35,154 nucleotides of DNA from a virus: IMG/VR virus record IMGVR_UViG_3300033407_000076, positions 1-35,154 of that record, one strand, 5' to 3'. The notes under the pieces are model-generated. The model saw only the letters and a program-made list of their open reading frames with translations, made no database searches and had not been told where the DNA came from. This document shows, piece by piece, positions 1 through 35,154 of this stretch; position 1 is the first letter of the stretch, and every line of letters begins with the position of its first letter. Position numbers and translations under genes: made by a program.

Positions 1-127
1 GAATATATTGCTCAGATTGTCTGCAAGCCCTGTGGATGCCCCATAGCCGGTTTTGAATAACTCCTCCTCGCCGCTTATCCCTTTTTCCTGAATCCCCATG
101 ATGTTTTTAAGGAAATTTTGCATATCC
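1..127. repeat. Terminal direct repeat, copy A (identical to 35028..35154)
   Basis: Read directly: 1..127 (gaatatattgctcag...ttttgcatatcc) matches 35028..35154 base for base. Indicates a circular contig or terminal redundancy. Confidence 0.95.
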
Positions 128-465
128 TGAGATAGCAGCCCTTGGGTGACTTCCTGTTGAGCATACTGCGCACGTGGTGAACCGCGATAACCGCCGGCTG
201 CGGCCTCATTGGCTGCAGCCTGACCCATGCGTTCTGACTGGAACTTGTAGGCTTCAGATGGTTTATACGCTTCCATCATCTCATTGAGGACACCCGCTGG
301 ATCTTCGGCATATCGCCTTGATAGGTCGCTGACCCTTCCACCAGACTCCTGCCCTATACTGATATATGGCGAATAATACTGTTTCTGGGTTTCCTCGGCC
401 CGCTGCATGTATGGCATTGCCGCGTCAGCAGGGTTTGATCCCCCAAAATAATCCATGAATGCCAT
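1..465 (-). CDS. N-terminal part of a ~208-aa virion/internal protein that crosses the contig junction
   Basis: ATG at 465 follows AAGGAG (rc of 471..476). Frame is open to position 1 and continues in frame into 35027..34866. The F codon at 3..1 equals 35030..35028 in 'NIFSSE'. Lies in the structural operon. Confidence 0.7.
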   Translation of the reverse strand, partial: MAFMDYFGGSNPADAAMPYMQRAEETQKQYYSPYISIGQESGGRVSDLSRRYAEDPAGVLNEMMEAYKPSEAYKFQSERMGQAAANEAAAGGYRGSPRAQYAQQEVTQGLLSQDMQNFLKNIMGIQEKGISGEEELFKTGYGASTGLADNLSNIF

Positions 466-475
466 CTCGCTCTCC

Positions 476-826
476 TTAGCTCGATGTTATTGTCTCTATT
501 GTACCCGATGCGGTCTTGACCTTCAGCTTTGCATCATCCGTATCAAACCAGATTGTACCGTTCGGAATGTCTGCATCAGACGCAAACGCTGTTATCTGCG
601 CGGTGGTCTTTTGTGGTGCTTTTAGGGCCTCGTTAATGACTGTACCACGGTTTGCTGACCCGTCCGTGACAACTCTGGCGTCCGATAACAGATTGAGAAG
701 TATTACTGCAGTATTAAGCGTCTGGAACATTTCGTCCATGTACATTGCTGCACCGGTAGACAGCTCCAATGATCCCTTGTCCACCCAGGTCTGATTTGCA
801 AATGGTGGTAAATTTGGAAGGCTCAT
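476..826 (-). CDS. Small virion protein (116 aa), function unknown
   Basis: ATG 826 overlaps the upstream TGA stop as ATGA, suggesting translational coupling. The track ORF is longer (to 877). C-terminus 'GTIWFDTDDAKLKVK' resembles fibre/connector N-terminal motifs. Confidence 0.55.
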   Translation of the reverse strand: MSLPNLPPFANQTWVDKGSLELSTGAAMYMDEMFQTLNTAVILLNLLSDARVVTDGSANRGTVINEALKAPQKTTAQITAFASDADIPNGTIWFDTDDAKLKVKTASGTIETITSS

Positions 827-2406
827 TGGCTCGCCTCCAACTGCCCATTTTGGGCAACAAATCTGTTCAGACCCCAAAATGCAATCTGAAAGGTTATTTC
901 ATTGCCAAATCCGAGTCTGTGCCACTGAATGACATTGCGGTATTTCCCCTCCGGGTTCATATTTACACCAACAATGTTAGAAAATGACTGGTTACCATTC
1001 TTCGACATTGACAGATCTATGCGTGGACGGTGCAGCTCAGTGCTGCAATAGCCGTTCTCCGCCAGCATAACCTGACCATCCTCGGTGAGCATTTCTTCAC
1101 CATCCTCGGTTAGCATGGCATTGAAACATACCTCGACCCCCTCATGCAGTGCGGGAAATGAGGTTACCCCTTGTTCCACGAGGAACATGAATTGTTTAAA
1201 ATATTGCCTTTTTGCATAGCGCAAAGTATTGGTTATCCGTAGATGGGGGATGGTTTCACCATCGTTTGAATCCACATCCTCATAAACGCCATCCAAATCT
1301 GGGTTTAATTCATAGGTGTACCCTTTTGCCAGTGAAACAAATACAGGACGCCCCCCAAATATGGCAACCTGCCTGGCTGGGTGATAGTTAAACTTTTGAT
1401 CACTCATGTAGTAAAATTTATCACTGGTCACATCATATGCAAGTGTCGTATTATCTTCTGAATAATAAAATGTCAGAATGTAGAAAAGGTGTCCGTTCTG
1501 GCGATAAAAATATGCAGTTGATAAATCTGGGCGCTTAATGGTGCGCAAAAAATTATCTATCCCGTCAGTTGAAACCAGCTTCTTTGATGTGCCGTCTGTC
1601 AGCAGTATTGCTGGTGTGCTTTCCTCATTTTGGGACAGGAAGGCTACAAACTCATCACTCCCAGCAATGGTAGAGCGCGATACAGTTCCAGAATCAATAT
1701 TGAACTGAGAGCTGGGACGGTAGTTCTCAAGGCCACCCACATTGGTATAGACCTGGCATACGTTCCGGCCAATAGCTATGACATGGTTGGCTTTCCCAGG
1801 CAGACGTTTTACCGCAACACAAAAGTCAGGCTTGACCTGTAATGGAAAGGTGCTTTCCGTGACATGGGTGATTGTCGAATCAGTTGCACGCTGGAAGGCA
1901 TACCAGTCACTGGTACTGTTACTGTCATTCTCGGAGGGGGCTATCAGAAAAAATGAATTGTGATAGCACACATACCCGGGGATCATGACAAAGGCACCGC
2001 CGTTTACAGTCAAAGTTTGTACAGTAAAATCCCCGGTGCTGTAATTGTAAATATAGGCGTTGTTTCCATCGACAATGCACACCTGCGATGAAAGGTTTTC
2101 GTCAATGAAAACTTCGCCTGTGCGCGTCCCTATTGTCCCCACAAGTACCGATCCAAGCGCATCATTTGCCTTGTATACGTTATTATCCACAACAATGATG
2201 GCAATGTTGCCACGGCTTGAATAGAAAATGCCGCGTCCCTCATTGCCGTCTATGGTGGAAAAGATGCGCTTCCAGCCCGGGAAATTTATCAGCCAATTAT
2301 CAGAAACAAACATATTCCAGGTCTGTTCAAGGCTGATTTTTGGAAATACACCGAAGGTTGATGATCCGACTACCTTAACTTCCTGGGGCTGTGTACTGTA
2401 TGCCAT
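823..2406 (-). CDS. Tail hub/nozzle-like protein (P22 gp10-like position), 527 aa
   Basis: Long ORF in the structural operon after the adaptor-like gene. Beta-rich sequence with repeated aromatic motifs. Assigned by size and synteny only. Confidence 0.5.
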   Translation of the reverse strand: MAYSTQPQEVKVVGSSTFGVFPKISLEQTWNMFVSDNWLINFPGWKRIFSTIDGNEGRGIFYSSRGNIAIIVVDNNVYKANDALGSVLVGTIGTRTGEVFIDENLSSQVCIVDGNNAYIYNYSTGDFTVQTLTVNGGAFVMIPGYVCYHNSFFLIAPSENDSNSTSDWYAFQRATDSTITHVTESTFPLQVKPDFCVAVKRLPGKANHVIAIGRNVCQVYTNVGGLENYRPSSQFNIDSGTVSRSTIAGSDEFVAFLSQNEESTPAILLTDGTSKKLVSTDGIDNFLRTIKRPDLSTAYFYRQNGHLFYILTFYYSEDNTTLAYDVTSDKFYYMSDQKFNYHPARQVAIFGGRPVFVSLAKGYTYELNPDLDGVYEDVDSNDGETIPHLRITNTLRYAKRQYFKQFMFLVEQGVTSFPALHEGVEVCFNAMLTEDGEEMLTEDGQVMLAENGYCSTELHRPRIDLSMSKNGNQSFSNIVGVNMNPEGKYRNVIQWHRLGFGNEITFQIAFWGLNRFVAQNGQLEASQ

Positions 2407-2416
2407 TGTTCACCCC

Positions 2417-3124
2417 TTAGTCAGGAAGCCATCCGTCCCCAAGATTTACCCACGCCCAGTACGGCAATTGCTGCTGCTGTAGCGTTGATCGCTTGCGTAT
2501 AGCAAGATCCAATGGTCTGGACTGCTTGCTTATCAGTGCGCGGTAGGCATTAACCTCGCGCTCCACGTTTGACGGGACAGGCATCCCATATTCGGTACAA
2601 ATTTTTTCAGCCAGTTCGTAACGCAAAAAGGTTATATAAAACCTGTTGAGCGTCAGTGATAAATCCTGCGCAGCCGTTACCTCAGAAAGGCGAAATATCC
2701 CATATATTGTGAATGTATAAGCCTCGTTCGGCTTGAAATACAGTGATATTGACGCTCCGTCAAAATTCCTTTCGTAATAGTATTGGTACGGCATGGAATT
2801 GATGTTGTTGACGCGGGTACTTCCCCTGTATTGGTCACGCGGAATATAGTCCAGCTTGTAACGCACATCCTGTTTGACAAATGTCACTGTATCCGGCTTT
2901 ATCAAATTATTAACCTGGTAATCCTCCTGGCCAACAACGCCAGTGAATGTTGTTGATCCTTCATAAGGGATCAGATCAGGCTCAATTATTTTCTTACCTA
3001 TCAATTCATTCAGCCAAACAAGCCCATCACCGGCCTGCGAGCCGCTGACAGTCTCAAAGTCGCGGGCAACAATCCCGGAGGCGTAATACGCCCCCGTGAT
3101 TAATTGCGTACCTGTGTAGGCCAT
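2417..3124 (-). CDS. Head-tail adaptor / tail tubular A-like protein, 235 aa
   Basis: Position between the capsid genes and the nozzle-like gene, plus size. Start 'MAYTGTQLITGAYYASG'. Confidence 0.45.
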   Translation of the reverse strand: MAYTGTQLITGAYYASGIVARDFETVSGSQAGDGLVWLNELIGKKIIEPDLIPYEGSTTFTGVVGQEDYQVNNLIKPDTVTFVKQDVRYKLDYIPRDQYRGSTRVNNINSMPYQYYYERNFDGASISLYFKPNEAYTFTIYGIFRLSEVTAAQDLSLTLNRFYITFLRYELAEKICTEYGMPVPSNVEREVNAYRALISKQSRPLDLAIRKRSTLQQQQLPYWAWVNLGDGWLPD

Positions 3125-3135
3125 AATGGCTACCT

Positions 3136-3873
3136 TTACAGTTTGTCCATATATCCAGCAACAGACAGAGCAACGGCAGATCCTGTCACCTTGTAGTCAA
3201 CGCCTGTGGAGGCATCATATGGACATACCAGGTTTGTTGTTTCAACAACTCCAGCGACAGCGCCAGATGCCCTTACATAGCCCGCTGAGGCGCTTGAGCT
3301 TCCAGGACGGATCTCAAGGGTGTCATCAGCTGCTGTAGGCGTGAACAGGCAGAGCAGGTTTACCATTCCGGATGTGTTGGCAACATTTGGAACGCCACCG
3401 CTCATATCAACTGCTGCAAAAGTTGCTGAACTCCCGGCAGTAATGTCTGTGGCAATTGCTACGTCATAGAACATCCAGCGATCCTTGTCGGCGCCCTGCT
3501 GGCGGAACTCAAGGAAGTCAGATGAACTGTCAGTCAGAACTGCGCCAATCCTGCGAAAAACATCATATCCGCTGGGAAGCGAAGGTGAGGTAAAACTGGT
3601 GGAAAGCAGGCACGCAGCACTATTATGCCTGGTCGAGTCACCAATAACATATAGTGCGTAGTGCGTATCAGCAGCTACAGATCCGGTATCAAGGCCATTG
3701 GCGCCATTTATTGTGACATCAGCATTCAACGCGGATGAAACAACAATGTCCCAGACATTGGTGGAATCACGCGCCTGTCCGGCAGCAATTGCAATATTCT
3801 CGTCATCAGTGCGTGACAATTCCAGCCCGACAAGGTATTTTTCGCCGAGGTTTACAATAGGGGTGTTGGTCAT
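3136..3873 (-). CDS. Virion structural protein (decoration- or fibre-like), 245 aa
   Basis: AGGAG lies 7 nt upstream of ATG 3873. Gene sits just downstream of the terminator that follows the capsid gene. Gly/Ser/Thr/Ala-rich, beta-type sequence. Confidence 0.5.
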   Translation of the reverse strand: MTNTPIVNLGEKYLVGLELSRTDDENIAIAAGQARDSTNVWDIVVSSALNADVTINGANGLDTGSVAADTHYALYVIGDSTRHNSAACLLSTSFTSPSLPSGYDVFRRIGAVLTDSSSDFLEFRQQGADKDRWMFYDVAIATDITAGSSATFAAVDMSGGVPNVANTSGMVNLLCLFTPTAADDTLEIRPGSSSASAGYVRASGAVAGVVETTNLVCPYDASTGVDYKVTGSAVALSVAGYMDKL

Positions 3874-3890
3874 TTTTTTACTCCTGAATC

Positions 3891-3920
3891 AAAAAAAAAA
3901 GGGGGGTGGGCGCCCCCCCC
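3891..3920 (-). terminator. Intrinsic terminator after the major capsid gene
   Basis: The minus-strand RNA reads GGGGGGGGCGCCCACCCCCC followed by U10: a GC-only hairpin plus a U tract, 7 nt after the MCP stop. Confidence 0.7.
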
Positions 3921-3926
3921 AAATGG

Positions 3927-5165
3927 TTATAGAGGTAAAGCCACCATCATCGCGTACTCGTCAACCAGCTTTTTCCCCCAAATCACGTCATGGACCATGC
4001 CGCGACTATTTTGGCCAAACTGGCTACCGAAATAGGTTCTCAGCGAACATCCAGAAACGGGGTCTGTGCTTCGTGCAGTAGGAAACGGTGTTTCTTCAGG
4101 AAGTCTCGGCATTGCCATGTAGAGCGGGTTACCGGCCATTATCAAACCGCAACGGTGGGAAGGCAGGACGGTACACTGCATGCCGGCCACAATGGCGGTG
4201 TTGATGTTCTGATCTTTGCCGGCAGTAGCCTGCAGTGCTGGATATATGCTGACAGTTACCTGTGACGCACCTGTAGACGCTGCATCAGCAGTTGCACGGA
4301 ACTGTACAGGATTCTGTGACTGCTCATGGCCAATGTATGTCAGGAAGCGCAGGTCGGTCTGGCCTGAAACGCCATCGCTGAACTGAAACTTGTCATAGGC
4401 TTTCACGGAATCTGCATCGCTTGCCCCGTTTGTGCCGCTGAAAGTGATTGATGTTACAGCCCCAGCCGAATTGGTGGTTGTTGAAACAACAGTCAGAGTT
4501 GAACCATTGATCCCCTCAGAGCCGGCTGTGTGGGTCGGCAACAGGTTGGACTGATACCAGTCACAATTAGAGAAGCGACCTATTTCCCAGCTCATCGCCT
4601 CTTTGTTGTTCCTTTCCAGAGCAAACTGATTCAGGCCTGAATTGACAACACGCGGGAATGACAGATCATCAAGAATTCCCACAGTATTGTCTTTGGCCGC
4701 ACCAAAGTTGCGGAACAGGGCAAGTGCATTTGCAAGCTGTGAATAGCTGGATATCGGTGTAACCCCGTCACCATAAAAACGGAATGTTTCCCGTTCACAT
4801 ACCTGCGCAATGTTTGCCTCAACCTTGGTGCCCAGTTCGGCCATTGCTGACTTTCCGAACTTTTCCATGTAGTCGCGGGCATTAAAAATGAACTGCTGCG
4901 CTGTAAAATTGTATGCCACAGACTCAGCATTGTTCACCGTCAATGAGTTTGTGAGCTGCTCAACATCCTGGAAGGAAACAACAAGACTTCCTGTTGTGGT
5001 AAACCTTGGAGGCTGATCAAATGTAACCGTACTGCCTAACTGTTTCTCAATCTTGTCAAAGTCTTTGAATTTAGAATTTGAAAGGTTAAGAAATGCAAAC
5101 GAATTGACAAGCAACGCAAGGTCGCTGTCATTGTAAGTCTGGACATCCTGAAAAATATTCGCCAT
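3927..5165 (-). CDS. Major capsid protein (412 aa; possibly P22-coat-like)
   Basis: Follows the scaffold gene and is followed by a strong terminator. Size is typical of a capsid protein. Weak resemblance to P22 coat in the N-terminal third, by memory only. Confidence 0.7.
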   Translation of the reverse strand: MANIFQDVQTYNDSDLALLVNSFAFLNLSNSKFKDFDKIEKQLGSTVTFDQPPRFTTTGSLVVSFQDVEQLTNSLTVNNAESVAYNFTAQQFIFNARDYMEKFGKSAMAELGTKVEANIAQVCERETFRFYGDGVTPISSYSQLANALALFRNFGAAKDNTVGILDDLSFPRVVNSGLNQFALERNNKEAMSWEIGRFSNCDWYQSNLLPTHTAGSEGINGSTLTVVSTTTNSAGAVTSITFSGTNGASDADSVKAYDKFQFSDGVSGQTDLRFLTYIGHEQSQNPVQFRATADAASTGASQVTVSIYPALQATAGKDQNINTAIVAGMQCTVLPSHRCGLIMAGNPLYMAMPRLPEETPFPTARSTDPVSGCSLRTYFGSQFGQNSRGMVHDVIWGKKLVDEYAMMVALPL

Positions 5166-5222
5166 TGCCTTGCTCCTTGGCTATTTAAAATTCCAAGCAA
5201 CGGCCGTTCTGTGGTGTCCTGT

Positions 5223-5927
5223 CTAACCCCTAAGCCAGGGCTGATTACGCAAGTCACTCACACTCATACGGCCATTTGCAGCGGTGTTATTGCCAGGTTG
5301 CATACGGTCCAGAGGAGGTGAGGTAAGTGCGCCTGATTCCTGCGCAGCGGCTGCCTTATTCGCGGCAATGCTGCTGGCGATTCTCTGAAGCTCGGCTTGC
5401 GCCTGCTTCGGTGCACGATTTGACAAATGGTCTATGGTTGCGAGCTTGGTGGGATTTTTGGCCAACTCATACATGACATCTGCAGCGTTGTCCAAATTTG
5501 CAACAAGGTAGACGATCTGGGGGAATGATGTCGGATCAAACTCCTTCATCACGGTGTCAAAATCCTCATAAGATTTTGCACCCTCAGCCATCCGTGACTC
5601 GTAGGCATCGGCTACCTGCTTCATGTGATCCTGGAGCTGTCGCTCCTGCATCTCACGGTTCAAACGTTCCTGAACCTGCTGGTATACCGCGTCTACATCC
5701 ACTTCCCTTGTGCTTTCACCATGCGCCCCGGCCTGGTTCCGCTGGGCCTGCAGTTCTTCCAGCTTCTTCTGAAATTCAGCTTCAGCTTGTCTGCGTGCCT
5801 TTTCTGCGGCCTCTGCCTTTGCGCGTCCGATAAGTCCATTTACCTCTGACTGTCCAAGCATTTTCTCGGCCGGTGCAGTTTCCTGCGCCTGCTGCTGGAC
5901 AGAGTCATCCTGACCCATTCCTTCCAT
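5223..5927 (-). CDS. Scaffolding protein
   Basis: Lies between portal and MCP. Highly charged, Ala/Glu/Gln-rich helical sequence. ORF is open from GTG 5945; ATG 5927 has GGAG 7 nt upstream. Confidence 0.6.
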   Translation of the reverse strand: MEGMGQDDSVQQQAQETAPAEKMLGQSEVNGLIGRAKAEAAEKARRQAEAEFQKKLEELQAQRNQAGAHGESTREVDVDAVYQQVQERLNREMQERQLQDHMKQVADAYESRMAEGAKSYEDFDTVMKEFDPTSFPQIVYLVANLDNAADVMYELAKNPTKLATIDHLSNRAPKQAQAELQRIASSIAANKAAAAQESGALTSPPLDRMQPGNNTAANGRMSVSDLRNQPWLRG

Positions 5928-6088
5928 ATACAACTCCATTTGCACTATTAACCCGCGTGTGGCGGTAACTTCCCTGTTTCAGTCAGGTGACTGCCCATTT
6001 TCCCGCATGGGTGCGTTATGCCCGCAAATGATTTGCGGTGGTAATACAAATATAATACAGCAGCAGGCGTGCATCAACAAAGATGCCA

Positions 6089-8245
6089 TTATTCTTTATT
6101 GGTGTTTTCATTTTTCATATTCATAACCCTGGCCAGCGTATGTAAACTTTCAACCGCTGTTCGGGCCTGCTCTGCATCAATCTCCGATTTCTTCATCATT
6201 TGTTCGACGTCAATATTTTGAAGGCGTGCCAAAAGCTCGGTAAGGTCCATGTCAATCTTTTGCTGATCCTGTTGTGCCTTCACCGCCTTAAACTGTGAAT
6301 CCTGCCTCATCTTCTCCAGATCCACTTCAGCAGATGTCGGGGATTGTGCCTCCTTCATCGCCTTCATAGCCTCGGCCGTTTCCTTGTCCGCAAGCGCCTT
6401 TGAGTGCTGCATTTGCATTTGCATCTGCATCTGCTGGATCTGCTGTTGCATTTGCTGCATCTGGGCCTGTCCTTCACTTTGCTTTTGCTCATACTTCAGG
6501 GCTTTGGCCTTCAGCTCATCTATCCCCCTGATATCAATATTATCGAGAAGGACGCTCAATCCTTCATCATTGATGAATTGCGCGAACCGTTCAGACGCCT
6601 GCATCAGGTTGACTATTGTTTTCAGTGCCAGTTCCTTCTGCATGGCAAAGTTGACACCCGTCTCAACCTTTACCTGCAGACTATTTGGGTCATAGTTCAT
6701 ATATATTGACCCTTCGCGGTTGATCAGCACATAGGACCGCTTCCCGCTCGGCTCAAGCACAGGCAACGACCGTGGGGTGCGGTAATACTTTGGGATCAGG
6801 TCCAGAATTATCTGTGCGACACGGTTAAGTCCCTTTATGTAGCCGACAATATATGGAACTGACGCATTGTTTGACTGTATCGCACCCATGGCTATGGCAG
6901 CACCAGATATCTCCTGCCTGTTCACACCCTGATTTGTGTCGTATGACCCCAGTATGACCTGTGTCATCTCATCAGACATGCGGAAAGCATTGGTTATCTC
7001 TGGCGGGATAGGCGCCCTCATAACCTCCCGGGGTGGGGGCAATGTCACTTCTGGCGCATCCTGGTCAAGAAAGTGTTTATACACCAGAGTATTCGGTACC
7101 TGTGGGTCAGTGTATGCCTTCTCGTAGCCTTCCGGGATGGATTCAAGAGCCACAATCCACTTGTGTTGGACAAGGTTCTCAAGCTCATTTGCCAGCGACT
7201 GTCCAGCAAAGTTTTTTAGTTCCTGTATGCCTTTGGCATGGTAAACATATGGGCGCGTCATCTGATATTGCATGTTACTTTCGTTGATCCACGCGCTGTT
7301 ACCGTCAACAAACACAAGCGGTAAATGTTTATAGCTGGTGGTTTTGTGATCAAGTATCTTGTTTTCACACAGCCGGTACCGCTCAATAGTCTCAATCGTG
7401 GTTTTACGCTCATTGATAACCTGTGGTGGCTGCTCAAGTATCCCCTGTTTTTCCCATTCAATAAGTTTTCGATCATACTCTTTTTTGACCATTGAATGGC
7501 CATTGGTCAACTTAACTATGGTTTCATTTTTCTTTGCCTTCTCGTAATAATCACACACAAGGATGATTTCCTCGCGCTCATCACGGTATGACCAACCAAA
7601 GCCAGCGATGTTCTTTGAATAGCTCATTGTTTCGGCCAGATCCTTGCCATGCTCTTCTTCAAAGCGTTTACGTGACATAGGAAATACCTGAAAACAGAAT
7701 GCACCATCGCCCTTGTGTGATTCCCGTGCCAGTGGGTCAAATCCGCAAAGCGTGGGGTCAAATACGCGGTCAACGTAAATGTTCTGTTCGAAACTCATTT
7801 CGTTGACATAATCGGTGTAAACCTCCATCACCGAAAATCCGCCGGCAAGCAGGTCTGAGTAAATGTTGTACTCGAGCTTGTCATTACTTGCATCAAAGAA
7901 TATGGCGCGAAGGTGCGCCTCCATGACATCAATGGTTTTGTTGAACTCTGGCGTCAGCATATTAATGGGAACGCCATCTGCGGCCCGTACAGTCAGTGAC
8001 GGTTGCTGTTTGGCAAACTCACCACGCAATCGGGATACAAAGGATTCCAGGATATTGTATTCAGATGTCGGCTTCCCCATGTCGCGCAGTATTTTGATAT
8101 CACGCTGCGAGAGAGAGGTCTTAAAAACGAATTTCACATAGTCGTGAAAGCGCTTATAGTTATCATTAAAATATGTATGCGCCTGCTCGATCCGTTCCTT
8201 GATCTGCTTCAAACGATCAGAGGAATCCTTCCCAGTCTCCGCCAT
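6089..8245 (-). CDS. Portal protein (718 aa) with long C-terminal Q/M-rich coiled coil
   Basis: Immediately downstream of terL, overlapping it by 29 nt. GGAGAG RBS precedes ATG 8245. Size and C-terminal helical extension recall the P22 portal barrel. Confidence 0.8.
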   Translation of the reverse strand: MAETGKDSSDRLKQIKERIEQAHTYFNDNYKRFHDYVKFVFKTSLSQRDIKILRDMGKPTSEYNILESFVSRLRGEFAKQQPSLTVRAADGVPINMLTPEFNKTIDVMEAHLRAIFFDASNDKLEYNIYSDLLAGGFSVMEVYTDYVNEMSFEQNIYVDRVFDPTLCGFDPLARESHKGDGAFCFQVFPMSRKRFEEEHGKDLAETMSYSKNIAGFGWSYRDEREEIILVCDYYEKAKKNETIVKLTNGHSMVKKEYDRKLIEWEKQGILEQPPQVINERKTTIETIERYRLCENKILDHKTTSYKHLPLVFVDGNSAWINESNMQYQMTRPYVYHAKGIQELKNFAGQSLANELENLVQHKWIVALESIPEGYEKAYTDPQVPNTLVYKHFLDQDAPEVTLPPPREVMRAPIPPEITNAFRMSDEMTQVILGSYDTNQGVNRQEISGAAIAMGAIQSNNASVPYIVGYIKGLNRVAQIILDLIPKYYRTPRSLPVLEPSGKRSYVLINREGSIYMNYDPNSLQVKVETGVNFAMQKELALKTIVNLMQASERFAQFINDEGLSVLLDNIDIRGIDELKAKALKYEQKQSEGQAQMQQMQQQIQQMQMQMQMQHSKALADKETAEAMKAMKEAQSPTSAEVDLEKMRQDSQFKAVKAQQDQQKIDMDLTELLARLQNIDVEQMMKKSEIDAEQARTAVESLHTLARVMNMKNENTNKE

Positions 8246-9770
8246 GTCTCGCTCTCCGTGCGATTATTTGTTTTAGAACTCCGTCTCTCAATTCCTTACT
8301 TGTGCTACTTTCCTGCTCAACTCCAGCATCAGGCTTGACCTGTTTTGCAATGTAGACCATATCTACAGCATCGTACAAAATATCGGCAATATCATCGTGT
8401 GCATGTGTATTGTTTGCCGTAATTTTGGACAGATGCGTCAAAAATAGTTCCTTGTGCCTGGCATCAGTGTTTATTGAAACAAGCCTTTGCGCAAGATATG
8501 GCTGCATTCTCAGGAATCTCTCTGTCTTTGATCCTGATGCAGATGTCCTATTTATCCCCCTGATAGTCAAGCCACGGATTGATCGTAATGTTGACACCAT
8601 TGTAACACCCGTTGATTTTTTCTCGATACACGCCAGCATCGGCGGTACCTTGAACAGGCAGCATTCCTGCCAAAAATCAAGGAATTCTGACTCCAGATCC
8701 TTTGGGTCAACCCTTATCTCACGCACGTCAATTGAGTGCAGGCCAAGCATGCCGGCCTTGCGCCCCATAGTCTCAATCTCATATATGCCCCAGAACCCAA
8801 ATGCCGTTGCATCATTGTATGTCTTGTCGGTCTCGGCAGTGTCAACCGTGATGAATGTCTTGAGCATTTCAGGATAGAAGTCCAGCTGCTCTATCCACTC
8901 GGGCTTGAACAGCCCGCCACCTGCTGGCAAAGGGTCTTGCTGAAACTGTGAGGCAAAGACGTATGGCGACTTTTCCTGAAGCTTTTCCAAAAATTCCGTT
9001 GAATGCACCTCCGGATAAAGGGCATTCCCAGCCTCATCCAATGATTTTAATATAACAGATTGCCAAGGGTAGGTATCATTGCCTTTCATTAAAAAATCGG
9101 ACAAGTCTGACTCGTGTATCCTTTGACCAATAAATACAATGGGTACTTTTTTCCCCCTGGTACGTTGCCTGATTGTTTCCTCATAATTCCTTATTACTGA
9201 TTCGCGAATTGTATCAGAATGTGCTGCATCAGGCTTGATTGGATCATCAACTATGACTGCGCCACTGAACCTGTCCACGGCAGGCAATCCAGCATCAGAT
9301 CCCGTAATAGATCCAGAAGACCCAAACCCCCTTACAGTGCCGTTTTGAGTCGTAACGAAATGATCCTTTGCCCTGCTGTCCTTTTTTATTTTTACATCAA
9401 AAAGATAACCGTATATGGGTGATGAAACGATTGATTTGATAAATGCGGTGTGTTTTGCAGCTAGGTCGTGTGAATAGGATATGTAAAGAAAGTTGCTGTC
9501 TGGGTAGTGTGCCAATGTCCATGCCACCCAATGACATACAAGTATTGATTTACCATATCCAGGGGGCAAGTTGATGATTAACCTGTTTCCCTCGTCCTTG
9601 GATCTGAATATTCGTGTCAATTCACGACAAACCACAATATGATGTGACTCACGTGAAACAGGTGATGAAACAATAAAATCCCTGCGGGTAAGGTACTTGA
9701 AAAAATATTTGGTAAATTCCAGGAAAGAACCTTTCAGTTTGCAGCTTAAATCAACATTTTCATAATCCAT
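8217..9770 (-). CDS. terL: Terminase large subunit
   Basis: Walker A-like 'LPPGYGKS', Walker B 'AVIVDDP', and C-terminal nuclease motif 'FITVDTAETDKTYNDATAF'. Lies directly upstream of the portal gene. Confidence 0.9.
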   Translation of the reverse strand: MDYENVDLSCKLKGSFLEFTKYFFKYLTRRDFIVSSPVSRESHHIVVCRELTRIFRSKDEGNRLIINLPPGYGKSILVCHWVAWTLAHYPDSNFLYISYSHDLAAKHTAFIKSIVSSPIYGYLFDVKIKKDSRAKDHFVTTQNGTVRGFGSSGSITGSDAGLPAVDRFSGAVIVDDPIKPDAAHSDTIRESVIRNYEETIRQRTRGKKVPIVFIGQRIHESDLSDFLMKGNDTYPWQSVILKSLDEAGNALYPEVHSTEFLEKLQEKSPYVFASQFQQDPLPAGGGLFKPEWIEQLDFYPEMLKTFITVDTAETDKTYNDATAFGFWGIYEIETMGRKAGMLGLHSIDVREIRVDPKDLESEFLDFWQECCLFKVPPMLACIEKKSTGVTMVSTLRSIRGLTIRGINRTSASGSKTERFLRMQPYLAQRLVSINTDARHKELFLTHLSKITANNTHAHDDIADILYDAVDMVYIAKQVKPDAGVEQESSTSKELRDGVLKQIIARRARHGGDWEGFL

Positions 9771-9809
9771 TAATTAATGCCATAATGTGTTTTGTATATG
9801 TTATCACAA

Positions 9810-10478
9810 ATGAAAAAAGAAACAATGTTTGATCAAATCTGGAAACCCATACTTGGTTATGAAAATTTATATGAAGCCTCAAATGATGGTCAAATAAGAT
9901 CATTCCACGACAAGAAAATCAAGAAACAATCGCTTTCCTCAAACAAAAAATATTTTAGAGTTACTGTTACCAAAAACAAAGTTTCCAAGCAAATTACAGT
10001 ACATAGGTTGATCGCATGGGCGTTTCTTGGCAAGCAAGAACATGGCGTCGAGGTAAGGCATATTAACGGAAATTCCCATGATAATTACATAAGCAATCTA
10101 AAATATGGCAGCAGATCAGACAACATGCAGGATGCAATTAGACAAAATACATTTTCGATGGGTGAAATACATCATTCTGCAAAATTAACCAAACAAGATG
10201 TCATTGAAATTTATTTAAATCCTGATGATTATCGAAAAATAGCATCTATGTATAATATTCATCCATTTACAGTTCATAAAATAAAAAGAAGAAAAATGAG
10301 GAAAATTGATACAGAACATATCAAGGACCTAAAACCAGTTTCATTGGATTACAGTAAAAAAGGTAATTTATCCAACAAACAAAAAGAAATCCTCAATAAC
10401 AATAAAATATCACAAAGAAAAGCAGCGAAGTTATTAAATGTCTCACAAAGGACTATCTGTATGTGGAGGAATCAATAA
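9810..10478 (+). CDS. HNH homing endonuclease (NUMOD4 + HNH_3 + C-terminal HTH)
   Basis: 'WKPILGYENLYEASNDGQIRS' (NUMOD4) and 'HRLIAWAFLG...VRHINGNSHDNYISNLKYGSRSDN' (HNH). Visibly AT-rich. Opposite strand to both flanking genes. Track ORF starts at TTG 9792. Confidence 0.85.
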   Translation: MKKETMFDQIWKPILGYENLYEASNDGQIRSFHDKKIKKQSLSSNKKYFRVTVTKNKVSKQITVHRLIAWAFLGKQEHGVEVRHINGNSHDNYISNLKYGSRSDNMQDAIRQNTFSMGEIHHSAKLTKQDVIEIYLNPDDYRKIASMYNIHPFTVHKIKRRKMRKIDTEHIKDLKPVSLDYSKKGNLSNKQKEILNNNKISQRKAAKLLNVSQRTICMWRNQ

Positions 10479-10837
10479 TCTTTTTTATATTTTTCATCAA
10501 GCTCACGCCTTAGCCTTTCGACCTCCTGCTTGATGCGGTGGTTTTCCTCATTCACTGCCTCCACATCCTGCGTTCGCCACCGTGCGCGTGTCTTTAGCCA
10601 GAATATCTGTGCTGACAGGTCGTCCTGCTGCACGGCCTTGTTGAACAGCTTTTGCGCTACAGCAGAGTTGGCCTCGATGCGTGCCTTGCGCATCTCGGGT
10701 TCGTAGTGCTTGAAAAGCGTGTCGACACATATCCCAAGATAGGACGCAATGTCCTCCTGTGTGTGGCCAAAGCTGTACAGAGCGGCAACCTGCGACCGGG
10801 TCTTGTCACTAGGCTGATGCTCGATTCCCTTTGCCAT
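10472..10837 (-). CDS. HTH DNA-binding protein, putative terminase small subunit
   Basis: 'GHTQEDIASYLGICVDTLFKHY' (HTH) and 'IFWLKTRARWR', a motif I recall from phage small-terminase/HTH proteins. C-terminal coiled coil. GGAGG lies 6 nt upstream of ATG 10837. Confidence 0.45.
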   Translation of the reverse strand: MAKGIEHQPSDKTRSQVAALYSFGHTQEDIASYLGICVDTLFKHYEPEMRKARIEANSAVAQKLFNKAVQQDDLSAQIFWLKTRARWRTQDVEAVNEENHRIKQEVERLRRELDEKYKKDY

Positions 10838-12131
10838 ATCCATCCTCCATGATGGCCTTTTTACCAGTGTACTGTTCCCATCTTGCTATGATAACTGAAA
10901 CATACTGTGGTGACAGTTCCATCATATGGCATTTGCGCCCAGTCTCCTCGCAAGCGATGAGCGTTGAGCCTGAGCCTCCAAAAACATCAATGATATTTTG
11001 ATTTTTTTCGCTGGAGTTTAATATGCATTCTTTTATTAACTCGACCGGCTTCATTGTTGGATGCAAGTCGTTTTTTAATGGCTTGTCTATTTCCCACACG
11101 GAAGTCTTGAACTGGCCTTTTCCATAAAATTTATGCGTTCCATTGGATTTCCAACCATACAAAATTGGTTCATGCTTATAGTTATAATCGCATCGACCCA
11201 ATACGTGATTATTCTTTACCCATATCAACATGTGCTTGAGCAAGAAACCAGCGTCACCAATAGCCATCATCATCATCAAGTCGCCACCTTGAGGAGAGAA
11301 AATATAATAAGATGATTTATTATCTAATATTGTATAAGCATTTAATAATACTTGCAGCCAGAATTCATTCATTTCTTTTGGCTTTTTCGAATCGTTCTCA
11401 ATAGCATTGGGACAGGCCATAGGCTTACCAATGCTATTGAGATATTTATTTTTTTCTGTGTACGAAACACCATATGGCGGATCAGTAACAAGCAAGTCAG
11501 CCTTATTTCCATCCATCAGCTTTTCAACGTCATCAATCATTGTGCTGTCGCCACACATCAGACGATGCTCGCCCAACAACCACACATCCCCCAGTTTTGT
11601 GATTGGCTCTGCTGGAGCGTCTGGCACATCATCAGGGCCGCACTGTCCAGCATCCAAAACCTCTAGCGTAAATGATGCAATCTCGTCAGGCTCAAATCCC
11701 GTCAGTGATATGTCAAAGCCGTTGTGTTCAAGCCTCTGGACTTCCTCAAGCAGGATTGTGTAGTTCCATCCAGCATCGAGCGCCAGCCTGTTGTCAGCGA
11801 TCACGTAGGCGGCTTTCTGGTCTTCAGTCAGGCCGTCCAGCACAATGCAAGGAACCTCATCAATGCCACACACCTTGGCTGCCTCAACCCTGCAATGTCC
11901 TGCAATGATGGTATTGTTCTCGTCCACCAATACGGGATTTGTAAACCCAAATTCATTGATGGAATTGATTACCTTTTGAACCTGCTCAGGCGAATGTGTA
12001 CGGGAATTGTTGGTGTATTGAGCAAGATTGGCTATTTTTTCCCTTTTATACTCCCGAAGGGAGTTTGTTTTTTTCGTCATATTTTTTTGCATCCTTGCTT
12101 TTCGTCTTTTCAATATCCTTTCCGGAAACAA
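10809..12131 (-). CDS. ParB-like nuclease domain fused to a DNA methyltransferase (N6A/N4C, beta class)
   Basis: N-terminal ParB-N-like 'FGFTNPVLVDENNTIIAGHCRVEAAK'. 'LLVTDPPYG' (motif IV) precedes 'DVFGGSGSTLIACE' (motif I). Start uncertain: TTG 12131, ATG 12092 or ATG 12080. Confidence 0.85.
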   Translation of the reverse strand: MFPERILKRRKARMQKNMTKKTNSLREYKREKIANLAQYTNNSRTHSPEQVQKVINSINEFGFTNPVLVDENNTIIAGHCRVEAAKVCGIDEVPCIVLDGLTEDQKAAYVIADNRLALDAGWNYTILLEEVQRLEHNGFDISLTGFEPDEIASFTLEVLDAGQCGPDDVPDAPAEPITKLGDVWLLGEHRLMCGDSTMIDDVEKLMDGNKADLLVTDPPYGVSYTEKNKYLNSIGKPMACPNAIENDSKKPKEMNEFWLQVLLNAYTILDNKSSYYIFSPQGGDLMMMMAIGDAGFLLKHMLIWVKNNHVLGRCDYNYKHEPILYGWKSNGTHKFYGKGQFKTSVWEIDKPLKNDLHPTMKPVELIKECILNSSEKNQNIIDVFGGSGSTLIACEETGRKCHMMELSPQYVSVIIARWEQYTGKKAIMEDGYGKGNRASA

Positions 12132-12267
12132 CCTTTGGAATTTCTATTTCACCCTTTCCCATGCACAGCGGACAGTCCATTTCCTTCCCGCCAGTATCAG
12201 TTCTTGACCATGCGGATCCAGTCTTGTACATCTTCTTTTGCCCGTTGCACCTGAAACACCGCTTCAT
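12046..12267 (-). CDS. Small DnaJ-type zinc-finger protein (CxxCxGxK ... CxxCxGxG)
   Basis: 'CFRCNGQK' and 'CPLCMGKG'. ATG 12267 overlaps the upstream TGA as TGATG. GAGG RBS present. Confidence 0.5.
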   Translation of the reverse strand: MKRCFRCNGQKKMYKTGSAWSRTDTGGKEMDCPLCMGKGEIEIPKVVSGKDIEKTKSKDAKKYDEKNKLPSGV

Positions 12268-12482
12268 CATTCACCTCTCGCATCCCTGATTTTAATAACA
12301 GTAACAATTACCATGATAAGCACTGTTTCAATGCCTGATGATGATATAAGCAACGTATGAATTTCATCCATGGACAGTTTTCCATCATCAAGACAGGCAA
12401 ACAGGGATGCCAAAAACTGAACTGTGCTGATAATTGTGGTTGTTCCGAGGATTTTGTTCAGATGTTTTTCGAGAAAATCCAT
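12267..12482 (-). CDS. Holin-like small membrane protein (71 aa, two hydrophobic segments)
   Basis: Directly downstream of the endolysin. Hydrophobic stretches 'ILGTTTIISTVQFLASLFACL' and 'GIETVLIMVIVTVI'. G-rich RBS before ATG 12482. Confidence 0.5.
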   Translation of the reverse strand: MDFLEKHLNKILGTTTIISTVQFLASLFACLDDGKLSMDEIHTLLISSSGIETVLIMVIVTVIKIRDARGE

Positions 12483-12496
12483 TTCTCCCCCCGCTT

Positions 12497-13051
12497 TCAG
12501 TAATAGGACCGATTGAGCCATCCTTTCAGATATTTTCTGAGCTTTGGATTCCGGTCTGCAATAATGCGATATTTGCCAGCCGCCTCGCTTTTGAGTGCTG
12601 CCAGGAGGATGGCTGGATTTGCTTTATTGATGGCATCAATACTTTTGTGCCCAATAACCCCATCGACAACAAGCTCCTTTGTTGATGCCGCGCGCACTGC
12701 ATTTTGTATACAGCAGTGGGCAGCATGAAACCCCATGTTTACGGACAGGCTAAACAGTTTTGTGGCGATACACTGGGCATGGATGCGCCCGTACCTGAAC
12801 CTGTCCCAGAACTGCCGTCGATAGATTGCAGCAGCATCCTCCTGTTTAAGGGAGCGTATGTCATCCGTGTCAACATGACCATCACCATTAAAGTCCACAT
12901 CCCTATGGTCTTGATTGGATTTGTCTGCCAAGCCGTGCAGGAATCTCAAAGATATCCCGTATTTCGTTGCCCCACCTGGATCGTCCGGATCAAGGGAGAT
13001 ACCACCTTCGTGGCTAAGGACAACGGGCATGGCAAGATCAAAAATGGCCAT
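12497..13051 (-). CDS. Endolysin, glycoside hydrolase family 108 type with C-terminal PG-binding-like region
   Basis: 'LSHEGGISLDPDDPGGATKYGIS' matches the GH108 N-terminal signature (EGG...DPGG.TKYGI). 'IYRRQFWD' follows. Confidence 0.85.
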   Translation of the reverse strand: MAIFDLAMPVVLSHEGGISLDPDDPGGATKYGISLRFLHGLADKSNQDHRDVDFNGDGHVDTDDIRSLKQEDAAAIYRRQFWDRFRYGRIHAQCIATKLFSLSVNMGFHAAHCCIQNAVRAASTKELVVDGVIGHKSIDAINKANPAILLAALKSEAAGKYRIIADRNPKLRKYLKGWLNRSYY

Positions 13052-13098
13052 CAAGCATCCTGCGAGTTACGCTCCTGGATAAAATATTACCACAACTT

Positions 13099-13142
13099 TT
13101 TGCAACTGCAATTTGCATCTTGCATATATTTGCAATTGCAAA
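13099..13142. promoter_or_regulatory. Array of TGCA-core repeats and palindromes in a divergent intergenic region (candidate operators)
   Basis: ttTTGCAAcTGCAAtTTGCAtcTTGCAtatatTTGCAATTGCAAa. Six TGCA cores at 6-10 nt spacing. 13129..13142 (tttgcaattgcaaa) is a perfect 14-bp palindrome. Confidence 0.5.
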
Positions 13143-13162
13143 AAAAATACCATTAATTGTTA

Positions 13163-13190
13163 TTGATATGATAATAATTAATGTTATAAT
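13163..13190 (+). promoter_or_regulatory. Sigma70-type promoter with extended -10 for the XhlA-like block
   Basis: TTGATA (13163..13168), 16-nt spacer, then TGtTATAAT (-10 at 13185..13190). Confidence 0.6.
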
Positions 13191-13209
13191 ATTGTCATAC
13201 ATTGGCCAA

Positions 13210-13434
13210 ATGAGCATAAAAAAACAAATGACTAGCAAACATATAGAACAAGTAATAACAAAATATGATCTATTGTTTGAGCAGCGATTAACACGTACAG
13301 AAACGCTGTGCGAGAAACTAGAACAAGATATGACAGAAATACGCGTTTCATACCGGTGGCTTATCGGCATTATGATTGGCGGATTTTCTGGCATGTTTGG
13401 GTTGATGGCCCATGGGTTCAAATGGTGGAGTTAA
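13210..13434 (+). CDS. XhlA-like small membrane protein, paralogue 1 (74 aa)
   Basis: N-terminal coiled coil plus a C-terminal TM segment, 'RWLIGIMIGGFSGMFGLMAHG'. Same architecture as the two ORFs that follow. Confidence 0.5.
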   Translation: MSIKKQMTSKHIEQVITKYDLLFEQRLTRTETLCEKLEQDMTEIRVSYRWLIGIMIGGFSGMFGLMAHGFKWWS

Positions 13435-13436
13435 AA

Positions 13437-13637
13437 ATGAGCGAACATATAATTGATCATGAAGTGCGCATCAGGCTGCAGGAGGCCATATCTGAAAAAC
13501 TGGATAAGCGCTTTGACCGCTTGGAAGCAAAGATGGACAGCAACTTTCACTGGGTTTTGGGTTCAATTCTTACAATGACAATTGCCACGATAACGCTATT
13601 TGGCGGCGTCATATTTCACATGGCTAAAATGGTTTAA
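13437..13637 (+). CDS. XhlA-like small membrane protein, paralogue 2 (66 aa)
   Basis: GGTGGAG RBS. 'HIIDHEVRIRLQE...KMDSNFHWVLGSILTMTIATITLFGGVI'. Confidence 0.55.
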   Translation: MSEHIIDHEVRIRLQEAISEKLDKRFDRLEAKMDSNFHWVLGSILTMTIATITLFGGVIFHMAKMV

Positions 13638-13646
13638 GGAAAAGAA

Positions 13647-13910
13647 ATGAAAGCCAGAAACGAACATATTGACCACGAAGTGCGCATACAAATGATTGAA
13701 AACGCAATATTACGGATTGAACAAAAGTTTGACTTAATTGATAAAAGATTAAATTCAATTGAGAATAAATTTGACTTCTTTGATTAAAAGTTTACCAATA
13801 TGTTCATTAAATTGAATGACAAAATTGATTCAAAATTCATGTGGACGTTGGGCGTAATACTTGCCACCAACACGCTGCCGATAATATTCCATGCTGCAAA
13901 ATTGATATAA
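13647..13910 (+). pseudogene. XhlA-like paralogue 3, interrupted by an in-frame TAA (13785..13787); alternatively two short ORFs
   Basis: 'MKARNEHIDHEVRIQMIEN...NKFDFFD*KFTNMFIKLNDKIDSKFMWTLGVILATNTLPIIFHAAKLI'. The coiled-coil half and the TM half are in the same frame, separated by one stop. Confidence 0.45.
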
Positions 13911-13919
13911 GGGCAAAAA

Positions 13920-14084
13920 GTGACCAGACGCGCAAAAACAATCAGCATTAGCGTTACCGACGAAACTTTGAGACAACTTGAATATATTGCAAAGCATTTT
14001 AACGAAAACCGATCCGCCATCATCTCGCGTGCTGTACAGACTTTATGCGAAAGGCTCGAAAGGTTAGAAAATGGGGATAAATAA
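13920..14084 (+). CDS. Ribbon-helix-helix (CopG/Arc/MetJ-type) DNA-binding protein, 54 aa
   Basis: GTG start. 'KTISISVTDETLRQLEYIAKHFNENRSAIISRAVQTLCERLE' fits the beta-strand/helix/helix RHH pattern. Confidence 0.6.
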   Translation: MTRRAKTISISVTDETLRQLEYIAKHFNENRSAIISRAVQTLCERLERLENGDK

Positions 14085-14095
14085 TGGTAACAGCT

Positions 14096-14638
14096 TTATG
14101 GGTTGTATTTTTTCTGATAATTCTGGGTGTCATCTAGCTCCAGGCCAAAATACTCACAAAAAACAGTCTTTGCTTCATATTCACCCCTGGCTATTTTCCA
14201 TTGGTATCCCATTTTAAGCAGATAGGCGCCCCAATATTTCTGCTCAGGGGTGAGGGTACCATTGGGTGATTTCATCTCAATGTAGAGGCCGTGGTACCCA
14301 TTCAGGGGAACAGGGAACTCAAGGTCTGGAAATCCCCTTGAGGTGCCCATTTTCTTAAACTTGGCGCCTTCCCTCATGCTTCGCAGACCCCCGTTTGGGG
14401 AGTGGTGGAGGCGATAACCAAGTTCGGCAAGGATAGGTGCGCACCAATGTACGAACCTGATCTGCGTTGGCTCTTCCTTCAGTCGCCCCAAAGAAGCCCG
14501 GGGCGGCGTTTTCTTCTCAGCTCCATTGTCAGGTATAGGGTCTATAGATTTATCGCCGTACAGGCCCTCGTATGCGCCCCAAAACTTTTTACTGGGCCTC
14601 CATTGCGCCATCCTTTGGCTCCTTAATGGTTTTTCCAT
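14096..14638 (-). CDS. VRR-NUC domain nuclease
   Basis: 'GFPDLEFPVPLNGYHGLYIEMKSPNGTLTPEQKYWGAYLLKMGYQWKIARGEYEA' matches the VRR-NUC core (PD...E.K ... Q..W). Start may be ATG 14611. Confidence 0.8.
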   Translation of the reverse strand: MEKPLRSQRMAQWRPSKKFWGAYEGLYGDKSIDPIPDNGAEKKTPPRASLGRLKEEPTQIRFVHWCAPILAELGYRLHHSPNGGLRSMREGAKFKKMGTSRGFPDLEFPVPLNGYHGLYIEMKSPNGTLTPEQKYWGAYLLKMGYQWKIARGEYEAKTVFCEYFGLELDDTQNYQKKYNP

Positions 14639-15224
14639 TCATACTGGCCATAAATCTTTTTCTCAGGTCCTTTAGTGTGCCGTTACGTTTTGACCGATAA
14701 ATGGCCTGAGACAACGCAACTGGGTCCAGGCTGATAAGTGTACAATAAAACCCAAACATCTTGTTTTGAGGGTTGATAAAGGCCTTTGCATTATTCCGAA
14801 GTCTTAAATTTGCCTCATTTGGTTTTGTCTTTTTTATCCCACGCATAACACAGCTCATCAAATATTGATCATAAACGATCTCTTTGCAGCGTCGGGACCC
14901 ATCCTTATGATTTTTTGGGAACTGTTTAGACTGAGGCAGTCTTTTTTCCTTCATGTCCCCCAGGTCTGTATATTCGCTTTTCTTGTTACTATCCAAATGG
15001 ATAGTGATGGAATGAATGTGGTTATTTTCGCGATAAATGTATATGCCGCTGGCGATACCCTCTAATTCAGGCTTTCCATAATCACTAACCAGATAGAGCG
15101 GATATTCTTTGATCTTTGGATCGTGCCCATTTTTTGGAATAAACAGGTCATCAATGGCTTGCAGAATAATACTGGCAATAAGTGATCTACTTCCGTATGC
15201 GTCCTCTTTGCTTCGACTATCCAT
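14589..15224 (-). CDS. Hypothetical protein, 211 aa (replication block)
   Basis: Long ORF co-oriented with the replication genes. No motif recognised. Confidence 0.55.
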   Translation of the reverse strand: MDSRSKEDAYGSRSLIASIILQAIDDLFIPKNGHDPKIKEYPLYLVSDYGKPELEGIASGIYIYRENNHIHSITIHLDSNKKSEYTDLGDMKEKRLPQSKQFPKNHKDGSRRCKEIVYDQYLMSCVMRGIKKTKPNEANLRLRNNAKAFINPQNKMFGFYCTLISLDPVALSQAIYRSKRNGTLKDLRKRFMASMNGKTIKEPKDGAMEAQ

Positions 15225-15259
15225 AAATCCATGTCTCCATTGTATGATTTTAAATCACA

Positions 15260-15526
15260 TTACGTTTTTTTTTGTACTGTATTCTCCTGTGCATTGTTTC
15301 GTGCCATTTCCAGTGCTTCTTTTAGGTTAATCCATGAAAACCCCGTAACCAGTGCAATTGATTTAGGCAGCGCCATGTCTGAGAACGCATTAGAACAAAA
15401 CTTGATCAGCACAGCAACGTCAGACTGGATTTGCTTCCGACAAAGCGGCCACGGGTCATTTTTGTATAACTTGTCCTTCAGTGAAGCGGTCAGCGACTCT
15501 AGCGCCCTTGCAACATCCTTATCCAT
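15260..15526 (-). CDS. Hypothetical protein, 88 aa
   Basis: ORF co-oriented with its neighbours and packed between them. Confidence 0.45.
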   Translation of the reverse strand: MDKDVARALESLTASLKDKLYKNDPWPLCRKQIQSDVAVLIKFCSNAFSDMALPKSIALVTGFSWINLKEALEMARNNAQENTVQKKT

Positions 15527-15552
15527 TATTTCACTTTGCCCCCTTGTTTAAA

Positions 15553-16332
15553 TTATGCCCTCTTACCATGAAGCATTTCCCAGCTTGGATGACCGGGACC
15601 CCACTCTATGGCTGTGCACTTTGTGGGAATTGGAGAATTCGTAATGTTCGCAGCATCTTTTTGCTCAGAGATTGTTCTCTCATCAATAACCCATTTCAAA
15701 AAAGCTGCCTTCCAGTCTGCCCGCCTCCAAGAGTGCGCCTTTGCGTGTGCCATAAACCCATCCAAAAGATCATCAATGTCCAGGTTCTTTTTCCTGGCCT
15801 TCTCTTGTGCTTCATTACTGATCAGCTTGGCTTTTGATTTTGGGCAGTAAGACAGGGAGGGAGAAGCCGCGCTTTGTGCGGCGCTGCTCTCTCTTTTCTT
15901 TGTAATATTATTTATTTTGTATTTATTTCTTTTATAGGTGCTGTTTACCAGTAACCGGTTTTCCGTTAACGGTTTTTCAGGGCACGGTGATGTGGATAAC
16001 TTTTCTGTTTTTTGTAAGTCTATGTTTTTAAAGTCACTTCCATCAAACACGTCCATGACAAAGTGTGAAAATCTGCCATTAGTGCCTCTTTTTTGTGCTG
16101 TAGTGATCAATCCGTGATCTTCTAATCTTGATAGATATTTGTCCAGCTTGTCGCGGCCAATATTGCCCTGTTTTTGGAGGTGTGACTTGTGGAATTCCCA
16201 CCCTTCTGGCAGGTGGATCAAGTAAAGGTAAAGGCCAATCAAGGCATAATCCTTGAGTCCTTCAATGACATGATTTGGTATGGCGGTATAACCGCCTTTT
16301 TTTTGTCCGATAACGTATTTTTGCACTGACAT
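15553..16332 (-). CDS. Replication initiator / replisome organiser-like protein (N-terminal winged HTH)
   Basis: 'GGYTAIPNHVIEGL...LIGLYLYLIHL...IGRDKLDKYLSRLEDHGLIT' resembles DnaD/phage Rep N-terminal wHTH. Low-complexity linker. C-terminal 'DWKAAFLKWV'. First gene after a divergent promoter region. Confidence 0.55.
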   Translation of the reverse strand: MSVQKYVIGQKKGGYTAIPNHVIEGLKDYALIGLYLYLIHLPEGWEFHKSHLQKQGNIGRDKLDKYLSRLEDHGLITTAQKRGTNGRFSHFVMDVFDGSDFKNIDLQKTEKLSTSPCPEKPLTENRLLVNSTYKRNKYKINNITKKRESSAAQSAASPSLSYCPKSKAKLISNEAQEKARKKNLDIDDLLDGFMAHAKAHSWRRADWKAAFLKWVIDERTISEQKDAANITNSPIPTKCTAIEWGPGHPSWEMLHGKRA

Positions 16333-16357
16333 AGCTTACATTTCCTTCTGTTAGTAG

Positions 16358-16391
16358 TTGCCCTCCTGTGCCAGTCAGTTATAATTGACTC
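16358..16391 (+). promoter_or_regulatory. Sigma70-type promoter overlapped by a 20-bp imperfect palindrome (candidate operator)
   Basis: TTGCCC (16358..16363), 16-nt spacer, TATAAT (16380..16385). Palindrome cAGTCAgTTA|TAAtTGACTc at 16372..16391. Confidence 0.55.
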
Positions 16392-16548
16392 ATGGCAGTG
16401 GAGGCCAATCTGGATTGTATTTGTGCGGGTGGCCTGGCAGCTGCCCGCAACGTCTAAACCTAGATATTACACCCAAACACCAAACTTCCCAAATATTTCT
16501 CAAACAATCAAAGATATACCATCTTTTGGTTCGCTTTTTATATCTATG

Positions 16549-16557
16549 TGGTACTAT
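16549..16557 (+). promoter_or_regulatory. Possible extended -10 element (TGgTACTAT) about 30 nt upstream of the Arc-like gene
   Basis: Sequence tgtggtactatatt. No good -35 found. Confidence 0.3.
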
Positions 16558-16587
16558 ATTCTAATAATAAAAAGGGGAGGGCCTGCC

Positions 16588-16788
16588 ATGTATCATGGGA
16601 GAAAGTTTTCAAAATTAATGGGGCTGGAGGTCATGCAAATGCACGTGCGCCTTCCTGCGTCAGAGCATTCATTTCTAAAAAAAGTTGCTCAAATTGAGGG
16701 CGTATCAATGAACCATGCGCTGATATTGATACTGGAGAATGAGAGAAAAAGGTATAACAAAAGATTTGCCACAAAGCGAGAAAAGTAG
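16588..16788 (+). CDS. Arc/Mnt-like ribbon-helix-helix repressor (66 aa)
   Basis: GGGGAGGG RBS. 'MHVRLPASEHSFLKKVAQIEGVSMNHALILILEN' parallels P22 Arc 'FNLRWPREVLDLVRKVAEENGRSVNSEIYQRVMES'. Confidence 0.6.
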   Translation: MYHGRKFSKLMGLEVMQMHVRLPASEHSFLKKVAQIEGVSMNHALILILENERKRYNKRFATKREK

Positions 16789-16868
16789 TACCATAGTTAT
16801 ATATAAAAAAGGCCAGCAGGCTGCAACCTTCTGACCTTGAAGTGTTCAAAACCGACTAAGGATAAAAC

Positions 16869-17048
16869 ATGAACAGCGCTAATATAGCGCACGATGATGT
16901 GCGCACGCAACAATCAATAAAAGAACAGGAAGTTATATTTTTAAAGGACGGAACTATTTTTTGCCCAGTGTGTGAATGTTTTCACCAAAACCACACATGG
17001 TGTCAGGCAAATTTTGATATTGATTGCGGAGGGGAAGGAGCCCTATGA
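16869..17048 (+). CDS. Small Cys-rich protein (59 aa)
   Basis: AAGGA RBS. 'CPVCECFHQNHTWC'. Its stop overlaps the next start as ATGA. Confidence 0.4.
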   Translation: MNSANIAHDDVRTQQSIKEQEVIFLKDGTIFCPVCECFHQNHTWCQANFDIDCGGEGAL

Positions 17049-17482
17049 CCACGAATAAATCTATCCAGATAAACAATCTGATCAATGATCTGGTCAGCTG
17101 GTATGCCACATCCAGCAATACTGACCGTCAGTTAAAACTTTATGTATCCGATATTCCTGAACAGGATTTAAACAATCTTGCTGGCCTGATTATTTCTCAG
17201 GATGACGACTACGCAGCAGAGTCAACCGGATTTGATAATGATGATTTTCAGCGCTCAATGCTTCCGGCACTTATAACCGCTTTGCGTGGCAAGAAAAACG
17301 GGTACACCTCTGAAGAATTCCGAGACATATGGACAAGCGGGGTTCGCTCTTACCTCATGCCAGTTATGCAAAAAATGATCGATGAAGTTATTGACGATCT
17401 GAATGGAGAGCAGGGATGCCATATAAAACTTGTGTGGGACAGGAAAGCCGAAAAAACCATGGAAATAAGATCCAGTACATAA
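17045..17482 (+). CDS. Acidic early protein, 145 aa, function unknown
   Basis: GGAGGGGAAGGAG RBS before ATG 17045. D/E-rich stretches, e.g. 'SQDDDYAAESTGFDNDDF'. Confidence 0.6.
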   Translation: MTTNKSIQINNLINDLVSWYATSSNTDRQLKLYVSDIPEQDLNNLAGLIISQDDDYAAESTGFDNDDFQRSMLPALITALRGKKNGYTSEEFRDIWTSGVRSYLMPVMQKMIDEVIDDLNGEQGCHIKLVWDRKAEKTMEIRSST

Positions 17483-17534
17483 AGAACACAATAGGAGTGA
17501 TTTTACTTTTTGGATGGATCTTATACATGCTTTG

Positions 17535-17565
17535 GGTAATGACTGGATAATGACTGGATAATGAG
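17535..17565. repeat. 11-bp tandem direct repeat (TAATGACTGGA x ~2.7)
   Basis: ggTAATGACTGGATAATGACTGGATAATGAgg, in the intergenic gap just upstream of the ATPase gene. Confidence 0.85.
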
Positions 17566-17572
17566 GTAACAA

Positions 17573-18421
17573 ATGGCACTAAGAGGCGTAAAACCTGAAA
17601 AGATTGAAAAGAGACTGAAAGCCTTTTTCTATGGGGCGGCAGGCGTTGGCAAGACAACTGCTGCAATCAGTTTTCCAAAAGTATACTTGATTGACACAGA
17701 GCGTGGCGCAGAAAACGCACAATACTCCGAATTGATTTCAAAAGGCGGAGGCGTGGTATTCCAGACGTCAGATTTTGATGAAATGGTCAAAGAAATCCGG
17801 GCGCTACTTTCTGAAAAGCATGATTTCAAAACATTGGTCATCGACCCTCTTACAATCGTATATAACGACCTTCTTGATCAGTCCGCACTAAAGGTGGGGA
17901 CAGAGTTTGGGCGCCACTATGGCGAAGCAAACAAGAAAATGAAAACGCTCCTCAATCTTTTGCTTAGGCTGGACATGAACGTCATCATTACAAGCCACGC
18001 AAAGAATGAGTACAGCGAAGGGATGAAAGTTATTGGCCAAACCTTTGATTGCTACAAAAAGCTGGATTACCTTTTTGACCTTGTTTTTGAGGTTGTAAAA
18101 AGAGGCAATGAAATAAAAGCTCTTGTGCGCAAATCCCGTGTTGAAGGATTCAAAGAGAGCGAGTTATTCCCGTTTTGTTACGATGAAATAGCAAAACGCT
18201 ATGGACGAGAAATTATTGAGCGTGACGCTGTTGCGCAGGAGCTTGCAAGCGAAGAAGATGTCGAACGCGCCAAAAAGCTGATTGGACTACTAAAGACTCC
18301 GGAAGAAACTGTCCACAAATGGCTTGAGAAGGCACAATCGTCGGCGCTTGAGGAAATGCCAAAGGGCGCAATCACCAAATGTATTGATTATATGCAGAAG
18401 CAAATAGGGGAAACGCAATAA
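17573..18421 (+). CDS. Sak4-like / AAA_24 RecA-fold ATPase (recombination)
   Basis: Walker A 'FYGAAGVGKTT' followed by 'VYLIDTERG'. Size ~280 aa. Followed by a DUF669-like gene, the usual pairing. Confidence 0.75.
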   Translation: MALRGVKPEKIEKRLKAFFYGAAGVGKTTAAISFPKVYLIDTERGAENAQYSELISKGGGVVFQTSDFDEMVKEIRALLSEKHDFKTLVIDPLTIVYNDLLDQSALKVGTEFGRHYGEANKKMKTLLNLLLRLDMNVIITSHAKNEYSEGMKVIGQTFDCYKKLDYLFDLVFEVVKRGNEIKALVRKSRVEGFKESELFPFCYDEIAKRYGREIIERDAVAQELASEEDVERAKKLIGLLKTPEETVHKWLEKAQSSALEEMPKGAITKCIDYMQKQIGETQ

Positions 18422-18909
18422 TGGAAGATTTCGGATATAAACCAATGTCAGAAGATGAAGCAACAGCACACAGGTTTCAAATGCTTGAGCCAGGGATATA
18501 TGATGCAACGATAGAGTCATATGAGGGTAAAATGGCCAGCACTGGCAATCGAATGGTTGTATTTACAGTCAGGGTCTACGACAAAAACAGCCATCACCAC
18601 GACCTAAAAGACTACATGACGTTTACTGACTCGATGACATGGAAGCTACGCCACCACTGCATTGCGGCCGGCCTTGTATCAGAATTTGAGAGTGGGACCT
18701 GGCATCCCAAAATGTCAGTCGGCAAAAACTTACGCGTTAAAGTCGTCATCGATAAGGGTAAAGAAATACCTGTCAACAAACTAAACGGAAAGCCACCTGG
18801 TAGCACATATCATGATCGCAACATGATTGATGATTACATTTCAGATGGCTCGACAGTTGCGCAGGTAACTGAAATTGATAATAATTTTAATGACGAAATA
18901 CCATTTTAA
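18421..18909 (+). CDS. DUF669-like ssDNA-binding protein with SSB-type acidic C-terminal tip
   Basis: TAATG coupling to the ATPase gene. 'LEPGIYDATIESYEGKMASTGNRMVVFTVRV'. C-terminus '...NNFNDEIPF' resembles the bacterial SSB tip DDDIPF. Confidence 0.65.
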   Translation: MEDFGYKPMSEDEATAHRFQMLEPGIYDATIESYEGKMASTGNRMVVFTVRVYDKNSHHHDLKDYMTFTDSMTWKLRHHCIAAGLVSEFESGTWHPKMSVGKNLRVKVVIDKGKEIPVNKLNGKPPGSTYHDRNMIDDYISDGSTVAQVTEIDNNFNDEIPF

Positions 18910-18930
18910 CTGGTATCATAAAAATTTTGG

Positions 18931-19104
18931 ATGATGTCGATGGATACGATTATCGAAGCACTGGCGCTGCTGGATATGGCGTCCTCCGATATTTTGGCGG
19001 TCAAATCAAATGATGCTTTGGCAAAAATATATGTGGCTCAAAAGATATTAAGGGAAATATACAGTGACATTGAAAGCGAATTATGTAAAGAATGTGATCA
19101 ATGA
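18931..19104 (+). CDS. Hypothetical small protein (57 aa)
   Basis: ORF fills the gap. No clear RBS. Confidence 0.3.
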   Translation: MMSMDTIIEALALLDMASSDILAVKSNDALAKIYVAQKILREIYSDIESELCKECDQ

Positions 19105-19240
19105 TCTGGTAAAAAGAAAACAAAACTGTGATGTGGAAAAAATAAAGTGTCAGTCTCTTGCAGATGGTTATGACAGAGAATCAAAAGAACTTGAAAAAAT
19201 AATTGATATTCTTACACAGAAATTTTTAACTGAAAATTAA
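19064..19240 (+). CDS. Hypothetical small protein (58 aa, GTG start)
   Basis: AAGGGA lies 8 nt upstream of GTG 19064. Coiled-coil-like sequence. Overlaps the previous ORF by 41 nt. Confidence 0.3.
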   Translation: MTLKANYVKNVINDLVKRKQNCDVEKIKCQSLADGYDRESKELEKIIDILTQKFLTEN

Positions 19241-19254
19241 AAAGGGCAATGAGA

Positions 19255-19689
19255 ATGGCAAAACAAAAAAAACATGAATTAAATCTTGATGACTGGGTAG
19301 AGGTGAAAAAAAAAACGAGAATTTCAAAATCAGACCCACATAAAATACGTGTAGGGGTCACGAAACCAAATACGAAAACAAGTAAATCGTCTCATATGAT
19401 TATCCATATACATAATGAAATGATTGATAGGCTGAATCTTCCTGCAGACAAAAAAATAAATTTTTTATGTCATAAAGATAATCCATTAAGGATTTTATTG
19501 TTTAGATCACCAACAGGAAATAAACTTATAACTCCCAGAAACTCTTGTATGTCAAGAGTTGTTTTTTCAGTTAATCGTGATGTTTTCCCTATATCAGAAA
19601 ATATAATCAGCGTGGAACCTATTTTCCATGCCAAAAATAAAAACAGTTCTGCAATGCTGGAGCTGGATATCAGCGGTTTATATGAATAA
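19255..19689 (+). CDS. Hypothetical protein, ~144 aa, in a markedly AT-rich segment
   Basis: AAGGG RBS. Lys/Asn/Ile-rich. No motif recognised. Confidence 0.55.
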   Translation: MAKQKKHELNLDDWVEVKKKTRISKSDPHKIRVGVTKPNTKTSKSSHMIIHIHNEMIDRLNLPADKKINFLCHKDNPLRILLFRSPTGNKLITPRNSCMSRVVFSVNRDVFPISENIISVEPIFHAKNKNSSAMLELDISGLYE

Positions 19690-19908
19690 TAAAGGCGTAT
19701 ACTTTTCCGGTGACGGTAAGGGCGACTACAAGACAATAGGGCCACCATTTACGGCAGTCGCGGCGTTGACAGCGAAACGCAGGTAAGGTTATTAAGGGCT
19801 TGATAGGTTCCCCTGAAATAAATTAACCGCCGCCCTAAGCCTTCTCGGGCTAGCTTGTGCAATTCAGGCCGATTGCCAATTTTTAATTTATTGTGCTTAG
19901 GATAGAAA
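19690..19908 (+). other. 219-nt non-coding, comparatively GC-rich segment with several possible helices (candidate structured RNA or cis element)
   Basis: No credible ORF on either strand. Complementary pairs: GCGACT/AGTCGC (19722/19755), GCGTT/AACGC (19762/19775), GCGGCG/CGCCGC (19758/19828), AGCC..GGCT (19838/19848). Confidence 0.35.
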
Positions 19909-20214
19909 ATGAGTGAATGGATAAGCGTTAAAGAACATCTGCCTAAAATAAGCATATACGCACCTCCTGTGGTAGTTATTTATAACTCCATATGCCAACA
20001 TTGCCAAAATCCATCCACTGATGACAAATGTAAACTAGGGATTGCATGGCTTCTTGATATTGAAGAAGGCCTTCCAATGTGGGGATTAGTAGACCCTCAT
20101 TCCGATATTAATATATATGAAATAGATAAAATTGATGATGGTAATTCCAAAATTGAAATAAACGTAACGCATTGGATGCCAGTGCCGGATGCGCCAGAGG
20201 TGATATATGAGTGA
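19909..20214 (+). CDS. DUF551-domain protein (101 aa)
   Basis: 'WISVKEHLPK' ... 'VTHWMPVPDAPE', the typical DUF551 start and end motifs. Confidence 0.7.
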   Translation: MSEWISVKEHLPKISIYAPPVVVIYNSICQHCQNPSTDDKCKLGIAWLLDIEEGLPMWGLVDPHSDINIYEIDKIDDGNSKIEINVTHWMPVPDAPEVIYE

Positions 20215-20395
20215 CATTACAAAAAATTGCCCATTCTGCGGATCTTTTACGGGAATCATTATTCATGATGCAAGAAACAGATTTGAGTCATATCAGCCCG
20301 TCTGCATGAATGAAGAATGCAGAGCGCAGATGCCAGAATTTCATGACGCAAAACTGGCAGTTGAGGCGTGGAACAGGAGAGTGAGCGATAAGTGA
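20207..20395 (+). CDS. lar: Lar-family restriction alleviation protein (62 aa)
   Basis: 'CPFCGS' ... 'C..EECRAQ' ... 'AVEAWNRR', the same pattern as Rac Lar (CPFCG ... C..C ... A...WN.R). Confidence 0.7.
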   Translation: MSDITKNCPFCGSFTGIIIHDARNRFESYQPVCMNEECRAQMPEFHDAKLAVEAWNRRVSDK

Positions 20396-20414
20396 AATCA
20401 GATTTGCCGAAGGT

Positions 20415-20561
20415 ATGCTGGTGGGTTTAAAGCTGGCATTAAAAATATTTATGGATTCTGACGAGGATTGTGAGACACACGTTTTGAAGGGCGCAATTGC
20501 CGCGCAGGAAATGTTTATTGAAGAATTGAAAAAGAATATCAATGAGGTTAGCGGTGAGTGA
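20415..20561 (+). CDS. Hypothetical small protein (48 aa); open frame continues past an in-frame TGA to 20699
   Basis: ATG 20415. See the finding on the in-frame TGA. Confidence 0.3.
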   Translation: MLVGLKLALKIFMDSDEDCETHVLKGAIAAQEMFIEELKKNINEVSGE

Positions 20562-20695
20562 CATTCCAATGACAGACAAAGACTATTGGATTATTACGAA
20601 AAATACAAAAAATATCAGGCCGGTGTTATTAATCATACTTTGAGTCTTGAGGATTTATTACGATTGATCTACTTGATCCGTGGGGATGGTGAGCG

Positions 20696-20833
20696 ATGAA
20701 TGACAATTTAGTGGGCTGTATGTTGGTTGCAGGGATAATGTTTATTATCATGACGGGAATTGTATGCGGGACAGTTTATAATCTTGCGACATATAAAATT
20801 GATCAGGCTGTTTCAACCGCCCATAAAGGTTAG
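20696..20833 (+). CDS. Small membrane protein (45 aa)
   Basis: ATGA overlap with the upstream frame. 'GCMLVAGIMFIIMTGIVCGTV' is a TM segment. Confidence 0.45.
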   Translation: MNDNLVGCMLVAGIMFIIMTGIVCGTVYNLATYKIDQAVSTAHKG

Positions 20834-20835
20834 CA

Positions 20836-21021
20836 GTGAGTGACTTCTGCGAGATTCCATTTTGTTCTAGCAAGAACTGTGGGATAAAAGATAAGCACCG
20901 TCATTTTGAGGATGGAATGATCCAGTTTGTATGGGTCAGTCCAGATATACGGCCTGAGTCAGGTAAAATAAAGATCACGTCATTTAATGTACAAATTTCA
21001 GATGATGAGCAAAAACCCTGA
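20836..21021 (+). CDS. Hypothetical protein (61 aa, GTG start)
   Basis: Track ORF. Starts 3 nt after the previous stop. Confidence 0.4.
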   Translation: MSDFCEIPFCSSKNCGIKDKHRHFEDGMIQFVWVSPDIRPESGKIKITSFNVQISDDEQKP

Positions 21022-21154
21022 AAAATCGCTGATTTTATTTGACCACTCTTAGGCGTGATAGTGAAACCTATCAGTCTTTTTTCACCGGGACCACCCCAAA
21101 TCCCGAAAGGGGATGAAATTTTACAGTGATAACTGAGAATGTAAAGAGGAAAAA

Positions 21155-21460
21155 ATGACAATAGTAATCCATGAAATGAACGAGCAAGACCTTCAAGATT
21201 TGATGGTCGAACATGAATTAGGCGCTAACGTATTAGATTTTAGGGATGCTGATGCACTGTGGGATTTTCGTTATCATGCGGCGGAAGGAATGGTCAGATT
21301 TGGCGGTTCTTTTATGAGTGCTTTGGGTCATGCGTTAATGCACTCTGACTTAAAAAATACCATAAAAATAATGACACAATGGAAATATGAATGTCTTGAA
21401 CATGCAGAATTGCATCGAAAATTTATAAAACAACGTGATAAACCACGAATGGACGATTGA
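21155..21460 (+). CDS. Hypothetical protein (101 aa)
   Basis: AGAGGA RBS. 'GGSFMSALGHALMHSDLKN' resembles a recurrent small phage protein motif (GG.F...L..A...AD..N) of unknown function. Confidence 0.55.
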   Translation: MTIVIHEMNEQDLQDLMVEHELGANVLDFRDADALWDFRYHAAEGMVRFGGSFMSALGHALMHSDLKNTIKIMTQWKYECLEHAELHRKFIKQRDKPRMDD

Positions 21461-21463
21461 CGG

Positions 21464-21637
21464 ATGATACAAGAAATAAAACTATCAGACGTTTCCTTGC
21501 TTTTGGGAATGTGTGTCGGGCTTTTAGGAAGTGCTTTGCAGATTATTCCAGAATCAGATGACAAAAAAGAAATCAAAGAAAAATTTGATGAAATTCAACA
21601 AATGATAAATAAAATATACTATCAGGATTACAAATGA
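21464..21637 (+). CDS. Small membrane protein (57 aa)
   Basis: 'LLLGMCVGLLGSALQII' is a TM segment. Its stop overlaps the next ATG as ATGA. Confidence 0.4.
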   Translation: MIQEIKLSDVSLLLGMCVGLLGSALQIIPESDDKKEIKEKFDEIQQMINKIYYQDYK

Positions 21638-22002
21638 CAGAATGCCCCCGCTGCGGCAAGCAAAACCCTGCTGAATTGCACACATGCACACCAGAATTTC
21701 ATCGGCAATCATATTTGATTGGCTTTGCAGATGGCGCTGAAAAACTTACGCATTGGATCAAGTGCAGTGATAGGCTGCCGGACACTGAGGAGTATGTTTT
21801 GACGTACTGCGACAACGGTTATCCGAAGATTATTAAAGATGCGCTGTCGCAAACCTCAAAGCAATGGCTTGTGGCTTCGTCGACTAGACAGCCATCACAC
21901 TGGATGCCATTACCATCCCCGCCTGTTTACCGTGTTAGTGACTCCTCAAAAAATGGCATGGATCCATACGCTGGCACAATTAAAAATGTGCCAAATAAAT
22001 GA
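21634..22002 (+). CDS. Zn-ribbon + DUF551-domain protein (122 aa), second DUF551 paralogue
   Basis: 'CPRCG...HTC' followed by 'WIKCSDRLPD' ... 'SHWMPLPSPP'. Confidence 0.65.
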   Translation: MTECPRCGKQNPAELHTCTPEFHRQSYLIGFADGAEKLTHWIKCSDRLPDTEEYVLTYCDNGYPKIIKDALSQTSKQWLVASSTRQPSHWMPLPSPPVYRVSDSSKNGMDPYAGTIKNVPNK

Positions 22003-22022
22003 TACAATGCGCTGTAACAACA

Positions 22023-22064
22023 CCCGCTACGCATCTTAACAATGCGAACCAGAGCGGGTTTTTT
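22023..22064 (+). terminator. Intrinsic terminator (compound hairpin + T6)
   Basis: CCCGCT (22023..22028) pairs with AGCGGG (22053..22058). An inner CGCAT/ATGCG helix lies between them. TTTTTT follows at 22059..22064. Confidence 0.55.
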
Positions 22065-22080
22065 AATTGAGATATGCAAA

Positions 22081-22269
22081 ATGAACCCTTTTGAAAACAA
22101 ACATCTTGTTGATTTAATAACAAAATCCATGACAATTGAGAGAAAATTAAAACAGGGGGGCTTGTGTGGCGATGATATAATGGTGCTGCTTAATGAAAAA
22201 CATGAAGCGGATCAAAAGGCTATGGCGCTTTTTTTAAAGCTCTATACTGAACATAAAAAAAACATATAA
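22081..22269 (+). CDS. Hypothetical protein (62 aa)
   Basis: Track ORF 22042..22269, trimmed to ATG 22081 because the terminator hairpin occupies 22023..22064. Confidence 0.4.
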   Translation: MNPFENKHLVDLITKSMTIERKLKQGGLCGDDIMVLLNEKHEADQKAMALFLKLYTEHKKNI

Positions 22270-22408
22270 AAATGGAGCAGCCCGAGTCTTAAATTTTTAG
22301 GAAGCAGTGACGTTTCATGCCTGCAATATTAAGTATCTCGGACTGCACGCTAAAGGATATCATCGAATAATACTGAATGCAAAAACAGACAAAATATAAT
22401 TTAAAAAA

Positions 22409-22603
22409 TCAGGAATTCTGTTGGAGAGAATTTTTCCTTTCTGGCAATGGATGTCGATGATCTTCTTGACAAGAAACCTGTAAATTACTGAAAAACACGT
22501 TCCGGTTTGGATTGGGCAATGTTTTTGCTATTCTCTCTGAATATGGAACAACAAATCCATCACAATCAGAAATTAAAAATAATCCAATTTTTTTGTTTTT
22601 CAT
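22409..22603 (-). CDS. Small ORF (64 aa), last gene of the secreted-protein operon
   Basis: ATG 22603 overlaps the upstream TGA as ATGA. 'MKNKKIGLFLISDC...' has a hydrophobic N-terminus. Confidence 0.35.
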   Translation of the reverse strand: MKNKKIGLFLISDCDGFVVPYSERIAKTLPNPNRNVFFSNLQVSCQEDHRHPLPERKNSLQQNS

Positions 22604-23109
22604 CGCGCGGTAATTATTCCGGATCCAGTATTGTCTGTCATTTCCCCGTCCATTTCTGTATGTGTTGTCGCCAATGTCGGTATCTGCCCGCGAACATTTG
22701 GCCTTATCCACATTTGAAGATATTTTGTTATGCAAAGTCCCTGTCCGCCGCCAACAGTAATAACTCCATAGTTTTTAACCTGCTGACCCACTATCTCCAG
22801 CATTACAGAATACTTTCCAGCAACTGTGGCCACATATGCGTTGTAAAAACAGGCTTTATGTTGGCTAATCGCAACATCCCATTCTCCTGTCCTCATATTC
22901 CGACTCGGTGCTATCGCTGACCCACTCATTGAACTCGTCATCACTGCCTTGAAGGAATTTTTTTTTTCATCATCAGACAGATTCCATGTTTCTATATTTG
23001 TCCTTACTACACCGCCTTTTGTTCCTTGACTGACATAGGTCGTGTCGTTTGCATTGGCGCCGGATGCAATAAAAAAAGCTGCCAGCAATGGCACTGTTTT
23101 TTTAATCAT
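22600..23109 (-). CDS. Secreted protein, paralogue B (169 aa), unknown family
   Basis: Signal peptide 'MIKKTVPLLAAFFIASGANA|ND'. Shares motifs with 23112..23618. Confidence 0.65.
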   Translation of the reverse strand: MIKKTVPLLAAFFIASGANANDTTYVSQGTKGGVVRTNIETWNLSDDEKKNSFKAVMTSSMSGSAIAPSRNMRTGEWDVAISQHKACFYNAYVATVAGKYSVMLEIVGQQVKNYGVITVGGGQGLCITKYLQMWIRPNVRGQIPTLATTHTEMDGEMTDNTGSGIITAR

Positions 23110-23111
23110 TT

Positions 23112-23618
23112 TTAGCTCACTGTAATGATTGCATTTGAGCGTGACATCTTTGTACCGGCCATCTGCGTACTGCCCGATGTGGATGCTGAGTACATATAAT
23201 TGCCCGCAGACGGAAAAGATACTTGCATATAGGTTCCATGGCTAATACATGTACGCTTGTGTGCCGGGATAACGATATGTTCAGAGATTTTTGTCTGCTT
23301 CCCCCCAACATCAAGAACCATCATGTAATTAGCCTCAGTGGTGAACCATGTATCAAAACAGACTAAATGATGACCACGCGCCATAACCGGGGAATTTACG
23401 CTAGCATGAACGTTGTCTGCATAGGCTATTACATCGGCTGTGGCTGTTGCTCTAACGCCATGAAATGGGTTGTTTGGCAGATCATAGGTTTCAATGTGGG
23501 TCGAGGTTATTCCGCCCTGCATTCCGGGAGGAACAACAACAATAGGGGCGGAAATTGCCGGACATGCGACAGCGACACCTGCGACAATCTGCATAAAATT
23601 TAAACTATATTTATTCAT
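23112..23618 (-). CDS. Secreted or membrane-anchored protein, paralogue A (168 aa), unknown family
   Basis: Hydrophobic N-terminus 'FMQIVAGVAVACPAISAP'. Shares GG[IV]..T.IET..L, H..CF, two Cys and IIT-x-x C-terminus with 22600..23109. Confidence 0.65.
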   Translation of the reverse strand: MNKYSLNFMQIVAGVAVACPAISAPIVVVPPGMQGGITSTHIETYDLPNNPFHGVRATATADVIAYADNVHASVNSPVMARGHHLVCFDTWFTTEANYMMVLDVGGKQTKISEHIVIPAHKRTCISHGTYMQVSFPSAGNYMYSASTSGSTQMAGTKMSRSNAIITVS

Positions 23619-23620
23619 AT

Positions 23621-23776
23621 TTAGCCCTTTAGGTCAGTTGATTCATAGACCGAATGGCTGACACCACCAATGACGCCCGGAGTTGTCGTTACAGTTGCCC
23701 CAAATAGCTGATTTGGACATGTTGTTTTGCATGCAGTCAGAACAATCAGACACATCCCTACGATAATATTTCGCAC
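23621..23776 (-). CDS. Small lipoprotein (51 aa)
   Basis: GGAGGG lies 7 nt upstream of GTG 23776. 'MRNIIVGMCLIVLTAC|KTTC...' has the lipobox L-T-A-C. Stop lies 2 nt before the next ATG. Confidence 0.55.
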   Translation of the reverse strand: MRNIIVGMCLIVLTACKTTCPNQLFGATVTTTPGVIGGVSHSVYESTDLKG

Positions 23777-23830
23777 AATAGTGCCCTCCAAAAAACTGGA
23801 AGGTACTATATTTTTTATAAGAAAACTACA

Positions 23831-23858
23831 TTGACATCAAATCAATCATCCGTATAAT
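23831..23858 (+). promoter_or_regulatory. Near-consensus sigma70 promoter
   Basis: TTGACA (23831..23836), 16-nt spacer, TATAAT (23853..23858). Confidence 0.7.
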
Positions 23859-23887
23859 GCGCACTTTCGTTAACAAAGTCAGACAAA

Positions 23888-24112
23888 ATTATACTGAACA
23901 CACATTATTGGAAAAAAAGCAATCAAAGATACTATTCAGCGTATCTTAGCAAAGACCTTCTGGGGTGGTGGGTCGTCGAATGCGCATGGGGTGGTATCAA
24001 CTCAAAACTCGGTAACAAAAAAAAATATGCTTTTGAAAAAAAAATTGAAGCATCGCAATTTATTGATCAAATAATGAAAAAGCGTAAAAAAAGAGGGTAT
24101 TGTTTGACGTAA
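23888..24112 (+). CDS. WGR-domain protein (~74 aa) with no canonical start codon (ATT 23888 / ATA 23891 / CTG 23894 are candidates)
   Basis: 'IILNTHYWKKSNQRYYSAYLSKDLLGWWVVECAWGGINSKLGNKKKYAFEKKIEASQFIDQIMKKRKKRGY' follows the small bacterial WGR pattern (..RYY.l.i...LFG.w.l...WGRIG..G......f....eA......K.krGY). Frame is open from 23858 with no ATG/GTG/TTG. Confidence 0.55.
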   Translation: MILNTHYWKKSNQRYYSAYLSKDLLGWWVVECAWGGINSKLGNKKKYAFEKKIEASQFIDQIMKKRKKRGYCLT

Positions 24113-24114
24113 AA

Positions 24115-24134
24115 AAGGCCGCCGTAGCGGCCTT
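24115..24134. terminator. Bidirectional intrinsic terminator between convergent genes
   Basis: AAGGCCGC-cgta-GCGGCCTT: perfect 8-bp stem, flanked by A6 upstream and a T-rich tract downstream. Confidence 0.75.
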
Positions 24135-24146
24135 ATCTTAGTTTTA

Positions 24147-25478
24147 TCAGGCAATTGTCTGTGAAAATCTCAGCATGATTCCGTACCAGCTATAGTCACT
24201 GGTGGCAGCAGCATCAACCGTTACCTCAATTATGTATTTGCTATCTGCTGTTACGTCAAAAGCCGGACTGTCAACGGCCACATTGGTCAGGTATGGGTTG
24301 GCCTGCGTTGCGGTAGCAAGTGCACCAGTAATTGCGATGCTGTTTACAGATACCGCTGCATTGTCCGCATACTCAATCCGATCCAACGTTACTGAATGCG
24401 CCTCAAGTGCCAGAGTTGTTATCTGGTAAATAACATCAAAACTGTCCAGCCGGAAGCCCTTGGATGCTGCAGCGCGGATCATGGGCGAAATATCAATACC
24501 AATGACGGTAGTATCATCCCCTTGTGTTTTTACCTGCGCATAATTTCCTTGAGCAACGCGTGTGCGCGTCCATGTTCCTGAGGAATAGTTCAGTACATGC
24601 TGAAGTCCGACAAACTCCTGATGCGCAATGATGTTTGCCGCGCCCGTATCAAGCAGGAAGTTTGCTGTGGCTGCGCCGGAGTCAGGAATAGTAATAACCT
24701 GGTCCTGTCCAACAGATGCAGCATTACTGACTGTCGTATCAAAATCAGCTCCAGCATTAACAGCCAAAAACCTGAAATTTCCGTTGGCAGTCGTAGCAGG
24801 ATATAGTGTCAGTGATCCAGCTGTTCCGCCTGCTGCAAGTCCAGCCAATAATGAACCGCCATCGACCTGCAATCCACCTGATGTTATATGCTGTGTGCCG
24901 GCGCTGTCAGAAATGATGAATTCAGCAGTTGCCTGTCCGCCATCCGGAATGGAAATGACTGTAGCCTGGCCATGAGCTGCGTTTGATACAGTTACAGATG
25001 TATTGCCGGTATTGGCAATAGCTTTCAGGATCAGACTGCCTTTTGCAGCAGTAGTCGGGTACAGATTGAGGATTCCTTCCGTACCGCTTGCGCCAAGGGT
25101 CAGATCACCTAGGTTTGTCACATCAGCGGCAGCGCCTGAAAGCGTGCCAGTGGTGTTGGTGAAATGAGCAAGACGATTTGCAACGGTTGGCAACACAACG
25201 TCACCAGGGGATGCAGGTGGGACCAAAGACCATGCACCGGATGAATATGACACCTCGTACCAGCCGCACTCATTGGCAGCAGACGCGGATTCCTTGGTCA
25301 CAACAAGCGCCATGTCCCGCTCATCGAGGACAATGAGGCCCTTGTTGACGGCATTGGTGAGGTAACCAGCTGTGGTCACTGCTGCCACAGTATCATTGGT
25401 TTCAATGCGGATAATGCGGGGATAGATCCCAGACTGGCCGGGTTCATTCAACTGAATATTGAGGATCGCCATTTTCAA
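24147..25478 (-). CDS. Fibre/receptor-binding-like structural protein (443 aa) with internal tandem repeats
   Basis: Last gene of the late operon. Repeats 'LYPTTAAKGSLILKAIANTGNTSVTVSNAAHGQATVISIPDGGQATAEFII' and 'LYPATTANGNFRFLAVNAGADFDTTVSNAASVGQDQVITIPDSGAATANFLL'. Confidence 0.55.
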   Translation of the reverse strand: MKMAILNIQLNEPGQSGIYPRIIRIETNDTVAAVTTAGYLTNAVNKGLIVLDERDMALVVTKESASAANECGWYEVSYSSGAWSLVPPASPGDVVLPTVANRLAHFTNTTGTLSGAAADVTNLGDLTLGASGTEGILNLYPTTAAKGSLILKAIANTGNTSVTVSNAAHGQATVISIPDGGQATAEFIISDSAGTQHITSGGLQVDGGSLLAGLAAGGTAGSLTLYPATTANGNFRFLAVNAGADFDTTVSNAASVGQDQVITIPDSGAATANFLLDTGAANIIAHQEFVGLQHVLNYSSGTWTRTRVAQGNYAQVKTQGDDTTVIGIDISPMIRAAASKGFRLDSFDVIYQITTLALEAHSVTLDRIEYADNAAVSVNSIAITGALATATQANPYLTNVAVDSPAFDVTADSKYIIEVTVDAAATSDYSWYGIMLRFSQTIA

Positions 25479-25501
25479 GTCCTTTTGAAAAGTTTGTCAG
25501 T

Positions 25502-25762
25502 TTAGAGCTTTTTAACCATGTCCATGAGTTTACCATGGTCATCATTAATTTTCTTTTTCGGTGCCTTTTTCATCCCTTCGGACTCGTGGCGGCGCGCCAT
25601 CTTTTCCATGCCGACCTCTCCGTATGCGGCGCCTGCGGCCCTGCGTGGGTTGTATCCGGCCTTTTCCATAACCCGCTTGTTATATTCCATATTTGCGGGC
25701 TTTGCTGCGGCCTTTCCCTTTACCAGCATTCCCTTCATTTTCTCACTTTTTGCCTGTTTCAT
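25502..25762 (-). CDS. Small basic protein (86 aa)
   Basis: GGAGGG RBS. Lys/Ala/Met-rich. Confidence 0.5.
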   Translation of the reverse strand: MKQAKSEKMKGMLVKGKAAAKPANMEYNKRVMEKAGYNPRRAAGAAYGEVGMEKMARRHESEGMKKAPKKKINDDHGKLMDMVKKL

Positions 25763-25904
25763 CCTTTCCCTCCTTCTTCCTTGCCTTCTGTATGGTTATA
25801 GCGCGCTCCTGCGCCTGTGCAGACTCAAGGGAGGGATGTTCCCCAAGTTTCCGTGAGCCGTCCTTTGTGTAAAGAATATATCGCCGTCCCTGGCGTTTTA
25901 TCAC
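25743..25904 (-). CDS. Small protein (53 aa, GTG start)
   Basis: AGGTGG lies 5 nt upstream of GTG 25904, which immediately follows the upstream stop. 'RRYILYTKDGSRKLGEHPSLESAQAQERAI'. Confidence 0.4.
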   Translation of the reverse strand: MIKRQGRRYILYTKDGSRKLGEHPSLESAQAQERAITIQKARKKEGKDETGKK

Positions 25905-26174
25905 TTATGCCACCTTTTCTGCTTTGTCTTTATTGCGCTGTTCTAACTTCATATCTTCCATCTTTTTTTCTGATTGCTGTAAATTTGTTTTAAGGGCATT
26001 AACTTCATCAGTCAAATACTGCGTGTTTGCCTTCATCTGGAGGATAGTGCTTACCTGCTCGCCGATCGTCTGCTTTGCTGCAGACAGTTCATATCGCATT
26101 GCACGTATCATCTTTTCCTGCCGGCTTATTTTTTTTGTAAATTCCAGAGTTGTTTCTGTATCTTCTTTGCTCAT
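25905..26174 (-). CDS. Coiled-coil protein (89 aa)
   Basis: AAGGAAA RBS. Heptad-like charged sequence. Confidence 0.5.
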   Translation of the reverse strand: MSKEDTETTLEFTKKISRQEKMIRAMRYELSAAKQTIGEQVSTILQMKANTQYLTDEVNALKTNLQQSEKKMEDMKLEQRNKDKAEKVA

Positions 26175-26195
26175 AATTGTTTCCTTTGTTTATAT

Positions 26196-26414
26196 TTACT
26201 TTTTCTTGCGCATTTTCCCAAGTGTCTTGGCCAATTCTGCACGTTTTTCAGTCTTGGCGGAATACTTGCCTTTTTTATTGGATGCTACCTTGTCAACCCA
26301 TGAATCCTTGATGTCGCCTTTCTTTGTCAGCTCTCCGGCTTTTTTTGCTGTGGCAGTTAAAGATCCAGGTTTTTTGATGGCTTTTTGAATCCATTTTGAT
26401 GACTTCTTTTCCAT
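26196..26414 (-). CDS. Small basic protein (72 aa; DUF3008-like by memory)
   Basis: 'IQKAIKKPGSLTATAKKAG...' pattern. ATG 26414 lies 1 nt after the upstream TAA. Confidence 0.45.
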   Translation of the reverse strand: MEKKSSKWIQKAIKKPGSLTATAKKAGELTKKGDIKDSWVDKVASNKKGKYSAKTEKRAELAKTLGKMRKKK

Positions 26415-26415
26415 T

Positions 26416-26772
26416 TTATACCTGCTCCTGTTCCAACTGATCCAAATATTCACTAAAGGTCAAAGAAGGATTTGTTGATCTTTGTCTTATATAAGATGCA
26501 CGCATTGATAAATTCTTGCGGTATTGTGAGTCTCGTTCTCTTTTGCGTTCCACATCCACCATCTGTTCAACAGCATCAATCGTCACAGAATTGATCGTCG
26601 CAATATCTGGGCAAATCCCATTTGAATCTGGCCAATCCAGAAGAAACTCTCCTCTTATTACTGGATTGCTTACAATGTGTTCATTGTTATCATAAGGACG
26701 GACTGTCACAACGCATCCAGGAAGCAATACCCTGATTTTTTGAATGAATATATCCTGTGGCAATAGTTCCAT
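26416..26772 (-). CDS. Protein coupled to the long fibre gene (118 aa; possible fibre assembly factor)
   Basis: AAGGAGGG RBS. TAATG overlap with the stop of the 913-aa fibre gene. Confidence 0.5.
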   Translation of the reverse strand: MELLPQDIFIQKIRVLLPGCVVTVRPYDNNEHIVSNPVIRGEFLLDWPDSNGICPDIATINSVTIDAVEQMVDVERKRERDSQYRKNLSMRASYIRQRSTNPSLTFSEYLDQLEQEQV

Positions 26773-29513
26773 TATCGCACCCTCCTTGCACCTATATACC
26801 CATATGCCGAACACGTGGAAACAGTGAATCCCGCTGTGGTTCCAAGGTAAACAGTAGTTGTCGCAGACAGACTAATCCTTATAAACCCAGCCGGCATCAC
26901 AATGGTATCAGCGCCGGCCCCTCCTGAATTCAATCGTGTATATCCCCCACTATTTGGAATGGTTGGACCAGTTGCGGATGTGGTGGTGATGTAGCTGTTG
27001 AGATAAGCAACACTTGTTCCACCTCCCAACGCATAAGCAATATTTCCCCATACGTCCCAGTCTCCAGCTGTTAGGGAAATACTGGTTATATCTGCAGCTG
27101 TATTGTTTGTTAATGATACAGCACTTCCAACCAGTACAGTCGATTCCTGTAATTCCCCGACATCTCCAGCGTCTGCATTATCATTTGTCCCGGTTCCTTC
27201 GAGCGATACTCCACCAGTTCCCTGTCCGCCGAGGTGAAGAATGACATCGGTATCGCTGCCGGCCGCCCTGATGGTTGGGTCGCCTCCTGTGGCAGAATTA
27301 GCCATGGATACATAATTTACAGCCGATGTCGTCGTGCTGAATATGAGTTGTTCGTTGCCGTTTTCGTCAAGGATTCCATCAGTATCTGACACAACAATAT
27401 TGTTTGTCACAACAACATTGCCAGCCCCATCTGGAGTAATATTGATATCCCCATTTGTGTCAGTGCTTGAAATGGTATTTCCGTTGATATTCAGGTTATC
27501 AACATCAAGATCTCCAACGATATTGATTGAGCCGGCGCCATTTGTCGTAAACCCTGTATCACCACCAAATGCCCCAGCATTGTTATACTGGATCTGAGTG
27601 TTGCTACCACCGGCAGCTGCGCCGACAGTGGTATCTACATAGGCCTTGATGCTCTGTTGAGTGGCGAGTGCAGTATTACTGTCAGACACCATATTATCTT
27701 CATCAAGGATCGTTGTGACCCGTGAATTGGCTGCCCCAAGCTGTAATCCATTCTCATCAAATGATGCAATCTCAGTGGGTGTTTGTCCGCCATCAGATGA
27801 CAGATTTATACGCAGCTCGCCCGGCATGTCATTGGCGCCTGGAGTGCCATTTACATGCGTTGATATGCTCCCTGCAAGCGCATAGTCAGTTCCATCAAAC
27901 CCTGCAAAGAAAATGGATCCGATAACATCACCGCTTTGAACAACTGTTTCTGTACCATGAACTCCACGCGACCTTGAAAACAGCAATCCACTTCCCAAGC
28001 CTGCTGTGTCAGAATGCCTTGATCCAGCATAATTATATACATCTGATGATCCATTGGTGTCGCCAGCAAAATCTGTGGTATATGCAGTGCCATTTACCGT
28101 GATTGACGATTCGTCTCCGTCACCAACCACAACCGCAGTTGATGCAGTCAATTTTGCTATAGAAATTTCCCCGGAACTGTTCCAGCTATATATGGTTGTT
28201 GATGAAATTTGTATTTCATCAAGGATCGGGGTTGTTGCAAGTGTCGCCTGATTTCTTGTAACACGGATCAGGTATTCGCCACCTGTTCCGACTGCCCATC
28301 CTGCAAGGTCAGATGCAACCCATCCAATGTCACCTGATTGCCTCATCCCATCTGTAGAATCCGATGGTGTAAAAGATGCCCATGTGCCAACACCTGTTGA
28401 ATACTCAAATGTTGGCCGAACTCCTGGATTGCTTGCTGCTGTATCAATAATAATTTCAATCTGATCAAAGATCGCAGAACTTCCAATGGTAATAGTGTCT
28501 GAATTGGCAACAAGTACACTTACATTCCCAGCACCACCGCTTGATAATGCTGCAGTCTGGTCAACGGCATTAACAAGGATGCTGTCTGCATTTCCAAAGG
28601 TTCCGACTACCTGCCTTATCGGATTAACATTTATGCCTGTCCTCAAACCCCAGACAGCAGAACTTCCTCCACCTGTCTGGTCAACACGCAACCCTGACAG
28701 GTTTCCTCCAGTTGATCCTGAGTCATCTATATCTGCTGCGTATACTGAAGCATTTTCTCCAGCACCAGTGTTTGATGAATAGCCAACACGGAAAGCACTT
28801 GTTCCTGCAAATCCTGTAGCATCAAAAAATATATCATATGCGTGGTTACCCTCTGCAATTGCAGTATATGTCTGCAATACAGAAGAATTGATAATTACTT
28901 CACCATCGCCGTCTGGCTGCAATATAAGCGCGCCATCCGTATCTGTTGTGGATATTGTGTTGCCATCAATATTGATATTGTCAACATCGAGGTTTCCAAC
29001 AATATCAATTGCTCCTGCTCCATCAGTGGTAAACCCTGAATCCCCGTCAAGAGTTCCAGAGTTGTTGTATTGTATCTGCGTATCGCTTCCACCTGCAGCG
29101 CCAGGAACTGTTGAAATGTATGCGACAACAGATTCAGATGTGGGAATATTTGTGCTGCTTGCACTGGCCATTGTGTCATCATCAATAATTGCATCAATGC
29201 CAGTGGTTTCATTAAGGTAGAAAAGTCCTGCCCCTTTGGTATTTATGACAAGACCAATATCGGTTGAAGTGCCCAGCAGGTTTATTTCTGGATCTGTTCC
29301 ATTAAGGCCATTTACAAACTGGATGTAGTCAGTTGCTGATGCGCCGACAGTATCCCACTGGATCAGAAAATTGCCATTCCCATCCTTGATGCCTGTCGAC
29401 GGAAAATCAAACTTGTAATTTGATCCACCACGCAATCCCACAATAATGTCACCGACCTGCAGCTGATCACCGTCAGGAAAGGCAGTATTGTTGCTCCATT
29501 TTACTCCGGACAT
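26772..29513 (-). CDS. Long tail fibre protein (913 aa) with a duplicated ~65-aa module
   Basis: 'DTQIQYNNSGTLDGDSGFTTDGAGAIDIVGNLDVDNINIDGNTISTTDTDG' and 'NTQIQYNNAGAFGGDTGFTTNGAGSINIVGDLDVDNLNINGNTISSTDTNG'. Gly/Thr/Ser/Asn-rich. Confidence 0.7.
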   Translation of the reverse strand: MSGVKWSNNTAFPDGDQLQVGDIIVGLRGGSNYKFDFPSTGIKDGNGNFLIQWDTVGASATDYIQFVNGLNGTDPEINLLGTSTDIGLVINTKGAGLFYLNETTGIDAIIDDDTMASASSTNIPTSESVVAYISTVPGAAGGSDTQIQYNNSGTLDGDSGFTTDGAGAIDIVGNLDVDNINIDGNTISTTDTDGALILQPDGDGEVIINSSVLQTYTAIAEGNHAYDIFFDATGFAGTSAFRVGYSSNTGAGENASVYAADIDDSGSTGGNLSGLRVDQTGGGSSAVWGLRTGINVNPIRQVVGTFGNADSILVNAVDQTAALSSGGAGNVSVLVANSDTITIGSSAIFDQIEIIIDTAASNPGVRPTFEYSTGVGTWASFTPSDSTDGMRQSGDIGWVASDLAGWAVGTGGEYLIRVTRNQATLATTPILDEIQISSTTIYSWNSSGEISIAKLTASTAVVVGDGDESSITVNGTAYTTDFAGDTNGSSDVYNYAGSRHSDTAGLGSGLLFSRSRGVHGTETVVQSGDVIGSIFFAGFDGTDYALAGSISTHVNGTPGANDMPGELRINLSSDGGQTPTEIASFDENGLQLGAANSRVTTILDEDNMVSDSNTALATQQSIKAYVDTTVGAAAGGSNTQIQYNNAGAFGGDTGFTTNGAGSINIVGDLDVDNLNINGNTISSTDTNGDINITPDGAGNVVVTNNIVVSDTDGILDENGNEQLIFSTTTSAVNYVSMANSATGGDPTIRAAGSDTDVILHLGGQGTGGVSLEGTGTNDNADAGDVGELQESTVLVGSAVSLTNNTAADITSISLTAGDWDVWGNIAYALGGGTSVAYLNSYITTTSATGPTIPNSGGYTRLNSGGAGADTIVMPAGFIRISLSATTTVYLGTTAGFTVSTCSAYGYIGARRVR

Positions 29514-29520
29514 GGCATCC

Positions 29521-29868
29521 CTACCTTATGGCATAGAATACAACGCTGACATCAATATCAGTCCCTGCAGTGATGAAGTGCAAAACATCATCAGCCTTTA
29601 CCTCACGGCATAAAACGCCATTTACAGGAATTAATTCACTCGATATAGCACCAAAGTTTGCCCCTGCAGGAACAGCTGCAGTGGCACCATTTGCCACCCA
29701 GACCATTGCATTGGCCTCTGCCTTCATGACAGCCTTATATCTTGGCGATTTACCAGGGACTGTCAGGGTCTTGTCGGTGGATGCCGGCAATGTTGCACTG
29801 TATTTTATGGCAGAAAAGGTCAGGCCAAAGTCGTCATTTTGTTGCAATGATGTATATGGGACGTCCAT
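29521..29868 (-). CDS. Small structural protein (115 aa)
   Basis: Lies between two fibre-like genes. Beta-type sequence. Confidence 0.5.
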   Translation of the reverse strand: MDVPYTSLQQNDDFGLTFSAIKYSATLPASTDKTLTVPGKSPRYKAVMKAEANAMVWVANGATAAVPAGANFGAISSELIPVNGVLCREVKADDVLHFITAGTDIDVSVVFYAIR

Positions 29869-29902
29869 GTATAATTCCTTTTTATAAATCCATTAATCCA
29901 TT

Positions 29903-32077
29903 TTAGACACCAAGTCTTGCGTCTGCCACATAATGGAATAGCAAGTATGCCTCATTATATGTTGTTCCTCCGGTATTGGTTGGTCCAACAATGGCGCTGG
30001 CGCTTGCTGTGGTATAAAACGCAGCATCAAGGCCAATATATCCACTCGTCCAATTGCCAGCCAGTGTCACCTCAGCATTAGTGACCGCTCCCGCATCAGC
30101 TCGGGTATACCCAGCCAATCGTGCTGCTGTTGCCCCCAATGTTGAATAAAACGTGATTGTTGGCGTGCCACGCTTTTCTGTCTTGTACCTAAAAGAAAAG
30201 TTTTTTGCCACAAGCGAGAGGTTAGGGGCCGAATAAGCTGCAAATTGATCTGCAAATACAGCATTAGTGGTTGTAGCCGTGCCAGTTGCGGTGGATCTTT
30301 CGTAGCTCCTCTCATAGTAATACTCGCACTCCTGCATAACCTGATCTGGCGTTTGATAAGCAGGGCGCGTGGGGATTTCTCCTTGAACCACAGATATTGA
30401 GTCAAAAGTAATCACTGACCCAGACGATGGAACCACGCAAGTAACCACTATGGCAAATTTGTCTGTATCGCCAATCTGAGTATTGTCTGTTATTTCCCAC
30501 CCACTGAAGCCATAATCTGTTCCAGTATTGATGTCAGAGTTGTTTGTGATCTCTTTTAATACAGCAGTAGCTACTGGGAGATTGCTGCGTGGTATTTCAG
30601 TCCAATTGGCCGACAAAGAACCAAACGTGCCATCAGATGAAAGGGTGCCAATAATGGTGGGAAGCGTTGGAAAAGTTGCAGCGCTTCTGCCACTTATAAG
30701 ATATACCCGGATGGTTGCATCCGATCCAGCAGCTGTTTTCCAGCCATTAACATTAACACTCAAATTGGTCCCGACTATATTTTTTGCCACCCGGGAGTCA
30801 AGGTATTGCATTAGCAAAAAAGTTTGATTGTCAGCAGCGGTTGTCAGCTGTATTCCGTTAGTTATGGAATTTCTGGCATAAGCCAAATTGCCAGCCAAAG
30901 ATTGTGCAATAGTTTGATCCCAGATATAGGCCGTATTTGCTGCACCAGCTGTTAATGTGCCAGTTACACCAAGCTGAGCTGGATTCAGGGTAAAATCCCA
31001 CCCAACCAGAAAGCTGGGCAGCGGTTTATATTCCAGTTTCGGGATGTACCAGTCGCCCATCAGGGCCTGTTCGCGGTTGGCTGTTTGTTCCTGAAACTCG
31101 TTCACATCTTGGGCAATTTCAGCGTCCGATACAACCAACTGCAGGCTTGTAATGTCTGTGGTGTTCTCAAGAGGTAGGTCAATAACAATATCAACATACG
31201 CATCAGATCCACTGGCAGTATTGCTTGAATTGCCAAGCTGTATACTCCCGCCGTAATCATCCCACCCTGTGGTTAAAGATGCGCTGAAAATATCTACATC
31301 GGAGGTGGCTCCTGATGAATCCTTATAGGTCATCGTCAGCCCATTATTGCCGGATCCAGTTTTGGCAACCACAAACCCGGTCAAAAACTTTCCAGACCAA
31401 ACGCCTGAATTTTTATTAAACCGCTGGCGCAAATAGACAGATGTAATCCCCACTCCAGCCGTCACTGATATGTAATATGGGGGATATGTGGGAATCGCGT
31501 CATTCCCCGCAACTGCCGTCCTCTGTATATTTACTGTCCCGCTTCCACTGGCTACCAAATCCCAGTCCGGGGCAATGGGAAATACGTCATCGGTCCCGGT
31601 TACGGTCAGATCACGCTCTGCGTCGTCCAAGAGGTAACGGGTAAATTGAGGGTTGGCCAACTGGTTATTATTTCCGCTGGCATTATCATCAACTGGATCA
31701 TTGGTGTCGGTAAGGTTGGGCACAGCTTCGCGGGTCCACTGCTCAGTGCCATCGCTGTTCTTGCAGACAATATAGTACAAATCAAGGTCAAGCTCGCCAC
31801 TGGCTGCGTTTTCCTGGTATGGATAAGCATAAATGGCCACGTTGTCATTACTGGCGTTTTCAGCCGTTCCAACAGCGCTCAGGGTAACGGGATTTGGCAG
31901 GGCAGTATATGAGTATACCCCCCCTGATTTTGTAAGCTCATAGACCGTTTTTGGCGTATTTCTGGCGGTGTCGCGGTAGAACTCCAAGGTACCGTTCGCC
32001 AATGGCTCGCCTGAATCCTTGTCAACGAAATACTCGTTTAAAAGGGTGAGGGCTATATATTTTTCGTCCAAAGCCAT
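29903..32077 (-). CDS. Tail fibre/spike-like protein (724 aa)
   Basis: Thr/Ser/Gly/Ala/Asn-rich. C-terminus '...YLLFHYVADARLGV' resembles fibre-tip endings (W/Y.ADAeL). Confidence 0.6.
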   Translation of the reverse strand: MALDEKYIALTLLNEYFVDKDSGEPLANGTLEFYRDTARNTPKTVYELTKSGGVYSYTALPNPVTLSAVGTAENASNDNVAIYAYPYQENAASGELDLDLYYIVCKNSDGTEQWTREAVPNLTDTNDPVDDNASGNNNQLANPQFTRYLLDDAERDLTVTGTDDVFPIAPDWDLVASGSGTVNIQRTAVAGNDAIPTYPPYYISVTAGVGITSVYLRQRFNKNSGVWSGKFLTGFVVAKTGSGNNGLTMTYKDSSGATSDVDIFSASLTTGWDDYGGSIQLGNSSNTASGSDAYVDIVIDLPLENTTDITSLQLVVSDAEIAQDVNEFQEQTANREQALMGDWYIPKLEYKPLPSFLVGWDFTLNPAQLGVTGTLTAGAANTAYIWDQTIAQSLAGNLAYARNSITNGIQLTTAADNQTFLLMQYLDSRVAKNIVGTNLSVNVNGWKTAAGSDATIRVYLISGRSAATFPTLPTIIGTLSSDGTFGSLSANWTEIPRSNLPVATAVLKEITNNSDINTGTDYGFSGWEITDNTQIGDTDKFAIVVTCVVPSSGSVITFDSISVVQGEIPTRPAYQTPDQVMQECEYYYERSYERSTATGTATTTNAVFADQFAAYSAPNLSLVAKNFSFRYKTEKRGTPTITFYSTLGATAARLAGYTRADAGAVTNAEVTLAGNWTSGYIGLDAAFYTTASASAIVGPTNTGGTTYNEAYLLFHYVADARLGV

Positions 32078-32220
32078 TACATATGTCCTTTTTGTGGTAT
32101 ACTGTCACTATTATGTTCATAATTTGACAATATGGTGACCCATGTATGTTCCAACAATAATACTGGTCTGGCTTGTGCTTTGCGCATTAGCAGACTGAGC
32201 AAATTTATGCAGCGTTCCAT
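32077..32220 (-). CDS. Micro-ORF (47 aa) coupled at both ends by TAATG overlaps
   Basis: ATG 32220 shares its A with the TAA of the 600-aa gene. Its own TAA (32079..32077) shares its A with ATG 32077 of the 724-aa gene. Confidence 0.35.
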   Translation of the reverse strand: MERCINLLSLLMRKAQARPVLLLEHTWVTILSNYEHNSDSIPQKGHM

Positions 32221-34022
32221 TATTTGCTCCTTTTTTTGCCAAGATATTCAACCAACATGTCGATCCATCTGGGATCGGTCATGAGGTTAACAGCTGCAAC
32301 ATCATGTTTTTTGCCGTAACGCTCATCCAGATCCTGCTTGAGCGCGTCGAGCTTGTTCCTGGCATCCCACATGCTTGTTTTCTTCATTTGGGCAGCTGTG
32401 CGTATTGAAGGGTCACTCGGTATCAAGTCTCCAAACAATAGCTGCATGTCTTTTAAGTTTTGCTGGGCTTCCGGGTAAGGCTCAAGTTTGTCCATCAGCT
32501 TGTTGTATTGCTTCTTGCTCTTGATGAATTTCTGGAACTCATTCCCGCTCATGTTGCGCTTGTCAAAAAAATCCTCTATTTCCTTACGGGTAAACTCACG
32601 CTCTGCAATTTTTCTGGCTATGGCATATTCCGGCTGTATTTCATCCATTTCAGCCACCATTTCCTTTCTTGCTTTGGTAGCCTCATCAGATTTTGTTTTT
32701 CTCGTGCCTTTTGGATCTTCAGTCTCAAGATCCCCAACAACCCTTTTTACAAGATTCCAATATTCAAAACTGTCTGGAGACATATTTCTGGCAGCACGCT
32801 TGTACTCTGCCTGGGATCCAATTTGTTTTATCGCCTTTCCAACCACAGGATCGGCTGACCATTTTTCAATAAATTCCGGAGGAACACTGGCGCTCATTGC
32901 CTTTTCATACTGTGCCTTTTTTTCCGGAGCCAATTTTTCTGGGTCATAGATATTGTCCTGAAGGGTTTCTATGGCCTTTTGCTCACTTTCTGAACGTTCA
33001 CGGCCTTTTTCAAACAGTTTTCTCGATCCCTCAGATGTTTTTCCTATGATTCCCTGCTTGGCGGCCTCAAATGGGGACAGTGTGGCTTCTGCAGGGGTAA
33101 GGTATGACAGATTAAGACGCTGTGCAGCGTTTAACCGCTCATTTATCAATGGCAACAACTCTGGGGTGATATCTGCAAACAGTTTGCGTTGTGCCGCTTT
33201 CTCAGGTGACACAGAAATATGCTTTATGTATGAGGCAAGCGCACCTAGTGTAGGTTGTGCCCCGGGGATATGTGCCTTGCTTGCCAGATCGGCGACGCTT
33301 TCCAACGCTCCTCCTGTTATTAATCCGGCTTTTTCAGGAATTTCACCCGCTATTTCTGGAATTGACTTTATTCCTTCCACCAAGGATGACCCAAGATTAG
33401 ACGCCTGTTCAGGAACCTGTGGCAATTTTGAGGCTGCAAATTCACCACCTGCACCCATCAATGCTGCCTGTAAGGGATCAGCACCACGGCCACCTTCTTC
33501 TGCAGCAAGGGTTCCCACACGTCCTGCCTTGCTTCCAATTGATCCTAACCCTTTTCCAATCCCAAACAGGCTCCCCACATCCTGCATGGCCTGTTCTTCT
33601 TTTGTCTGTGGCTGCATTCCAGTTTCTTTCAACATGTTCTGGAAATGCTCAAGGAATGTTGGAGACTTATATGAAGGCGAATCTACCCCACCAGTACCTT
33701 CAATCCTTTTGCCAAATTCAGGAAATTTTTTTGCCAGATACCTGACAAGCATTTGTGGTGCACTCAATGCCCCAAGCGCACTCTTTGTGATACCAACTCC
33801 AGCTTCGGGCAATATCATGCCAGGATGTTGTTTTGCATATTGGTATGCCCCGCCTGCCGTTTCTAGAATTGATGTGATCATTCCTTTCAAGGCTGCTGGC
33901 AATCCTTCAAGTGACTGGCCAACATCAGATGCAATACCAGAAAATCCCAATTGATTGTTTTCGGGGGATTCACCAGCCTCCAGTTGTGCCAGCAATGCTG
34001 GGTCTGTCACTTTTCTTCCCAT
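32220..34022 (-). CDS. Internal virion / ejection-like protein (600 aa)
   Basis: Position and size parallel P22 gp16. Gly/Ala-rich N-terminal half, charged helical C-terminal half. Assigned by synteny only. Confidence 0.45.
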   Translation of the reverse strand: MGRKVTDPALLAQLEAGESPENNQLGFSGIASDVGQSLEGLPAALKGMITSILETAGGAYQYAKQHPGMILPEAGVGITKSALGALSAPQMLVRYLAKKFPEFGKRIEGTGGVDSPSYKSPTFLEHFQNMLKETGMQPQTKEEQAMQDVGSLFGIGKGLGSIGSKAGRVGTLAAEEGGRGADPLQAALMGAGGEFAASKLPQVPEQASNLGSSLVEGIKSIPEIAGEIPEKAGLITGGALESVADLASKAHIPGAQPTLGALASYIKHISVSPEKAAQRKLFADITPELLPLINERLNAAQRLNLSYLTPAEATLSPFEAAKQGIIGKTSEGSRKLFEKGRERSESEQKAIETLQDNIYDPEKLAPEKKAQYEKAMSASVPPEFIEKWSADPVVGKAIKQIGSQAEYKRAARNMSPDSFEYWNLVKRVVGDLETEDPKGTRKTKSDEATKARKEMVAEMDEIQPEYAIARKIAEREFTRKEIEDFFDKRNMSGNEFQKFIKSKKQYNKLMDKLEPYPEAQQNLKDMQLLFGDLIPSDPSIRTAAQMKKTSMWDARNKLDALKQDLDERYGKKHDVAAVNLMTDPRWIDMLVEYLGKKRSK

Positions 34023-34864
34023 GATCCATTCCTTTTGACATAGGTTATTCCGCCAATTGTTTTGGTTGGGAGGGAGGGCTGGAAGGTTTCATGATTTCCA
34101 GAAAGGATTTTCTGCATCACTTCAGGTTGTTTTGACTTGGTTGCCTCAAAGTAAGGTATTGCCCCTTTTAAAGCACTTGTAGTTTCCTTTTTTATGCGCT
34201 CGCGATATGACTTGTCATTTTCAAATGGGTGTCTTGATATAATCCCGCGTGCAACCTCTATGTTTTCCTTGGTTGGATTCCATCCCTTGATTGCAAGATA
34301 GCTGTCAACAGCTGCATTGACAGCCGCTTCATGTGCCGCAACTGCCGAAGGCCGATAAGGCAGATTCAACAAATGTACCGGGGATGGAAGCTCAATAATG
34401 CTCTGCATTTTGTCAATGAAAGGCTCAACTTGATTTACGCTTTGCTGGTACTTTGTCAATGTCGATTTTGTTGGCAAGTCCTGAAGTGATTCCTGTTTCC
34501 CACGTGCAGTCTGTATCTCCCTTTCCTGTTGCATGTCAGGTGTTTCTGTTTGCCCAAGTACAAGTTTGTTAAAAAGGTATTGTCCTAGCTTGTTTGGACT
34601 GCCTGCACCTTGTGATGATGCACCTGCACCATTTCCTTGTTGTCCTCCTCCAACATATTGCTGCAAAAGGTTGGCTATCATTTTTTCCTTGCGACTTTTT
34701 TGAGATGCCTCTGCAGCCTGCGCCTCACGCAGGGCATTCTGTGATGCAAGCGTTCTAGGCTCCTGGCTTAAATCAATACCGCCTTTAAGATTGGATACAA
34801 GGTCATCAAGCGCAGAGTATCCCTGCGGGGCAATCCCTGCATAGTTTATGGGCTGAAATGGCAT
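34007..34864 (-). CDS. Internal virion / ejection-like protein (285 aa)
   Basis: GGGGAGGG lies 7 nt upstream of ATG 34864, which follows the upstream TAG by 1 nt. Track ORF extends to 34927. Confidence 0.45.
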   Translation of the reverse strand: MPFQPINYAGIAPQGYSALDDLVSNLKGGIDLSQEPRTLASQNALREAQAAEASQKSRKEKMIANLLQQYVGGGQQGNGAGASSQGAGSPNKLGQYLFNKLVLGQTETPDMQQEREIQTARGKQESLQDLPTKSTLTKYQQSVNQVEPFIDKMQSIIELPSPVHLLNLPYRPSAVAAHEAAVNAAVDSYLAIKGWNPTKENIEVARGIISRHPFENDKSYRERIKKETTSALKGAIPYFEATKSKQPEVMQKILSGNHETFQPSLPTKTIGGITYVKRNGSWEEK

Positions 34865-34865
34865 C

Positions 34866-35154
34866 CTATGACCCTCCCCAAAGTGAAGCACCAACCTTTG
34901 CCCCTGGAACTCCACCAACAAATCCACCTATCCCAGCGCCCCCAATCTGGGTCAATGCCTTGAGAAGGCTTTGGATGCGTGCATTCTTTTCACGCTCACC
35001 CTGAAATGCTAGCGACCCCTCGCTGCTGAATATATTGCTCAGATTGTCTGCAAGCCCTGTGGATGCCCCATAGCCGGTTTTGAATAACTCCTCCTCGCCG
35101 CTTATCCCTTTTTCCTGAATCCCCATGATGTTTTTAAGGAAATTTTGCATATCC
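34866..35154 (-). CDS. C-terminal part of the junction-spanning protein (Gly-rich tail ...GGAGIGGFVGGVPGAKVGASLWGGS)
   Basis: Track ORF 34866..35150. Residues 'MQNFLKNIMGIQEKG...' are also encoded at 1..127. TAG stop at 34866..34868. Confidence 0.7.
   Translation of the reverse strand, partial: DMQNFLKNIMGIQEKGISGEEELFKTGYGASTGLADNLSNIFSSEGSLAFQGEREKNARIQSLLKALTQIGGAGIGGFVGGVPGAKVGASLWGGS
35028..35154. repeat. Terminal direct repeat, copy B (identical to 1..127)
   Basis: Same 127-nt string as the window start. Confidence 0.95.

Follow-up and report, generated by a model that had tools for sequence, protein, structure and literature searches.

The window, that is the whole stretch of 35,154 nucleotides of viral DNA that was analysed, carries four closely packed ORFs on its minus strand. 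The first three, here called Lpp, A and B and together referred to as the triad, encode a small predicted lipoprotein and two larger, predicted secreted proteins that are paralogues of each other, and they are followed by a 64-aa ORF. The features of the region are the following:

24115..24134, no strand assigned: bidirectional hairpin terminator (8 pairs, 6 GC) with a T-run on the minus strand
23784..23789, minus strand: Shine-Dalgarno sequence GGAGGG, read in the sequence, 7 nt 5' of the Lpp GTG
23621..23776, minus strand: Lpp ORF (51 aa), GTG start, first gene of the triad
23630..23695, minus strand: Lpp segment T28-L49, the shared beta-hairpin (from the alignment of the Lpp family and hhalign to A and B)
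23112..23618, minus strand: A ORF (168 aa), predicted secreted paralogue (from the ORF, its homologues and AF2)
23478..23546, minus strand: N-terminal hairpin P25-L47 of A, followed by a low-confidence linker and the beta-sandwich core
22600..23109, minus strand: B ORF (169 aa), predicted secreted paralogue (from the ORF, its homologues and AF2)
22978..23043, minus strand: hairpin T23-L44 of B, followed by a linker and the beta-sandwich core
22409..22603, minus strand: 64-aa ORF, in ATGA overlap with the stop of B

The arrangement described in the initial annotation, with four minus-strand ORFs, 2-nt gaps and one ATGA overlap, is indeed present in the sequence: the TAA-at-ATG junctions span 23623-23616 and 23114-23107, and the stop of B overlaps the start of the 64-aa ORF at 22603-22600. 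The same is true of the GGAGGG ribosome-binding site proposed for the first ORF and of the terminator, for which both the hairpin and the T-run were found and which is situated between the triad and the final gene of the late operon, whose stop codon is at 24147. No promoter for the triad was found in this window; on the plus strand, a strong predicted promoter is located at 23831-23858.

The Lpp-A-B gene set and its distribution

All of the 13 metagenomic phage loci examined, which are independent of each other, have the order Lpp-A-B, and it persists even where unrelated cytoplasmic genes separate the members. Lpp and A are joined by an ATGA overlap in L004, L005, L009, L010, L011/L013/L015 and L014. 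Homologues of A include P0002, at 48% identity, and A is present in 12 other loci. B is the best conserved member of the triad, with homologues in about 40 clusters that are all unnamed and metagenomic; the B of the window is 40–53% identical to the other B proteins, which are more alike among themselves. Purifying selection acts on all three genes, the dN/dS values being 0.12–0.29 for Lpp (in closer pairs) and 0.07–0.26 for A and B.

The 64-aa ORF does not share this conservation. It had been counted as part of a four-gene operon in the initial annotation, a view that has to be revised to a conserved unit of three genes: no homologue of the ORF was detected by tblastn at any other locus, gene calling on L002, a twin contig of 100% identity, left it out, no signal peptide was detected by heuristic scoring, and it has no match in Pfam, PHROGs, NCBIfam or PADLOC. 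The ORF is probably either not a gene or private to this phage, and in both cases outside the conserved module. A coupled operon of four genes that includes it, for which the real ATGA overlap with B would speak, is quite improbable in view of these results.

The suggestion that the genes form an envelope-directed accessory module of unrecognised family was borne out by the searches, as the triad gave no match in Pfam, PHROGs, NCBIfam, PADLOC or among PDB sequences. All 44 family members remained without a Pfam match at E-values up to 1, and the sole PHROG match, to a 'lipoprotein' entry (E 0.15), is confined to the leader of Lpp. The family amounts to 36 representatives among 1.84 billion proteins. 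The 185,579 species genomes scanned contained no relative and therefore offer no prophage or host clue, and neither the region nor B nor P0013 had a match in GenBank phages or PLSDB plasmids, which were searched at the nucleotide level and by tblastn. In agreement with the earlier assignment, the triad was not found to be homologous to any virion or lysis protein. As judged by these sequence searches, the triad belongs to no described family. Three giant T/S/V-rich Ig-repeat proteins (P0057, P0074 and P0078) also came up and were treated as compositional or generic matches.

With regard to the genome setting, the triad is located inside an early/accessory operon in L003, L004, L006, L007, L008 and L011, co-oriented with Sak4-like, DUF669 and ArdA genes; Lar and DUF551 genes are also among its neighbours. 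The window alone has it in inverted orientation beside the end of the late operon. The 'classic moron position' ascribed to the genes is thus correct for the window, at the late-operon end, but does not hold in general, since the other long loci have the triad in the early/accessory operon. The lysis cassette of the window (12046-13421) is about 10 kb away from the triad, which is apart from the GH108 endolysin gene in other loci too. The phages that carry the triad differ in their structural genes: the portal of the window is P22-like and that of L006 is a Head-tail_con (T7-type) connector. Relatives of the portal, terminase and methyltransferase are at most 47% identical and are spread over many hosts. 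No tRNAs were found.

Export signals, paralogy and predicted folds

Heuristic scoring of export signals gave a consistent picture for the three families. The n-region is positively charged in all of the Lpp and A sequences (13 each) and in every B sequence but P0036 (39 of 40), all 66 Lpp, A and B sequences have a hydrophobic core with KD >2, and a lipobox, or an AxA-type site ahead of the conserved mature N-terminus, is seen across them. There is no second hydrophobic segment in A or B beyond the predicted AxA-type signal peptide. The cut in B is predicted at ANA/N21. The signal-like N-termini noted earlier for the 168- and 169-aa products are accordingly supported by their features, with the reservation that the A of the window has no simple cleavage site: the predicted cut ISA/P puts Pro at +1, and the alternatives are CPA/ISA or the lipobox-like AVA/C. 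Taken together, Lpp, A and B are all predicted to be exported from the cytoplasm.

Lpp consists of a 15-aa leader, a lipobox (LTA/C16) with Lys at +2, a short linker and a C-terminal beta-hairpin motif, TTPGxxGGVSxSxYExT.L, in which P33, G34, G37, G38, S40, Y44 and T47 are invariant in the alignment of the Lpp family. The L-T-A-C lipobox reported for the first ORF, with its Cys at residue 16, was thereby confirmed. All 13 Lpp sequences have L/M-x-[AGS]-C at residues 15-18, 10 of the 13 pass a PROSITE-style lipoprotein rule, and the linker is Pro/Gln-rich and 10–35 residues long throughout the family. The residues at +2 are K, K, V, V, Q, Q, H, Q, Q, Q, Q, V and T, with Asp in none of the 13, although the Lol +2 rule may not apply to this host. 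By the lipobox and +2 heuristics, Lpp is a prolipoprotein with predicted sorting to the outer membrane.

A and B had been regarded as paralogues, and this is well supported. BLASTP aligns them with E=2e-7 and 25% identity over 153 aa; an alignment of 10 A and B sequences shows one invariant His, an invariant pair of Cys and several invariant Gly; and the strand topology of their AF2 models is identical. The core residues are H84-x-x-C87-F and C124 in A, and H84-x-x-C87-F-Y-N and C126 in B. Both proteins are modelled as all-beta sandwiches, with pLDDT 93.6 and 10 strands for A, pLDDT 92.9 for B, and pTM 0.84–0.85. The invariant Cys pair is placed on non-adjacent strands, and its invariance and strand placement fit a cross-sheet disulfide formed in the periplasm. 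With about 145 aa, an all-beta fold and this putative disulfide, A and B resemble Ig-like beta-sandwiches by AF2 and Foldseek. Foldseek searches of PDB and BFVD, of which the top 50 neighbours were inspected, returned only generic Ig-like neighbours, many of them at TM 0.4–0.53 and none above 0.53. A small outer-membrane beta-barrel of the Lom/Ail/OmpX type was also considered and rejected: there is no barrel among the top 50 PDB neighbours of A and B, their C-termini are R, S, N or K and carry no aromatic beta-signal, and the conserved Cys pair is on non-adjacent strands.

The hairpin of Lpp aligns with the mature N-termini of A and B. When Lpp was compared by hhalign with the leader plus hairpin of A, a probability of 95.7% (E 1.1e-8) was obtained, and the corresponding values for B were 90.8% and E 1.2e-6. 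On this profile evidence, A and B have in Lpp a third paralogue, truncated to an anchor, a linker and a hairpin of about 20 residues. The kinship of Lpp with A and B through the shared hairpin is absent from the initial annotation. In the models of A and B the block of lowest pLDDT (64–74) comes directly after the hairpin and joins it to the core, and in the monomer models the hairpin is packed in cis at pLDDT >90. Moreover, four distant, full-length members of the family (P0064, P0065, P0069 and P0081) themselves conform to the lipoprotein rule, and in L018, which encodes P0065, there are two paralogues but Lpp is not present as a separate gene; these observations point to tethering as a trait of the family.

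Possible roles of the triad in the host envelope

To our knowledge, few phage proteins with a site of action in the host periplasm are described, and these are mostly single small lipoproteins. The reading that we tentatively prefer is that Lpp, A and B form a periplasmic assembly tethered to the outer membrane, which is made early and acts in superinfection exclusion; its docking and its role are what we infer. The hairpin would be an exchangeable docking element: through beta-sheet augmentation or swapping, that of Lpp may engage in trans the hairpin site of A and/or B, or alternatively a host target recognised by Lpp, A and B, and the result would be an Lpp-A-B complex in the periplasm tethered to the outer membrane. 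Early expression is suggested by the location of the triad in the early/accessory operon in most loci. The altered periplasmic face of the envelope would then stop later-arriving phages from completing entry, by superinfection exclusion or by inactivation of the receptor or entry path, and progeny would also be kept from adsorbing to debris. It should be underlined that the placement of the hairpin in cis, at pLDDT >90 in the monomer models, counts against exchange in trans, and that PADLOC, PHROGs, Pfam and NCBIfam are all blank for the triad as regards homology to exclusion systems. Exclusion of the Cor/Llp type and receptor masking, the roles put forward in the initial annotation, are plausible by analogy. 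The conservation of B across phages with differing structural modules argues against a receptor-specific lock like that of Llp and for a conserved host target.

The same features can be read in other ways. A and B could be a periplasmic inhibitor or 'immunity' set directed at an envelope-acting enzyme or toxin, with Lpp holding one copy at the outer membrane; candidate targets would be the lysozyme carried in the tail of an incoming phage, a nuclease or protease in the host periplasm, tailocins or colicins. Small, secreted beta proteins with a putative disulfide and an invariant His-x-x-Cys are consistent with such a set, as is the position of the triad in the early/accessory region, and the retention of B across phages with different structural modules suggests a conserved target here as well. 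The combination of a lipid-anchored and a soluble paralogue also parallels MliC/PliC, which are lipoprotein/periplasmic pairs acting on lysozyme. However, neither MliC, PliC, Ivy, Spackle nor any other known inhibitor is among the best 50 Foldseek matches, no sequence family was matched, and the retention of the hairpin alone by Lpp is left unexplained, which makes inhibition a rather unlikely role. We are similarly doubtful about a strand-complementation machine working without chaperone or usher, in which the hairpin of Lpp would be donated in trans to the Ig-like subunits and free theirs for the next subunit, yielding an ordered periplasmic Lpp-A-B assembly with its tether in the outer membrane; such a device, if real, would form a class not described before among those by which phages remodel the envelope or exclude superinfection.

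It is still less probable that A and B polymerise by donating their N-terminal hairpins, with Lpp as membrane anchor, into a periplasmic or surface fibre or adhesin that would alter adhesion or receptor availability. The best PDB neighbours do include the chaperone-usher pilins AggA (E 2.4e-5, TM 0.45) and CfaE, CooA and CfaB (TM 0.30–0.38), a low-confidence hinge comes right after the N-terminal hairpin, the same hairpin is found on the anchor-like Lpp, and type V pili use lipoprotein anchors. Yet the TM-scores of the pilins are only about 0.30–0.45, and CARDB, RbmA, complement MG and integrin domains match equally well, which indicates a generic Ig-like sandwich; in addition, there is no chaperone, usher or protease gene at any locus, no Fimbrial, PapD or Usher match in Pfam, and no evident path through the outer membrane. 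An accessory function in lysis, with Lpp as an o-spanin-like protein that A and B link to the wall or the inner membrane, is very unlikely. Lpp is small and Pro/Gln-rich like Rz1, and no recognisable Rz/Rz1 or u-spanin is encoded in the lysis cassette or elsewhere in the window, which would leave room for a substitute. Against this, A and B are all-beta proteins with predicted cleavable signal peptides and have neither a membrane anchor nor a coiled coil, the triad never adjoins the endolysin gene and is in the early region in L003, L004, L006 and L007, and the PHROG spanin families gave no match. As fold, anchoring and location are all contrary to it, the spanin reading was rejected.

The tethered exclusion complex remains our preferred, if tentative, account of the triad. 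Irrespective of its function, the triad is a conserved set of three parts under selection that has no described relative, and its unusual trait is a cut-down paralogous lipoprotein presenting only the hairpin that it has in common with its two partners. Docking of this hairpin in trans, if true, would represent a new and very compact way of tethering and assembling proteins on the periplasmic side of the outer membrane, and it would point to a conserved target in the host envelope that is hit early by several podophage lineages. Since Lpp, A and B are small, confidently modelled and synthesisable, the idea is open to direct test.

Comparison with known systems

T4 Spackle and Imm and P1 Sim represent a type of secreted phage protein that acts periplasmically on an incoming phage, Spackle by countering its tail lysozyme. 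A and B are likewise predicted secreted phage proteins, but they have no homology to these and a different fold, and Spackle, Imm and Sim have neither a lipoprotein partner nor a paralogue pair. Chaperone-usher pilins, which are the top Foldseek neighbour of B and rank 4 for A, share with A and B a size of about 150 aa, predicted secretion, an Ig-like beta-sandwich, a putative disulfide and an N-terminal strand element. In A and B, however, this element is a two-strand hairpin that is in cis in the models, and no chaperone or usher goes with it. The triad also resembles lambda Rz/Rz1 in that a small, Pro-rich, predicted outer-membrane lipoprotein is encoded beside larger periplasmic partners. 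These partners are soluble and all-beta in the case of A and B, whereas those in spanins are membrane-anchored coiled coils, and the triad is outside the lysis cassette, with genes that are neither embedded nor overlapped in the manner of Rz/Rz1.

Like Llp of T5, Rtp45, and Cor of phi80, T1 and N15, Lpp is small, phage-encoded and predicted for the inner leaflet of the outer membrane. Llp, Rtp45 and Cor act periplasmically, and the same side is proposed for Lpp. The llp and cor genes adjoin tail genes, and the triad of the window is similarly found just past the last late (tail-side) gene; at other loci, in contrast, it is in the early region, away from receptor-binding genes. T5 Llp is a small outer-membrane lipoprotein that excludes superinfection from the periplasm by targeting FhuA (PMC9586334), and a preprint describes it as produced shortly after infection (bioRxiv 10.64898/2026.03.26.714494). 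Rtp45 targets LptDE, a beta-sheet being formed between residues 30-35 of Rtp45 and residues 318-323 of LptD (PMC12685063). Pairing through a beta-sheet with the target is thus known for Rtp45, and pairing through the hairpin is what we propose for Lpp. Lpp has no sequence or profile similarity to Llp, Rtp45 or Cor. These are encoded by single genes and fold by themselves, whereas Lpp is a linker with a hairpin and does not stand alone, having A and B alongside in 13 of 13 loci. No exclusion lipoprotein is known to come with two secreted paralogues, as Lpp invariably does, and this sets the triad apart.

Gene order and conservation of the triad

The unit considered here is a triad of genes encoding a small prolipoprotein (Lpp) and two larger proteins (A and B), followed in the window by a further short ORF:

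23621-23776, minus strand: Lpp, 51 aa
23112-23618, minus strand: A, 168 aa
23546-23618, minus strand: signal peptide of A (residues 1-24), atypical
22600-23109, minus strand: B, 169 aa
22409-22603, minus strand: 64-aa ORF

The initial annotation had proposed an envelope operon of four minus-strand ORFs, and reading of the sequence bore out the positions of these ORFs, the GGAGGG site and the upstream hairpin terminator, as well as the two TAA-nn-ATG junctions and the single ATGA overlap. The paralogy of A and B was likewise upheld by BLASTP (E=2e-7) and by their common AlphaFold topology; the ten A/B sequences aligned all share a His, two Cys and several Gly. The 64-aa ORF was, however, excluded from the unit, since no counterpart was found in related loci, it is not called as a gene on the identical twin contig (L002), and it has no export signal.

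Very few homologues were found, none of them named. Initial searches gave one relative for A and three for B, a profile search gave 44 clusters that were B-type nearly throughout, and an exhaustive HMM search of 1.84 billion representatives gave 36 matches. Family members were absent from 185,579 species genomes, from GenBank phages and from plasmids. The A/B/Lpp family is undescribed and restricted to uncultured phages. The order small lipoprotein, A, B is identical in every locus with enough flanking DNA, and 13 distinct loci were counted (the window and the metagenomic phage loci L001, L003-L012 and L014). In L004, L005, L009, L010, L011/L013/L015 and L014 the Lpp and A genes overlap by ATGA. 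Some loci have small cytoplasmic genes, unrelated to the triad, inserted between its members, but the three genes are nonetheless kept together. KfrA_N was the only Pfam family found in these inserts:

L001, 1810-2073: KfrA_N-like gene
L004, 5725-5916: 63-aa gene
L006, 8814-9161 and 9645-10004: two genes (115/119 aa), mutual paralogues, on both sides of A
L007, 9049-9198 and 9690-10004: 49- and 104-aa genes

Nei-Gojobori dN/dS ratios for the closer pairs were 0.12-0.29 for Lpp, 0.10-0.20 for A and 0.07-0.26 for B; purifying selection acts on all three.

Export signals and protein architecture

Heuristic rules were applied to 13 Lpp, 13 A and 40 B sequences. A positive n-region was present in 65 of the 66 (the exception being one B, P0036) and a hydrophobic core in all, and every sequence had either a lipobox or an AxA-type site immediately before the conserved mature N-terminus. 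The export signals proposed in the initial annotation are predicted for all triad products, with Lpp an outer-membrane-type lipoprotein. The cleavage site of the window's A is atypical. At the obvious AxA site, ISA↓P, the +1 residue is Pro, and signal peptidase I does not cut before Pro. The candidate alternatives are cleavage at CPA↓ISA and lipidation at C19 (AVA↓C19), where the lipobox-like AVAC meets the PROSITE-style lipoprotein rule. In the A homologues of other loci the sites are clean (xHA↓E) and the matching place lacks a Cys.

Mature Lpp consists of the Cys, a Pro/Gln-rich linker of 10-35 residues and the C-terminal motif [VY]-[TS]-[TS]-P-G-x-x-G-G-[VI]-S-x-[ST]-x-Y-x-x-T-x-L, which also stands at the start of mature A and mature B. 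In profile-profile comparison Lpp matched A (95.7%, E 1.1e-8) and B (90.8%, E 1.2e-6) over their leader and hairpin. Judged by these alignments, Lpp is a hairpin-only, truncated paralogue of A and B.

AlphaFold gave A and B the same ten-strand all-beta topology (pLDDT 93.6 and 92.9, respectively), and the two are predicted disulfide-bearing beta-sandwich partners. The motif segment folds as a hairpin, with strands at 2-4/3-6 and 11-22/12-23 in mature numbering (pLDDT >90), directly followed by the lowest-confidence block of each model (pLDDT 64-74) and then by an eight-strand core, so that A and B may be read as hairpin-hinge-core and Lpp as lipid-linker-hairpin. The distant full-length members P0064, P0065, P0069 and P0081 themselves meet the lipoprotein rule, and P0065 comes from the 46-kb phage L018, in which two neighbouring paralogues occur without a separate Lpp:

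L018/L019, 6001-7046: two adjacent distant paralogues (183 and 165 aa), early region of a phage with DNA polymerase A

The first of these carries its own lipoprotein-type leader and hairpin. From such members, lipid tethering looks like a family trait that could be supplied in cis or in trans.

As the initial annotation had recognised no family, so no library matched any triad protein, and a known family was rejected. A specific structural relative was also rejected, the Foldseek neighbours being generic Ig-like only: for B the best match was the pilin AggA (E 2.4e-5, TM 0.45), with CfaE, CooA, CfaB, CARDB, RbmA, complement MG and integrin domains scoring alike, and BFVD offered nothing better. 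A pilus operon was discarded because chaperone and usher are absent from every locus, and a small outer-membrane barrel because no barrel occurs among the fold neighbours and the C-termini have no aromatic signal.

Phage genome and setting of the triad

The window covers all, or almost all, of a phage genome of ~35 kb, laid out as follows:

minus strand: late genes (terminase, portal, scaffold, major head, head closure, tail fibres)
~17000-22270, plus strand: early genes (Sak4-like AAA_24, DUF669 and DUF551 proteins)
12046-13421, minus strand: lysis cassette
12497-13054, within the cassette: endolysin (GH108 + PG_binding_3)
12267-12521, within the cassette: 84-aa protein with two TMDs

At the DNA level no GenBank phage is similar to it, and the portal and terminase share at most 35% identity with their counterparts in cultured phages of Xylella, Pseudomonas, Vibrio, Escherichia and Klebsiella. 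From these relatives, and from the GH108 endolysin, the lipobox and the Shine-Dalgarno sites, we infer a Gram-negative host, probably a gammaproteobacterium. A homing-endonuclease gene (NUMOD4 + HNH_3, 9792-10478, plus strand) lies in a 34% GC island on the strand opposite to the adjoining large terminase gene. The last late protein (443 aa, 24147-25478, minus strand) has an internal tandem repeat of ~50 aa (LYP.TTA.G...TVSNAA.GQ..VI.IPD.G.ATA.F), and its N-terminal ~190 aa are common to 358-367-aa proteins of L003, L006 and L007.

The triad follows Sak4-like and DUF669 genes, co-oriented, in L003, L007, L008 and L011, and in L004 and L006 its neighbours are small early genes, with ArdA and DUF3310 close by. 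Early genes are common to the window and these loci (Sak4 58-67%, DUF669 48-55% identical), and structural modules can vary: the portal is P22-like (phrog_156) in the window, whereas L006 has a T7-type Head-tail_con connector as portal and a Phage_capsid_2 capsid. In the window alone the triad is inverted: it converges on the early block and lies just 3' of the terminator of the late operon. The "moron position" of the initial annotation is therefore a local accident and does not characterise the module.

No sigma-70-like promoter was found upstream of Lpp in the window. A perfect sigma-70 consensus (TTGACA, 16 nt, TATAAT; 12/12) lies at 23831-23858 (plus strand) between triad and late operon, with the triad behind it and the bidirectional terminator ahead. 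The RNA predicted from it (~23865-24134, ~270 nt) has no ORF of at least 30 aa from its start, matched no Rfam family and folds better than 200/200 shuffles (z = -2.93); this makes it a possible small or antisense RNA. A terminator-like hairpin with T-run at 23080-23093, inside the signal-peptide coding part of B, is probably a chance occurrence, as four such sites were found against 3.1 expected.

Candidate roles and precedents

We tentatively propose that the triad forms an exclusion complex. The hairpin would be a docking element: that of Lpp would tether A and/or B in trans to the inner face of the outer membrane, or bind a shared host target there, and the assembly, made early, would block entry of later phages. 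Envelope targeting and a three-part assembly are considerably more likely than this reading as a whole, and the specific in-trans hairpin exchange is somewhat less likely than it. Since B is kept across phages with differing structural modules, its distribution argues against a receptor-specific lock and points to a conserved host component.

A set of periplasmic inhibitors is an unlikely explanation, and a strand-exchange fibre is more unlikely still. We give the lowest probability to a lysis accessory, and retain it at all because no recognisable spanin was found elsewhere: neither Rz/Rz1 nor a unimolecular spanin in the lysis cassette, and no other plausible candidate in a window-wide lipobox scan. 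Against such a role, and against the spanin homology that the initial annotation had named as contrary to its own proposal, A and B are soluble proteins of all-beta fold, and the triad never adjoins an endolysin; a spanin pair was rejected on these grounds.

Phage lipoprotein-based envelope modules are a broad category already known; for a truncated-paralogue lipoprotein with two secreted paralogues we could find no counterpart. Precedents for the proposed exclusion complex are T5 Llp, which acts on FhuA (PMC9586334), and Rtp45, which acts on LptDE, a short beta-sheet forming between lipoprotein and target (PMC12685063).
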